Shown: positions 1 to 63,927 of the stretch, one piece after another
Layout of the letters: each line of letters opens with the position of its first letter
How positions within the stretch are numbered: position 1 is the first letter of the stretch
Source of the DNA: Thermoplasmata archaeon
GTDB taxonomy: Archaea > Thermoplasmatota > Thermoplasmata > Lutacidiplasmatales > UBA184
Reading direction: 5' to 3'
DNA length: 63,927 nt
Assembly: GCA_022750455.1 (NCBI GenBank)
Contig: JAKIVR010000004.1
Location: forward strand, 1-63,927
Made by a program: the position numbers and the translations under genes
The notes under the pieces: generated by a model
What the model saw: only the letters and a program-made list of their open reading frames with translations
Told to the model about the DNA's origin: nothing
Database searches by the model: none

Positions 1-372
1 ATCGACCTCCGCCGGCACCGAGAGTCCGGTCGTCCCGACGTCGAGACGATCGGCCTCGGGTGGGAGCCGGGCGATCAGCGCGCGAAGGAGTGGCTCGGCA
101 CCTTCGATCCCCGGGAGCGTCACGCCCTGATGGATGTGGCCGTACCCCCGGTGCTCCCGCAACGAGAGCAACGCGAGCGCGGCGACCTCCGCGCCCTCCC
201 GGACCAGGAATCCCTCCAGCCGACCTTCCGAGAGGTCCTCCGCCGCCGTGTCCGGCCAACTCGGTCCCAGCCGCTCCGAGCGCCCTTGCAAGGCGCGCCA
301 CATCCCATGGGTCATCGGGAGCAGGTCGACCGGCGAGAGACCCCGGGCGGGCTCGACCACTCTCTCGACCAT
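1..372 (-). CDS. Hypothetical protein, partial (runs off window start), possibly GNAT-like
   Basis: Manually read open frame from ATG at 372 (MVERVVEPARGLSPVDLLPMTHGMWRALQGR...) with no stop before base 1; co-oriented downstream of prs. Confidence 0.5.
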   Translation of the reverse strand, partial: MVERVVEPARGLSPVDLLPMTHGMWRALQGRSERLGPSWPDTAAEDLSEGRLEGFLVREGAEVAALALLSLREHRGYGHIHQGVTLPGIEGAEPLLRALIARLPPEADRLDVGTTGLSVPAEVD

Positions 373-490
373 GGCGGTCAACTGGCTCGCCCGCCCAAGG
401 CCATTTCGGTCGGGGGAGCGGCCGGGCGACCGGCGCCCCCCCCGAGGGACGCCGGCCCGAAACTCGGGCGGCAGGCGGAGGTGGACGCCC

Positions 491-1369
491 TTACGCGCGG
501 GCCCCGGCGTCCCGGAGGATCTGCGCGATGTCGGGGGCCACGCTCGCCTTCTCGGCCGGATTGTCGAGAGTATCCGTCGAGTAGAGTCCGGTCGCGACGG
601 CCTTGATCCGCTCAAAGGCATCCCGGAGGAACAGGCCGTGGGTGCAGGCGGCGACGACCGTGCTGACGTGTTGGCGTCGGATCAGACGAGCGGCCTCGAC
701 GATCGTCCCCCCCGTCGAGATGACATCGTCGAGGATGACGGCATGCGTCCCGTCGAGAGAGATCGGCAGGTTGTTCGGGATCGTGAGCTCGACGTGTTCG
801 CTGTCGATGCGCTTCTTTTCCAGGGCGAACCACGGACGGTCGAGGATCTCCGCCATCCGGCGGACGCGATCGACGCCGCCCCGGTCCGGGGAGACGAGGA
901 CATCGACGTTTCGCTCCCGGAGCAGTCGGGCGATCGCGGGGATGCCGCTCGCCTCGAACGCGGGCTTCGTGAACGACTCCAACGTCTGATGGGAGTGCAG
1001 GTCCACGGTGATCACGGCGTCGGCGCCGATCTCGACGTGCCGCACCAGCGTGCGAGCGCTCACCGGCTCGCCGGGGAAGAACGAGCGGTCCTGCCGCGCG
1101 TAGCCGAAATACGGGATGACGACGAAGACGCGCTTCGCCCCGGCCTCCCGGACGGCGTCCTCGAGCAGAAGCAGCTCCATCAGGTTCTCATCGCTCCGGG
1201 TCGATTGGACGACGACGGCGTCCTCCCCTTCCATGCGGCCGCCGACGCGGACGTACATCTCGCCGTCCGGGAACCGCTTCATGAATGGGAAGGCGAATGG
1301 GACGTTCCCGAGCTCCCGGGAGATCCGTTCGGCGAGCGCGGTCGATGCGGAGCCCCCCACGACGTGCAT
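491..1369 (-). CDS. prs: Ribose-phosphate pyrophosphokinase (archaeal type)
   Basis: FPDGEMYVR, PYFGYARQDR, VDLHS and VILDDVISTGGT PRPP-binding motifs. Confidence 0.95.
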   Translation of the reverse strand: MHVVGGSASTALAERISRELGNVPFAFPFMKRFPDGEMYVRVGGRMEGEDAVVVQSTRSDENLMELLLLEDAVREAGAKRVFVVIPYFGYARQDRSFFPGEPVSARTLVRHVEIGADAVITVDLHSHQTLESFTKPAFEASGIPAIARLLRERNVDVLVSPDRGGVDRVRRMAEILDRPWFALEKKRIDSEHVELTIPNNLPISLDGTHAVILDDVISTGGTIVEAARLIRRQHVSTVVAACTHGLFLRDAFERIKAVATGLYSTDTLDNPAEKASVAPDIAQILRDAGARA

Positions 1370-1438
1370 TGAAGCTGCCTCCTACTACTCAGAGAGGACG
1401 GTGGAAAAGGATTGTCCTGAACGCCCCCGGGCGGGCGG

Positions 1439-2944
1439 TCACGTCGGCGAGCTGGGGGGTGGGGGCCCTTCCCGCGCCGGGGAGGCGGGAATCCCCACGA
1501 GCGTCGTCCCTGTGGCGGTGCGTCCCCGGGAGAACGAGACCGCCGCGGCGGCGAGGACGAGGAAGGCCGACACGAGGAACGCCGCGTGCAGCCCGCTGAC
1601 GAACAGGGAATCGAGCTGCGACGCCGTGAGTCCCAACGACGCCAGGCTGGCGGGCGTGAACGCCCCTCCGAACAAGAGGGGCGCGATGCCGCTCGGAAGG
1701 CGGCTGGTGAGGAGCACGAGGGCGAGCACGTAGCTCAGCGCCACGGCCGAGTTCCGGAACGTCATCATCGTCCCCGAAGCGACGCCGTACCGCTCCCGGG
1801 GCACGGAGCCCATCGTCGCCGCCGTGTTCGCCGGGAAGAACAGTCCGGCCCCGACGCCGAGGATTCCCTCGAACCCCGCCACGACCCAGAGCGGCGTGGA
1901 GGTGTCGATCGTGGACATGAGGAAGATCGCCAGGGCCTGGACCAGCAGTCCGGAGGTCGCCAGGACGCGCGGGCCATACCGGTCCGAGAGCCGGCCACCG
2001 ATCGGGGCGAGGATCATCAGGCTGACGAACAGCGGTACGAGCAGGGACGACGCCGTGAGGACGGAGACGCCCCGGATCCCCTGGAAGTAGGCCATCAGCA
2101 GGAAGTTCGTCGCGAAGAGGGCGACCCCCTGCAGGATCGACGTGAGGAGGGAGAGGCTGAACATCGGCTCGTTGAAGAGGCTCAACGGCAGGATCGGGTC
2201 GCGGCTCCCGTACCGCTCCCAGAGGTAGAATCCGACGAGGAGCGGGAGGCCGGCGAGGACCGGGCCGAGCGTGCCGAGGCTCGTCCATCCGAACAGGATC
2301 CCCTCGGTGATGCCGTAGAGGATCGTGACGAGCCCGGCCGTGAACAGGATCGCCGCCGGGAAGTCGAACGTGTCCTTCGGATTCGGCGTGACCGACTCCC
2401 TCAGGATCCACGCCCCGAGGGCGGTCGCCACGACGCCGATCGGGAGGTTGATCCAGAAGATCCACCGCCAGGAGGTGATGGTGAGGATCGTGCCTCCGAC
2501 GAAGATCCCGGCGACCGAGCCGACGCCCCAGACGATGGAGATGAGCCCGAACGCTCGCCCTCGCTCCGCCGCGGGGAACGCGTCGGAGACGATGGCGAAG
2601 GAGTTGGCGACGAGCATGGCGCCTCCGACGCCCTGGAGGGCCCGGAAGCCGATCAGGTCGAGACCGTTCGCGGCAAATCCGCAGAGCGCGCTCCCGATGG
2701 TGAAGACCACGAAGCCGGCGAGATACAGTCGACGCCGACCTTTCATGTCCGCGAGTCGGCCGAGCGAGAGGACGAGCGCGGTGCCCATCACCAGGTAGAT
2801 GAGGAGCACCCAGACCATGTCGACGAGGCTCGCATTGAGGTCCCGAGCGACGGACGGGAACCCGATGATGAGCACGGTCGAATCGATCGACCCCATCAGG
2901 CTGCCGAGGCTCACGATGGCGAGCGCCTTCCACTTGTAGTCCAT
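1439..2944 (-). CDS. MFS transporter, DHA2/EmrB-QacA type (14 TMS)
   Basis: LGRLADMKGRRR motif A, RALQGVGGA, WRWIFWINLPIG; many hydrophobic segments. Confidence 0.9.
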   Translation of the reverse strand: MDYKWKALAIVSLGSLMGSIDSTVLIIGFPSVARDLNASLVDMVWVLLIYLVMGTALVLSLGRLADMKGRRRLYLAGFVVFTIGSALCGFAANGLDLIGFRALQGVGGAMLVANSFAIVSDAFPAAERGRAFGLISIVWGVGSVAGIFVGGTILTITSWRWIFWINLPIGVVATALGAWILRESVTPNPKDTFDFPAAILFTAGLVTILYGITEGILFGWTSLGTLGPVLAGLPLLVGFYLWERYGSRDPILPLSLFNEPMFSLSLLTSILQGVALFATNFLLMAYFQGIRGVSVLTASSLLVPLFVSLMILAPIGGRLSDRYGPRVLATSGLLVQALAIFLMSTIDTSTPLWVVAGFEGILGVGAGLFFPANTAATMGSVPRERYGVASGTMMTFRNSAVALSYVLALVLLTSRLPSGIAPLLFGGAFTPASLASLGLTASQLDSLFVSGLHAAFLVSAFLVLAAAAVSFSRGRTATGTTLVGIPASPAREGPPPPSSPT

Positions 2945-3019
2945 GTCTCAATCCATGAGGTAGTTGCCGTGCGGAAAAATAAGCGTACTCTCCCGGCGGG
3001 GTAACCATCGAGCCGGGGC

Positions 3020-4357
3020 TTACAGATCTCCGTCGTCGTCGTCGTCAGGCTTGTGCCGGTGTGCCACGTGGGATGGTCGGCTCGGCTTCGATTTTTCGGG
3101 CCGGTGGACGTTCGGTTTGGGACGGCCCGATCCCGTGTGGGCCAACTTGTGCGCGTCAATGTGCACCTGCTTGGTCTTCTTCGCCGCCGCCGAATGGGCC
3201 TTGGGTCGGGGCGGGTCGCCGTCCTCCGCGTCCTCCTCCGAGCCGTCCCCCCGGGACGGGAGAAGGTGCACGAGCCGATTCCAAAAGCTCTCCGGTAGAT
3301 CCGGCGGCGGAGCCTCGCCCCGGCGCCGCGCCTCGCGGCGGTCCTCGTACCGCCGGACCGCCAGATGGATCGCGTACGCGATCAGGATGATGCCCGCGAA
3401 GCTGAGGCCCATGTACGTCCACGACTGGGACGGTACTTCGGAGGTGGTGCCCTGCAACAGCAGCTTGAGGGAGCCGTACCAGGGAATCATCCCCCGGGCG
3501 ACGCCGAGGACCCAGCCGTACTCCACCAAGGAGGAGAGACCGACGTCCTGGTCGGGGTTTCCTGTCCCTGGATTCCCCGGCTGGTAGTTGTTGTCGCCCA
3601 TGGTGACGAAGCCCGAGTGGGCCCCGATGGAGGCAGCCTGGAGCGGCACCGCGACCGTCACCGACTGCCAGCCGACGTCGTACAGGTTCAGCGTGCCGGT
3701 CTCGTTCTGCGGGTCGCAGCTCGTCAGGCCGGATACGGTCGAGAAACGGTACGCGAGTTCCGCCGTCGGGGAGCAGGCCAGACCTTGGAGGTCGGGCGCC
3801 GAATACGCGCCGGTCGCGGGATTGTATTCGAGGAAGAGGAGAGCGCGGTGGATGATCGGGGTGTACGAGGTGTCGCCGAACGGGTGGTACAGGAGGACGT
3901 CCCCGAATTCACCATAGGTGGTATACCCGGTCTGTTCGCCGACGACGTACGGCGTGATGTCGGAGGAGGGGATGCTCTGCGCGAGCACGAGGTCCCCGGT
4001 GTTGATCAGCCCGACGTGGTCGTCGGGGCCATGCTGCATACTGTCGGACTCGACCACGTACACCGGCGGCCAGTTCTGGGTATACGCGAAGAGGCCGGCG
4101 AGAAGTAGGATGATGATGCAGAGGGCGATGACCGGCTCGAACCAGAGCGAGTCCCTCGCCCGGAAGTAGACCGATCTCTTGGGGGTCGGCGCGTCGTCGT
4201 CCTCTTCGTCCGCCTCGTCGTCGCGCGAGCGGGACGACCAATTCTGCACCGGCTTGGGTCCCGACGTGGTACGGGTCGATCGCCGGCGGCGGGGCTTCGG
4301 CGTCTCCTCCAATTCCGGCTCGTCGTCGTCCTCCGATTCGGAGGCGCGGACCGGCAT
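3020..4357 (-). CDS. S26 family signal peptidase I (archaeal Ser-His type) with charged low-complexity termini
   Basis: TM helix followed by VVESDSMQH (Ser) and IIHRA (His); start moved to ATG 4357 (alternative 4366). Confidence 0.8.
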   Translation of the reverse strand: MPVRASESEDDDEPELEETPKPRRRRSTRTTSGPKPVQNWSSRSRDDEADEEDDDAPTPKRSVYFRARDSLWFEPVIALCIIILLLAGLFAYTQNWPPVYVVESDSMQHGPDDHVGLINTGDLVLAQSIPSSDITPYVVGEQTGYTTYGEFGDVLLYHPFGDTSYTPIIHRALLFLEYNPATGAYSAPDLQGLACSPTAELAYRFSTVSGLTSCDPQNETGTLNLYDVGWQSVTVAVPLQAASIGAHSGFVTMGDNNYQPGNPGTGNPDQDVGLSSLVEYGWVLGVARGMIPWYGSLKLLLQGTTSEVPSQSWTYMGLSFAGIILIAYAIHLAVRRYEDRREARRRGEAPPPDLPESFWNRLVHLLPSRGDGSEEDAEDGDPPRPKAHSAAAKKTKQVHIDAHKLAHTGSGRPKPNVHRPEKSKPSRPSHVAHRHKPDDDDDGDL

Positions 4358-4392
4358 CCGCCCCATTCCCGGCCAACTCCGTCGGAACGGTC

Positions 4393-5103
4393 TTAACTCT
4401 GCTGTTCGACGGGTACCTCGGTCAAGCTTCCGTCGCCGACCCAGAGCCGGACCAACGTCATCGCGACCAGCACGAACGGGATCAGGATCAGGTCGCTGCC
4501 CGGCCAGTTCACGCCGAGAGCGCTCCCCGCCCAGAAGGTGGCGAACGAGAACAACATCCCTGTGCCGAACAGCTTGAGCTGGGGGACCTTGATGCGCCGG
4601 ACGCGCTCCTGGACGAGGAACGTGGCGACGACCAGGATCGCCCCCGCCGTCAGCGCTCCCACCACGGCCGATGTCCCCTCCCCCGCCGCGGAGAGGGAGA
4701 GGAGGACGACGACCGCCTCGAGGGTCTCGACGGCGCCGGCGGTGAAGCCGCCGGCAAACTGCACCGCTCGGTGCATGGGGGCGGCGGTGCCGGCCGGTTG
4801 CAGGCGGGCGAGGGCGGCCTTCCGGTAGGCTTTCCGGGTGGAGCGCGCGAGGACGATTCCGAAGCCCGCCAGCAGGATCGCCGCCACGCCCAGGAGCCAA
4901 TCGGCCGGCAACCGCTCGATGACCGCCCCCGTCGCGATGGCGGCGCCGGCGACGACGGCGGTCCCGGCCGCGGCGCCCGCCGCGGCATGACGGAGACTCC
5001 CCTCCCCGGCATTGATCGCGAAAACGAGGACGACGACCTCGGTCATCTCGATCAGGACGATGACGAGGGCGAGGAGGAAGGCGGCGGGGTCGAGCGAGAC
5101 CAC
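4393..5103 (-). CDS. Membrane protein, TMEM165/GDT1-like (COG4280 type)
   Basis: Two repeated halves with IEMTEVVVLV / VETLEAVVVL motifs; six TM segments; GTG start chosen. Confidence 0.7.
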   Translation of the reverse strand: MVSLDPAAFLLALVIVLIEMTEVVVLVFAINAGEGSLRHAAAGAAAGTAVVAGAAIATGAVIERLPADWLLGVAAILLAGFGIVLARSTRKAYRKAALARLQPAGTAAPMHRAVQFAGGFTAGAVETLEAVVVLLSLSAAGEGTSAVVGALTAGAILVVATFLVQERVRRIKVPQLKLFGTGMLFSFATFWAGSALGVNWPGSDLILIPFVLVAMTLVRLWVGDGSLTEVPVEQQS

Positions 5104-5171
5104 AGGGTCCCGTGGACAGAGAAGCCTATTACACCGACCCCGGTCAAAATTCTCGGGCACCTCGAAAAACC

Positions 5172-5804
5172 ATGGGTATGTTCGACATCAGTATCCCCAT
5201 CCGCGACGGGATGCCCGTCGTCCCGGGGGACCCCAAGGTCTCCATCCGGCGCGTCCGGTCGCTCGACCGGGGCGACGCGTACAACCTGTCGTCGGTGAGC
5301 CTGGGCTCCCACACCGGGACCCACGTCGATCCCCCGAACCACTTCGTGGCCGGAGGGGAGACGATCGACCAGATCGATCTGAACCGGTTGAACGGCCCCT
5401 GCTGGGTCGTCTCGGTCGCTCCGGGGAGCGCCTTGATCACGCCCCAGGACATCGATCGCGCTCCCGCGGGCGCCGAGCGGGTGCTGTTCCACACCTCGAA
5501 CTCGGATCGGTGGGCTCAGGCGCCGGACGAATACTTCTCGAACTACGTGGCGCTCTCCCTCGAAGCGGCCGATCGGCTTCTCCAGCTGGGGATCCGGCTC
5601 GTCGGCATCGATGCCCTCTCGATCGAATCCGATCCGACGGGGACGTACCCGGTCCACCAGCGCCTCCTCGGCGGTGGAGCTCTTCTGTTGGAGGGGCTCC
5701 AACTCCACGGCGTGCCCTCCGCGGGGTTCGAACTTCGCTGCTTACCCCTAAGGATCGCCGGAGGGGATGGCGGACCGTGCCGAGCCGTGTTGCTCGGAAG
5801 GTAG
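5172..5804 (+). CDS. Cyclase family metal-dependent hydrolase (kynurenine formamidase-like)
   Basis: HTGTHVDPPNH metal motif, VGIDALS, PVHQRLL, LLLEGL. Confidence 0.88.
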   Translation: MGMFDISIPIRDGMPVVPGDPKVSIRRVRSLDRGDAYNLSSVSLGSHTGTHVDPPNHFVAGGETIDQIDLNRLNGPCWVVSVAPGSALITPQDIDRAPAGAERVLFHTSNSDRWAQAPDEYFSNYVALSLEAADRLLQLGIRLVGIDALSIESDPTGTYPVHQRLLGGGALLLEGLQLHGVPSAGFELRCLPLRIAGGDGGPCRAVLLGR

Positions 5805-5813
5805 GCGGATCTC

Positions 5814-6254
5814 GTGGCGTTCCCCCCGTGGCCCGGCGCCGGGCACCATCCGCTCTCGCTCGCCAATCCGTCGTTCTACCTGCTCGTCGCGATCATCGTC
5901 GTCTTCGCCGGGATGTACGCGTTCATGTGCGTGCGATACCCCCGGCGCAAGCGAGGGCTCGAAGGGTTCCGAGAGGCGGCGACCATCTCGCTGGGGTTCC
6001 TCGCCTTTTCGGTCGTGCTGGTCGTGGTGCTCGCCATGAAGGACCCCGTGGGGAATCTGAGCGCGTACGCGCTCGACCAGGTGGTGCTGCAGGGCTACTG
6101 GCTGACGTTCTCCGTCCCCGTGGTGACCGTCGGAAGTTCGGTGCACACCCGGACCCGCGGGGGGATCCCGTGGCTCGTCCCGTCGCTCCTTCTCGCGGTG
6201 ACGATGTTCGCCGTCCTGTTCGCGTTCTACTTCTACGTCGCCCCGCCGGGCTGA
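5814..6254 (+). CDS. Hypothetical membrane protein (about 4 TM)
   Basis: Hydrophobic ORF directly after the cyclase gene. Confidence 0.65.
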   Translation: MAFPPWPGAGHHPLSLANPSFYLLVAIIVVFAGMYAFMCVRYPRRKRGLEGFREAATISLGFLAFSVVLVVVLAMKDPVGNLSAYALDQVVLQGYWLTFSVPVVTVGSSVHTRTRGGIPWLVPSLLLAVTMFAVLFAFYFYVAPPG

Positions 6255-6266
6255 ACGACCGGGGCG

Positions 6267-6455
6267 CTACGGGGGCGCCGAGGAGTCCGGGGGCAGAAGA
6301 TTCGGGATCCCGTCCTCGATCGGATACTCGGCCGGACACTTCGGGCACGACAGCGTCCCGGTCCAGATCTCCCCGTCCCTCTCGGACGCGATGGTCAACC
6401 GAAGCTCCCCCCGGCAGACGGGACAGCACAGGATCTCGAGAAGCCCGGGCTGCAT
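6267..6455 (-). CDS. trm112: Trm112-like methyltransferase activator
   Basis: LLEILCCPVCRGEL...LSCPKCPAEYPIEDGIPNLLP, 62 aa Zn knuckle. Confidence 0.9.
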   Translation of the reverse strand: MQPGLLEILCCPVCRGELRLTIASERDGEIWTGTLSCPKCPAEYPIEDGIPNLLPPDSSAPP

Positions 6456-6461
6456 GATCGC

Positions 6462-7694
6462 CTACCCCTCGACGATCCCGTAGCCGATCAGACGCCACGC
6501 ATTCAGCCGGCGCGAGATGGCGACGCGCGAGCCGGGGAAGACGGTGACCGTTCGTCCCAAGGTGAGCTCGACCTCGTCACCGCGAGCGCTCGTGACCTTG
6601 CCCGGCGCGATTGTGGTGCCGACGGTGACGGCGAGGACCTCGCTCGTCCGGATCTTCTCCACCTTCAGCTCCCGTTCGATCCCGAGGACCCGGTCCATCA
6701 ACGTCGCCTTCAGCCGAAGCTTCTGCGTGACGGGAGGGAGGGTGCCGGGCGTGCCCACGAGCCGGCCCGTCAAGCGGTCGGCCTTGGTGAGGGCAGGGTC
6801 GAGCGAGGTTCCGATCGCGGAGAGACCGCCGGGATGGAGCTCCTTGAGCTCCTGGCCCCCGGCGATCAGCGAGAGGATGCGCGTTCGGATCGACTCTCCC
6901 GAGCCGGGGGCGGCCCCGGGGCCCGAGAGACCGGGACGGATCTCGATCTCATCCCCGACCTTCAACCGTCCCTGGATGAGGGAGCCGCCGAGGACCCCGC
7001 CTTGGAGCCCCGCGGGGCGCGTGCCCGGGCGGTTGATGTCGAACGATCGGGCGACGTAGAGGAGCGGGGGTTTGGTCAGGTCGCGCTTCGGGGTCGGGAT
7101 CGTCTCCTCGATCGTCTCGATGAGCGCGTCGATGTTCACCTTGTGGTTCGCCGAGATCGGCACGATCGGGGCCGACTCGATCGGCGACCCCTTCAGGAAC
7201 TGTGTGATCTGCTTGTAGTTCTCCGTCGCCTTGGCGTCGGAGAGCAGGTCGATCTTGTTCTGGACGACGACGACCTTGTGGACGCCGATGATGTCGAGCG
7301 CGTAGAGGTGCTCCCGGGTCTGCGGCTGCGGGACCTTCTCGTTCCCCGCCACCAACAGGAGCGCCCCATCCATGATCGCCGCGCCGCTCAACATCGTCGC
7401 CATCAGCGTCTCGTGGCCGGGCGCGTCCACGAACGAAACGGCTCGGAGGAACTTTCCCTTCGTACTGCAGTTGGGGCAGGTCGGGGACGTGGAGTAGCAC
7501 TCGGGAGCCGGGCAGTTCGGGCACTTGTAGAACGCGGAGTCCGCGTACCCGAGCTTGATGGAGATCCCGCGCTTCAGCTCCTCCGAGTGACGGTCCGTCC
7601 ACTCGCCGGTCAGGGACTGAGTGAGCGTGGTCTTTCCATGGTCAACATGGCCCACCAGGCCGATGTTGACTTCGGGTTGACGAGGCGCCTTCAT
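6462..7694 (-). CDS. eif2g: Translation initiation factor 2 gamma subunit
   Basis: GHVDHGKTT, RGISIKLGYAD, Zn knuckle, DAPGHE, QPQTREH, NKID. Confidence 0.97.
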   Translation of the reverse strand: MKAPRQPEVNIGLVGHVDHGKTTLTQSLTGEWTDRHSEELKRGISIKLGYADSAFYKCPNCPAPECYSTSPTCPNCSTKGKFLRAVSFVDAPGHETLMATMLSGAAIMDGALLLVAGNEKVPQPQTREHLYALDIIGVHKVVVVQNKIDLLSDAKATENYKQITQFLKGSPIESAPIVPISANHKVNIDALIETIEETIPTPKRDLTKPPLLYVARSFDINRPGTRPAGLQGGVLGGSLIQGRLKVGDEIEIRPGLSGPGAAPGSGESIRTRILSLIAGGQELKELHPGGLSAIGTSLDPALTKADRLTGRLVGTPGTLPPVTQKLRLKATLMDRVLGIERELKVEKIRTSEVLAVTVGTTIAPGKVTSARGDEVELTLGRTVTVFPGSRVAISRRLNAWRLIGYGIVEG

Positions 7695-8071
7695 GAAGCA
7701 GGTTGCAGCAGCTCCGCGAGCGGCTTCTTGCCTCGCTGCTCAACCGTGAGATTGATCTGAACCGTCTCCTCGCTGATGGTGCCGCCGCGGTACGTCCGCC
7801 GGCGGTGCTGTCCGTGGCGGGGCGCGTGGAAGCCGAACCCATCGCCCACGAAGAGGCGCTGTTGACGCCCGCCGGGAAGATCCCCCCGGAGCGGGAACCC
7901 GCTGCGGTCGGTTCCCCCCGAGATCCGGAACGTGTACCCTTCGACGCCGAACAGCTCCCCTCCGACGACCTCTCCGATCCGCTTGCCGAGGAAGCCGGCG
8001 GCGGGGGCGTCGTTGACGCTCCGGGCGTAGGAGCTGGGACCGTCCGCGAGGACGAGCTTGAATTCGACCAT
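7691..8071 (-). CDS. rps6e: 30S ribosomal protein S6e
   Basis: GKRIGEVVGG, RISGGTDRSGFP, RRTYRGGTIS...QIN; canonical adjacency to eIF2-gamma. Confidence 0.93.
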   Translation of the reverse strand: MVEFKLVLADGPSSYARSVNDAPAAGFLGKRIGEVVGGELFGVEGYTFRISGGTDRSGFPLRGDLPGGRQQRLFVGDGFGFHAPRHGQHRRRTYRGGTISEETVQINLTVEQRGKKPLAELLQPAS

Positions 8072-8234
8072 GAGGGGAGTGGGGCGCGGGAGTTTCGGTC
8101 CCTTTAAGAGCTTGTCCGGGGGCGAATTCCCATCGAAAAGCTGCGGGTGACATCAGGCCCTCGGACCAGGGCCGCGCCTGCATCGCCTCCATTAAGAGAC
8201 GGGCTCCTGCTCCGAACCTCGAGGCCGTTCGAGC

Positions 8235-9143
8235 GTGTCGTTCCCCTTCGCCCCCGCGTCCCTCGGAGCGTTGGTCCTCGTCGTCGGTCTCGGGTACGCC
8301 TCATGGCTCGACTGGACCGAGCGGGAGGTCGAGGACGAGCTCTGGGCTGGGCTCGGGATCATCGGCGCCGTCCTCGGGGCGGTCGCCTTCGTTCCGGCGA
8401 CCCCGATGGCGCTCGGGCTCTGGGCCTTGACGAGCGTCTTCGTGCTGGAGCATTTCCTCCCCTGGGACCTGGCGGTCGAGAAGTGGAACGCCGACGCCCC
8501 GGGGTGGATCGAGGCGGGCGCGTACGGCGGGGTCGCCCTGCTCGTCGGCGGATTGGCGTACGTCGATGGGATCGGAAACTCGGGCGTCCCGACCCCGGTC
8601 CTCGCCGTGCTGCTCTCCGTCTACCTGGCCCGAGGACTGTTCGAGGCCGGGGTCCTCTGGGGGGGCGCCGACGCCAAGGCCGTGATGGCCGCGGCCCTTG
8701 TCCTGCCGTTCGCGCCGACGGCCATCTTCTCGGCTCTCGCCGGAAGCTCCGCCGCGTTGGCCCCGCTGCCGTTCGGCTGGGTGCTCGTGATGAACGGAGC
8801 CCTTCTGGCGATCGCCATCCCGATCGCCATCACCCTGCGCAACATCGCCCGCGGGACGTTCGAGTTCCCCCGCGGCATCACCCAGTATCCGGTGCCCGTG
8901 GTGTCGCTGCCCGATCTGTTCGTGTGGGTCAAGGACCCGTTCCTGGACCGGAGCGTCGAGGACGCGGAGAGTTCGGAGGATGACCGCGCGATCCGGATCC
9001 GCCAGAAGATCGAGCTGGAATCGAAGGGGATCACGACCGTCTGGGTCACGCCCCAGATCCCGTTCGTGGTGCTGTTGTGGGGCGGGGCGCTCGCCACGTT
9101 CCTCGTCGGGAACATCCTCTTCGCGATCTTGGGGGCCCTTTGA
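8235..9143 (+). CDS. A24 family prepilin/preflagellin peptidase
   Basis: N-terminal D...R.V.D..W motif, GGADAK aspartate motif, C-terminal VWVTPQIPF. Confidence 0.8.
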   Translation: MSFPFAPASLGALVLVVGLGYASWLDWTEREVEDELWAGLGIIGAVLGAVAFVPATPMALGLWALTSVFVLEHFLPWDLAVEKWNADAPGWIEAGAYGGVALLVGGLAYVDGIGNSGVPTPVLAVLLSVYLARGLFEAGVLWGGADAKAVMAAALVLPFAPTAIFSALAGSSAALAPLPFGWVLVMNGALLAIAIPIAITLRNIARGTFEFPRGITQYPVPVVSLPDLFVWVKDPFLDRSVEDAESSEDDRAIRIRQKIELESKGITTVWVTPQIPFVVLLWGGALATFLVGNILFAILGAL

Positions 9144-9193
9144 TCGCCGTCCGGTCGTCCCCAAAGCTTCTTAGCCGGCGTTCGGTCCTTTAG

Positions 9194-9616
9194 GTGGGTA
9201 TGGGGCGGAAGAAGGTCGAAACGCCGGTGCGGGTCCTCATCGCCAAGCCCGGCCTCGACGGGCACGATCGGGGCGCCAAGATCGTCGCTCGCGCCCTGCG
9301 GGACGCGGGCATGGAAGTGATCTATGCCGGTCTCCGCCAGACCCCAGAGGAGATCGTGCAGAGCGCGCGCGACGAGGACGTCGATCTGATCGGTCTCTCG
9401 ATCCTCTCGGGCGCCCACATGGTCCTCTTCCCCAAGGTGTTGAAGCTGCTGAAGTCCGCTCGCGGTCGGAGCATCCCCGTCTTCGCCGGCGGGATCATCC
9501 CCGACGAGGACGCCCGGCGCCTGAAGCGGCTCGGCGTCAAGGCGATCTTCGGACCCGGGGCGTCGCTCGAGGAGATCATCCTGACCGCCCGCCGCATCGC
9601 GCGTCCCCGGGCGTGA
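9194..9616 (+). CDS. Cobalamin-binding domain protein (methylmalonyl-CoA mutase small subunit)
   Basis: KPGLDGHDRGAK (DxHxxG), IGLSILSGAH, GGIIP. Confidence 0.93.
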   Translation: MGMGRKKVETPVRVLIAKPGLDGHDRGAKIVARALRDAGMEVIYAGLRQTPEEIVQSARDEDVDLIGLSILSGAHMVLFPKVLKLLKSARGRSIPVFAGGIIPDEDARRLKRLGVKAIFGPGASLEEIILTARRIARPRA

Positions 9617-10578
9617 CCGTGGGGTCGCCGGCGCTTCCCCCAGCCGCCCGCCGCATCTTGCGACACGATCGGGGCGAGCTCGCTCGGACGATCTCCGCGG
9701 TCGAGAACCATGATCCGCGGGTGCTCCCCACGATCCGCGCGCTGTATCCCCACACCGGGCATGCGCTGGTCGTGGGCATCGCCGGACCGCTCGGCGTCGG
9801 AAAATCGTCGTTGATCAACGTGATCCTGGAGCATCTCCGAAGCCTCGGCAAGACGGTCGGGGTGATCGGCGTCGACCCCTCCAGCCCGTTCTCGGGGGGC
9901 TCCGTGCTCGGGGACCGGATCCGGATCGATCGACCGTCGAAGGACGACGGGGTCTACTTCCGCTCCATGGCGAGCCGCGGACACGCCGGCGGCATCGCGG
10001 CGACGACCCGGGAGGTGTCGCGCCTCCTCGACGCGTTCGGATTCAACGTCGTTCTCGTCGAGACGGTCGGGAGCGGCCAGGTCGACGTGGAGATCCGACA
10101 GGTCGCCTCCACGAGCGTCGTGGTCCTCGTCCCGCATCTCGGGGACGAGGTCCAGAGCCTCAAGGCCGGCCTCTTCGAGATCGCGGACGTCTTCTGTGTC
10201 AACAAGGCGGACCTCCCGGGCGCCGACGGCGCGGCCCGCTACCTTCAGGAGATGGCCGGCCTCGCGCTCCGCGCCGACGGGTGGCGACCGAAGGTAGTGC
10301 AGGCCTCGGCGGTCGCCCGCAGCGGGATTGCCCAGCTCTGGGACGCGATCGAGGCGCACGAGGCGCACCTCGATTCGACCGGCCAGCGCGCGAGCGCGCA
10401 GCGGGCGCGGTTGAAGGCCGAGATCGTGGAGCTGGCCCGGGAGGCGTTGGTCGAGCGCTGGAGCGACCGGTTGAGTCGGAATGCCGAGCTCGGACGGCTC
10501 TTGGACCAGGTCGAGAGTCGTCAGGTCGACCCCCATACCGCCGCCGACCGCCTGTTGCGCAAGCTCGGGTCGCCATGA
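9613..10578 (+). CDS. meaB: MeaB/ArgK GTPase metallochaperone
   Basis: GPLGVGKSS, VDPSSPFSGGSVLGDRIR, ETVGSGQ, QSLKAG, VNKAD; GTGA overlap with B12 subunit gene. Confidence 0.93.
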   Translation: MTVGSPALPPAARRILRHDRGELARTISAVENHDPRVLPTIRALYPHTGHALVVGIAGPLGVGKSSLINVILEHLRSLGKTVGVIGVDPSSPFSGGSVLGDRIRIDRPSKDDGVYFRSMASRGHAGGIAATTREVSRLLDAFGFNVVLVETVGSGQVDVEIRQVASTSVVVLVPHLGDEVQSLKAGLFEIADVFCVNKADLPGADGAARYLQEMAGLALRADGWRPKVVQASAVARSGIAQLWDAIEAHEAHLDSTGQRASAQRARLKAEIVELAREALVERWSDRLSRNAELGRLLDQVESRQVDPHTAADRLLRKLGSP

Positions 10579-11138
10579 GCGATATGACGCTCCCGCTCTG
10601 GTTCTTGATCGCCGGCGTCCTCGTCATCGTCGTCGTCGGGGGGTACTTCTTCTTCGGTTCGTTCGCCTTCGGCGCCGGGTACCAGCCGACCCCTCCCAAG
10701 GTCGTCGAGCGGATGCTGGAGCTCGCGGCGATTCGCCCCGAGGAGGTGGTCTACGACCTCGGGGCCGGGACCGGCGCGATCGTCTTCCGGGCGGCGCGCC
10801 AGTACCGGGCCCGACCCGTCGCCGTGGAACTGGAGCCGATCCGGGTCGCGTTCCTGCGCCTCCGCCGCTCCCTCTCCTCCGACCGGAGCCGGATCACGAT
10901 CCTCTGGACGGATCTCTTCCAGGTCGATCTCCAGCCGGCCGGCGTCCTCTTCCTCTTCCTGTGGCCCAGCGCGATGCGCCGGCTGAAGCCTCGACTGGAG
11001 TCGCAACTGACGCCGGGGGCCCGGGTCATTAGCCACTGGCACCCCGTCCCCGGGTGGACGGCCGCCGTCAACGATCCGAGCACGCGGGTCTACCTCTATC
11101 GGTGGCCCGAGTGCCGCGCCGCGGCTCCCCCCGTCTAG
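10575..11138 (+). CDS. Membrane-anchored class I SAM methyltransferase (FAM173/aKMT-like)
   Basis: N-terminal TM helix, YQPTPPKVVERML, YDLGAGTG; ATGA overlap with meaB. Confidence 0.8.
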   Translation: MSDMTLPLWFLIAGVLVIVVVGGYFFFGSFAFGAGYQPTPPKVVERMLELAAIRPEEVVYDLGAGTGAIVFRAARQYRARPVAVELEPIRVAFLRLRRSLSSDRSRITILWTDLFQVDLQPAGVLFLFLWPSAMRRLKPRLESQLTPGARVISHWHPVPGWTAAVNDPSTRVYLYRWPECRAAAPPV

Positions 11139-11275
11139 ATTCCGTGGACGTAGACCCAAACGCTCAGGCCGATCGCGAGCACGGTCACGGCGATGACGCC
11201 GCCGGCGATCCAACCGATGTACGTACCTTCGACCTCTCCGCCCTGGCGGCGCGGTTCGAAGGGAGCTTCGGTCAC
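11135..11275 (-). CDS. Small single-TM hypothetical protein (46 aa)
   Basis: GTG start overlaps the TGA of the upstream small ORF; clean TM segment YIGWIAGGVIAVTVLAIGLSVWVYV. Confidence 0.5.
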   Translation of the reverse strand: MTEAPFEPRRQGGEVEGTYIGWIAGGVIAVTVLAIGLSVWVYVHGI

Positions 11276-11496
11276 TGGCTCCCTCGCAGGAACGTGACCA
11301 GCCGAACGAATCCGACGGTCACCCCGTGGCTGGTCCCCGGGATCCCCCAGCCAAGGTCGCCGTTGATGCCGAGCCAGATGATCACGACGGTGACCACCAT
11401 CGCGACGACGAAGATCATCACGAAGAGACGGAGCGGATCCGGGGCCGGCGTCGCGGCCGGGGGAGCCCCGGGAGCTCCCGACGAGGTCGATGACAT
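11272..11496 (-). CDS. Small membrane hypothetical protein (74 aa)
   Basis: ATG 11496; TM segment LFVMIFVVAMVVTVVIIWLG. Confidence 0.55.
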   Translation of the reverse strand: MSSTSSGAPGAPPAATPAPDPLRLFVMIFVVAMVVTVVIIWLGINGDLGWGIPGTSHGVTVGFVRLVTFLRGSQ

Positions 11497-11614
11497 CAGC
11501 CCCTCGAGACGAACCCCCATTTTGAGCCTGATGTGCGAACTCGCCGGTCCTTTTCCTGGCCGAGGCGCCTCTCCGAGGGGCTCGCCGACCCGTTTCTCGT
11601 CCTCCAAAGAGTTT

Positions 11615-12427
11615 ATGGCGCCCCTCGATAGCCCCGTGCCAATGCACGACAGTCCGGTCGCGAGGTACCTAGCGGAGTTCTTGGGAACGTTCGCATTGCT
11701 GCTCTTCGGAGGAGGCTCCGCCGTCTTCTCTCTCGAGGCCGTGGACCCGCTGAGCCGCGTGGTCCTCGTCTCCCTCGCGTTCGGGTTCATCCTGCTCGCT
11801 CTCGCCTACGCCCTGGGAGACATCTCGGGCGGTCACTTCAACCCCGCCGTGACGGTGGCGGCCCTGTTCGCCCGCCGGATGCCGGTCAAGGACTTCATCC
11901 CGTACCTCATCGCCCAGGTCATCGGCGGTCTCGCGGGGATCGGCGTCGTCTACGGGATCATCAGCGGCGGACCGACGTTCGCCGTGACGGCGGCCAAAGG
12001 CGCGGCCCTCGGATCCCAGTGCTTCAGCGGCTACGGAGCTCCGGCGGGGTGCGGATTCGCGATCGGCTCGGTCTTCCTGCTCGAGGCCGCGTTGACGTTC
12101 GTCTTCATCCTGGTCATCCTTCGGGTGACGAGCAGCCGCTCGAACAGCTCCGGGAACCTCGCCCCGGCGGCGATCGGCCTCACCCTGGCCGTCACGAACC
12201 TCGTCGCCATACCGGTCGATGGGGCGTCGATGAACCCGGTTCGCTCGTTCTCCCCCGCGCTCCTCTCGGCGATGGTGTGGCCCTCGTCCGACATGTGGGC
12301 CCTTTCGGAGTCGTGGCTCTTCTGGATCGCCCCGATCGTGGGCGGGCTGCTCGCGGCGATGGCGGTGCGTGCCCTCGAGGAGTGGCACACCCAGGCACCG
12401 GCCGCGCCGGCGACCCCGACCTCCTAA
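11615..12427 (+). CDS. Aquaporin (MIP family, AqpZ-like)
   Basis: YLAEFLGTF, ISGGHFNPAVT, second box ASMNPVRSF; start 11615 or 11642. Confidence 0.93.
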   Translation: MAPLDSPVPMHDSPVARYLAEFLGTFALLLFGGGSAVFSLEAVDPLSRVVLVSLAFGFILLALAYALGDISGGHFNPAVTVAALFARRMPVKDFIPYLIAQVIGGLAGIGVVYGIISGGPTFAVTAAKGAALGSQCFSGYGAPAGCGFAIGSVFLLEAALTFVFILVILRVTSSRSNSSGNLAPAAIGLTLAVTNLVAIPVDGASMNPVRSFSPALLSAMVWPSSDMWALSESWLFWIAPIVGGLLAAMAVRALEEWHTQAPAAPATPTS

Positions 12428-12514
12428 GACGACAAACCTCTAGTCGGTCGGGCCGCGCAGCTTCCTCCGCGCGACCCGGCCTATCCCCTCGGCAGACCCC
12501 GGGGGAGTGCGGCT

Positions 12515-13390
12515 CTACTCCGATGACTTGGGGTGAGCGTGGCCCGAGCCCTCGGAGTGGTCGTGGGTCGCGGCCGGTTTCTCGGTCGGGGCCGACTCGG
12601 CGTCCGCGTCCTTCTTCGCAGCGGCCGACTTCGTCTCGGGAACCTCGGCCTTCGGTACGGCCGGGGTCTCGTACTCCTCGATGAATTCGATCGACTTCGG
12701 TTGGAGCGTGCGTCGCAACCGTTCGACGACGCGCGGCTTGGCGGCCAACCAGGAGATGTCGAACCGCGCCCGGTCCGGGAGCTTCGCCTTCACGACGTGG
12801 TTGTGGACCTCGATGTGGAACTCCGAGCCCCAGCCGTACAGGATGTCGATGACACCCCGCGCCTTCTCGGCGGGCTCGGTGATCGGTTCCACGACCTTGA
12901 ACGTGGCGCGGATCGTGCGGCCGGTGAACGGCGGGTTGAAGTCGACGCGGACGCGGGCGGCCGTCAAGCTCGACACCCGGCCCCGGCGGCCCTTGATGGT
13001 GAGGATCGTGCCGATGTTGAGCTCGGCGTCGTCCCGGCGCATCTCGGGCAGACGCTCGACCTCGTGCATCGAGAACAGTTCGATGAGCTTCGGATCCCTC
13101 TCCCCGAACGCGTCGGCGGGAGGGAACGTGTGGGTGACCTCCTGGCCGACCTTCGCGGCCGCAATGGCGGCTTCGATGCTGGCGGGGAAGTAGTCGCCCC
13201 CGAGAATGTGGGCGCGGGGCGCGAACGTGACGCCAGCGGCCGCCTTGTGGCCCGCCTTGTCGGCGACGGCCTCCCGGGTCGTGTCGATCAGCTCGGGCTC
13301 GTTCCCGCCCTCACTCCACAGCTCATAATCGAGAAGGACGAGCTCCTCGGTCTTGGCGGCGCCCGTCGTGGCCGCCTCACCCTTCGGCAT
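12515..13390 (-). CDS. FKBP-type peptidyl-prolyl isomerase (archaeal long type, SlyD-like)
   Basis: DYELW...LIDTT, PADAFGERDP, VRVDFNPPFTG; charged C-terminal tail. Confidence 0.85.
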   Translation of the reverse strand: MPKGEAATTGAAKTEELVLLDYELWSEGGNEPELIDTTREAVADKAGHKAAAGVTFAPRAHILGGDYFPASIEAAIAAAKVGQEVTHTFPPADAFGERDPKLIELFSMHEVERLPEMRRDDAELNIGTILTIKGRRGRVSSLTAARVRVDFNPPFTGRTIRATFKVVEPITEPAEKARGVIDILYGWGSEFHIEVHNHVVKAKLPDRARFDISWLAAKPRVVERLRRTLQPKSIEFIEEYETPAVPKAEVPETKSAAAKKDADAESAPTEKPAATHDHSEGSGHAHPKSSE

Positions 13391-13531
13391 GCCGCCGCCG
13401 AGCCGGATTCGTGCTTAACCTTTTCCGACGTAATACCGACCTCGGCCCGGGAGCCCCGGTCGCTCGCGCCAGGGCGCCCTCCTCCGGACCCCGGGCGAGA
13501 GTCGCCCCGCGGCCGGTCCTCGGGACTCCGT

Positions 13532-14563
13532 CTAGGGCTTCCCCGCACGGCCACTCCATCCGTAGTGGAGCCACCCCCGGAACGCCCCGTACAGGGTCGC
13601 CCAGCGTCGGGGGATCTCAAGGACGCGCCACTTGAGTCCGGGATACGTACGGTTCTCGGCGATCCCCTGGGCCGTGAGGAAGACGGCGAGGGCCCCGAGC
13701 AGTAGCGCCCCGCCGAGAAGGATGAGCTCGCCCCCGAGACGGGTCGGCGGCAGGATCGCGAGCACGCCTCCCACGACGAGAAGGAACGGAGCGAGCACGT
13801 ACGGGGCGACGCGCGTAGCCGAGGCCTCATAGGTCGTACCCCGCCGTCGCCACACGACGAAGCCCCCCTCCGCGTACACACGTTGCTTCCGCAGCAGGGT
13901 CCGGGTGGAGAGTCCGGTGAAGTCGTGGTGGACCCAGGCCTCCGGAACGTACACCCCGCGCCAGCCAGCGGCGAGGGCGCGGACGGCGATGTCCTGATCC
14001 TCGCTGGCCGCTCGGCGGAAGAGCGTCGTGTCGAGGAGGCCCACCTCTCGGAAGAGGCGGAGACGCCACGCGGAGTTCCCCATCGGAAGTGCGTGGACGT
14101 TCGCTCGGGCCACGGTGTCGTAGAACCGTCGAAGATACCCGTCGTAATACTGGGCCCCGATCGTGGTCGCGGTCCCCGGAAGCCCCGGGGTCGGACCGCC
14201 GGTAAACCCGACGCGCGGGTCGTGGAACGGTCGGAGCAGCGCCTCGAGCCACCCGGGCGGGGCGACCTCGTCGGCGTCCAGGAACGCCACCAGCTCGCCC
14301 CGGGCCACGCCCAGGGCGACGTTTCGGCTCTCGGGGATGTTCCCTGGGGCGTCGACGTGGCGGACGCGGGCGTCTTTCGCGGTGTACTCGGTCGTGATCT
14401 GGCGGACGACGTCGTTGCCCCCGCCATCGTCGACGAGGATCTCGTCCGGTGGGCGGGTTTGGGCGAGAAGGCTGTCGAGCGTGCGCGCGACCCGGGGGTC
14501 CTTCCAGACCGTGACGATGATCGAAACCGTGGGGTCGGCCGAGGACGGGTCGGCTCCGGGCAT
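13532..14563 (-). CDS. Glycosyltransferase family 2
   Basis: VSIIVTV, ILVDDGG, SRNVAL, VAFLDADE (DxD), SEDQD; C-terminal TM; ATGA overlap with epimerase. Confidence 0.88.
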   Translation of the reverse strand: MPGADPSSADPTVSIIVTVWKDPRVARTLDSLLAQTRPPDEILVDDGGGNDVVRQITTEYTAKDARVRHVDAPGNIPESRNVALGVARGELVAFLDADEVAPPGWLEALLRPFHDPRVGFTGGPTPGLPGTATTIGAQYYDGYLRRFYDTVARANVHALPMGNSAWRLRLFREVGLLDTTLFRRAASEDQDIAVRALAAGWRGVYVPEAWVHHDFTGLSTRTLLRKQRVYAEGGFVVWRRRGTTYEASATRVAPYVLAPFLLVVGGVLAILPPTRLGGELILLGGALLLGALAVFLTAQGIAENRTYPGLKWRVLEIPRRWATLYGAFRGWLHYGWSGRAGKP

Positions 14564-15528
14564 CAGTGGGGGCCGAGTTCGGCCTGGAGCGTTGCGATCG
14601 CCTGGTCGACCGCCTGCTCCGAGCCGAGTCGAGGGGTCCAACCGAGCGCCCGGATCTTCTGCGTCGACAACAGCTGCCGCGGGATGTCGCCGATCCACCC
14701 CCGTTCGCCGCCGGTCATCTCGATGCGCGCGCTCCCCCCGCACGCCGCGACGACCTTGCGGGCGATCTCGCCGGCGGAGACCTGGGTCTCCGTGCCGAGG
14801 TTGAAGACATCGATCGGCCGTCGGGCCTTCTCGCGGCCCAGCAGGAGGCCCGAGACGCAGTCGGCGGTCCAGAGGTAGCTCTTCGCCTGGCGTCCATCGC
14901 CCAGGACCTCCAGCCGTGTCGGGTCGCGCTCCAACTTCTTCAAGAAGTCGTAGATCACGCCGTGGGTCATTCCGGGGCCGATGATGTTCGCGAACCGGTA
15001 GATCGTCCCCGTCATCCCGTAGGAGTGGCAGAAGGCGCTGATCATCGCCTCGGAGGCGAGCTTATGGGCGCCGTACTGGGACTGAGGCAGCAGCGGGCCA
15101 TACTCCTCGGGCGTCGGGAACACCGTGGGGAGCCCATAGACGACGCTGGACGAGGAGAAACCGATCCAGCCGACCTCGTGCCGCCGGGCCGCTTCCAGAA
15201 CGTGGAAGGTGGCGATCGTGCCGAACTCGAGGTCGAGCTTCGGTTCCGCCGTTCCTCGGCGGATATCTGGGTTCGCCGCCAGGTGCCAGATCTCGGTAGC
15301 TCCCCGGAACGAGGCATCGATGGACGCGGCGTCCCGAAGATCGGCCTGGACGAATCGAAACTTCGGGTGGGCGTTGGCCGTCCCCACGTTCTCCAGCCGT
15401 CCGGAGGAGAGGTTGTCCACGACCGTCACGGACGCGCCCTGATCGAGGAGCGCCCGGACGAGGACTCCTCCGATCGCACCGGCGCCGCCCGTGACGACGG
15501 CGCACCGCTCGCCGGAAACGTCTCCCAT
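14563..15528 (-). CDS. NAD-dependent epimerase/dehydratase (UDP-glucose 4-epimerase-like)
   Basis: VTGGAGAIG, VDNLSSG, SSSVVYG, YGAHK (YxxxK). Confidence 0.92.
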   Translation of the reverse strand: MGDVSGERCAVVTGGAGAIGGVLVRALLDQGASVTVVDNLSSGRLENVGTANAHPKFRFVQADLRDAASIDASFRGATEIWHLAANPDIRRGTAEPKLDLEFGTIATFHVLEAARRHEVGWIGFSSSSVVYGLPTVFPTPEEYGPLLPQSQYGAHKLASEAMISAFCHSYGMTGTIYRFANIIGPGMTHGVIYDFLKKLERDPTRLEVLGDGRQAKSYLWTADCVSGLLLGREKARRPIDVFNLGTETQVSAGEIARKVVAACGGSARIEMTGGERGWIGDIPRQLLSTQKIRALGWTPRLGSEQAVDQAIATLQAELGPH

Positions 15529-15606
15529 CGACTTCACCGATTTGGGGAAGGCTATTTAATGGGACATCTCCCTACAATGGGTCGCACCACTGGGCTCGGA
15601 GGTTGC

Positions 15607-15831
15607 ATGCGGACCTACGTGCGAATGATTTTTGACTCGGAGGGCGCCCCTCCGGCCGAGGTGCTGCGCGTGATGCGACAGCTCGGGTTCGAGGAGTCGA
15701 TGGGGATGCACGACTTCGTGTATACTTGGAAGGAGCGCGTGGCCCTCGACCAGGTCCTCCTGCTGGTCGGACGGTTGCACACGGGTATCCACGGTCTGCG
15801 GGTCCACTACGAGATCACGACGGTCAGCTGA
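15607..15831 (+). CDS. Small hypothetical protein (74 aa)
   Basis: ATG after GGAGG; MRTYVRMIFDSEGAPPAEV...; protein-like composition; first of three tightly spaced genes. Confidence 0.65.
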   Translation: MRTYVRMIFDSEGAPPAEVLRVMRQLGFEESMGMHDFVYTWKERVALDQVLLLVGRLHTGIHGLRVHYEITTVS

Positions 15832-15837
15832 AACGTC

Positions 15838-16224
15838 ATGGCGCAAGGACATCCCGAAGAGGTTCCCGTTGGCGGGTTGGAGCGTCAGATCCTCGTCCAC
15901 CTCCTCGAACACCGCGGCCACGTGATCCGCTTCGAGGCCGACGCCGGCACGACCGAGTTCGGGATCATCCGCAAGTTCCCCGTCGAAGGGGTCTCCACGG
16001 TTCGTGGGGCATTGCGGAACCTCGAGATGTACCGGTGGATCTACCGCCGGATGCAGTACGTGATCGGCTACAGCGAGCCGAAGCTCGTCTACATGTTGAC
16101 CCCCGGTGGCCACCGATTGGCGACCGATCTCGACCGCGAAGGCGTCACGGCGTCAAGCGGGATCCGGGAGCGGGACCTTCACCGACCCCCCGCGACGACC
16201 GACGCCCGGGAGAATCCGGAGTGA
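15838..16224 (+). CDS. Winged-helix (PadR-like) hypothetical protein
   Basis: STVRGALRNLEMYRWI...KLVYMLTPGGHRL resembles wHTH recognition helix and wing. Confidence 0.6.
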   Translation: MAQGHPEEVPVGGLERQILVHLLEHRGHVIRFEADAGTTEFGIIRKFPVEGVSTVRGALRNLEMYRWIYRRMQYVIGYSEPKLVYMLTPGGHRLATDLDREGVTASSGIRERDLHRPPATTDARENPE

Positions 16225-16778
16225 GCGTGCGGACCCCGACCCTCGAAGGGGCCCGGGTCAACCTCCGGGCACCCGAGGCCCGAGACCACGAACAGATGTT
16301 CTCCTGGTACAACGACCCGGAGATCGTCTCGCCCTTCGACCGGTTCGAGCTCGACGGATTCGATGACTTCCTGGCGTCGCTGCGAGCCACACCGGATGAT
16401 CCCAGATCCACGGCCCCCCGGTTCGTCATCGAGGACCGGGCGCGGCACGAGATGCTCGGCTTCGTCGGGCATTATGAAGCGCACCCGGTCCTCGCGGAAG
16501 TCGACATCTGGTACGTGATGGGTCGGGTCGCCTCCCGGGGCCAGGGGCTTGGGAGCGAGGCGGTCGGGCTCCTCGTCGACCATCTGCTGGCGACGGGCCC
16601 CGCCCCCCGGGTGGGGGCGACGTCCGATGTGGAGAACGTCGCGTCCACGAAGCTGTTGGAACGCGTCGGATTCCGGCGCGAGGGGACGATCCGTTCCGTT
16701 CTGTTCCATCACGGCCGATGGCACGACGTATTCCTGTACGGCATCACGAAGGCGGAGCGCCCGACCCCGGCTCCTTGA
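16221..16778 (+). CDS. GNAT acetyltransferase, RimJ/RimL type
   Basis: SRGQGLGSEAV, ENVASTKLLERVGFRREG, HGRWHD; GTGA overlap. Confidence 0.9.
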   Translation: MSVRTPTLEGARVNLRAPEARDHEQMFSWYNDPEIVSPFDRFELDGFDDFLASLRATPDDPRSTAPRFVIEDRARHEMLGFVGHYEAHPVLAEVDIWYVMGRVASRGQGLGSEAVGLLVDHLLATGPAPRVGATSDVENVASTKLLERVGFRREGTIRSVLFHHGRWHDVFLYGITKAERPTPAP

Positions 16779-17499
16779 GACGGAACGACACTCGGTCGAT
16801 GGGGCCGGTGGTCGGAACCGGCGTGAACTCGATCGAACCGATCTCCCCGGTCCGCCGAACGTGGGTCCCTCCGCAGGGGACGGTGTCGATCCCCTCGATG
16901 GCGATCAGGCGGACCCGAGTGACGGATCGGGGGAGCGGCGCGAGTCCGGAACGGGCCGCGGGAGTCGCCTCGTACTCGTCCCTCGGCACGAACCGGATCC
17001 CCACCGTCAGATCCTCCCGGACCCGGTCGGCCGTCGAGCCGCGGATGGCGTCCCATGTGCCCGAGTCCGCGAGCGGATGTTCCAGCTCGATCGACGAGCT
17101 CTCCGCCCCGATCGTCGCGCGACGCGTTCGGGTCCCGGTCCGGGAGAAGATGAGCGAACTCGTCAGGTGCTGGGCGGTGTGCGCCCGCATGTGTCGATAC
17201 CGAAGCTCCCAGTCGATCGACCCCTCGAGCTCGTCGCCGACCGCGACCAGCCGGGGCGGGCGTCGGAGTTCGGTGACGCGGTGGATCACGGCCTCCCCGC
17301 GGTGCTGCACCTCCGTGATGGCCCACTCTCCGCCCTCGGAGTTTCGAAGGATCCCCCGATCGGAGGGTTGGCCGCCTCCGGCGGGAAAGAAGAACGTGCG
17401 ATCCAAGACCAACGCCCCGGGAGGACGCGCCTCCACGCGGGCCCGAAAGGCGCGGACGTAGGCGGCCTCGGGATCCGCGATGCAGGCGATCTCGGTCAT
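16744..17499 (-). CDS. alaX: Alanyl-tRNA editing protein AlaX
   Basis: LDRTFFFPAGGGQPSD, HMRAHTAQH (HxxxH), PCGGTH (CxxxH). Confidence 0.92.
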   Translation of the reverse strand: MTEIACIADPEAAYVRAFRARVEARPPGALVLDRTFFFPAGGGQPSDRGILRNSEGGEWAITEVQHRGEAVIHRVTELRRPPRLVAVGDELEGSIDWELRYRHMRAHTAQHLTSSLIFSRTGTRTRRATIGAESSSIELEHPLADSGTWDAIRGSTADRVREDLTVGIRFVPRDEYEATPAARSGLAPLPRSVTRVRLIAIEGIDTVPCGGTHVRRTGEIGSIEFTPVPTTGPIDRVSFRLKEPGSGAPPS

Positions 17500-17627
17500 C
17501 TTCGCCGGGAAACCGCGCGGCGGGAAGAGGCTGCGCCCCGAATCGAGTCCCTGTCGCGCGAACCCACAATCCACCCGAAGCGCAACGGTTTTGAAGGGTG
17601 CCCTTCTCCGCCGACCTGAGGTTTCGA

Positions 17628-18371
17628 ATGTTCCGTGCTCGTATCCGGATGGAGGTCCTTCGCGAGGCGGTGGAGGTCATCTCCACGCTGGTGACCGAGG
17701 TCAAGATCACCGTCTCCAAGGATGGGCTGGAAGTTCGGGCCGTTGACCCGTCCCACGTCGCCATGCTCGTCCTCAAGCTCCAGACCGCGGCGTTCGAGGA
17801 GTTCGTCGGCGAGTCGACGGAGATCGGCCTCGACGTCGAGAAGCTTCGGGACCTGATCCGGCTCGCGAAGCCCGGAGATATCGTCTCGCTCCAGTTCGAC
17901 CAGACCAAGAGCCGACTCGTCTGCCACGTCGGCAAGCTGACCCGGTCGATGTCCGTCGTCGACCCCGCCGGGATCACCGACCCGAAGGTCCCCAACGTCT
18001 CGCCCCCCGGGATCGCCGTCGTGAAGATGGACGAGCTCCGTCAAGGGATCCGCGGCAGCGAGTCGATCTCCGACCACGTGACGCTCACCCTCGAGCCGTC
18101 CGGCTTCACGCTCCACTCCGAGGGCGAGACCGACCGGGACCAGGTCGACCTCCATATCCCGAAGGAGTCGCTCGGCAAGCTCGAGGTCAAGGAGACGGTC
18201 CGTAGCATGTACCCCCTCGACTTCTTTTCGAACATGATCAAGTCGATCACCTCGGCCGACGAGGCGACCCTCCACCTCGGCAACGAATACCCGCTGAAGA
18301 TCGATTTCTCGATCGCGGGCGGCCACGGGGAGGCCAAGTTCCTGCTGGCGCCCCGCGTCGAAGAAGAGTGA
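17628..18371 (+). CDS. pcn: DNA polymerase sliding clamp PCNA
   Basis: VRAVDPSHVAM, NEYPLKIDF, FLLAPRVE. Confidence 0.96.
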   Translation: MFRARIRMEVLREAVEVISTLVTEVKITVSKDGLEVRAVDPSHVAMLVLKLQTAAFEEFVGESTEIGLDVEKLRDLIRLAKPGDIVSLQFDQTKSRLVCHVGKLTRSMSVVDPAGITDPKVPNVSPPGIAVVKMDELRQGIRGSESISDHVTLTLEPSGFTLHSEGETDRDQVDLHIPKESLGKLEVKETVRSMYPLDFFSNMIKSITSADEATLHLGNEYPLKIDFSIAGGHGEAKFLLAPRVEEE

Positions 18372-18425
18372 TCGGACGCCGCCCGGCGTCATCCTCATAA
18401 TCCTCGGCCCGATTCGAGCGGTCGT

Positions 18426-19640
18426 ATGGCACCGGAGTCCCGAGCATCGCCCCGCGTCGCGATCGTGGGGGCCGCGCGAACCCCGATCGGGAAGTTCGGG
18501 CGCAAGCTCCGGCTGACCCCCGCCGTCACCTTGGGCGTGGTCGCCTCGCGCGCGGCCCTCGAGCGCGCCGCGCTCCTCCCCAGCGACATCCCCGAAGTCA
18601 TCGCCGGCCATGCGATCCAGGCGGGAACGGGCCAGAATCCGGCCCGGCAGGTGCTCCGGGCCCTCGGGATCCCTCTCACGGCCGGCGCGACGACGATCAA
18701 CATGGTCTGCGGGTCGAGCCTGAAGGCACTCCACCTCGGCACCAGCGAGCTCCGCGGCGGCGAGTTCGACCTGGCCCTCATCACGGGCATGGAGAGCATG
18801 GACTCCGCTCCGTACCTCGTCCCCGCCGAGGCCCGCTGGGGTGGTTTCAAACACGGGGACCAAACCCTGCAGGACTCGATGAACCGGGACGCTCTGACGG
18901 ACGCGTACGGCGAACACGAGAACATGGGCCAGACGGGGGAGCGCATCGCCCGGAAGCTTCACCTGACACGGGAGGAGCTCGACACGTTCGCGATCCGAAG
19001 CCACCAGCGGGCCGCGCGAGCGACCGCCGCAGGGATCTGGGCCCAGGAGATCGCCCCCGTCGCGCCGGAGCTGACCGCCACCGGCGAAGGACTCTCCGTC
19101 GATGAGGGCCCCCGCGGAGATTCCACTCTGGAAGGTCTCGCCCGACTCCCCTCCGCCTTCGGCGAAGGAGGGCTCCTCACCGCGGGCAACTCCTCACAGC
19201 TCTCCGATGGGGGCGCCGCGGTCGTGCTCGCGACCGAAGCGGCGGTGGACCGCCGCGGTCTCCGACCGCTGGCGTGGGTGCACTCCGCGGGGGTCGGAGG
19301 CGTCGACCCGGCCGATGTGATGGAGGCCCCGATCCCCACCGTGGAGGCCCACCTTCGGCGGGTCGGTCTACGCGCGGAGGAGATCGACCGGATCGAGCAC
19401 AACGAGGCGTACAGCTCCGCGTCGATCGCCGTGCAACGACACTTCCACTTCCCCGACGATCGGTTCAATGTGAACGGCGGAGCGATCGCCCTCGGTCACC
19501 CCATCGGGGCGACCGGGATCCGGATCGTCGTCACCCTGCTCCACGAGATGCAGCGCTCGCATTCGAACTTGGGACTGGCGACCCTGTGCATGGGCGGCGG
19601 GAACGGGCTCAGCGTGGTGCTGGATCGGCGGGGGCTGTAG
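18426..19640 (+). CDS. Acetyl-CoA acetyltransferase (thiolase)
   Basis: INMVCGSSL (Cys), GNSSQLSDG, EHNEAY, GGAIALGHPIGATG, LCMGGG. Confidence 0.95.
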   Translation: MAPESRASPRVAIVGAARTPIGKFGRKLRLTPAVTLGVVASRAALERAALLPSDIPEVIAGHAIQAGTGQNPARQVLRALGIPLTAGATTINMVCGSSLKALHLGTSELRGGEFDLALITGMESMDSAPYLVPAEARWGGFKHGDQTLQDSMNRDALTDAYGEHENMGQTGERIARKLHLTREELDTFAIRSHQRAARATAAGIWAQEIAPVAPELTATGEGLSVDEGPRGDSTLEGLARLPSAFGEGGLLTAGNSSQLSDGGAAVVLATEAAVDRRGLRPLAWVHSAGVGGVDPADVMEAPIPTVEAHLRRVGLRAEEIDRIEHNEAYSSASIAVQRHFHFPDDRFNVNGGAIALGHPIGATGIRIVVTLLHEMQRSHSNLGLATLCMGGGNGLSVVLDRRGL

Positions 19641-20874
19641 GCGTCCCGGTCGGCTCGGTCAAGACCGAGATTCCTAGCAGCTGTTCCAACCGGAGGTACG
19701 CCTTCCGCGCCCGCGGCGCGGTCCCCTTCGGCAGCTGGGCGCGGTCGGCCTCTCCGAGACGGTCGGACCATTCGCGGAGAACGTCGAGCCCCCGGTGCAC
19801 CTGGAAGCCGTCCTCGATCGCTTCCCGGACGTGCTCGGGGACCGCTTCGAGCTCCTCGATCGGCAGCGAGCCGCCGGCCCCGACAGGGATCGACGCCCGG
19901 GCCAAGGTCTGCAGGCGACCGACCTCCTCCTGGGCTCGCGCGAGCTCACGATCGCTCCACTCGAGCCGGGCGTTGTACGGAGGGGTGAGGAGGTACCACC
20001 GCAACGCGTCCGCCCCGGCCGAGTCGAGGGCCTCCCGCAGAGGGACGAGATTGCCTCTCGATTTCGACATCTTGCGGTGGAGCTGGGTCACGAACCCCGT
20101 GTGCAGGAACCTCCGCGCAAATAGCGTCCCATTGAGCGCGAGGGCGATCTCGTTCTCCGCGTAGTGATGCGGGAAGATCAGGTCGTTCCCGCCCCCGTGA
20201 AGGTCGACCGGTACGCCGAGGTACTTCTGGGCCATCGCGTAGCACTCCAGGTGCCACCCCGGGGCTCCGGGACCCCAGGGGCTCGACCAGACGGCGAGGG
20301 GCGCCTCCTGACGGTGCCACACCACGATCTCGCGCGCATCCGTCGCCGCGGTGGGGATGTCGATCCCGGGCTCCGGCACGACGTGTCCGGCGAAGTCGTC
20401 GCCGATGGCGAAGTTACGTCCGGGGGCGACCGGTGGGTCGTAGACCAACGCCTCCTCGCTCCGACGGAGCGGTCCGAGCGCCTCCAGCCGCTTTCCGATC
20501 TCGATCATCTCGGGGACGAACTCGCTCGCCCGGGGGCGCTCCTGGGGAGGAAGGATCCGCAGGCGGTCCATGTCCTCGAAGAATCGGATCTCCTCGCGAC
20601 GGGCGAGCGCCTGCCACTCCATCCCGAGCTCCTTCGCCCGGATCGAGATCTTGTCCTCGTAATCGGTGATGTTCATGACGAGGTGCGTCGCGCCTCCGGC
20701 ATCGTGGATCGCGCGCCGGAGGAGGTCAAAATACAGGTACGTCCGACCGTGTCCCACGTGCGCGGAGTCGTAGACGGTCGGGCCGCAGACGTACATCGTC
20801 AGGGGTTGTCCATCGGTGCCCGGGGGTAGGGGCGCGACCTCTCCGGTGAGCGAGTCCCGAAGGCGCAGCGGCAC
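19609..20874 (-). CDS. Cysteine-tRNA ligase-like protein, divergent and C-terminally short
   Basis: YVCGPTVYDSAHVGH (HIGH), PGWHLEC, DLHGGGNDLIFPHH, KMSKS; no C-terminal anticodon-binding motif seen. Confidence 0.85.
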   Translation of the reverse strand: MPLRLRDSLTGEVAPLPPGTDGQPLTMYVCGPTVYDSAHVGHGRTYLYFDLLRRAIHDAGGATHLVMNITDYEDKISIRAKELGMEWQALARREEIRFFEDMDRLRILPPQERPRASEFVPEMIEIGKRLEALGPLRRSEEALVYDPPVAPGRNFAIGDDFAGHVVPEPGIDIPTAATDAREIVVWHRQEAPLAVWSSPWGPGAPGWHLECYAMAQKYLGVPVDLHGGGNDLIFPHHYAENEIALALNGTLFARRFLHTGFVTQLHRKMSKSRGNLVPLREALDSAGADALRWYLLTPPYNARLEWSDRELARAQEEVGRLQTLARASIPVGAGGSLPIEELEAVPEHVREAIEDGFQVHRGLDVLREWSDRLGEADRAQLPKGTAPRARKAYLRLEQLLGISVLTEPTGTPTAPADPAPR

Positions 20875-20978
20875 GAGGGATGACTCCGGGGCTCGCCCTA
20901 TTACCTTTCGTGACCGAGTAGCCTCCGCGACACCTTCATCTGGGTCCGGCCAGTGCGATTTCTGGGCGGAGTCGTCCG

Positions 20979-21215
20979 ATGGAAACGGTCTACCTTCTCA
21001 TCGAGACCGAGCTCGGCCGCCTCGAAGAGGTCGCCGGTCGCCTCAAGGCGATTCCCACGGTCACCGAGGTCGATGCCGTCACCGGCCCCTTCGACCTGAT
21101 CGTCAAGATCCAGGCCCGGCACGTGAACGAGGCGCTCGACATCGTGCTCCACAAAGTGCGCAAGGTCCCCGGGATCAAGAGCACCGAGACGTTGGTCACG
21201 ATGGGCGGGGGCTGA
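20979..21215 (+). CDS. Stand-alone Lrp/AsnC ligand-binding (RAM) domain protein
   Basis: VDAVTGPFDLIVKI...VRKVPGIKSTET, 78 aa, no HTH. Confidence 0.88.
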   Translation: METVYLLIETELGRLEEVAGRLKAIPTVTEVDAVTGPFDLIVKIQARHVNEALDIVLHKVRKVPGIKSTETLVTMGGG

Positions 21216-22155
21216 CGGGCTCGCCCGAGACGCCGGGCCGCCAGTTCGGGGGGTACTCGCCCGGCGTGGCAAAGACCCGGCGGGCATCGACGACCCAGCC
21301 GGTCTTCGGCAGCTCCTTCGAATCGAACAGGGCGACCCCGGTCGCCAGCAACGAGCCGTTCGGTCCGACCAGGATCACCGAATGCCCTCGGGAGAACGGT
21401 CTGTCCATGGAGGCGATCCCGGCGCGGGCGAGATCGGCCCCGTGCGCCACCGCGGCGGCGGCGCCGGGCTTCAGCTGGAGGATGGGGAACTCTCGCCAGA
21501 GGTCGCGGACCGGCCGGAGGAGCGCCTCGCGCTTCGCCGGGTCCTCGCCGCCCGCGACGACGGCATCGGCGAGCTGGGTCAGGGTGTACGATCCCTTCTC
21601 GTCGAACGGACCGATCGAGACCCGGCGGAGTTCCTCGAGGTGCGCCTCGACCCCGAGGGCGTCGCCCATGTCCACGGCGAGCGTCCGCACGTAAGTGCCC
21701 GAATCGACAATGACGTCGATCAACGCCCGCGGTCCCTCGACCTCGAGGATGGTCAATCGGTGGATCCTCCGACGTCGCCGGGAACGGCGGACGGCGGAGC
21801 GGACCGGCGGCGTCTGGTACACCTCGCCGGTGAAGATCGTGGCCGCGGCCAGCAGATCCTTCTTGGCGACGTTCCCGTGGAACGTCACGACCCCGACGTA
21901 GCGCTTCGGCATCTCGAGGAGCAACGGGAGCAGTTTGAGGGCGCTCCCGACGCCGACCCAGAGGATCCCCGACGCGTTCGGGTCGAGGGTGCCGCCATGG
22001 CCCGCCCGGGAGACGCCGAGCAGGTCGCGGGCCCAGGCCGTGACCTGGTGAGAGGTCGGGCCGCGCGGTTTGTCCAACAGCAGGAAGCCGTCCAGAGTGG
22101 CGCCCACGGCGGTCCCCGGACCGACGGAGATGCCCTCCTCGGCGTCGTCATCCAT
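21196..22155 (-). CDS. cbf5: RNA-guided pseudouridine synthase Cbf5
   Basis: LDKPRGPTSHQV, GHGGTLDP (catalytic Asp), YQTPPVRSAV, SGTYVRTL, LRR, PUA domain. Confidence 0.95.
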   Translation of the reverse strand: MDDDAEEGISVGPGTAVGATLDGFLLLDKPRGPTSHQVTAWARDLLGVSRAGHGGTLDPNASGILWVGVGSALKLLPLLLEMPKRYVGVVTFHGNVAKKDLLAAATIFTGEVYQTPPVRSAVRRSRRRRRIHRLTILEVEGPRALIDVIVDSGTYVRTLAVDMGDALGVEAHLEELRRVSIGPFDEKGSYTLTQLADAVVAGGEDPAKREALLRPVRDLWREFPILQLKPGAAAAVAHGADLARAGIASMDRPFSRGHSVILVGPNGSLLATGVALFDSKELPKTGWVVDARRVFATPGEYPPNWRPGVSGEPVSPRPS

Positions 22156-22699
22156 CGATGACGCCCCGGCGGAGGACTCGGACCGTGATCGCCAGCCGCT
22201 CGACGACGACCTCGGGCCCGAGTCCCGAGGAATCGATGGTGACGTCCGGCTCCTCCGCGTCGAGGTCGATGCCATAGTAGGCGAGATACCGGCGCTGCTC
22301 GCTCTCCTCCCGGGTCCGAATGTCGCGCCGGGCCTCGGCGGGCGTGACCCCGTCGCGCTGGGAGATCCGTTGGACCCGCACCTCCTCGTCGGCGATGACG
22401 GCGAGCGAGATGTGGGGCATCTTCATCACCCGGCAGAGAGCTCCCTGGATCCGGCCCTCCAAGAGGGCTCCCGCGCGTCCCTGCTCGAGCATCGCCTCGT
22501 CGACCGCCCGGTCGATCGAGTCGTCCTCCTCGGCGAGCGCGGAGAACGCGGCGAGGTCCATCCCCCTCGCCTTTGCCTCGGCCCGGAACAGCTCGCCGGC
22601 GATGGCGAGGGGCATGTTCAGGCGCTTCGCCAGCTCCCGGGCGGCCGTGCTCTTGCCGCTCCCGGGGGGTCCGCCGAGGGTGATGATCGCCGGGATCAT
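22148..22699 (-). CDS. cmk: Cytidylate kinase
   Basis: GGPPGSGKST, LLEGR, RYLAYYGID; conserved position before cbf5. Confidence 0.92.
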   Translation of the reverse strand: MIPAIITLGGPPGSGKSTAARELAKRLNMPLAIAGELFRAEAKARGMDLAAFSALAEEDDSIDRAVDEAMLEQGRAGALLEGRIQGALCRVMKMPHISLAVIADEEVRVQRISQRDGVTPAEARRDIRTREESEQRRYLAYYGIDLDAEEPDVTIDSSGLGPEVVVERLAITVRVLRRGVIDG

Positions 22700-23592
22700 G
22701 CGACCTCCTTCAGGGCGGTCGCGGGGGGCATCTTGGCCCGGTAGCTTCGGAGCGCCCAGTCCTTCAAGAGCCGGCGGAAGAGGAACGACATCGGGATGGT
22801 GAACAACGAGAAGAGCAAGAACCAGACGGGCAGGAAGGTGATCCCGTCCACGCCGCTCAGGAGCGGCACGTTCCACCCGGTGATGGCGACGCACGCCTGG
22901 GCAGGGAATCCGCCGGTGGAGTGGACCGCCGCGCTCGCCGTGTAGTACGCCGTGGGGCACGACGCCCCGGTCCCGCGCCAGGCGTTGGCGATGGTGCCGG
23001 AGCCGCCTTCGAGGAAGAGATAGACCCAGTTGTAGACCGCGAGCAGCAGGAACCACGTGGCGGCGAGCGACTTGAGCTGCGCGATCGTGACCTCGAACTG
23101 GAGGCGGGCGAGCGTCGCCTGGTGCTCCTTGAGCGCCTCGATTCGGTCCTTCTTGCCCGACTTCATGGCGGCCATCTGGGCCTTGCGGATGGCGGCGCCC
23201 CACTTGCCGACCTTCGCCGCCTTGACCCAGTCGGTCGTGAGATTGTAGGCGATGGCCGTGAGGGCCATCTCGATCGTGCCGGCGAGGAACATCGTGAGGA
23301 GCGGGTAATCCCCGTGGAATCCGATGGAGGGGGAGAGCAGGTAGTCGAAGCCGAGCGAGACCTGTGTCCTCGTCGACGGCGAGAAGAGCATGAGGACGCC
23401 GATGAGCATGAGGAAGGTGTAGACGAAGGTGCTGATCTTGAACGAGGGGCCCGACGGCCGAGGCTTGGCGTCCTCGGCGTCGATCTCCTTCTCGGTCTCC
23501 TCCTCCTCGGCCTCCTCGGGGTCGACGGGCTCGACTTTCACCGAGGACGGGAGGGGTGCCGAGGAGGGGGTCGGGTTGTCGTCCGCCGTCAT
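22696..23592 (-). CDS. DUF106 / EMC3-TMCO1 (Oxa1 superfamily) membrane protein
   Basis: Position after secY; TM, coiled-coil, TM-TM pattern; PVWFLLFSL. Confidence 0.85.
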   Translation of the reverse strand: MTADDNPTPSSAPLPSSVKVEPVDPEEAEEEETEKEIDAEDAKPRPSGPSFKISTFVYTFLMLIGVLMLFSPSTRTQVSLGFDYLLSPSIGFHGDYPLLTMFLAGTIEMALTAIAYNLTTDWVKAAKVGKWGAAIRKAQMAAMKSGKKDRIEALKEHQATLARLQFEVTIAQLKSLAATWFLLLAVYNWVYLFLEGGSGTIANAWRGTGASCPTAYYTASAAVHSTGGFPAQACVAITGWNVPLLSGVDGITFLPVWFLLFSLFTIPMSFLFRRLLKDWALRSYRAKMPPATALKEVA

Positions 23593-25358
23593 GTCTCCCC
23601 GCCGACGAACCGTCGGAGCAGGGGATTCATTTCCATCAGCTGTTCGCGTCCCATCGCCTCATAGAAGTTGATGACGATGCCGACCGTGAGCAGCACGCCC
23701 GTGCCGCTCGCGTTCCCGACGGTGCCGATCAGGTCGGCTCCGGCCGCGAGGGCGCCGACCGTGGCCCCCGAGATCACCGTGATGACCGGGATGTACCGCG
23801 CCAGAACGCGCCGGAGCACGCGGGGCTCACGGCGGAATCCGGGGATCTGCATGCCGCTCGCCTCGATCTGCCGAGCGACCGCCTCGGGCCCCATGTTCGT
23901 GGTCTGGATCCAGAACTTGGCGAACATGATGGAGCCGCCGATCAACACGCCCGCGTAGATCGCGACGTGCGCCAGCACCTCCCACCATTGATGCCCGACG
24001 AGGAACGCCCCGTACGTCTGCGGGTTGAGCAACGGCAGCAACCACGACTCCAGGCCGTTGACCGTGGACAGGTAGTAAGCCGCCCCGGTTAATGGCGTGG
24101 TTTGACTCACCCCTAACGACGTCGCCTGCGCCGCCGACGCCGGGTACGACCCAAGCCACCACTGGTGACCTAACAACGGGAAGTGGGCGAGCGTGGGGTT
24201 CGACCAGAGCAGGATGGAGAACATGGAGACGTTCGCCAGCAACGCGGCCATGAGGATCACCGGGATGTTGCTCGCGTAGATCAGGCGCAACGGGTAGCGC
24301 CCGCGCGCGCCGCGCGCTTCGGCGTGGGAGAGCGGGAGCTCGATGCGGGTTGACTCGGTCCACGCGACGAGGAAGAAGATCGCCGCAGTGCCCATCAGGG
24401 CGACGACAGGATTCGGCTGATGCAGCAGTACTTGTTCCCACCCACCGCCTGCCATCTGGCTCGCGGAATAGTTGGTGAAGAACCAGATCGTCTTCGGGAT
24501 CGTCCCCGACGGCGGGTTCGCCGCCGAGATCGCTCCGGGCGACGCCGGTAACCAGTTCAGCGTCCCTTGGACGATCTGCTGACTGACGCCCGCGGCGATG
24601 AAGAGCGAGATCCCCGAGCCGATCCCCCATTTGGAGATCACCTCGTCCATCAGGAAGACGAGGTAGCTGCCGAAGGCGATCTGGCCGACGATGATGATGT
24701 CGGCGAGGAGGGCGCCGTTCCCGGGGGAGGCGCCATCGAAGGCGGAGACCAACGAGGCGGACGGAGTCAGGTACCCGAAGACTTGGGGGATCGCCTCGAC
24801 GAAGATCATCGTGACGACGATGACCTTCTGGGCGCCCTGGTACATCCCCTTGTCCTCGTCGTCCGTGAGGTCGAGGTTGATGATCTTCGCGCCCGTGAAC
24901 AGTTGCATGATGATCGAACCTGTGACGATAGGTCCGATCCCGAGGTGCATCAGGGTCCCCTGGGCGCCGGCCAGGATCGCCCGGTAGCTAGCGAACAGAT
25001 CGATGACGGTCGCCTGGTCGACGCCGTAGATGTAGATGTTCGTGAGCAGGAAGTAGAGGAGCAGGACCCCTACCACCCAGAACATCTTGGTCCGGAAGTG
25101 GACGTGGCCCTTCGGTTGGGCGACCGCGGGCATCCGGGAGGTGACCGGCTTCAAGCCGTAGAGCTTCGATTTCGGCCCATCATATGACAAGCCGAGGAGC
25201 ATCAGACCGAGGATCGCGAAGAGGGCGAATCCGGCGATCCCGAGGGAGATGAGGGTCGGTTGGCCCCATTCCCAGTAGACGAGCAGAAGGAGGGCGCCGA
25301 AAATGGTCAGCGGGATGGCATATCGCCAATCCCGTGGCACCTCCTCGTCGTCGGCCAT
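23589..25358 (-). CDS. secY: Preprotein translocase subunit SecY with N-terminal two-TM extension
   Basis: LMHLGIGPIVTGSII, KWGIGSGISLFI, YPLRLIYASNIP, QIPGFRR, GTGVLLTVGI. Confidence 0.97.
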   Translation of the reverse strand: MADDEEVPRDWRYAIPLTIFGALLLLVYWEWGQPTLISLGIAGFALFAILGLMLLGLSYDGPKSKLYGLKPVTSRMPAVAQPKGHVHFRTKMFWVVGVLLLYFLLTNIYIYGVDQATVIDLFASYRAILAGAQGTLMHLGIGPIVTGSIIMQLFTGAKIINLDLTDDEDKGMYQGAQKVIVVTMIFVEAIPQVFGYLTPSASLVSAFDGASPGNGALLADIIIVGQIAFGSYLVFLMDEVISKWGIGSGISLFIAAGVSQQIVQGTLNWLPASPGAISAANPPSGTIPKTIWFFTNYSASQMAGGGWEQVLLHQPNPVVALMGTAAIFFLVAWTESTRIELPLSHAEARGARGRYPLRLIYASNIPVILMAALLANVSMFSILLWSNPTLAHFPLLGHQWWLGSYPASAAQATSLGVSQTTPLTGAAYYLSTVNGLESWLLPLLNPQTYGAFLVGHQWWEVLAHVAIYAGVLIGGSIMFAKFWIQTTNMGPEAVARQIEASGMQIPGFRREPRVLRRVLARYIPVITVISGATVGALAAGADLIGTVGNASGTGVLLTVGIVINFYEAMGREQLMEMNPLLRRFVGGET

Positions 25359-25384
25359 TCGCGCCGGCACCAGCCGGAAGCTGG

Positions 25385-25391
25385 TTTATAT
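25385..25391 (-). promoter_or_regulatory. Putative TATA box for secY (GATATAA on minus strand)
   Basis: AT-rich box 27 nt upstream of ATG 25358 in a GC-rich background, typical of a leaderless archaeal promoter. Confidence 0.55.
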
Positions 25392-25621
25392 CCTCTACGC
25401 ACGAGGAGCCCCCGCCCGGACTATCGGGGTCCCTTTGTAGGTACCCGATTTCCCGTCGGAGTACGTGGGACCCCTAAGCCGGAGGGTAGGGGGCGGGCCG
25501 CCCCGCGAGCTTACGACTGGGGCGATGGTCCGGACGCCGCCCCACCGGCCCGAGTCCAGGTCATCGCTCACAAATCCGCGGGGCCGACAAGTACATCCCC
25601 CCGTACGCCCAATGATGCGGT

Positions 25622-25975
25622 ATGCCACTCATTACACCACTCGACAGTACCATGTCGGATGACACGATCCTCCACGCGTACCGCGCGAACCACGCCGGCC
25701 TGCAGTCCCTGCTCAACATGGCCCGGGAGCCGCCCGTGGCCGCCAAGGATGCCAATCAGCTCGCGGCGGTCGAGTCGATCCTCGGAGGTCTCCTGGACCT
25801 GGTCGACCGGACCGGTATCCCGCCGGGACGCGCGGAGCGCATCTCCAATCTGAATCTGATGTACGAGACGTACGTCCTGACCCTCCAGCAACTGAAGGAA
25901 GTCTTGGACCTCCCTCGAGTTCCGAGGAACCGCGGCGCGGCGAAGCTCGAACTGGCCGCGCCGATGCCCCGCTGA
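25622..25975 (+). CDS. Hypothetical helical protein
   Basis: 117 aa amphipathic-helix ORF; true start may be ATG 25652. Confidence 0.6.
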   Translation: MPLITPLDSTMSDDTILHAYRANHAGLQSLLNMAREPPVAAKDANQLAAVESILGGLLDLVDRTGIPPGRAERISNLNLMYETYVLTLQQLKEVLDLPRVPRNRGAAKLELAAPMPR

Positions 25976-26061
25976 GACGGTTCCCTGGGCGAGCTGCGAT
26001 CGCCCCCCCAATCGCTGGGCGGAGTGGAGGCTCCATGTCGTCGACCACGAACGAGTCGTCG

Positions 26062-27009
26062 CTAGGCGTAGCGGCCGAACTCTCGGTCGGAGACGAGCTC
26101 CCGGACGGCTCGACGAAGCAGCTCCATCGCCGCGTGCGCGCTCACGCCCATCGCCGCGCCGACCTCGCCAAGATCGGCCCGGCGCGGGTTCTCAAAGTAC
26201 CCGAGCCGGAACGCGGTGCGGAGTGCGATCTCCTGGCGGTACGAGACCCCCTCTCGAGAGCGATCGCCACCGGCCCGGGATCCCCGAATGCCACCGAGGC
26301 TCCGATAGCTGGAGTGGAGGTTCGACACGTTCAGAGTCCCGCCGTCCCGCGGTACGATGAACCCCCAGCAGTCCGGCGCCTCCGGGGGCCCGTTGATCAG
26401 GGCCGGAGCGAACTCGCACAGTCCCCCGCGCTCGAGAATGGCCCCGAACGCTGGGGGGAACGGGATGCTCATGTACAACATCATCCGGTCGTCGCGGGTC
26501 AAGGAGACTCGGAGATGCTCCTCTGACGGTCGGGTCTCCAGGAACGAGAGGATGCCCCGCAGGTCGGGGGGGTCGAAGACGATCTCGATCCAGGCAACGA
26601 GCCGGGACGGGGGGCTCCCCGCCGGCTGGACGTGCTGAACATTGAGCGCGATGTTCCACCGATCCTTGAAATCCCGGAGCCACGGTCTCTCCCCGTTCGC
26701 CGGGATTCGGATCTGGTAGAGGCTCCCGTCCTCCCCGAGGGGAGGCGCGATTGAGGAACGGGAGGCCTGACGCGGGGGCGGAAACTTCGTCTTCGCCGGC
26801 AAGCCGACGGGGACGGCCGTCGCGCGTCGGGTTCGGATGACCCGAGTGATCCCGACCTCTGGCACGATGTAGTCCGACCAGGGAGAATGCTCCGGAGGAT
26901 GCACGACCGGAGTTCGCGGGAGCCCGAGAGGCGGCCGAATTCCAGGCGAATGTCGGAGCGCCGCACGCCGCCGACTCAGGGCGCTGGGCGTCTCGGAGTC
27001 CAGCTTCAC
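26062..27009 (-). CDS. Transcriptional regulator with C-terminal bacterio-opsin activator-type HTH (HTH_10); start uncertain, probably later
   Basis: RQEIALRTAFRLGYFENPRRADLGEVGAAMGVSAHAAMELLRRA matches the HTH_10 pattern. Confidence 0.8.
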   Translation of the reverse strand: MKLDSETPSALSRRRAALRHSPGIRPPLGLPRTPVVHPPEHSPWSDYIVPEVGITRVIRTRRATAVPVGLPAKTKFPPPRQASRSSIAPPLGEDGSLYQIRIPANGERPWLRDFKDRWNIALNVQHVQPAGSPPSRLVAWIEIVFDPPDLRGILSFLETRPSEEHLRVSLTRDDRMMLYMSIPFPPAFGAILERGGLCEFAPALINGPPEAPDCWGFIVPRDGGTLNVSNLHSSYRSLGGIRGSRAGGDRSREGVSYRQEIALRTAFRLGYFENPRRADLGEVGAAMGVSAHAAMELLRRAVRELVSDREFGRYA

Positions 27010-27159
27010 TGGCTAGGGATGCTCCGCGAAACAGTAGATAGGCTCGCCTAGCGCCCACCCCCTCGATTCGACGTTTGGCTACGTACGACCACTTACGGAT
27101 GGGTATCGAAACTGCCGGAACTGAATTCGACTGCGCGGCCCCAGCGGCCGCCGTTCCGA

Positions 27160-27633
27160 TCAGGCCGGTGTTGGCGACAGGGGCGCCCGAACGCGGGGCT
27201 GGGGCGCCGAGAAGCTGGGGGCTCCGGGAGCGGATTGCGCCTCCGAGGCGGTGGCTCGCCCACCCATCTCCCGAACGAGTGCCGGAGGGAGCGGTCGGAC
27301 GGTCACGGTAGGTCGAACCGGCGAGGGGAACGGAGGCGGCGGCGAGTTGGCCGCTCGGAATACCAACGGCAGTCCGTTCCGGACCTCGTAGAGTTGGTTG
27401 ACCGTGCGGACGAGCAGCTTCTCCGACGATCCGGGCGATTCGAGGACCGCATCGGCCAACGCGACCGACTCCGCCGTGATCCCCCGAGCCATCTCGATGG
27501 CCGTGGGGTTGGGCCGGCTCCTGGCGTCGTTCGAGAGCATTTGGTGGACCCGGGAGAGCTCCTCCCGGAGTCCTGTCAACTGATCGACGAGCCACTCCTT
27601 CGAGTGGTGTTCGGGCTCGATGATCAGCGACAT
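27160..27633 (-). CDS. Hypothetical protein (helical N-terminus, Pro-rich tail)
   Basis: 157 aa ORF 21 nt downstream of the co-oriented secreted protein gene. Confidence 0.6.
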   Translation of the reverse strand: MSLIIEPEHHSKEWLVDQLTGLREELSRVHQMLSNDARSRPNPTAIEMARGITAESVALADAVLESPGSSEKLLVRTVNQLYEVRNGLPLVFRAANSPPPPFPSPVRPTVTVRPLPPALVREMGGRATASEAQSAPGAPSFSAPQPRVRAPLSPTPA

Positions 27634-27654
27634 GCTTGGTTCTGTCCTGCCGTT

Positions 27655-28206
27655 TTACATGCAGATCCAGTTGCCGTCGAGGTCTACGCCGCAGATCGGC
27701 TCCCAGTCGTCGGGTCCGATCTGAGCGAAGCCGTGCGAGCTCATGCTGATGGTCGTGGTCGCTCCACCCTGCTGGAAGCCGTTCGCGGAGGTCCAGATGA
27801 CGCCGCCGCCCAGTGGGAGGCTGGTGCCGATCCCGGTCTCAAATCCCCAGGGGGTCGACGGGCCGTTCCCGCCGTTGACGTTCTGCATGACCAGCGCAAT
27901 CAAGGAGCCGGCGGTGAGACCGGAGGCGGTCCCGGAGATCATGCCGAGCTTGGCGGTGGAGTACCCGGCGGGGAGGCCGGTGGTGACGACGACCATTCCC
28001 AGCGAGGTGTTCAGTACCGGGGTTCCGCCGGTCTGGAATTGAACGTTCGACTGCCCGGCCGCGTGCGTCGGCGCGAATCCGGACACGACGAAGAGCCCGA
28101 CGACGAGCATCGCCAAGCCGCCCCAGAGAATTTGCCGTGTGCCGATGCTCCTGGTATTCTGAACTGCTGGTCCGGACATCGCTCGACGGACGGGCCAGTG
28201 ATTCAA
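27655..28206 (-). CDS. Secreted hypothetical protein
   Basis: Signal-peptide-like ILWGGLAMLVVGLFVVSGFAPTHAA; Gly/Thr/Ser-rich body; C-terminal ICGVDLDGNWICM. Confidence 0.65.
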   Translation of the reverse strand: MNHWPVRRAMSGPAVQNTRSIGTRQILWGGLAMLVVGLFVVSGFAPTHAAGQSNVQFQTGGTPVLNTSLGMVVVTTGLPAGYSTAKLGMISGTASGLTAGSLIALVMQNVNGGNGPSTPWGFETGIGTSLPLGGGVIWTSANGFQQGGATTTISMSSHGFAQIGPDDWEPICGVDLDGNWICM

Positions 28207-28419
28207 GCCTGTTGGCGTTCACCTATGATGGTCGCCGGGTCGTGGTGGCGCCACCGGTCGAACAAATCGAACGCTGGGCCCGACCGTCTGGTCCACGGGG
28301 TCCGGCTCCCGACCGACGGCCGGTGGGGGGGAACGCGGGTCTCCTCCCCTGCGCCCCGTCGAACCTCCAATTCTCGAGGAGGATCGTTTCGCCGACCCGA
28401 TCCCGGCGGGCCGCGGGGG

Positions 28420-29241
28420 TCATGCCTTCGGGCGTTGCAGGACCACCGCCAAGCGTCGGGAGTCGAACGAGACCGGCTCCGATCCCGAGAGGCTTCCGTA
28501 CGCCTGCCGGAACTTCCATCCCGATTCGTCGAACAGCTCCTTGATCTCGTGCAATGAGTACAGGCGCACGGTAATCTCCGTCTCGAACAGCCGTCGGAGA
28601 TGGCCCCGGCGCTGTTGCCGGTAATACGTCCACGTCGAATGCATCGTCGAGGACTCCCAGTCGAACTCCCGACGCTCGTGGATCTCCAGCCCGCTGGCGG
28701 TTCGCGAGATCCCCACCGGCTGGAACCGCCGAACGATCGAGTCGCGGTCCCCGGTCTCGAAGACGAAGATCCCACCGGGTCGGACCCAGCTTCGCAAGGA
28801 TCGGAAGACGGCGAGATCGCTCGACCGGCCTCGAAATCCCATCGAGGTGAACAGGCAGATGGCGGCGTCGAACGGCCGTTCGTGGGCGGCGCGAAGGGGG
28901 GGGCCCAGCGACCGGTAGTCCGCGATGTGGAACCGCGCGCGGGACGGCGGCAACCCCTCCCGTCGGGCCCATTGACGAGCCTCCTTCACGAACCCCGGCG
29001 ACAGGTCGCACCCGACCACGTCGAACCCGGCCTGTCCGAGCGGGACGATATCGCGTCCGATCCCGCAGGCGATGTCAAGGATCCGAGAGCCCGGGGCGAT
29101 CCCTCGTTCGACCAGGATCCGGCGGACCCCTTCGACCTCCGGCCGCGCTGCCGGTATGCTCGCGCGAAGCACCTCCGCGTACTCCGAGGAGTGGTCCAAG
29201 AAGATCGTCTCGGACCAGTGGGTCGGGGCTCGACGGGTCAT
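28420..29241 (-). CDS. Class I SAM-dependent methyltransferase
   Basis: ILDIACGIGR, VVGCDLS, FDAAICLFTSMG, PGGIFVFE. Confidence 0.9.
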   Translation of the reverse strand: MTRRAPTHWSETIFLDHSSEYAEVLRASIPAARPEVEGVRRILVERGIAPGSRILDIACGIGRDIVPLGQAGFDVVGCDLSPGFVKEARQWARREGLPPSRARFHIADYRSLGPPLRAAHERPFDAAICLFTSMGFRGRSSDLAVFRSLRSWVRPGGIFVFETGDRDSIVRRFQPVGISRTASGLEIHERREFDWESSTMHSTWTYYRQQRRGHLRRLFETEITVRLYSLHEIKELFDESGWKFRQAYGSLSGSEPVSFDSRRLAVVLQRPKA

Positions 29242-29351
29242 TCGAACGGTCGGGACGCGCGTTCGCCATAGAACGGTAGCGGCCGAGCCGAGGCTCCCCC
29301 GGAGAGAGGCCGACCAAGACGCGGCGGGCGCTGACGGGGCGCGCCGCGGGC

Positions 29352-29786
29352 CTACTTCGCCTGGGACGGAGCGCCACCGGGGGGCGCGTCGAGGACGGTG
29401 ACCTTCGCCTTCGCCCGGTCGCTCGCATGTTCGACGTAGATCTTCCACTTGTGCTGGCTCGTCCCCGTGCCGAGAAGGCGGTCGATCCCGACCTTGGAGA
29501 GATCCAAGACCTTCGTCTCGCCGTCCTTGGAGACTGCGCCCGCGAGCTCGAACTCGGGGAGGCGCCGGTCGAGGTCGCCGACGTTGGTGGCGGCGTGGTA
29601 CGTCACGATCTGCGGCTTGAAGCCGTGGCGCCCGAAATGGTCGGGCGCGTAGATCAGCATCGACTTGAACTTGTACTTGTGAAGCCCGGCGTTCCCGCGT
29701 CCGCCCTGCTTGCCGGCCCCGCGTCCCGCCTTGATGCCGCGGCCGTGGGTGCGCGATCCCCGGAACTTCCTCGTACGGCTCGGCAT
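29352..29786 (-). CDS. rpl15: 50S ribosomal protein L15 (uL15)
   Basis: RGSRTHGRG, GGRGNAG, HFGRHGF, LLGTG. Confidence 0.95.
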   Translation of the reverse strand: MPSRTRKFRGSRTHGRGIKAGRGAGKQGGRGNAGLHKYKFKSMLIYAPDHFGRHGFKPQIVTYHAATNVGDLDRRLPEFELAGAVSKDGETKVLDLSKVGIDRLLGTGTSQHKWKIYVEHASDRAKAKVTVLDAPPGGAPSQAK

Positions 29787-29796
29787 CGTCGACCTC

Positions 29797-30249
29797 CTAC
29801 AGCATCTTCCGGGCGAGGTCATTGATGGCGGCGCCGCGGTAGCCGAGAGCGCCGCCGAGGGTGAACGGCTTCTTCGTCGAACGCCAGCCGCCGCGAGGGG
29901 GCTTCAACCGGAACAGGGGGCGCACCGCCGGCTCGCCGTAGATCCCGTTCTTGCCGACCCGCTCGGCGAGACCGTCGGGCAGCGGGAGCGTCGTACCGTC
30001 CGGGCCCTCGGTCAGGAGACCTCCCCCCGGGCGTTGGCCCCGGGCCCCGAGCAGCTCGGCGACGGTCTTCGCGTCCGCCTCGCCCCAGGTGACGTAGCCG
30101 TTGACCTTCGTGATCATGCCGCGGAACGCGGCCGACTCCGGCACCACGGTGGCGTGGTTCGCGCGGGTGATGTGGAGCGATTGGAGCGTCTCGACGATGT
30201 CGTGCTTCGCGTGGATCGAGCCACGGACCCGGATGATCATCCACGCCAT
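29797..30249 (-). CDS. rpl30: 50S ribosomal protein L30 (uL30)
   Basis: IIRVRG, TLQSLHITRANH, YVTWGE, FRLKPPRGG, GALGYRG. Confidence 0.95.
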   Translation of the reverse strand: MAWMIIRVRGSIHAKHDIVETLQSLHITRANHATVVPESAAFRGMITKVNGYVTWGEADAKTVAELLGARGQRPGGGLLTEGPDGTTLPLPDGLAERVGKNGIYGEPAVRPLFRLKPPRGGWRSTKKPFTLGGALGYRGAAINDLARKML

Positions 30250-30252
30250 GGA

Positions 30253-31152
30253 CTAGCTCCTCACCGGCGGGCGAGCTCCGCCCGGACCGCCGGGGCGCCC
30301 CGGTCCGCCGCCGCCTCCCGGACGACCCGGTCCCCCGCCGCCCGGCCGTCGGCCACCCGGCCCGCCGCGGCCCCGACCGCGACCTCGGCCGCCGGGACCG
30401 CTGCGCGCTCCAGGCGGCAGGTTCTCCTTGGGCGGCAAGATGGAGACCCCGATGGGTCCCTGCACGATCTTCAGACGCGCGATGTCCTCCTCGGGGACCT
30501 TCATCTGCGAGAGCGCCCGAAGCGCCTCGAACACCGCCTGGGCGTAGTTGACCGTGGTCTTGGTGTGGCCATCGGTGTACCCCCACGCGTCGGTGATCCC
30601 GGCGAACCGGAGGATCGGCTTCGCGACGTCCCCGACGGCGAGTCCGACGCCCCGGGGCGCCGGCTTGAGGGTGACGACGACCGACCCGGAACGGGCGTGG
30701 ATCTGGAACGGCACGGTGTGGGACCGGCCGCAGCCGCACTCCCAGCTGCCGCAGCCGCGGAGCGTCTCGACGACGTTGAGCTTCGCCCGGTCGATGGCGC
30801 GCCGGATCGTCGGACCGACCTCCTTCCCCTTCGCGCGGCCGAGCCCGACGAACCCGTCGCCGTTGCCGACGACGACCGTGACGGCGAATTTGAACCGACG
30901 GCCCGAGTCCGTCATGCGCTGGACCATGTTGACGTCCAGCACCTCGTCGTGGAGCGCGGGGAGCAGCGTATCGACGATCGGGGCCTCCCGGATCGGGAGG
31001 CCGGTGCGGATCGCCTGGGACATCGTCGTGATCTCGCCGGAGGCGACTCGCTTCCCCAGCTCGGTGCGAGGGACCCACGGTGGCGCCGGGGCGCGCGGAG
31101 GACCTCCGCCATACCCTCCCGACGAGGGAGGGGGCGCGGCCATCGCGGTCAT
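30253..31152 (-). CDS. rps5: 30S ribosomal protein S5 (uS5) with Gly/Pro N-terminal and RG-rich C-terminal extensions
   Basis: WVPRTELGK, VQRMTDSGRR, RGCGSWECGC, PAPRGVGL. Confidence 0.96.
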   Translation of the reverse strand: MTAMAAPPPSSGGYGGGPPRAPAPPWVPRTELGKRVASGEITTMSQAIRTGLPIREAPIVDTLLPALHDEVLDVNMVQRMTDSGRRFKFAVTVVVGNGDGFVGLGRAKGKEVGPTIRRAIDRAKLNVVETLRGCGSWECGCGRSHTVPFQIHARSGSVVVTLKPAPRGVGLAVGDVAKPILRFAGITDAWGYTDGHTKTTVNYAQAVFEALRALSQMKVPEEDIARLKIVQGPIGVSILPPKENLPPGARSGPGGRGRGRGRGGPGGRRPGGGGPGRPGGGGGPGRPGGPGGARPPVRS

Positions 31153-31673
31153 GCCGCCGCCCCACGTTCGACGAGCTTGCCGACCCGTCCCTTGAACGTC
31201 TCGAGCGGCTCGGAGAGGGGGGTCTTCAGGTGGGAGCCGTTCAACCGGTCCGCGCTCGGGAAGTCGTCCCGACCGCACGGGACTTCGAGCCCGGCGTCGC
31301 GCAGTCCCTTCACGGCGCTGAGGAGGCGTCCGCCCGCGGTGGTGTGCCGCAGGCCGGCGTCGAGGATCGCATCGGTCGCGCCGACCTTCTTCGCCCGGAG
31401 CCCGGCGAGGTACCCGGTGAGGTACGCGGCGGGGGTCGAGTGGAGGCTGCCGGCCGGGAACCCGATCTCGGGGAGCTCCAACGACTCGGCGGAGGCGACC
31501 ACCCGGTCGCCGACGGGGTCGTAGGTGGTGAGCGCCACGATCACCCGCTTGTTCGAGAAGCGGACGACGGCGCGGGGCCGCTCGGAGAGGAGGAGCTTCA
31601 GACGGTGTCGGTAGTCGGTGGTGCCGTCCCGGCGGCGCCGGAACGGGACGCGGTACCGGGGTCCGCGGCTCAT
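31149..31673 (-). CDS. rpl18: 50S ribosomal protein L18 (uL18)
   Basis: YRVPFRRRRDGTTDYRHRLKLL, AAYLTGYLAG. Confidence 0.96.
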   Translation of the reverse strand: MSRGPRYRVPFRRRRDGTTDYRHRLKLLLSERPRAVVRFSNKRVIVALTTYDPVGDRVVASAESLELPEIGFPAGSLHSTPAAYLTGYLAGLRAKKVGATDAILDAGLRHTTAGGRLLSAVKGLRDAGLEVPCGRDDFPSADRLNGSHLKTPLSEPLETFKGRVGKLVERGAAA

Positions 31674-32131
31674 ATCGGGAGCTCCTTGATCGCGCCGGCG
31701 AGCTTGAGGTTCAGCATGAGGTGCGAGCGGCTGCGGAACATGCCGCCCTTCGCCCGGCGGTAGAAGCGGCGATACTCGCTCGCCGGGATCTTCTTCGTAT
31801 CGCGGAGCTCGGCCAACAGCTCCCGTTGCGCGCGGATCCGGAGCATCCATCGGGACTTCTTCGGGACGCGGGCGTACGGCGAGCCCTTCCGGGATCCGTC
31901 GCCCCGGTGCCGGCCCTTGTCGAGCTCGGCCTGGTGGACCCGGGCGCGCACCCGGGAGGTGCCGACGACGGGGAGGGCGCGGATGACCCGGGCCTTGATC
32001 GCGGCGCGGACGTCCTGGCGCGTGACGGCATCGGCGAGATCCTCCGTCCGCGACGGGTCGAGCCAGACGCGGCCCTCGCCGCACTTCAACAACGCCGCCG
32101 CCAGGCGGCGCTGGTTCGATAGGTCGGGCAC
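31670..32131 (-). CDS. rpl19e: 50S ribosomal protein L19e
   Basis: QRRLAAALLKCGEGRVWLDP, GRHRGDGSRKG, KGGMF. Confidence 0.96.
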   Translation of the reverse strand: MPDLSNQRRLAAALLKCGEGRVWLDPSRTEDLADAVTRQDVRAAIKARVIRALPVVGTSRVRARVHQAELDKGRHRGDGSRKGSPYARVPKKSRWMLRIRAQRELLAELRDTKKIPASEYRRFYRRAKGGMFRSRSHLMLNLKLAGAIKELPI

Positions 32132-32132
32132 G

Positions 32133-32720
32133 TCACTCCTCCGCCCGCTCGGAGAAGAGCGGGTTCAAAAGGTGGACGCCTCGCCGGCGCGCCGCCTCTT
32201 CGAGCTGCAGCCGCCGCCGGGTCCCCACGGCGCGCGCTACGATCGCCGCGTCGCGCTTCGCGTCGAGCGCTTCGACCTCGGCGATGGTGCGGACGATCAC
32301 CGGGCGGAATCCGGAGGGGGTGAGGCCGCGGGCGGCCTTCGGGCCGCGGAAACCGATCGAGACGACGGTCGGCCGGTAGCCGTAGTGCCGGCGCTGCTTC
32401 GACTGCTGCCCCTTCGGTCGGCGCCACGAATCCCACCGGCCGATGCGGTGGTATCGGTGGGACGCGGTGCGAACGAACAACGGACGGCGGCCGGAGGTCT
32501 CGCCGCGGACGCGCAGGAGGCGCTTCGTCTCCGGGTCGAGCGTCGGACGGCGGGGCGCCTTCGGGCCCTCCTCCTTCTTGGGGGCCGACTTCTTCTCCTC
32601 GGAGCTCTCCTTCCCCTTCGACTCGGTCGAGGGGGCGGAGGCGGCCTTCGGCTTCTTGGTCCGGGGCTTCGCGGGGGCCTTCGACGTCGACTCCTTGGGC
32701 GTCTCGGGCTCGTCCGCCAT
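32133..32720 (-). CDS. rpl32e: 50S ribosomal protein L32e with charged N-terminal extension
   Basis: WRRPKGQQSKQRR, GFRGPKAARGLTPSG. Confidence 0.95.
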   Translation of the reverse strand: MADEPETPKESTSKAPAKPRTKKPKAASAPSTESKGKESSEEKKSAPKKEEGPKAPRRPTLDPETKRLLRVRGETSGRRPLFVRTASHRYHRIGRWDSWRRPKGQQSKQRRHYGYRPTVVSIGFRGPKAARGLTPSGFRPVIVRTIAEVEALDAKRDAAIVARAVGTRRRLQLEEAARRRGVHLLNPLFSERAEE

Positions 32721-33289
32721 CAGGCCTCCACGGGATGCGCCTTGTCGACGATGTAGATGCCGTCTTGGAAGACGCGCGGGTCGTACTCCCGGATGTGGGT
32801 CGTCCGCTCGATCGTGGCGGCCGCGATGCCGACGCGCTCGATGTCGATCCCCTCGAGCTTCACGAACTCGCCGTCGACCGTCGCCTGGACCCCCGGGGGG
32901 ATCGCGGCGGTGCGGGGGAACTTCTCGCCGAGGAAGTTCTCGATGAGGAGGTGGTCGCCCTTGACCTGGAGCTTCATCGGAAAGTGCGCGGCGACGCTCT
33001 TCAGGCGCGCCTCGAACCCTTTCGTCACGCCGACGACCATGTTCTTGCAGTGCGCTTCCCACGTGTTGAGGAGCGCCTTCGACTGCTTGCGGCGCGGCGG
33101 CAGTCGCAGGGTCATCTCGATCTGCGTCGCGTCGACCTTGAGGCCGAGCGCGTCGACGGGGAGCACGCGGGTGAGCGTCCCCTTCGGACCTTTCACCGTC
33201 AGCTCGCGGCCGCCGAGCTTGGCGGTGACGCCCTTCGGCAGGGGGACGGACGCCGACGTCTTCGCCGGCGCTTCGCCCTTAATAGACAT
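32720..33289 (-). CDS. rpl6: 50S ribosomal protein L6 (uL6)
   Basis: VKGPKG, HFPM, ENFLGEK, YDPRVFQDGIYI. Confidence 0.96.
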   Translation of the reverse strand: MSIKGEAPAKTSASVPLPKGVTAKLGGRELTVKGPKGTLTRVLPVDALGLKVDATQIEMTLRLPPRRKQSKALLNTWEAHCKNMVVGVTKGFEARLKSVAAHFPMKLQVKGDHLLIENFLGEKFPRTAAIPPGVQATVDGEFVKLEGIDIERVGIAAATIERTTHIREYDPRVFQDGIYIVDKAHPVEA

Positions 33290-33668
33290 AGGCGACGATC
33301 CTCCCACCGATCTTCAGCTCGCGGGCCTTGGTCTGGCCCATGACGCCCCGGTTCGTGCTCAGCACGAGCAGACCGAAGTCCTGGGCGGGCAGGAAGCGCG
33401 CTTCGTAACTCTCGAGGTCGCGGCTGCGGACCGAGAGACGGGGCTTGACGACCCCGCACTGGTTGATGCGCCGCGAGAGGATGACCTGGTACGCCCCGCC
33501 GCGGCCGTTCTGGACGAAGGTGAACTCCTTGACGTACTGGTGCTCCTGCAACAGGCGTAGCACCTCGCCGATCAGCCGGCTGGACGGAGCGAGGGTGACC
33601 GTCGCCTGCCCTTGCTGGTCCGCATGCCGGAGCGTGACCAAGGCGTCATTGAGAAGATCGTGCCGCAT
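33279..33668 (-). CDS. rps8: 30S ribosomal protein S8 (uS8)
   Basis: RINQCGVVKPR, LPAQDFGLLVLST, GGRIVAYVY. Confidence 0.96.
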   Translation of the reverse strand: MRHDLLNDALVTLRHADQQGQATVTLAPSSRLIGEVLRLLQEHQYVKEFTFVQNGRGGAYQVILSRRINQCGVVKPRLSVRSRDLESYEARFLPAQDFGLLVLSTNRGVMGQTKARELKIGGRIVAYVY

Positions 33669-33678
33669 GAGTACCCCC

Positions 33679-33831
33679 TTAGACGTACTTCCTGAACCCG
33701 AGGTCGTAGGCGACCTCGCGGAAGCACTGGCGGCAGAGATGCAGTCCGTAGCGGCGGACGATGCCGCGCTTGCGGTCGCACCGGGCGCAGCCGACGCGAC
33801 GTCCGAATGCCTTGCGGGGTTTGTCGACCAT
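33679..33831 (-). CDS. rps14: 30S ribosomal protein S14 (Zn type)
   Basis: Manually read, absent from ORF track: [50 protein letters not shown]. Confidence 0.95.
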
Positions 33832-33836
33832 CGTGC

Positions 33837-34373
33837 TCACTCCAGGAACTTGGCCTTGTACTCGGTCTCGAGGAACTGGCGCGTCTCGGCGGGGGTCACG
33901 CGCATCGACTTGGGGACTGAGCGAGGGCGGCGCAGCCGATCGCGGATCCGCCAGCCGGGGCGGCCGATCTCGACGCAGACGTCCATTCCGTGGATCCCGA
34001 TTGTCGGGTCGTACTTCATTCCGATGAAGTCGGTGTAGTCCGCGACGCCGAACGAGAAGTTGCCGTCCCGGTCGATCGAGTCGGGATCGAGCTGGCGGTC
34101 TCGGGCGTCGAGGGCCCGGTTCAGGAAGTCGGTGGCCAAAGCTCCCCGGAGGGTGACCTTCGCCCCGATCGCCTGGCCGATCCGCAAGCCCCAGTCGCGA
34201 TTGGTGGAGCGGGATTTGGTGGAGACCGGCTTCTGCTTGGCGACCATCTGGATGACCTTCTCCGCCTTCGCGCGGGGATCGCCGGACTCGCCGACGCCGG
34301 CGTTGATGACGATCTTCACAACCCGGACCCTCCGGGTCGGGTTGGTGGAGGCGGCGGTCGCGGGGGCACTCAT
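33837..34373 (-). CDS. rpl5: 50S ribosomal protein L5 (uL5)
   Basis: [36 protein letters not shown]. Confidence 0.96.
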
Positions 34374-34375
34374 CC

Positions 34376-35089
34376 CTAGATCCCTCCGCCGGGCAACTGG
34401 ACCTGCGGGGTGTTCTCCCCGATGACGAAGACGTACTCCTTGATGCTCGAGAAACCCTCCGTGAAGTGGACGAGGTTCGGCTGGGGCGAGTTGACGACCT
34501 CGATCCGATCGATCTTGGCGATCTCCCCGACGTGGGAGCCCCCCGCCAGGTACGCGAGGAGGCCGGGCTTGAGAGGCAGGTGGAGCAGGACCTTCTGGTC
34601 CGGCAGGCCGATCTTCAAGGAGTCCCCGACGCGCCACGTCGCCTTCGCCGGCGCGATCAGGTTCCGTCCGTCGTGGAGCGTCACCTGGGTCTTCCCCTCG
34701 GAGACGGTCGTCTTGCGTCGGACCTGACCAATCTTGAACGCCGCCTCGGCGGCCGTGATCTTCACGAGTCGGAACCGTCCGCTTTGGTCCTTCAGCAGCC
34801 GGAAGTGCTCGTCGACCGGTTTGGCGAAGCTCACGGTGTCCATGAGGCCGACACCGCGGGCGACCTCGCGCACGATCTTCCCGTCGACGCTGACGAGCCC
34901 TTCCCGCAGGATCGCTCGCGCCTCGCGCGCCGTGCGGGCGACGCCGCGCACTTCTCGGAGCAGCTGGACCATCGGGATCGCCTCCGTCTGGGGGTGAGCG
35001 CCGGCGGCGACGCGTTGGACCCACTTCGTCCCTTTGCGCGGGATCGCCCACGTGCGTGGGGAGGCGCCCCGCTTCAGGCGGCGCGTCAT
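34376..35089 (-). CDS. rps4e: 30S ribosomal protein S4e
   Basis: [35 protein letters not shown]. Confidence 0.95.
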
Positions 35090-35562
35090 TCGCTGGCCTC
35101 CTTCGCCTTCGGGCTCTCAGAAGTCGCGGTCGCGGCGGGCTTCTCGGCCGGTGGGGTCGAAGAGATCGACGGCGCCGGGCTCTCTTCCAGACCCTCGCCT
35201 TCGGGGACCTTCAGACGCTGGCGGCGCCACGGGTCGGCGAGGTTGAGGCGGGTGAGCACGAGATGGGCGGGCTTGAGAGGGAGCGGCTTCAGCTTCGCGT
35301 CGGCCTTCTTGAGGGTCACATTGTCGAGAGTGACGGTGCCGTCCCGGACGTTCACCTTCGCGACGCGCTCCTCTCGGCCCTCGAAGGAGCCGGAGATGAT
35401 CCGCGCGGTGTCGCCCTTGCGGATCGTGACGTTGCGGCGGGCGTACCGGGTCCGGAGCTCCGTGCTGAGCGGGGCCCGCAACTGGCGGCGCTTCTCGACG
35501 TTGTGCCGGTTGTACATCGACGCGCGCTGCTTGCGCGGTAGGGAGGAGGTGGTCATCGTCAT
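35086..35562 (-). CDS. rpl24: 50S ribosomal protein L24 (uL24)
   Basis: PRKQRA, IRKGDT KOW motif; start 35562 or 35556. Confidence 0.94.
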   Translation of the reverse strand: MTMTTSSLPRKQRASMYNRHNVEKRRQLRAPLSTELRTRYARRNVTIRKGDTARIISGSFEGREERVAKVNVRDGTVTLDNVTLKKADAKLKPLPLKPAHLVLTRLNLADPWRRQRLKVPEGEGLEESPAPSISSTPPAEKPAATATSESPKAKEASE

Positions 35563-35576
35563 CGGTGCTTCTCCTC

Positions 35577-35975
35577 CTATACGATGATCGACGAAGCGGC
35601 CGCGATGCGCGGCCAACGCTCCGCCGCCTCCTTGGCGACGGGTCCTTTGATCTGGGAGCCTTTGATCTCGCCGGTCTCGGTCGTGATGACCGCGGCGTTG
35701 TCCTCGAACATGAGGCGCGTGCCATCGGCGCGGCGGATCGGGGAGCGGGAGCGTACGATGATCGCGTGCACGACCTGCTTACGGATATCCGGGGTCCCCT
35801 TCTTCACGCTCGCGATGATCAGATCGGCGATCCCCGCCCGCGGGTAGCGGCGGTGCGTGCCGTGCCAGTTGTGCACGGAGATGATCTCAATCACCTTCGC
35901 CCCGGTGTTGTCGACGACGTCCAAGCGGGCGCCCTTCGGGAGACCGCGTCCCCGCCGACCAGCGAGTCCCTTCAC
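35577..35975 (-). CDS. rpl14: 50S ribosomal protein L14 (uL14)
   Basis: VVDNTGAK, VKKGTP, FEDNAAVI, KGPVAKEAAERWPRIA. Confidence 0.96.
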   Translation of the reverse strand: MKGLAGRRGRGLPKGARLDVVDNTGAKVIEIISVHNWHGTHRRYPRAGIADLIIASVKKGTPDIRKQVVHAIIVRSRSPIRRADGTRLMFEDNAAVITTETGEIKGSQIKGPVAKEAAERWPRIAAASSIIV

Positions 35976-36406
35976 GTCTCCTCCGTCTCGGCGACCTTCG
36001 GTGGCGAGGGCGTCGCAACGGCCTCCTCGGCGGCGAGCTTGCGGGCCGCTTCGCCCATGTCCTGGACGATGCAGAAGGAGACGGTCTTCGCGATCGGACG
36101 GGTCTCGGCGATCCGGACCTTGTGACCGACCTGGATCTTCAGGCACGGGGGGTTGTGGGCGAGGTAGCGTCGACGGCGCTTCTCGTACCGCTCGTACTTC
36201 GGGATGAAGTGGAGGAGCGTGCGCTCGACGACGGCGGTCCGCTGCATCGCGGTCGACACGACGGTCCCTTCGAGGATCTGGCCGCGGACGTTGAGGCGCC
36301 CGTGGAACGGGCAGTGGTCGTCGTCGCACTTCGTCTTCGGCGCCCGGACGTCGAGACCGATGTCCCGGGCCGGGGCGGCGCGACGGGGGCTAGCGGCAGG
36401 ACTCAT
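35972..36406 (-). CDS. rps17: 30S ribosomal protein S17 (uS17)
   Basis: CDDDHCPFHG, KYERYEKRR, AHNPPC, ETRPIAKT. Confidence 0.96.
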   Translation of the reverse strand: MSPAASPRRAAPARDIGLDVRAPKTKCDDDHCPFHGRLNVRGQILEGTVVSTAMQRTAVVERTLLHFIPKYERYEKRRRRYLAHNPPCLKIQVGHKVRIAETRPIAKTVSFCIVQDMGEAARKLAAEEAVATPSPPKVAETEET

Positions 36407-36726
36407 GCAGTTCTCCGGCGACCGCGCCACGCCAAGCGCTTGGTGCGGTCTTCGGGACGGACGCGAAGGGCATCGCCAGATAACGGTAACTCTCGCGCGT
36501 CGAGGGCGATCGTGCCGGTGACGCCGGACTTCGGGATCCGGAGCTCCCGGCCGTCGGCGAGGCGGACCACGAACAGGTTCATCGTCTCGTCCACGAGCGT
36601 GCCGTCGACCGGGAGGTGAGCGAGGCCCGGGGCGTGATCGAGGTGGATTGGAGCGCCCAGGATCTCCCCTTGGAACCGGGCGTCGATCGATCCGCTCTCC
36701 ATCTTCCGACCCTCCCTTCCGTTCAC
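36403..36726 (-). CDS. rnp1: Ribonuclease P protein component 1 (Rpp29)
   Basis: GTLVDETMN, IPKSG, RPEDRTK; position between L29 and S17; start GTG 36726 or ATG 36702. Confidence 0.85.
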   Translation of the reverse strand: MNGREGRKMESGSIDARFQGEILGAPIHLDHAPGLAHLPVDGTLVDETMNLFVVRLADGRELRIPKSGVTGTIALDARELPLSGDALRVRPEDRTKRLAWRGRRRTA

Positions 36727-36953
36727 GGTTTCGCCGGGCGGGCGCGGGCAGCTTGAATGCGCCGCTCGGATTCGACCGTCAGGGCGCGGGCGACGTTGGT
36801 CCGGAGCTTGCGCATCCGGCCGGGGCTGGGGGGCGCGCCGCCCATCGCGGCGACCCCGCGCTCGCGGAGCAGATCGTTCTCGATCTCGCCGATCCGCCGG
36901 GTGAGCTCCTCGTCGGTGAGGGCCCGAAGGTCCTTGAGGCGAAGCAGCGTCAC
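36723..36953 (-). CDS. rpl29: 50S ribosomal protein L29 (uL29)
   Basis: LKDLRALTDEEL, PGRMRKLRTNVARALT. Confidence 0.95.
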   Translation of the reverse strand: MTLLRLKDLRALTDEELTRRIGEIENDLLRERGVAAMGGAPPSPGRMRKLRTNVARALTVESERRIQAARARPAKP

Positions 36954-37675
36954 TTCCCGTCTCCCGAAGGCAACGTCGTCGGCGCCAGGGACGTGGGGGC
37001 TCCCGCGAGCTCGGGCGGGATCGGTCCGGTGACCTCCAGCGACGGAAGGACCGGCGGCGGCAGCACGACGATCGGGGCGGCGGCGCCGTGGATCTTGATC
37101 TCATCCGGCAGGCGCGCGGTCGGCTTCATGATCCAGACCGAGACGCCGATGACGCCCGGCTTCAGTCGGGCGGGGTAGAACCCCTTCTGGATCAGGAGGA
37201 TCGAAGCTTCGCCGCAGTACTTCACGGTCCCAGACTTGAACCGCTCGGTCCGGTGCCGCTCGCCCGTGAGCTTGCCGGAGAGGATGACTTGGCATCCGCG
37301 GGCCCCGGACTCCATGATCCGGCGGACCGTCGAGTGGCCGGCGCGGCGGAAGTGCCAGCCTCGCTCGAGGGTCGCCGCCAGCTTCTCCGCCATGAGCTGG
37401 GCGTTGAGGGAGGGGGCGCGCTCCTCTTGGACCTCGATCTGGGGATTGTCGAGCTGGAACCGGTTCTGGATGTCCTGGGTGAGCTGCTTGATCAGCTCCC
37501 CCCGACGGCCGATCAGGATGCCGGGGCGTTCGCAGATGAGCGTGACGCGCGTGCCCATCGGGGTGCGCTGGATGTCGAGGCCGCCGAACCCGGCCCGGGC
37601 GCTCTCCTGGACGAGGTAGTCCTTCAGCAGGACGCGGCGGGTCGCCTCCTGGATGACCTTCCGCTCGCTGGACAT
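36950..37675 (-). CDS. rps3: 30S ribosomal protein S3 (uS3)
   Basis: ERPGILIGRRG (KH), FRRAG, GARGCQVILSGK. Confidence 0.96.
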   Translation of the reverse strand: MSSERKVIQEATRRVLLKDYLVQESARAGFGGLDIQRTPMGTRVTLICERPGILIGRRGELIKQLTQDIQNRFQLDNPQIEVQEERAPSLNAQLMAEKLAATLERGWHFRRAGHSTVRRIMESGARGCQVILSGKLTGERHRTERFKSGTVKYCGEASILLIQKGFYPARLKPGVIGVSVWIMKPTARLPDEIKIHGAAAPIVVLPPPVLPSLEVTGPIPPELAGAPTSLAPTTLPSGDGK

Positions 37676-38134
37676 CTACGTCTCCTCCGGCGTCTCGGCG
37701 AGGACGATCTCGACGTTGGTGGTCTGCTCGTTCCAGGCCGTCGCGCGTCCGTGGGCCCGGGGCATGCTTGCCTTCTGGATCTTCCCGCGGGCGCACGCCG
37801 CGACGTGGACGACCAACCGGTCCGCGTCCAGCCCTTCGAACTCGGCGTTCGCTTCGGCGTTGGTGAGGATCTGCAGCACGTGCTTCGCGACCTTCTTGGG
37901 GTACCGACCCGGACCGATCCCCTTCTTGTGGGACGTCTCTTGGTTGTACCGGCGGAACGGGACCGCGCGCTTCAGGAGGACGACGTCCTCCAGCAGCGAG
38001 CGCGCCTTCTCGACGGGGAGGCCGCGGATGGCGTTCATGACCTCGTACGTCTTCTTGGGGGAGATGTGCAACTCGACGCCCCGGGCGCGGGCGACGTTCA
38101 AGCCCCGCTCGGCCTGGTAAGTGTAGCCTTCCAT
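37676..38134 (-). CDS. rpl22: 50S ribosomal protein L22 (uL22)
   Basis: ISPKKT, VPFRRY, GRYPKK, PRAHGRA. Confidence 0.96.
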   Translation of the reverse strand: MEGYTYQAERGLNVARARGVELHISPKKTYEVMNAIRGLPVEKARSLLEDVVLLKRAVPFRRYNQETSHKKGIGPGRYPKKVAKHVLQILTNAEANAEFEGLDADRLVVHVAACARGKIQKASMPRAHGRATAWNEQTTNVEIVLAETPEET

Positions 38135-38144
38135 CCGATCCTCC

Positions 38145-38570
38145 CTACTTCAGCGGCATGAACTTCGAGGAGCGCGTGGCGCCGACGCCCGGCCCGGAGT
38201 GCTTTTCGAACCGGCGCGTCAACGTGAACTCACCATAGTAGTGGCCAATCATCTCGGGTCGGACCTCGAACTCCTTGAACTCTTTGCCGTTGTAGACGGC
38301 GACGCGCCGGCCGACATGCAGCGGCAGGATGAGCGCGTCCCGGCAGTGGGTCCGGAGCGGCTTGACCGTGGGGGCTTCCAGGAGCCGGGCGTGGAAGTTC
38401 TCGACGGTGTTGGAGAAGCCGCGGCGGATCGTGCGGCGGGCGCGCGCCCCGAGGACGAGGGCGAGCTGGTCGAGCGGCAACGCCTGGAGCTCGGGGAGCG
38501 TCCGCCCGTGCAGGGTGAACTCCCGCTTGCGCCGGACCTCCAGCTTTCGAATGACACGCTTCTTCGGCAT
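38145..38570 (-). CDS. rps19: 30S ribosomal protein S19 (uS19)
   Basis: RTHCRD, YNGKEF, PEMIGHYYGEF, GATRSSKFMPLK. Confidence 0.96.
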   Translation of the reverse strand: MPKKRVIRKLEVRRKREFTLHGRTLPELQALPLDQLALVLGARARRTIRRGFSNTVENFHARLLEAPTVKPLRTHCRDALILPLHVGRRVAVYNGKEFKEFEVRPEMIGHYYGEFTLTRRFEKHSGPGVGATRSSKFMPLK

Positions 38571-38572
38571 CT

Positions 38573-39295
38573 TCAGCGACCCCGCCGGCGGCGCCGGCTG
38601 TTCTTCTTCTGGGGACCGAACCGTCCGACCTTGGCGCCGGGCCACGTGCCGGACGAGACGGTGCTCGGGCGGCCGACGTGCTGGTGCGCGCCGCCTCCGA
38701 ACGGGTGGTTGACCGGGTTCATGGCGACGCCGCGCACGTGGAAGGCGGCCCGCGCGAGGCTCTTGAACGCGAGTACCTTCTTACCGGCCTTGATGAACGG
38801 ACGCTCGCCGCGTCCCGCCCCGGCGACGGGGCCGACCTGGGCCCGGCACTCGGCGAGGAACTGCTTCAGGTGGCCGCTCGGGAGCTGGATCGTGACCTCT
38901 TTGCCCGAGTGGGCGGTGACGAGGGCGCTCGTGCCGGCGGCCCGGACGAGCCGTCCGCCGTCGCTCGGCTGCACTTCGATGTTGGAGACCAGTGTGCCGT
39001 CGGGGATGTCCGCGAGCCTCAGGATGCTGCCGCGGGCGACGGCGCCGCGGTGCAGGCCGATCTTGTCGCCCGTCGCGAGGCCGGCGACGGCGATCGTCGG
39101 GTAGATCGACCCGTCCTCCATCGAGATCTGGGCGACGGGGGCGCTCCGCCCGGGGGCGTGGCCGATCGACTCGACGGTCCCCTCGCCGACAACCCGGGCC
39201 GACGGGAGGTAGACGGGCTCGTGGTGCCGGTGGCTGGGCGAACTGTACGGCCCGGTCCCGGAGCCTCGCCGTCGGGAGATGATGCGCTTTCCCAT
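38573..39295 (-). CDS. rpl2: 50S ribosomal protein L2 (uL2)
   Basis: MGKRIISRRRG, HAPGRSAP, VRGVAMNPVNHPFGGG. Confidence 0.97.
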   Translation of the reverse strand: MGKRIISRRRGSGTGPYSSPSHRHHEPVYLPSARVVGEGTVESIGHAPGRSAPVAQISMEDGSIYPTIAVAGLATGDKIGLHRGAVARGSILRLADIPDGTLVSNIEVQPSDGGRLVRAAGTSALVTAHSGKEVTIQLPSGHLKQFLAECRAQVGPVAGAGRGERPFIKAGKKVLAFKSLARAAFHVRGVAMNPVNHPFGGGAHQHVGRPSTVSSGTWPGAKVGRFGPQKKNSRRRRRGR

Positions 39296-39558
39296 CAGAA
39301 CACCCCTGCCCGGCTGCCGATATCCTCGGCCGAGAACTCGGGTTTGAACCGGACCGTGGCGATCTTCCCGGCGGGGACGAACTTCACATTGACCTTGGCG
39401 ACCTTACACTGGTACGTCTCTTCGACGGCGCGCTTGATCTCCGCGCGGTTGGCCCGCCGGTCGACGACGAACTCGAGCTTGTTCATCCGCTCCATTTCGT
39501 CCATCGCCTTCTCCGTGACGTAGGCGTGGAGGATGACGCGGTGTCGGACGGTGGTCAT
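39295..39558 (-). CDS. rpl23: 50S ribosomal protein L23 (uL23)
   Basis: YVTEKA, NKLEFVVD, IKRAVE, KIATVRF. Confidence 0.95.
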   Translation of the reverse strand: MTTVRHRVILHAYVTEKAMDEMERMNKLEFVVDRRANRAEIKRAVEETYQCKVAKVNVKFVPAGKIATVRFKPEFSAEDIGSRAGVF

Positions 39559-40388
39559 GCGGCGGCCTCCATGCGATTCTTCAAGCTGGTGAGAGCGGCG
39601 GTGGAGAAGATCGTGAGTCGACCGGGGGCGCCGCCCGGGGCGAGGTCTTCGGTGCCGAGGCGCCCGACCCAGACGACGTCGACGCCGGGGAAGTTCCGGA
39701 ACCCGCGCGCCTGGCGGGGGCCGCTCGTGACCACGAGAAGGCTCTTCGGCTCTTGGCGAGTGCGGCCGCGGCGTTTGCCCCGTCCGGCGCGCACGTGGGT
39801 CCCATCGCGAGAGCGCTGGACGTCGGACCAGACCTTCGCGTCGGAGAGGATATCCTGGGCGCGGGACGCCGTGTCCACGCTCTCGAGCGCGTCGACGAAG
39901 ACGACCGGCAGGTGGACGTCCTCGGGGAGATCGTGGCCCCGCTCGCGGACGACCTTCAGATCCCGCGTGGCGGCGAGGGCCGAGGCGAACGCAAAGTGGC
40001 GCTCCTGGAGATTGATCTTCTTCTCCCAGATCGTCTCGATCCGGGGGGGATGGGTCGGGCGGCCACCGACGGTGTTCGGGGCCTGGGCTCCGCGATTGGA
40101 ATCCATGAGTCTCGGCGTCCGGGCGACGCCCTTGCCCTTCCCCGACCACTCAACGGAGTGGCGGTTACCGGCGGTGGGGCTCGTCCCGTGCGGCTGGCGG
40201 CGGCGCGCTTGGGCGGCGATCACGGCCCGGTGGATGAGGTCCGGCCGCAGCGGGGTGGAGAAGGCGATCGGGAGGGCGACGGGCTCGCCGACCTTCCCGT
40301 CCAAGGAGAGGACGGGTACCCGATGGTGGACCACCGAGTCGTCGTGGTGGGCGGCAACGACGGCGGTGTCGGACTTCGCCCCGGGCAT
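39555..40388 (-). CDS. rpl4: 50S ribosomal protein L4 (uL4)
   Basis: RPDLIHRAV, SVEWSGKGKGVARTPR, RAGRGKRRGR, LAPGGAPGRLTI. Confidence 0.96.
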   Translation of the reverse strand: MPGAKSDTAVVAAHHDDSVVHHRVPVLSLDGKVGEPVALPIAFSTPLRPDLIHRAVIAAQARRRQPHGTSPTAGNRHSVEWSGKGKGVARTPRLMDSNRGAQAPNTVGGRPTHPPRIETIWEKKINLQERHFAFASALAATRDLKVVRERGHDLPEDVHLPVVFVDALESVDTASRAQDILSDAKVWSDVQRSRDGTHVRAGRGKRRGRTRQEPKSLLVVTSGPRQARGFRNFPGVDVVWVGRLGTEDLAPGGAPGRLTIFSTAALTSLKNRMEAAA

Positions 40389-40390
40389 CC

Positions 40391-41392
40391 TCAGGCCCCC
40401 TGCTTGGAGCGCGTGGAGAGGTAGCGGATGTCGATCTTCTCGACGTTGATCACTTGGGATCGCATCGGGAGTCGGAGGCGGAGCATCCGCTTCGCCGGGC
40501 CCGGGAGCGATCCGTGGAGCACGATGCACGGGGCGCGGACCTCCCCGTAGTGGGGGAAGCCGCCGAGAGGGGTGATCGGGTCCTGCTTCGGGTCGCGCAC
40601 GACCTTCAGGACGCGCATGTTGTAGATCGTACGGCGGTGGTAGCCCATCTGGCCGGCCTGCGGGATGCGGTAGGTCACGAAGCTCGGGTTGTGCGGCCCG
40701 AGGGTTCCGATCATCCGCCGGTGCTTGGAGTTCTTGTGCGGTTGGAGCTTGACGCCCCAGCGCTTGGTGTGGCCCTGGAACCCCTTCCCCTTGGTCACTC
40801 CGATGACATCGAGGAACTCGCCCTCCTTGGCGACGGCGTCGAAGCCGATCTCCTTGCCCAGCTGCTCGAGGGCAAAGGCGCGGCGCGCCTTGGGATCCTC
40901 GCCGGAGACGCGGATCTCGAAGAGGCTCGGGGTGTCCGTAGGGACCCCTGTGAGCTGGTGCGGTTGATTGTATACTACTAGGCGGACCTCCTCTCCGGAG
41001 GCCTTGGAAAAGTTGGCGCGAGTCTCGGCGGAGCTGGGCGGATGCTCGGGGATCCGCCGCCAGAGGTGCTCATCGATCCCATCGGACCAGACCTCGGACG
41101 TCACTCGGCTTCCGTACGGTTCCTTCCGATACAGACGACAGGCCGCGACCTTGAGAGGGGGGGTTTCGAGGACGGTGACGGGCACGGAAACCTCCTGGCC
41201 GGCGGTGGTCGAACGCTTTCGATAATCGACGATGAAGGCGTGGGTCATTCCGACCTTGTAGCCCGCGAACCCTTCCAGCTGGGGGGCCTTCGGGCCGGCG
41301 GGCCAGCTGCGGATCCGGGGGATCGGCCGTACGGCCCGGGATCGGGGCGAAAATCCGAGGGATCCCCTCCGGGGACGATGCCGCCTAGCCAT
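40391..41392 (-). CDS. rpl3: 50S ribosomal protein L3 (uL3)
   Basis: PRRGSLGFSPR, GYKVGMTH, TKGKGFQG, QAGQMGYHRRT. Confidence 0.97.
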   Translation of the reverse strand: MARRHRPRRGSLGFSPRSRAVRPIPRIRSWPAGPKAPQLEGFAGYKVGMTHAFIVDYRKRSTTAGQEVSVPVTVLETPPLKVAACRLYRKEPYGSRVTSEVWSDGIDEHLWRRIPEHPPSSAETRANFSKASGEEVRLVVYNQPHQLTGVPTDTPSLFEIRVSGEDPKARRAFALEQLGKEIGFDAVAKEGEFLDVIGVTKGKGFQGHTKRWGVKLQPHKNSKHRRMIGTLGPHNPSFVTYRIPQAGQMGYHRRTIYNMRVLKVVRDPKQDPITPLGGFPHYGEVRAPCIVLHGSLPGPAKRMLRLRLPMRSQVINVEKIDIRYLSTRSKQGA

Positions 41393-41442
41393 AGCACGCT
41401 TCGCCGACCGCTATCGGCGAGGGGTCGGGGACATCGGTTCGG

Positions 41443-41449
41443 TATATAA
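41443..41449 (-). promoter_or_regulatory. Putative TATA box of the ribosomal superoperon (TTATATA)
   Basis: TTATATA on the minus strand about 50 nt upstream of the rpl3 ATG in GC-rich context. Confidence 0.65.
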
Positions 41450-41552
41450 GCGCTGGGTCGAACGAATCTGCGACCCCGATTTTCGGCGGCCGGCGCGGGT
41501 CGGAACGGTCGCGAAAACTCATCGGCTCTGAACGCGCGCGTAGAGAAAACGT

Positions 41553-41750
41553 CCCGGGGCTCGGTGCTCTCCCGTAGTCGTCCGGTATCGGCGGGACTGA
41601 TTGGCGTGTAACAGCTCGGCTGGTGTTCGTAGGTTGGACAGTCGGTCTTTGAGACGGGACCCCTACCTGACCCGGTGGTTTCGTTTTGCCCAGGACAGTA
41701 CTCCCGTTTCAGGGTGGCCTCTTGCCCGGAATACGCGTCATTCCACTACC
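41553..41750. repeat. Unclassified repeat, copy 1 (left arm)
   Basis: 41621-41641 is the reverse complement of 42810-42830 at 20/21 nt; 41553-41572 is identical to 42886-42905 in direct orientation; weaker similarity extends to about 41750. Confidence 0.85.
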
Positions 41751-41884
41751 CCGGCTCGCCTTATCTCCCGGCCACCTAATCGTAGGGCATGGCGGGTCAT
41801 CGCGGGAGCACTTCACGCGGGGCAGGGCTGTCGCCGTACGTGGCCCACTTCACGGGGCCCGGTCGCCCGCGTCGCTTGGAGCGA

Positions 41885-42652
41885 ATGATTGAGCTCGCCA
41901 AGATGTCCTGGAGCCCGGTGCTCGACATGCTCGGTAGGGAGGTGAGGTTCGACGAACTCGCGAATCGCCCATACGCCTTCCCGGATCCTCCCATGAAGCT
42001 GCCTGAACCAAAGAACGGTCGGCAGGTTGGCAACTGGCTTACCGAGGCCGAGGTTCTCAGAATCCATGACGAAATGATCTCGACGTTCAAGGGGGAGCGG
42101 GGCATCAAAGACCCCGGCGCGGTTGCCGGGATTCTTGACAGAATGCGCGAGTCTGGGGTGATGGGCCACGACCCGTTCCCGACGATCTTCGACAAGGCCG
42201 CTTACCTGATGCACTCGATCCTCTGTTACCACCCGTTCATCGACGGTCAGAAGCGGACGGGCCTTTCCTCGGCCTTTATCTTCCTCGGGATCAACGGATA
42301 CTACCTCTGGTCCCGAGACACCGTAGATGACGTCCACTTTGCCATCCAGGTCGCCGCCGGGGCGTTTGACATTCCCGACGTCGCACGGTGGATCCGTCAG
42401 CGTGTTTCGGCGCCGGATGCGACGAGGGATCCCAAGATGATCGAGCGCCTCCTCACCTCGACCGCCGAGGTCGCGAGCCGGTCCTGCACAAGCTGCCGCC
42501 ACCGGCTCCGGCTGACGCGGTATATCGTGACCTGCCCTAAGTGCGGCTCGATCTTCGCAGTCCAGCTCAATGCCGGAGTTATCCGGCCGCCCGGAAAAGC
42601 GGGCGCGACGCCGGTCGTACAGATTCAGCTCGGGCTCAAAGCAATCAGCTAG
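41885..42652 (+). CDS. Fic/Doc family protein with C-terminal Zn ribbon
   Basis: WLTEAEVLRIHD, KAAYLMHSI, HPFIDGQKRTG; CTSC...CPKC; GGAG before ATG 41885. Confidence 0.88.
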   Translation: MIELAKMSWSPVLDMLGREVRFDELANRPYAFPDPPMKLPEPKNGRQVGNWLTEAEVLRIHDEMISTFKGERGIKDPGAVAGILDRMRESGVMGHDPFPTIFDKAAYLMHSILCYHPFIDGQKRTGLSSAFIFLGINGYYLWSRDTVDDVHFAIQVAAGAFDIPDVARWIRQRVSAPDATRDPKMIERLLTSTAEVASRSCTSCRHRLRLTRYIVTCPKCGSIFAVQLNAGVIRPPGKAGATPVVQIQLGLKAIS

Positions 42653-42717
42653 TCCGACGCAGAACCCTCCTCGCGCCCGAGGCACTCGCTTGCTGCAGAG
42701 GGAATCACGGGCCTCGC

Positions 42718-42925
42718 AGTGGAACCGCACTTGGCCCTCAAGTTTTGGATCACGATGCGGGAGTTCCGTTCCAGTCCGGCCTCTCTGGGAGTTTCGTTTC
42801 AAACCCGGGCTGTCCAACCGACGAACACCAACTGATTTGTTACCTACCAATCACTTCGCCGATGCCGGACGAAATGGGACAGAACCCCGGGGCTCGGTGC
42901 TCTCCGAACTCGTCCGGTGAGCGGC
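42718..42925. repeat. Unclassified repeat, copy 2 (inverted) plus partial copy 3 (direct), forming an imperfect palindrome centred on CCCCGGGG at 42885-42892
   Basis: CTGTCCAACC.ACGAACACCA...TGTTAC...CCAATCA...CGCCGAT.CCGGACGA aligns with the reverse complement of copy 1. Confidence 0.85.
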
Positions 42926-43123
42926 CGGTTCGGAGGGTCGTAAACATTCGTCCGGTCAGAGAGACGGCCCGGCCCCTGAACTGCGAACGCGGGTCCTAGG
43001 TTTCATTCCACGTCGGCTTGGATGCGGTCGTACTTCCCTCGCCGACCCGTGCGACGGCGGCTTGCGGGTCCCGCGGCCGTTCCCGGGCACCGGACTTAAG
43101 TCGTCCCACCAGTTTTCCGGCAC

Positions 43124-43612
43124 ATGCCCGAACGGGGCCACCGGTTCTACGGGACCACTTCGGTGCGGGTCTCCCTCGTGATTGAGGCGCCGTCGCGCTA
43201 CGTGTATGATTGGTGCACGGACTACCGGAGCGACGACAGACGATTCTCGAAAAGGCGTCCCCGCCCGAGCTACCGGGTGATTCGAATTTCGCCCCGTCGC
43301 GTGGTCCGGATTCGCGCGTTGCGAGGCTCCGGTCTCGATCCCGCGCTCACGGTCGAACTGATCCGTCTCAACCCCCCGCGCTCCTGGCACCAGGACCAAT
43401 TCGACGAGACCGACCAGCAGTCCGTGGACTACCGGGTCAGCGCCGTCGGCCGCGCACGGACGCGGCTTCAGCTGTTGAGCACCGAACGCTGGCTCACTCC
43501 TGACTTTCCGACTCGCGAGGCCCTACGTGCGCAGATCGCGAGGACGTGGGCCCGATTCGCCGCCGCCCTCGAGGCGGACTATCGCGACGGACGCCCCGCC
43601 CGGGGCCGATGA
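43124..43612 (+). CDS. Hypothetical protein, possibly SRPBCC/START-like fold
   Basis: VRVSLVIEAPSRYVYDWCTDY N-terminus and C-terminal helix IARTWARFAAALE resemble SRPBCC topology. Confidence 0.55.
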   Translation: MPERGHRFYGTTSVRVSLVIEAPSRYVYDWCTDYRSDDRRFSKRRPRPSYRVIRISPRRVVRIRALRGSGLDPALTVELIRLNPPRSWHQDQFDETDQQSVDYRVSAVGRARTRLQLLSTERWLTPDFPTREALRAQIARTWARFAAALEADYRDGRPARGR

Positions 43613-44037
43613 ACTGTCCTCGACGGGACGACCGCACGTCGTCCGAGGTATGGGCACCGATCCGCCATCCCCACCGGCATGCCCCGTAAACGCCTCCCGG
43701 CGCAGTGACCAGCACCCCTGCAAAGAAACTGCGAGTCTCGCCCACCAAGCCGTACACTGAAACTAGTTCTCGGCCGAAGCCCGTCCTCGAGGCGGCGAGA
43801 AGCCGAGAAATCGCCGCCGAATCGGAGGGGGTCGGCCCGGACGACGAGGGGGCAGAACCCATCCCGGAACCCTCCCACGACTCGCGCCCCTACATCGGCC
43901 CTTCGAGACGGGTAACCAAGACGAAGCGCACAGCGTCCGCGGACAGTGCCGACGTCGCGCGCCCAGATCGGGGCCCGCGGTCGCTCCAGAACGGTTAATC
44001 AATCTCGCGTATCCCTGGCGCAGGACGGATTCCGCGA

Positions 44038-45291
44038 GTGACCGAAACTGGGTCCACCTTGTCCGTGCAACTCGCCGACGTACGGGAGGCGGCGGAGAGG
44101 CTCCGGGGAATCGCGCTCCGCACTCCCCTGATCCCGGCTCCCCACTTCCCGGGCCTCCCCGAGTCGGGGCTGTACCTCAAGCTCGAATGCTTCCAGCGTA
44201 CCGGCTCGTTCAAACTTCGCGGGGCCGCGAACCGAATCTCCCATCTGACCGAGGCGGAGTCGAAGGTCGGAGTGATCACCGCCTCCGCGGGAAACCATTC
44301 CCAAGGGGTCGCCTGGGCGGCGCGCGCCCGCGGTCTCCCCGCGACGATCGTCATGGCCGAGACCGCCTCGCCGCTCAAGGTGAGCGCGACCCGCGCGTTG
44401 GGAGCCCGCGTCATCCTGTTCGGAGCGGATTATGATGAAGCCCACGACGAGGCCGTCCGTCGGGCCAAGGAGGAGGGTCTCACGTACATCCCGCCGTTCG
44501 ACGATTCCGCGGTCATCGCCGGCCAAGGCACGGTCGGGCTCGAGATCGCCGAGGACCTCCCCGGCGTCCGACGCGTGATCGCCGGCGTCGGGGGCGGAGG
44601 TCTTCTCTCGGGGATTGCCGTCGCCATCCGCGGCCTGTGCGGACCCGGGGTGGAGATCGTCGGGGTTCAGCCCGAAGGCTCCGACACGTTCCGCGCGTCC
44701 CTCCGGGAAGGTCGGGTCGTCGTCGGGAGTCGTCCCAAGACCTTTGCCGATGGACTGGCGACGAGGCACGTCGGCGACCTCAACCTCCAGATCCTGCGCG
44801 CGCTGGGAGCGCGCGCGGCGGTCGTCGACGACCGCACCATCGCCCGCGCGTCGTTCTTACTCCTCGAACACGCGAAGCTCCTCGTCGAAGGCGCGGGCGC
44901 CACGCCCCTCGCCGCTTTGCTCGCCGATCCGAAGCTCGCCGACGACGGCCCCACGGTCCTCGTGATCAGCGGAGGCAACCTCGACCCGTTCCTCCTCGAC
45001 CGGGTGCTGTGGATCGGTCTGACCGCGGAAGGTCGCCTCTTGCGGATCCGCGCCCCGTTGAAGGACGCCCCGGGACGGCTCGCCGAGTTCCTCGCCACCG
45101 CCGGGAGCGCCGCGGCCAACGTCCGACACGTGGTGCATGACCGGGAGACGTCCTCGGGCAATCCCGGAGAGGTGGAGGTCGAGCTCGAGCTCGAGGTCCG
45201 CGACCGAGCCCACGCGGACGAGGTCCTGAAGACGTATCTCGCCAAGGGGTGGGCCGTGCGCCGGATCGACGAGCTGTCGCCGGCCGAATGA
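44038..45291 (+). CDS. ilvA: Threonine ammonia-lyase with C-terminal ACT domain
   Basis: LKLECFQRTGSFKLRGA (PLP Lys), ASAGNHSQG, IAGQGT, VGGGGL, SGGN; DAPGRL ACT domain. Confidence 0.93.
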   Translation: MTETGSTLSVQLADVREAAERLRGIALRTPLIPAPHFPGLPESGLYLKLECFQRTGSFKLRGAANRISHLTEAESKVGVITASAGNHSQGVAWAARARGLPATIVMAETASPLKVSATRALGARVILFGADYDEAHDEAVRRAKEEGLTYIPPFDDSAVIAGQGTVGLEIAEDLPGVRRVIAGVGGGGLLSGIAVAIRGLCGPGVEIVGVQPEGSDTFRASLREGRVVVGSRPKTFADGLATRHVGDLNLQILRALGARAAVVDDRTIARASFLLLEHAKLLVEGAGATPLAALLADPKLADDGPTVLVISGGNLDPFLLDRVLWIGLTAEGRLLRIRAPLKDAPGRLAEFLATAGSAAANVRHVVHDRETSSGNPGEVEVELELEVRDRAHADEVLKTYLAKGWAVRRIDELSPAE

Positions 45292-45396
45292 GCCGGTTCC
45301 GGCCCGAATCGGGTCCCTCGCCGAGGGCGAAACGGTGCGAACGGGTTTTCCGCGTACCAACATGATGATATCTACTCTAGTGCCCTTTATTCCGTC

Positions 45397-45888
45397 ATGA
45401 CGCCCGACGCTCATCCCACTCGGATCGAGGCGCGTGTCCCTCGGCTGTGGACCGTCGAGGAGGCGAACGCTCGCCTGCCCGCGGTCCAAGAGCTGTTGCC
45501 CCAGCTCCGGGCCTGGGTCGTCCGGTTGGGCGCGATCCACGATCAGACCGAGTGGATGGCGAAGTTCTGGGGCCGCGAGCTGGAGGCCCCCGACAATCCT
45601 CACCACGCGCTGCAGGCGACGTTGCAAGAGGAGTGGAACCGGCTCACGGACCGGCTGGAGACGATCGTCCACTCCCTGCACGACGAAGGGATCGAGATCA
45701 AGGACCTCGACAACGGCCTCGTCGACTTCATGGCCAAGCGGGAGGGGGACGTCGTCTACCTCTGCTGGCGCGATGGAGAACCGGCGGTAGCCCACTGGCA
45801 CCCGCTCGAGGGCGGATTCCGGAACCGGCGGCGCTTGGATGCTCCGGGGAAAGCCGGCTCCCCGCCCCACCTGACCCGCAGCAACTGA
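45397..45888 (+). CDS. DUF2203 family protein
   Basis: WTVEEANARLP, IKDLDNGLVDF, VYLCWRDGEP...WH...GF..RR. Confidence 0.85.
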   Translation: MTPDAHPTRIEARVPRLWTVEEANARLPAVQELLPQLRAWVVRLGAIHDQTEWMAKFWGRELEAPDNPHHALQATLQEEWNRLTDRLETIVHSLHDEGIEIKDLDNGLVDFMAKREGDVVYLCWRDGEPAVAHWHPLEGGFRNRRRLDAPGKAGSPPHLTRSN

Positions 45889-45903
45889 ACCGGCCCCGCC
45901 GGA

Positions 45904-46869
45904 TCACTCCCGAGGTCCGGGAGGATGCCACTCGGGAAGTTCGGGACTCGACCCGACGGTCATGTGCCCGAGGGCGAGCATCGCCCCCAGGAGTCCGAAA
46001 AGAGCCGGGATCAAGATGAGCCATCCGAGCCATGGGAAAGCAGTCGGCACTCCGAGCAGATACATCGCCACCGGCGTCACGCCGGCGCCGACGCCACCCG
46101 CCACGGCCCAGGGGAGCCGGTCGAACCGACCGATCGATTGACCGCCCACCCACGCGATTCCGCCGACTAGTGCAAAGACCGCCGCGCCCCCCCAGAGCGT
46201 CGAGACGAGCTGCTCGAGATTCGGAAACTCGGAGAAGACCGTCACCGTGGTCAGGTTCGCGGAGCCGGCCGACATTCCCACCACGAGCCCCCCCGAGCCG
46301 AGGCTCGGGGCGGCATAGATCGGTCCCAGGAAGAGCAGAACGATCTGGTTCGAGAAGCCCGAGGCCGTGATGTTGACCGTCACCCCACCGGATGGCACAT
46401 TGGGGAATTGGAACAGCCCCAGACCGTTGGTGATCTGAGTGGCCGTGAAGCCGTTCTCTCCCGACACTTGAACGTTCGCGCCGGCCAGCGGCGTGGGCCC
46501 ACTTCCGACGCCGGAGTTCAGCACACTCCCGTGGAAGCCGGCGTGGCTTCCGTCGAGGGACGCGGCGCCGATCGCGAACATGCCGAGCGCCACGCCGACA
46601 AGGACCAACGCCGCGATCAGAATGGAGAATGCGGCCATCCGGTCGCTCCGCGGGCTCGGGAACGCGGGCGGACCTCGCGAGACGTATTGGCTCGGGTACA
46701 CTTCCCAACTGAACAGGGGCGGATCGACACGGGGACCGACCACGGCCAGCGCCTGGCCGCATCGAAGGCATCGCGTCCACGCCGTGGAACCGACCGTGGG
46801 AGGCGCCACCGTCGCGCCGTTCCAGCCGCAGTGGGGACAACGGATCCGTCGCCCCTCGCCCCACGCCAT
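45904..46869 (-). CDS. Membrane protein with N-terminal Zn ribbon and carboxypeptidase-regulatory-like domain
   Basis: CPHC...CLRC; TM; LAGANVQV...TNGLGLFQFPNVPSG...TASGF; three C-terminal TMs. Confidence 0.7.
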   Translation of the reverse strand: MAWGEGRRIRCPHCGWNGATVAPPTVGSTAWTRCLRCGQALAVVGPRVDPPLFSWEVYPSQYVSRGPPAFPSPRSDRMAAFSILIAALVLVGVALGMFAIGAASLDGSHAGFHGSVLNSGVGSGPTPLAGANVQVSGENGFTATQITNGLGLFQFPNVPSGGVTVNITASGFSNQIVLLFLGPIYAAPSLGSGGLVVGMSAGSANLTTVTVFSEFPNLEQLVSTLWGGAAVFALVGGIAWVGGQSIGRFDRLPWAVAGGVGAGVTPVAMYLLGVPTAFPWLGWLILIPALFGLLGAMLALGHMTVGSSPELPEWHPPGPRE

Positions 46870-46902
46870 CGGGCGCGGTCACCCCAAAGGCCCTCTATCA
46901 AC

Positions 46903-47538
46903 CTGTCGCGGGCACTTGCGAAGACGCACCTTCGACTGATCGGGGTGGACGACGGCACGTTCCGGCGGGGGGATCGTTGGGCCTCGCTCGCGGCCGTCCG
47001 CATCTCCCTCCCCGGGGACGTCGAGGCGGTTCGCCTCGGTCGGGTGCGTGTGGACGGACTGGACGCCACCGCGTCGATCCGGCGTCTCCTGCGGCGCGGA
47101 ACTCTGGCCGCGGGGGCCCGAGCCGTTCTGCTCGATGGGATCTCCTTCGGCGGATTCAATCTCGTGGACTTGGACGAGCTGCATCGCGATGTTCACCTAC
47201 CGATCCTCGCCGTCACGCGGCGACCGCCGGAACTTCGGAAGATCCGGGCGGCGCTCCGAACGTACTTTCCCCGCTCGTTCCGAACCCGGTGGGGCCGGAT
47301 CCAGGCCCACCGGCTGTTCCGGGTCCCCACCGGGGCCGAACCGCTCTGGGCGGCGGCCGTGGGGTGTACCCAGAAAGAGGCGAGGGAGATCGTTCGTAGA
47401 TCGATGATCCACGGGTACGTCCCGGAGCCGCTGCGGGTGGCGGCCCTCGTCGCCCGAGCCGTCCCAGCGACCGGTCCGAGAACCCCGGCGTCCCCGACCG
47501 TGTCTCCCCGGAATCGCTCCAGTCGACGGAACCGTTAA
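46903..47538 (+). CDS. DUF99 family protein (endonuclease V-like); start codon uncertain
   Basis: LIGVDDG, VDGLDAT, LLDGISFGGFNLVD, VPEPLRVA. Confidence 0.82.
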   Translation: MSRALAKTHLRLIGVDDGTFRRGDRWASLAAVRISLPGDVEAVRLGRVRVDGLDATASIRRLLRRGTLAAGARAVLLDGISFGGFNLVDLDELHRDVHLPILAVTRRPPELRKIRAALRTYFPRSFRTRWGRIQAHRLFRVPTGAEPLWAAAVGCTQKEAREIVRRSMIHGYVPEPLRVAALVARAVPATGPRTPASPTVSPRNRSSRRNR

Positions 47539-47563
47539 TCCGTACGAGTTCGCTGCCGCAGTG

Positions 47564-47672
47564 GGGCCTGTAGCTTAGCCTGGACAAAGTCCTGGCCTTC
47601 TAAGCCAGAGAACTCGGGTTCAAAGGTCGGTCGGTTCGCGCCGGCTGACGGAGCATCCCGACAGGCCCGCCA
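47564..47672 (+). tRNA. tRNA-Arg(UCU) with 31-nt intron (47625-47655) in the T loop; CCA encoded
   Basis: GGGCCTG/CAGGCCC acceptor stem, CTGGC-CTTCTAA-GCCAG anticodon arm; removing 47625-47655 restores TCGGG TTCAAAT CCCGA. Confidence 0.93.
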
Positions 47673-47736
47673 CCCCGTTTGGAGCTTCTCTCGTCGAAAC
47701 GGCCATCTACTCCGGCGCTAGCGGGAGTCCGAATCC

Positions 47737-49062
47737 ATGACCGTCACGGCCGTGATCGGAGCCCAGTTCGGGGACGAGGCGAAGGGAAAGATCACGGACG
47801 TTCTCTCCGAGAGGGCCAAGTACGTGGTTCGGACCGGGGGAGGTCCGAACGCCGGACACACCATCAAGCTCGGTGACACGTCGCTCGTCCTCCACCAGCT
47901 CTCCGTGGGGGTCCTGCGTCGAGGCGTGACGGGGATCTCCGGGCCGGGCATGGTCATCGACCCGTTCCAGCTCGAGGTGGAGATCGCGGATGTGCAGTCG
48001 AAGCACGCCCTGCACGGCACCCTGGTATTGAGCGACAAGGCGCACGTGATCCTCCCGCATCATCGCTCGGAAGATGCGTGGGAGGAAGGACTCCGCGCGA
48101 AGGGATACGGGGTCGAGAACGGGACCACCGGGCGCGGCATCGGCCCGGCGTACGAGGACCGATCCGGTCGTTGGGGACTCCGCTTGGCCGATCTGGACCG
48201 ACCCGAACTCTTGCGACGCCGCTTGGATGTGTTGCTGTCCACCAAGACTCTCCCCCCTGGACTCCCCTCGGTGGACGAACTGACGGCGCAGCTTCTGGAG
48301 GTGGGTGAGAGGCTGGCCCCCCACATCCAGTCGACGGAGCCGATCCTGTGGGACGCACTCCAACGGGGCGACTCGATCATCCTCGAGGGCGCCCAGAGTG
48401 CCCTGCTCGATCTCGATTTTGGGACGTACCCGTACGTGACCAGTTCCCACCCGACCGCCGCGGGGGCGTTGGTGGGCAGCGGGATCCCGCCCCAGGAGCT
48501 GAACGAGGTCATCGGGGTGACCAAGGCGTACGCGACTCGCGTGGGCGCCGGCCCATTCCCGACCGAAGACACGGGCGCCATGGGAGAGGCGCTGAGGGAA
48601 GCGGGAGGAGAGCGCGGCGCCACCACGGGCCGCCCTCGCCGATGCGGATGGCTAGATCTCGTACTGCTCCGCTACGCGACCCGGTTGAACGGGTTCACCT
48701 CTTTGGCGGTGACCAAGGTAGATGTCCTCGGCGGGATGGACTCGATCCCCGTCGCCGCGGAGTACGAGGGACCCGGTGGTGCCCGAATGTCGACGCCCCC
48801 CACGGTGGCGGAGGATTATGACGCACTCCACCCGGTGTACGAGCACATTCCCGGATGGCCCGAATTCACTCCTCGGTTGAAGGAACGCATCCGTCGCGAC
48901 GGGGTGCATGCACTCCCCTCCGAATTGAAGCGGTTCCTGGCGCACTTGACCGAAGCCACGGGCGTCCCGGTGGAGTGGGTGAGCTATGGAGCCCGGCGCG
49001 ACGAGACCCTGTTCCTCGGACGAGGGAAGACCGCCAGTCCCGTCTCCCGTTGGTCGGCCTGA
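47737..49062 (+). CDS. purA: Adenylosuccinate synthetase
   Basis: QFGDEAKGK, GGPNAGHT, GTTGRGIGPAY, EGAQ, YPYVTSS, TTGRPRRCGWLD. Confidence 0.97.
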   Translation: MTVTAVIGAQFGDEAKGKITDVLSERAKYVVRTGGGPNAGHTIKLGDTSLVLHQLSVGVLRRGVTGISGPGMVIDPFQLEVEIADVQSKHALHGTLVLSDKAHVILPHHRSEDAWEEGLRAKGYGVENGTTGRGIGPAYEDRSGRWGLRLADLDRPELLRRRLDVLLSTKTLPPGLPSVDELTAQLLEVGERLAPHIQSTEPILWDALQRGDSIILEGAQSALLDLDFGTYPYVTSSHPTAAGALVGSGIPPQELNEVIGVTKAYATRVGAGPFPTEDTGAMGEALREAGGERGATTGRPRRCGWLDLVLLRYATRLNGFTSLAVTKVDVLGGMDSIPVAAEYEGPGGARMSTPPTVAEDYDALHPVYEHIPGWPEFTPRLKERIRRDGVHALPSELKRFLAHLTEATGVPVEWVSYGARRDETLFLGRGKTASPVSRWSA

Positions 49063-49110
49063 CCTCGCCCTCGGGAGAATGTATATCTCCGGGCCGCAGT
49101 CGAGGCGACC

Positions 49111-49671
49111 GTGGATGATCTCGACCGGTCGATCCTCGAGAGGCTCCGGGAGGACTCCCGGATCACGAATGCGAAGCTGGGGGCCTCCCTCGGCCTGACC
49201 GAAGGGGCGATTCGACACCGGCTCCTCCGCCTCCAGAAGGACCAGGTGATCCTCCGATACACGGTGATCACGCGCCCGTTGGGGCCCGGGGGACTCGTGC
49301 TGATCCGATGCCGCCCCGGAGCGACCGAAGAGGTCGTCGCCCAGCTTCGGAGCCGGGCCCGGGACCTTTTCGAGACGTCCGGGGAGTACGACCTGGCGGT
49401 GTCCCTGGACCGGGCGACGATGGAGGAGTTCAACGCGGAGCTCGACCGGATCCGTTCCTTGCCCGGAGTCCAATCGACCCTGACCTTGATCCGCCTGACC
49501 CGCTTCGTCGGCCCGGGGGGTGCTCCGCCAGCCCCCGGTGCCTCATCGACGGGGATCGAACCCACCACGGCTCCCCGTGCGCACACGATGGCCGCCGCGA
49601 CAGGCCCCCGAGGGAAGGGCGGTCGGGCCCCGGTCAGTTCCCGACGGCGTGTCCGTTCCCGAGCCGCGTGA
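49111..49671 (+). CDS. Lrp/AsnC family regulator, LysM-like
   Basis: DDLDRSILERLREDSR...LTEGAIRHR HTH; LFETSGEYDL...LDRIRSLPGVQST RAM domain. Confidence 0.88.
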   Translation: MDDLDRSILERLREDSRITNAKLGASLGLTEGAIRHRLLRLQKDQVILRYTVITRPLGPGGLVLIRCRPGATEEVVAQLRSRARDLFETSGEYDLAVSLDRATMEEFNAELDRIRSLPGVQSTLTLIRLTRFVGPGGAPPAPGASSTGIEPTTAPRAHTMAAATGPRGKGGRAPVSSRRRVRSRAA

Positions 49672-50848
49672 GTGCGAGCTCGATCTCGGGTTCGGTCCGC
49701 GTGATCGACCAACGGACGTAGTTCGCCCCGCGGCTCCCGAACGCGCTCCCGGGCGTGAGGAGAATTCCGTGACGCTGCAACACATCGTCGGCGTATTGCG
49801 CCCCGGAGCGACCGCCGACCCGCTGCCATACGTAGAGCGTCCCGCCCGGTCGGACCACCTGTTCCCCTAGGGCTTCCAGTCCCTGCACCAGCCGGTCACT
49901 GCGTCGCCGGTACTCCGCGACCCGCTCCTCGATCGCGGCCGGCCGCATCGGTCCGCGGTACATCTGCAGGCCTCGGACGGCGGCCCTCTGCAATGGGGTC
50001 GCCGCTCCCGAATCGATCTGGCTCTTCAGCCGTACGAGGGCCCCGATGACGTCGGCGTTGCCGACGGCGAATCCAAGCCGCCAGCCGGGTACACCGAACG
50101 TCTTCGAGAACGAGTGGAACTCCACACCGACCTCGCGCGCGCCGGGGATCTGCAGGAGGGACGGCGCGGGGGCACCTCCGAAGGTGATCTCCGAGTACGC
50201 GTTGTCGAAGGCGAGGGTGAAGCCCCGACTGCGGGCGGCGTCCACGGCCTCGCGAAGGACGGCGCGTTCCACCGTCTGTCCCGTCGGATTGTTCGGGTAG
50301 TTCAGGTAGGCGAGGCCGGGTCGGCCCGGCAGCGCCGACCAGTCGGGGGACCACGCCGCGGCCGGATCGAGGGCGAACCGCTCGACGCGGAGCCCGCTCA
50401 GCATCGCGGCGCCGATGTACGCCGGGTACCCGGGGTCGGGGACCGCCACCGATTCTCCGCGGTTGAGCAGCGCCCGCGGGAGCGCCGTCAGCCCTTCCTT
50501 GCTCCCGAGCAGGACCGCCACCTCATGTTCCGGGTCGACGGTCACCCCGAATCGAGTGTGCATCCAGGAGGCGATCGCTTCCCGGAGGGACGGTTCCCCT
50601 CGGGACGTTGAGTACGCGTGGATCCCCGGGGACGACACGCTCTCGCGAAGCGCGTCGAGCATCGGCGTGGGCGGGGGAAGGTCCGGGTCGCCCAGGGCGA
50701 ATCGCAGGACGGACCGTCCTTGGCGGGCCAGCGCCTCCGCTTGGGCTTCCAGCCCTGCGAACGGATACGGGGGAACGCTCGCCAAATCGGCCGATACACC
50801 GCGGAACGACGGGGTCGCGACGACGCTTCGCGGGTCGGAGATCGTCAT
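49634..50848 (-). CDS. Class I/II PLP aminotransferase, probable LL-diaminopimelate aminotransferase (DapL-like)
   Basis: LNYPNNPTG, DNAYSEI, FHSFSKTFGVPGWRLG; last gene of dap/lys operon. Confidence 0.82.
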   Translation of the reverse strand: MTISDPRSVVATPSFRGVSADLASVPPYPFAGLEAQAEALARQGRSVLRFALGDPDLPPPTPMLDALRESVSSPGIHAYSTSRGEPSLREAIASWMHTRFGVTVDPEHEVAVLLGSKEGLTALPRALLNRGESVAVPDPGYPAYIGAAMLSGLRVERFALDPAAAWSPDWSALPGRPGLAYLNYPNNPTGQTVERAVLREAVDAARSRGFTLAFDNAYSEITFGGAPAPSLLQIPGAREVGVEFHSFSKTFGVPGWRLGFAVGNADVIGALVRLKSQIDSGAATPLQRAAVRGLQMYRGPMRPAAIEERVAEYRRRSDRLVQGLEALGEQVVRPGGTLYVWQRVGGRSGAQYADDVLQRHGILLTPGSAFGSRGANYVRWSITRTEPEIELALTRLGNGHAVGN

Positions 50849-52149
50849 TCAGCGACCACCCCCATCTCACGCGCGGGCACGCTTCGGAGAAGGTCGTCGT
50901 ACGTTTCTCGGGTCCGGATCACGCGAGCTCCGCGACTTCCGACGAGCACCTCGGCCGGCCGCGGTCGGGTGTTGTACTGGCTGGCCATCGAGAACCCATA
51001 CGCCCCGGCGGTGCCGACCGCGAGGAGGTCTCCGGGTGCCAACGACGGCAACCGACGGCCCCGGCCGAGGATGTCCGTATTCTCACAGATCGGTCCGGTC
51101 AGCGTGACCGCCCGACCCGGCCCCTTCCCGTACCCGGCGACCGGGTAGATCTCGTGGTAGGCGCCGTACAGGGCCGGGCGAAGAAGCGTTTGCATTCCCG
51201 CGTCGGTCCCGACGATCGGGGGGGAGCCCTCTTTCACATGGGTCACCCGACAGATCAGGACGGTCGAATCGGCGACGAGGTACCGGCCGGGCTCGTTCCA
51301 CAGTTCGAGGCCATCGGTCGGCTCGCCCTCTCGCCGAAGCGCCGTCGTCAGGCGAGCCGCGGCGTCGTCGAGATCGAGCGGGCGCTCCGTGGACCGGTAC
51401 GGGACCCCGAGCCCGCCACCCGCGTCGGCAAACCTTGGGGTTTGGCCGGTGACGCGCCGAACGGCCCGGACCGCCTTGCCCAAGAACGCCCCCACGCGTC
51501 CGAAGTGCTCGGCCGAGAGGACGTTCGAGCCGGGCATGGTGTGGAGCCCCAGCTCGGTGATCCCGGCGGCCCGCGCCTCTCGGTAGCCCTTGAGCGCTCG
51601 TGGAAGCGACGCGCCGAATTTCGATCCGCGGCCGGCGAACCGCAACCCCTCCGGACCCGCATCGGTCCTCCCCGGATTGAGGCGGAACGACAGCGTCGTC
51701 GGGTGCCCGATCCGCAGAAGGCGCGGGAGGAGGTCCGGATCGTCGAGATTGATCGCCACGCCGGCGTCCAGGGCCCCGCCGAGCTCCTCCTCCGACGGGT
51801 AGGCTGCCGTGTACAGGATCTCGGTCGCGGGAACTCCGGCACTGCGGGCGATCCGGATCTCGGAGGGCGATGAGCAGTCCGCCCCGCACCCTTCGTCCCG
51901 GAGGAGCCGAACGATCGCCGGGTTCGAATTCGCCTTCACCGCATACAATACCCGGTGGGCGGGCCACCGGGATCGGAATGCGGTCCGGAGTCGTCGCGCA
52001 TTCGACCGGATTCGGCCCTCCGAGGTGACGTAGAGTGGGGTCCCGAAGCGTTCGGCGAGGTCCGAGAGCGACTTTCCCTCGACCGCGAGCCCGCCCTCCC
52101 GCCACCCGAATGACTCGGGGAGCGGCAACACTCCGCGGGGGGGCGTCAT
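50845..52149 (-). CDS. lysA: Diaminopimelate decarboxylase
   Basis: FGTPLYV, YAVKAN (PLP Lys), SKFG, EPGRYLV, GPICENTD, GAYGFSMASQYN. Confidence 0.94.
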   Translation of the reverse strand: MTPPRGVLPLPESFGWREGGLAVEGKSLSDLAERFGTPLYVTSEGRIRSNARRLRTAFRSRWPAHRVLYAVKANSNPAIVRLLRDEGCGADCSSPSEIRIARSAGVPATEILYTAAYPSEEELGGALDAGVAINLDDPDLLPRLLRIGHPTTLSFRLNPGRTDAGPEGLRFAGRGSKFGASLPRALKGYREARAAGITELGLHTMPGSNVLSAEHFGRVGAFLGKAVRAVRRVTGQTPRFADAGGGLGVPYRSTERPLDLDDAAARLTTALRREGEPTDGLELWNEPGRYLVADSTVLICRVTHVKEGSPPIVGTDAGMQTLLRPALYGAYHEIYPVAGYGKGPGRAVTLTGPICENTDILGRGRRLPSLAPGDLLAVGTAGAYGFSMASQYNTRPRPAEVLVGSRGARVIRTRETYDDLLRSVPAREMGVVAE

Positions 52150-53342
52150 GCGGAGGAGCCCTCCGGAGCGGGGAGCGGCATCCGCGGCGTGGCCCCGGGG
52201 ACCCGGTGGAGCGGGGGTTCGATCTCCTCCAAGCGCTCGGGTGCCCGGCCCACGACCGTCCGGGGTCCCGGAGGCGGCGACGTTCGGAAGGTACCCAGAG
52301 GACGCGAGGCGGTAGCCCGGACGACTCCGGCCCGGTGAAGATGGCGGACCACCGTGTCCGCGTCGCCTTCGGGGACAACTAGGGTCAGCGGTCCGGGGCG
52401 GTCTTCTTCGAGCGGCCCTCCGGGGCCGGGTGCCGGCCGAACGGACCGTGACGTCGGCGCGTCCGGAGTTCGGGGGAGCGCCGTAACAACGACCCAGGAG
52501 GCTGCGCGGTCGCCGGCGGATCGAGCCGACACAGGCTGGGTTTCGCCGGGCTCGGCCGGGTCCGAGGGGTCGCGGGAAGCGGATCGGATGACCGTCCCGT
52601 TGGGAAGTTCCGTGGACGTACCCAGTCCGATCACTCGAAGGAGCGTCCCCGGACCCAGCTGTTCCAAGGCCGATGGTGCCACGACCGCAGACCCCCCGCG
52701 GGCGAGGACCGCCATCTCTTCGACCGTAAGTTCCTCGAGGACCTCCGCATCAGGGATCGCTCGCGGATCCGCGGCGAGCACCCCCGGGACATCCTTGACG
52801 AGAAGGACCTCCGCCTCATCGAAGCATCGGGCGAGGGCCACGGCGGTCGTATCGCCGCCCCCGCGCCCGAGAGAGGTCCACCGCTCGCCATCCGCGGTCA
52901 CGCCGACGCAACCTGGGACCACCCAGATCGGCTCGCCCGTGGGTGCCGAGACCAAACGCTGCACGCGCGCCCGAGAGAGCGCCACGTTCACGCGGGCTCG
53001 GAGCGGTTGATCGTCCGTGATGATCGGCCAGTTCGCGTCGTCCGGGCGGAGGAGCCGGGCCTCGATCCCCTGGGCCTGCAGGGCCCGAACGAACACCGCC
53101 GCCCCCAGAAGTTCCCCGTGGGCAAGAGCTCCCGCAATGCGGTGCTCATCCGGCCGGTCGGCCGGGTCACCGGTCAGTTCCAGAATGTGATCGGTGAGGT
53201 CGCCCGGCGCGCTGACGACGACCGCCCGGACCGAGGGGCCGGCCGCCCGGACCATCCGAACCGCGACGTTGATCCGCTCGCGGGACCCGACGGTGCTGCC
53301 CCCGAACTTGAGGATCCTGGGGGGCCGTCGCGAGTCGGTCAC
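52146..53342 (-). CDS. lysC: Aspartate kinase with degenerate C-terminal regulatory region
   Basis: LKFGGST, VVVSAPG..TD, GRGGGDTTA, DVPGVLAADPR; GTGA overlap with dapB. Confidence 0.85.
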   Translation of the reverse strand: MTDSRRPPRILKFGGSTVGSRERINVAVRMVRAAGPSVRAVVVSAPGDLTDHILELTGDPADRPDEHRIAGALAHGELLGAAVFVRALQAQGIEARLLRPDDANWPIITDDQPLRARVNVALSRARVQRLVSAPTGEPIWVVPGCVGVTADGERWTSLGRGGGDTTAVALARCFDEAEVLLVKDVPGVLAADPRAIPDAEVLEELTVEEMAVLARGGSAVVAPSALEQLGPGTLLRVIGLGTSTELPNGTVIRSASRDPSDPAEPGETQPVSARSAGDRAASWVVVTALPRTPDAPTSRSVRPAPGPGGPLEEDRPGPLTLVVPEGDADTVVRHLHRAGVVRATASRPLGTFRTSPPPGPRTVVGRAPERLEEIEPPLHRVPGATPRMPLPAPEGSSA

Positions 53343-54214
53343 GGGCTTCCTGCCACGGTGAGGTCCGCGGGATGGTACCGACCCGGCGCCAAATTCGGCA
53401 ACCGCTGCCACAGAGCCCCGGCGGTCTGGAACATGCCCCACGCGAAGGCGGTGCGATCGAGAACGATGTGCTCTACGCGGAGGAGCTCGTGATTCCCGGC
53501 GATCCAGATCTCGTGGATGCCCGGAAGCTCCCCCCCGCGAATGCTCGCAATCGGTACCGTCGTGGGCGCCTCGACCGGTTCGAGCGTTGGACGCCCACCC
53601 CGGATCCTGTCCTGCGCGGCCGCGGCGAGCGCGAGCGATGTCCCGGAAGGCCGGTCCCGCTTTCCGATCCGGTGGGCCTCCACCACCGACACATCGAACC
53701 CCGCCGGGAGTGTCGGACCGTCTCGGAGGAGGCGGTGCAGCCACTCGGCTCCCAAGGAATAGTTCGACTCGAGGACGAACGGGATCCGTCGGCCGATCTC
53801 CTCCAGCCACGGCACATCGTCGGGAGTCCAGCCGGTCGCCGCGAGGACGGCCGGCACGCCGTGGGCGGCGACGCGCGGAAGAAGGGACCGCTCCGCTTCG
53901 ACGGGCGCCGCTCCCACGTACATGTCCGCTCCGACGAGAGTCTCCTCGAGTCGTTCGGAACTGGAGGTTGTGACGTGGGAGGCGCCGATCCCCAACTCCG
54001 CCAGGGAGCGGCCGAGCGCGCGAGAGGACGGGCGGACGATCGCCCCGTGGAGTTCCCACCCTTGGTCGAGCGCGAACCGAGAGAACGCGCCGCCGAGACG
54101 GCCGGTCGCACCGGCGACGACAACTCGGGGTGGTCGCGAGGGTGCGCCGATCGCCGGACGCTCCGAGTTGACCGAGCTCGTGCTGGGCATGCGTCCGAGT
54201 TCAGTACCGCTCAT
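53339..54214 (-). CDS. dapB: 4-hydroxy-tetrahydrodipicolinate reductase
   Basis: VAGATGRLG, ATGW, NYSLG, VEAHRIGKRDRPSGT, SIRGG...GIHE, RTAFAWG. Confidence 0.9.
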   Translation of the reverse strand: MSGTELGRMPSTSSVNSERPAIGAPSRPPRVVVAGATGRLGGAFSRFALDQGWELHGAIVRPSSRALGRSLAELGIGASHVTTSSSERLEETLVGADMYVGAAPVEAERSLLPRVAAHGVPAVLAATGWTPDDVPWLEEIGRRIPFVLESNYSLGAEWLHRLLRDGPTLPAGFDVSVVEAHRIGKRDRPSGTSLALAAAAQDRIRGGRPTLEPVEAPTTVPIASIRGGELPGIHEIWIAGNHELLRVEHIVLDRTAFAWGMFQTAGALWQRLPNLAPGRYHPADLTVAGSP

Positions 54215-55241
54215 AGCTCCAGCTCTGTCGTAATTCGTCCGCCGAGGCCGCCGAGCCGTGGCTTCCCAACTGCGTTCGCAAGGGCTCGAACACTCCCGGC
54301 CCGGTTCGCTCGACGTCTTCCAGGTGGCGCGCGAGCCAATCGAAACCCGCCGGGGTCAGCCGGCCGAGGGGAGGTCGGCACGGTCCAATTCCCGCGCCGA
54401 GCATGGCGAATGCGGCCTTGGTCGGCAAGGGATTCCGTACCTTCAGGTCGACCGGCCCGTGGGTCGTCTCTTCGCGAACGGGGAATGAGACCATGTTTCC
54501 CAAGGACAACAGGGTCGGGGCGAGCGAGTCGGCGAGAGCGCGGTTGCCGTCGAGTGCCGCGTGCACCGCCCGCTGGATCGCGTGGGGGGCGAGATTGGCG
54601 GAGACCGAGACGATCCCATCGGCCCGGACTTCGGGGTCGTGGATCATCGCCAACGCCCGATTGTCGTCCCCGGACAGAAGGGAGAACGGGGGGGGCAAGA
54701 GGGTCCGGACGCGTCTCGAGTAGTCCGGCTGACCGGTCGCATCCTTGACGGCGGCCAGATTGGGTGCGTCGCGGTACGCCTGGAGAAGGTCCTCGGGGAG
54801 GAGGCACGTCCCCGTCCGTGCCGGAATGACGTACGAGAGGAACTGAAGCTCGGGAAACGACTGCGCCAGAGGAACGAGGTATTCGCGCCGGATCTCCACC
54901 GAGCTCGGGGCATTGTAGGCCGGGTCGACGAGCATGACGTGGCGGACCCCCAGGTCGGCGACTCGGGCCGTCAACTCGGACGCTTCGCGGACGTCGTTCC
55001 GACCGGTGCCGGCGATCACGGTCATCGAGCCGGGGAGTCGGTCGAGGGCGCGGGCGACGAGTGCTTCGAGCTCCCCCCTCCGGAAGGTCGGGGACTCCGC
55101 CGTGGTCCCTCCGATGACGACGCCATCGATCTGGGCGGAGCGTTGGAACTCCAGGAGGGCATCGAACCGTTCCCAGTCGATCTCCCGGTGCGGCTGGAGG
55201 GGGGTCACCAGCGCGGTGTAGGCACCTCGAAGCGGGGTCAT
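54201..55241 (-). CDS. dapA: 4-hydroxy-tetrahydrodipicolinate synthase
   Basis: TALVTP, GTTAES, IAGTG, YVIPARTG, AVKDATG (Schiff-base Lys), SGDD. Confidence 0.9.
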   Translation of the reverse strand: MTPLRGAYTALVTPLQPHREIDWERFDALLEFQRSAQIDGVVIGGTTAESPTFRRGELEALVARALDRLPGSMTVIAGTGRNDVREASELTARVADLGVRHVMLVDPAYNAPSSVEIRREYLVPLAQSFPELQFLSYVIPARTGTCLLPEDLLQAYRDAPNLAAVKDATGQPDYSRRVRTLLPPPFSLLSGDDNRALAMIHDPEVRADGIVSVSANLAPHAIQRAVHAALDGNRALADSLAPTLLSLGNMVSFPVREETTHGPVDLKVRNPLPTKAAFAMLGAGIGPCRPPLGRLTPAGFDWLARHLEDVERTGPGVFEPLRTQLGSHGSAASADELRQSWSYERY

Positions 55242-55266
55242 GATGCGCGGCCGAAGTTTCGTGTCT

Positions 55267-63927: not shown

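What the first reader, a model, noticed from the sequence alone, without database searches (positions are those of the whole stretch)
41553..42925. Fic/Doc gene bracketed by an unrecognised inverted-plus-direct repeat system with no recombinase nearby
Seen: a diverged arm of ~100 nt (traceable to ~200 nt) lies on each side of the Fic gene in inverted orientation. 41621-41641 versus 42810-42830 match 20/21, with further blocks TGTTAC, CCAATCA and CGCCGAT.CCGGACGA. Directly abutting the right arm is a third, direct copy of the left arm's start (20-nt perfect repeat 41553-41572 = 42886-42905, then TCGTCCGGT), so the right side is an imperfect palindrome centred on CCCCGGGG. The arms contain GTTGGAC (41633) and GTCCAAC (42812), which fit the integron core consensus GTTRRRY/RYYYAAC in the order expected around a cassette. 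Established: toxin genes such as Doc are common cassette and transposon cargo. Inference: these are recombination sites or ends of an unclassified mobile element (attC-like hairpin or long-TIR non-autonomous transposon) acting in trans, since no integrase or transposase gene lies next to them. The long internal homology and incomplete outer arms are atypical for a classical attC. The element sits at the head of the ribosomal superoperon.
Basis: partly seen in the sequence, partly recalled or inferred. Interest (0 to 1): 0.78.

Follow-up and report, generated by a model that had tools for sequence, protein, structure and literature searches.

The report
Repeat scars around inserted Fic gene
The repeats are real and mark the edges of a toxin-like Fic/Doc gene that was inserted, in this soil archaeon only, between the ribosomal-protein operon and its neighbour gene; they look like the decayed joints of an old insertion, not an integron site or a working switch.

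Summary
Arms 41563-41656 and 42795-42886 are inverted copies (72/92 identical, blastn E 6e-13). 41553-41595 is repeated directly at 42886-42928 (38/44, first 20 perfect). Similarity beyond about 94 nt is not significant.

Four related Thermoplasmata lineages have rpl3 facing the PALP (threonine-dehydratase-like) gene across only 160-225 nt. Here the spacer is 2,645 nt. Homology with relatives stops at 41552, exactly where the repeat begins, and resumes near 43970. So about 2.4 kb was inserted: the Fic module and also the neighbouring 162-aa gene.

The layout is B|O-P'...Fic...P|O-B', with P inverted relative to O+P'. A small circle with a quasi-palindromic attachment site would leave this after recombining through a ~20-nt core. 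I favour a decayed, recombinase-less insertion relic (confidence 0.5).

The integron reading fails: GTTRRRY occurs at chance frequency, each arm has a single core motif, and there is no hairpin signal. No other secure copy was found in the window, in relatives' loci or in public collections. Twelve soil runs show only this arrangement, at low depth.

Interest is moderate.

The parts
41530..41552 (.). Last native sequence on the rpl3 side. It holds the conserved motif GAACGCGCGCGTAGAG (then AAAACGT). The insert begins at 41553.
   Evidence: The motif lies 128-137 nt from the rpl3 start codon in L031, L034, L035, L039 and the window. blastn of 41525-41545 against L034 gives 95%.
41553..43969 (.). 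Lineage-specific insert of about 2.4 kb between the rpl3 and PALP promoters. It holds the Fic module and the 162-aa module.
   Evidence: The rpl3-PALP spacer is 160-225 nt in four related lineages and 2,645 nt here. PALP-side similarity (GGCCCGCGG, TTAAT box) resumes at about 43970. The right limit is approximate.
41553..41595 (+). Left direct repeat (O). Its first 20 nt, CCCGGGGCTCGGTGCTCTCC, are perfect, followed by TCGTCCGGT. It is also the outer part of the left arm.
   Evidence: 38/44 identical to 42886-42928, E 2e-7.
41563..41656 (+). Left inverted arm (A1 = O + P').
   Evidence: 72/92 identical to the reverse complement of 42795-42886.
41761..41766 (+). TATA-like box TTATCT, 28 nt before the Fic ATG. 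This suggests a leaderless transcript from a promoter inside the element.
   Evidence: Read from the sequence. Inference only; no RNA data.
41789..42652 (+). Fic/Doc-family gene with a C-terminal CxxC...CxxC zinc ribbon; the cargo.
   Evidence: Pfam PF02661 E 4e-10, TIGR01550 DOC_P1 E 8e-16, phrog_577 Doc-like toxin E 3e-27. There are 54 homologues in Thermoplasmata metagenomes, up to 81% identical and full length.
42795..42886 (-). Right inverted arm (A2 = P). On the + strand it carries a T-rich tract, 42790-42800, that could terminate Fic transcription.
42865..42917 (.). Junction quasi-palindrome CCGGACGA...CCCCGGGG...TCGTCCGG, where the right arm abuts the right direct repeat.
   Evidence: I4: 22-nt arms, 77% complementary. 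The DNA fold is not better than shuffles (z -0.92).
42886..42928 (+). Right direct repeat (O), followed by unrelated sequence (B').
43071..43700 (+). Second inserted module: a 162-aa gene (43124-43612) with no family match, with its own CTTAAG box at 43095. It is a sharply bounded block found in other contexts elsewhere.
   Evidence: 85-88% nt identity to L016, L017-20 and L021-22, starting at 43071/2 in every case. The neighbours differ in each.
43673..43789 (+). R2 repeat, about 100-120 nt, with terminal inverted repeats GGCTTTGCCC/GGGCAAAGCC. It accompanies the 162-aa gene.
   Evidence: nhmmer E 1e-27. It flanks the gene on both sides in direct orientation in L016 and L017-20.
43837..43860 (+). 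Marginal extra fragment resembling the outer end of the right arm (CCGGACGA-N8/9-CAGAACCC).
   Evidence: The pattern occurs twice in the window with 0 expected, but it was defined after the fact. The alignment score is reached by 11 of 2000 local shuffles and by 12 of 1331 window tiles.
58319..58350 (+). Marginal extra fragment resembling arm positions 41571-41604 (TCGTCCGG...TGATTGG). It lies about 65 nt left of an IS701-like element.
   Evidence: The pattern occurs 3 times with 0 expected, again defined after the fact. Unbiased profile search gives E 0.1-0.2; blastn gives E 1.9. Not established.

Best explanation
The repeats are the decayed joints left by the insertion of a small, recombinase-less DNA element of about 1.33 kb (41553-42885). 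Its only gene is a Fic/Doc-zinc-ribbon gene with its own promoter.

The layout reads B | O-P' ... Fic ... P | O-B':
- B is native rpl3-side DNA.
- O is the ~44-nt direct repeat with a 20-nt perfect core.
- P (right arm) is an inverted copy of O+P' (left arm).
- B' is unrelated sequence.

This is the product expected if a circular element with a long quasi-palindromic attachment site (arm|arm, centred on CCCCGGGG) recombined through the O core with a similar short sequence in the chromosome. Recombination would split the palindrome: one half goes to the left end, and the other stays next to the regenerated core.

The recombinase was supplied in trans or has since been lost. The arms are now 78% alike and the direct repeats 86%, and the arrangement is the same in all samples. 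The element is therefore most likely immobile today. The Fic gene itself remains intact.

Shown: the repeats, the insertion, the coincidence of the left boundary, and the mosaic similarity.
Inferred: the circular intermediate, site-specific recombination, and the order of events relative to the neighbouring 162-aa module.
For: - Empty site: rpl3 and PALP are divergent neighbours 160-225 nt apart in L031-33, L034, L035 and L039-42 (L3 68-78% identical). Downstream gene order is the same as in the window.
- Boundary: the conserved motif GAACGCGCGCGTAGAG lies 128-137 nt from the rpl3 ATG in all five lineages. In the window it ends 7 nt before 41553, the first base of the repeat.
- Mosaic similarity: the left arm's outer 44 nt match the right direct repeat (86%, 20 perfect). 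Its inner 60 nt match only the right arm (about 78%). The sequence after the right direct repeat matches neither (224 and 273 of 1000 shuffles equal the scores).
- Foreign character: G+C is 0.619 for the element against 0.689 on both sides.
- Fic homologues (72-78% nt) lie in at least six unrelated contexts, two of them beside mobile or defence genes.
- The adjacent 162-aa gene is also a relocating block. This suggests that single-gene modules move in this clade.
- The motif TCGTCCGG occurs 5 times within the 2.4-kb insert, out of 17 in 64 kb. Two copies are placed symmetrically about the CCCCGGGG centre. This is what recombinase-binding sites would look like.
Against: - It is a single locus. 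No second secure copy of the arms was found in the 64-kb window (best E 0.1-0.2).
- None was found in 286 kb of relatives' loci.
- Pattern scans of genome contigs, metagenome contigs and viral contigs gave only chance hits in unrelated bacteria.
- None was found in plasmid or phage collections, nor in the Logan contigs of four runs at 80% likeness or more.
- No integrase was recognised in the window.
- B' is not native DNA but leads into another inserted module. The att model therefore needs two successive events.
- No Fic homologue in relatives carries such arms.
- No excision, circle or inversion junction was seen in 12 runs, though depth was only 2-6x.
- Repair-associated duplication could produce the same repeats.
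Confidence: 0.5

Rival explanations
1. One-off rearrangement scar with no dedicated mobile element. Foreign DNA carrying Fic entered by illegitimate recombination. The inverted and direct copies then arose by replication template switching or fold-back repair at the short palindrome CCCCGGGG (microhomology-mediated break-induced replication). They have since decayed.
For: - The right arm and right direct repeat meet with no spacer exactly at a short perfect palindrome, 42885-42892. This is typical of fold-back junctions.
- The copies are confined to this locus.
- No recombinase was found.
- The identities of the two repeat pairs (78% and 86%) are compatible with one age.
Against: - It needs at least three template switches to give an inverted 94-nt copy plus a 44-nt direct copy that then continues into unrelated sequence.
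- It does not explain why the repeat starts within 1-3 nt of the break in synteny.
- It does not explain the symmetric TCGTCCGG motifs or the marginal fragments at 43837 and 58319.
Confidence: 0.27
2. The arms have a present-day cis function for the toxin-like gene. They could be paired binding sites for a regulator or insulator. Alternatively they could be complementary 5' and 3' untranslated segments that pair in the Fic transcript and control its processing or translation.
For: - The most conserved block is 20/21 identical within arms that are otherwise 78% alike. This hints at selective constraint.
- The arms are placed almost symmetrically, 133 nt before the start codon and 143 nt after the stop.
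- T-rich terminator-like tracts lie in both arm regions.
Against: - RNA folds of either arm are no better than shuffles (z +0.63 and -0.74).
- Of 20 mismatches between the arms, 10 are transversions that would break pairs, and there is no strong G-U bias.
- A TATA-like box 28 nt before the ATG predicts a leaderless mRNA that excludes the left arm.
- None of eight Fic homologue loci has such arms, so the gene does not need them.
- No Rfam match and no RNA runs.
Confidence: 0.1
3. An active invertible or excisable segment (phase-variation-like switch), flipped or removed by a recombinase encoded elsewhere.
For: Inverted repeats with a near-perfect 21-nt block flank a complete gene. Direct repeats could also support excision.
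Against: - Only the window arrangement is seen in contigs from 12 independent soil runs. The left junction appears in X1 and the right junction in X2, X3, X7 and X10. No joints are reported, although depth is low.
- The gene carries its own promoter, so inversion would change nothing obvious.
- There is no adjacent recombinase, unlike known switches.
- The arms are too diverged for homologous flipping.
Confidence: 0.05
4. Integron-type gene cassette, with the arms acting as attC sites recombined by an IntI-like integrase.
For: GTTGGAC and GTCCAAC fit GTTRRRY/RYYYAAC and lie on the expected sides of the gene. Toxin genes are common cassette cargo (general knowledge).
Against: - GTTRRRY occurs 45 times in the window against 51 expected.
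- The two words are copies of each other by arm homology. They are not the R''/R' pair of a single site.
- There is no GTTRRRY on the + strand between 42819 and 43473.
- The sites are inverted, not co-oriented.
- The junction hairpin is not better than shuffles.
- No integrase was found.
Confidence: 0.02

Closest known systems
Integrated elements bounded by attL/attR direct repeats (archaeal and bacterial integrative elements), including recombinase-less ones that use a host enzyme, such as the Xer-dependent IMEX elements of bacteria (from my own knowledge)
   Same: - Direct repeats with a perfect core lie at both joints.
- The left joint coincides with the break in synteny.
- The element carries no recombinase gene.
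- The inferred attachment site has dyad symmetry around the core, as attP sites commonly do.
- The cargo is a toxin-like gene.
   Different: - The target is not a tRNA gene or a dif site. It is a promoter spacer beside a conserved palindrome.
- The symmetric arms are unusually long, about 94 nt each.
- The element is only 1.33 kb.
- No recombinase, circle or second copy was found.
- The right flank is another inserted module, not native DNA.
Mobile insertion cassettes (MICs) and cargo-carrying MITE-like elements: IS-type inverted repeats around passenger genes, with no transposase (e.g. PMC4337579, PMC5444012)
   Same: Inverted repeats bracket a single passenger gene. There is no transposase, so mobility would need a helper in trans.
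   Different: - Known MICs have short (15-40 bp) inverted repeats identical to those of a resident IS, and a short target-site duplication outside both repeats.
- Here the arms are about 94 nt.
- They are unrelated to the only IS in the window.
- The direct repeat is 44 nt and overlaps the left arm.
Casposons and mini-casposons of archaea, including the Thermoplasmatota member Aciduliprofundum boonei (PMC5137440, PMC10359463)
   Same: Long terminal inverted repeats are allowed. Insertion is site-preferring, next to a palindromic sequence. The host phylum is the same.
   Different: - Casposons give a 14-15 bp target-site duplication outside both repeats (PMC5137440).
- They encode Cas1 and PolB.
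- Neither was seen here, and the direct repeat geometry differs.
Integron attC sites
   Same: Imperfect palindromy, and 7-nt words that fit the core consensus.
   Different: See the membership test. The defining architecture, the orientation, the hairpin signal and the integrase are all lacking.

Membership tests
Integron gene cassette / attC | One 55-141 nt site holding both R'' (RYYYAAC) and R' (GTTRRRY) as an imperfect palindrome at the 3' end of the cassette | tested here: not met
   Each arm has one core word, and the two are 1.2 kb apart. After GTCCAAC at 42812 the next + strand GTTRRRY is at 43474. The word is at chance frequency (45 against 51 expected).
Integron gene cassette / attC | Stable single-strand hairpin of the site | tested here: not met
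   ssDNA fold of 42855-42928 gives -16.1 kcal/mol, z -0.92, and 33 of 200 shuffles fold as well. The attC covariance model of IntegronFinder was not available.
Integron gene cassette / attC | Co-oriented sites in an array next to intI/attI | tested here: not met
   The arms are inverted. No integrase was recognised in the window. The whole genome could not be searched.
IS-derived non-autonomous element (MITE / mobile insertion cassette) | Terminal inverted repeats at both ends | tested here: met
   41563-41656 against 42795-42886: 72/92 identical, E 6e-13.
IS-derived non-autonomous element (MITE / mobile insertion cassette) | Short target-site duplication immediately outside both repeats | tested here: not met
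   Left flank ...AAAACGT and right flank show no short duplication. The only direct repeat is 44 nt; it overlaps the left arm and lies outside only the right arm.
IS-derived non-autonomous element (MITE / mobile insertion cassette) | Ends shared with an autonomous IS, and multiple copies in the genome | tested here: inconclusive
   The IS701-like element in the window has unrelated ends. No secure further copy was found in the window, relatives' loci or public scans.
Integrative element with attL/attR | Direct repeats with an identical core at both joints | tested here: met
   41553-41595 matches 42886-42928 at 38/44, with the first 20 perfect.
Integrative element with attL/attR | Joints coincide with the limits of an insertion relative to an empty site in relatives | tested here: inconclusive
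   The left joint does: homology ends at 41552. The right joint is followed by a second inserted module, so native DNA resumes only near 43970.
Integrative element with attL/attR | Cognate integrase (in the element or elsewhere), and a detectable circular or empty form | tested here: not met
   No integrase in the window. No joints in 12 runs at 2-6x depth. The genome-wide search was not possible.
Invertible DNA switch | Both orientations present in a population | tested here: not met
   Only one orientation appears in contigs of 12 runs from at least 6 studies. Power is low.
Casposon-derived element | 14-15 bp target-site duplication outside the inverted repeats, and Cas1/PolB in the family | tested here: not met
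   No such duplication. No Cas1-like ORF was noted in the window. The feature definition comes from PMC5137440.
Fic/Doc toxin family (the cargo) | Fic domain with the HxFx(D/N)(A/G)NKR-type motif | tested here: met
   PF02661 E 4e-10, TIGR01550 E 8e-16. The motif reads HPFIDGQKR, with Q in place of N.

The most novel reading that the evidence does not exclude
Soil Lutacidiplasmatales-like Thermoplasmata may have an unrecognised way of moving single, self-promoted genes between intergenic sites. Each gene would be bracketed by its own ~100-nt repeats: the inverted A arms plus core for Fic, and the direct R2 repeats for the 162-aa gene. The rpl3/PALP promoter spacer would have captured two such cassettes in series. 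The recombinase would be unknown and encoded elsewhere. It might recognise the TCGTCCGG motifs arranged around the CCCCGGGG core.
Probability: 0.15. Interest if true: 0.8.

Novelty: new variant of a known kind. Interest (0 to 1): 0.4.

Why it matters
If the att-type reading is right, this is a clean example of how a solitary Doc-like toxin gene entered an archaeal chromosome. It landed at a sensitive place, 160 nt upstream of the first gene of the ribosomal-protein operon, without disturbing either flanking promoter.

With the relocating 162-aa/R2 block next door, it hints that uncultured soil Thermoplasmata exchange single-gene modules through short repeat-bounded sites. No recombinase is known for this. 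That would bear on how defence and toxin genes spread in archaea.

As it stands, this is one decayed locus with no demonstrated family or activity. It is mainly a lead for a genome-wide and clade-wide repeat search.

Tried and rejected
2. Pattern TCGTCCGGNNTCNGCGN{0,4}TGATTGG in genome contigs, metagenome contigs and viral contigs. This gave 10, 8 and 0 hits. All were in unrelated bacteria or showed no further similarity, so they are chance. Even the window's own locus is absent from those collections, so the negative result is weak.
3. Structured RNA: Rfam at gathering and at permissive thresholds gave nothing relevant. An RsmV hit at 24 bits against a 100-bit cut-off lies inside the Fic ORF and is noise. 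Folds were not better than shuffles.
4. Decayed coding sequence. tblastx of the arms against the window and 286 kb of relatives found only arm against arm. The 95-aa ORF across the left arm has no homologue among 1.84 billion representatives. By hand count on the alignment, read in the frame of the 95-aa ORF that starts at 41601, about 4 of 13 differing codons are synonymous, roughly what random change would give; this frame reading was not scripted.
5. A third core copy at the PALP-side boundary (43969-43986): not significant, since 677 of 1000 shuffles reach the score.
6. Homology between the arms and the R2 repeat: none (nhmmer).
7. Arms around Fic homologues in relatives: none in L001-L005 or L036-L038. 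Homology between homologues is confined to the ORF.
8. Fic on viral contigs: none. Arms in plasmids or phages: none.
9. Integrase beside tRNA-Val at the head of the low-GC region 55.6-63.9 kb: the 408-aa, 345-aa and 927-aa ORFs have no hits in Pfam, PHROGs or NCBIfam.
10. RNA evidence: no RNA run holds the element. One metatranscriptome contig ends at 41407 and covers only rpl3.
Full report
**1. What is in the sequence**

The region between rpl3 (40391-41392, minus strand; Ribosomal_L3 E 2e-76) and a PALP-family gene (44038-45291, plus strand) is 2,645 nt long. It holds two plus-strand ORFs.
- A Fic/Doc-family protein with a C-terminal zinc ribbon, at 41789-42652. Support: PF02661 E 4e-10, TIGR01550 DOC_P1 E 8e-16, phrog_577 'Doc-like toxin' E 3e-27.
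- A 162-aa protein with no family match, at 43124-43612.

- blastn of each flank against the whole window finds the inverted pair 41563-41656 / 42795-42886 (94 nt, 76.6%, E 6e-13).
- It also finds the direct pair 41553-41595 / 42886-42928 (44 nt, 86%, E 2e-7).
- A gapped alignment of the arms gives 72/92 identical, and no shuffle reaches that score.

Two parts of the description do not hold.
- Beyond 41656/42795 the arms are no more alike than shuffled sequence: 1607 of 2000 shuffles equal the score. The arms are therefore about 94 nt, not 200.
- The 'third copy' is only the 44-nt direct repeat. The sequence that follows it (42929-43075) is not similar to the interior of either arm.

**2. The region is an insertion, and the repeat starts at its edge**

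The closest L3 proteins in the 5.8-billion-protein collection are only 68-78% identical.

In four such lineages rpl3 is the divergent neighbour of the PALP gene. These are L031-33, L034, L035 and the more distant L039-42. The spacer is 160, 211, 225 and 187 nt. Behind PALP the gene order is DUF2203, then CarboxypepD_reg, as in the window.

The compact spacer is therefore ancestral, and the window carries a lineage-specific insertion.

The rpl3-side half of the spacer is alignable. The TATA box (window 41443) and a motif GAACGCGCGCGTAGAG lie at the same distance from the rpl3 start codon (128-137 nt) in all five lineages. In the window this motif is at 41530-41545. Similarity to relatives ends with ...AAAACGT at 41552. 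The next base, 41553, is the first base of the repeat.

On the other side, similarity to the PALP-proximal spacer (GGCCCGCGG, then the TTAAT box) resumes near 43970. About 2.4 kb is inserted.

G+C is 0.619 for 41553-42885, against 0.689 in the ribosomal operon and 0.688 in PALP/DUF2203.

**3. The neighbour gene is also inserted**

That is not what relatives show.

The 162-aa gene has hundreds of homologues at 75-89% identity in soil Thermoplasmata. In three further genomes it lies in three other contexts:
- after a DEAD_2 helicase;
- after an ion-channel gene and before an IS110 transposase;
- after an alpha/beta hydrolase.

DNA similarity to the window starts at 43071/43072 in every case and ends at 43674-43783.

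The block is 85-88% identical in DNA, including 81-83% in its 52-nt promoter segment. The ribosomal operon is only 73-76% identical to its nearest available relatives.

In two of these genomes the block is flanked on both sides by direct copies of a 100-120-nt repeat, which I call R2. The window keeps one R2 copy, at 43673-43789.

So the spacer has taken up two separate single-gene modules.

**4. The Fic gene elsewhere**

Fic homologues (up to 81% amino-acid identity, full length) occur in Thermoplasmata metagenomes. Eight loci, representing six contexts, were read:
- beside a large P-loop protein (sequence read, no family hit) and a DUF488 gene;
- beside VWA and S17e genes;
- beside a restriction-modification gene and a transposase;
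- between a TPR gene and an HD-domain-like gene (both named from the sequences);
- two other contexts.

None has flanking inverted repeats. None shows DNA similarity to the arms. Similarity among the homologues is confined to the ORF. The arms are therefore specific to this locus, not a constant companion of the gene.

**5. What the arms are not**

*Not an integron site.*
- GTTRRRY occurs 45 times in the window against 51 expected.
- The two instances in the arms are copies of each other, 1.2 kb apart and inverted.
- No second core word follows within an attC length.
- The junction palindrome folds no better than shuffles (z -0.92).

*Not a known RNA.* There is no Rfam hit. Folds of the arms are not better than shuffles. 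Half of the 20 mismatches between the arms are transversions that would break a stem.

*Not decayed coding sequence*, as far as can be tested.

*Not the ends of the only IS in the window.* That element is IS701-like, at 58417-59883, with ends CTAGTTCTACTGTGTCA.

*No match* in plasmid, phage or viral collections.

**6. Most likely mechanism**

The similarity is mosaic.
- The left arm's outer 44 nt resemble the right direct repeat (86%, first 20 perfect).
- Its inner 60 nt resemble only the right arm.
- What follows the right direct repeat resembles neither.

Written as B | O-P' ... Fic ... P | O-B', with P inverted relative to O+P', this is what results when a circular element recombines through the O core with a short similar chromosomal sequence. 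The element's attachment site would be a long quasi-palindrome (P-O-P', centre CCCCGGGG). The palindrome is split: one half now starts the element at the break in synteny, and the other half still abuts a core at the right joint.

The 8-mer TCGTCCGG lies at about the same distance on either side of the centre at the right joint (42865-42872 and 42910-42917). It recurs at 41578, 42948 and 43837. That is five of the 17 copies in 64 kb. This is how recombinase-binding sites would be arranged, but that is inference.

The element (1,333 nt) has no room for a recombinase, and none was recognised in the window. The enzyme acted in trans or was lost.

The arms (78%) and the direct repeats (86%) have diverged. 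The insertion is therefore probably old, if the copies were identical when they formed.

**7. Population data**

Contigs from 12 soil or rhizosphere runs of at least six studies match the window exactly where they overlap it.
- The left joint is seen in X1 (41251-41706).
- The right joint is seen in X2, X3, X7 and X10.
- No joints or alternative forms are reported.

Depth is 2-6x and the contigs are short. This shows that the arrangement is the common one, not that variants are absent. No RNA run holds the element.

**8. Rivals**

- A repair-associated origin (template switching at the CCCCGGGG palindrome) would also give a spacer-less inverted junction and locus-restricted copies. It needs several switches and does not predict the boundary coincidence. 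I give it 0.27.
- A regulatory role for the arms is weakened by their absence around every homologue and by the internal promoter (0.10).
- An active switch (0.05) and an integron cassette (0.02) are contradicted by the tests above.

**9. Extra copies**

Two short fragments resemble parts of the arm.
Patterns built after seeing it have zero chance expectation. Unbiased searches give E 0.1-0.2.
- 43837-43860 is similar: the after-the-fact pattern has zero expectation, and the alignment score is reached by about 1% of window tiles.

I treat both as unproven.

**10. Limits**

The key test, copy number in the whole assembly and in sister genomes, could not be run.
- The public pattern scans do not even contain the window's own locus, so their silence is weak evidence.
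The order is described in PMC9287336.

**11. Verdict**

This is a real, statistically secure repeat system that marks an old single-gene insertion. It is best read as the decayed attL/attR-like joints of a small non-autonomous element with an unusually long palindromic site. It belongs to no known family by sequence, fails the integron tests, and fits IS-type elements only in having inverted ends. Interest is moderate. It would rise sharply if the same ends were found around other cargo.

Noticed in passing
window 43071-43789; L016 4820-5647; L017 4820-5647; L021 2570-3290: The 162-aa gene is a sharply bounded block that is 85-88% identical in DNA across genomes whose ribosomal operons are only 73-76% identical to the window. 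It sits in at least four different contexts. It is flanked by direct copies of a 100-120-nt repeat, R2: GGCTTTGCCCATAAACG...CACAGAAAC x3...GTTCTCGGGCAAAGCC, with 10-13-bp terminal inverted repeats. It looks like a mobile single-gene cassette of unknown mechanism.
   Followed up: partly
window 41530-41545 and the same place in L031, L034, L035, L039: The (near-)palindromic motif GAACGCGCGCGT(TC/AG) is conserved at 128-137 nt upstream of the rpl3 start codon in five Thermoplasmata lineages. It is a candidate operator shared by the divergent rpl3 and PALP promoters. In the window the insertion has separated it from PALP by 2.4 kb.
   Followed up: partly
window 58417-59883: IS701-like insertion sequence. 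It has a 431-aa DDE_5 transposase (E 2e-84) and perfect 17-nt terminal inverted repeats CTAGTTCTACTGTGTCA. It is preceded by an AT-rich 40-nt stretch.
   Followed up: partly
window 55571-63927: G+C falls from about 0.70 to 0.54-0.64 directly after tRNA-Val (55497-55570) and stays low to the end of the contig. The large ORFs there (408, 345 and more than 927 aa) have no hits in Pfam, PHROGs or NCBIfam. This may be an integrated element or genomic island with no recognisable integrase.
   Followed up: partly
L017 5824-6951 and L019 2069-3196: In one relative an IS110-family transposase gene lies directly after the downstream R2 repeat of the 162-aa module. IS110/IS1111 elements often target palindromic repeats, so R2 may be such a target.
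   Followed up: no
L001 1298-3429: One Fic homologue lies next to a 634-aa protein with a P-loop motif (GEEGSGKT) and no Pfam family, preceded by a 76-aa ORF. This resembles a plasmid or virus replication module, so that Fic copy may sit in an integrated element.
   Followed up: no
window 41300-41407: A soil metatranscriptome contig (run X11) ends at 41407, about 36 nt downstream (in the rpl3 direction) of the TATA box at 41443-41449. This fits an rpl3 transcript start with a leader of about 15 nt.
   Followed up: no
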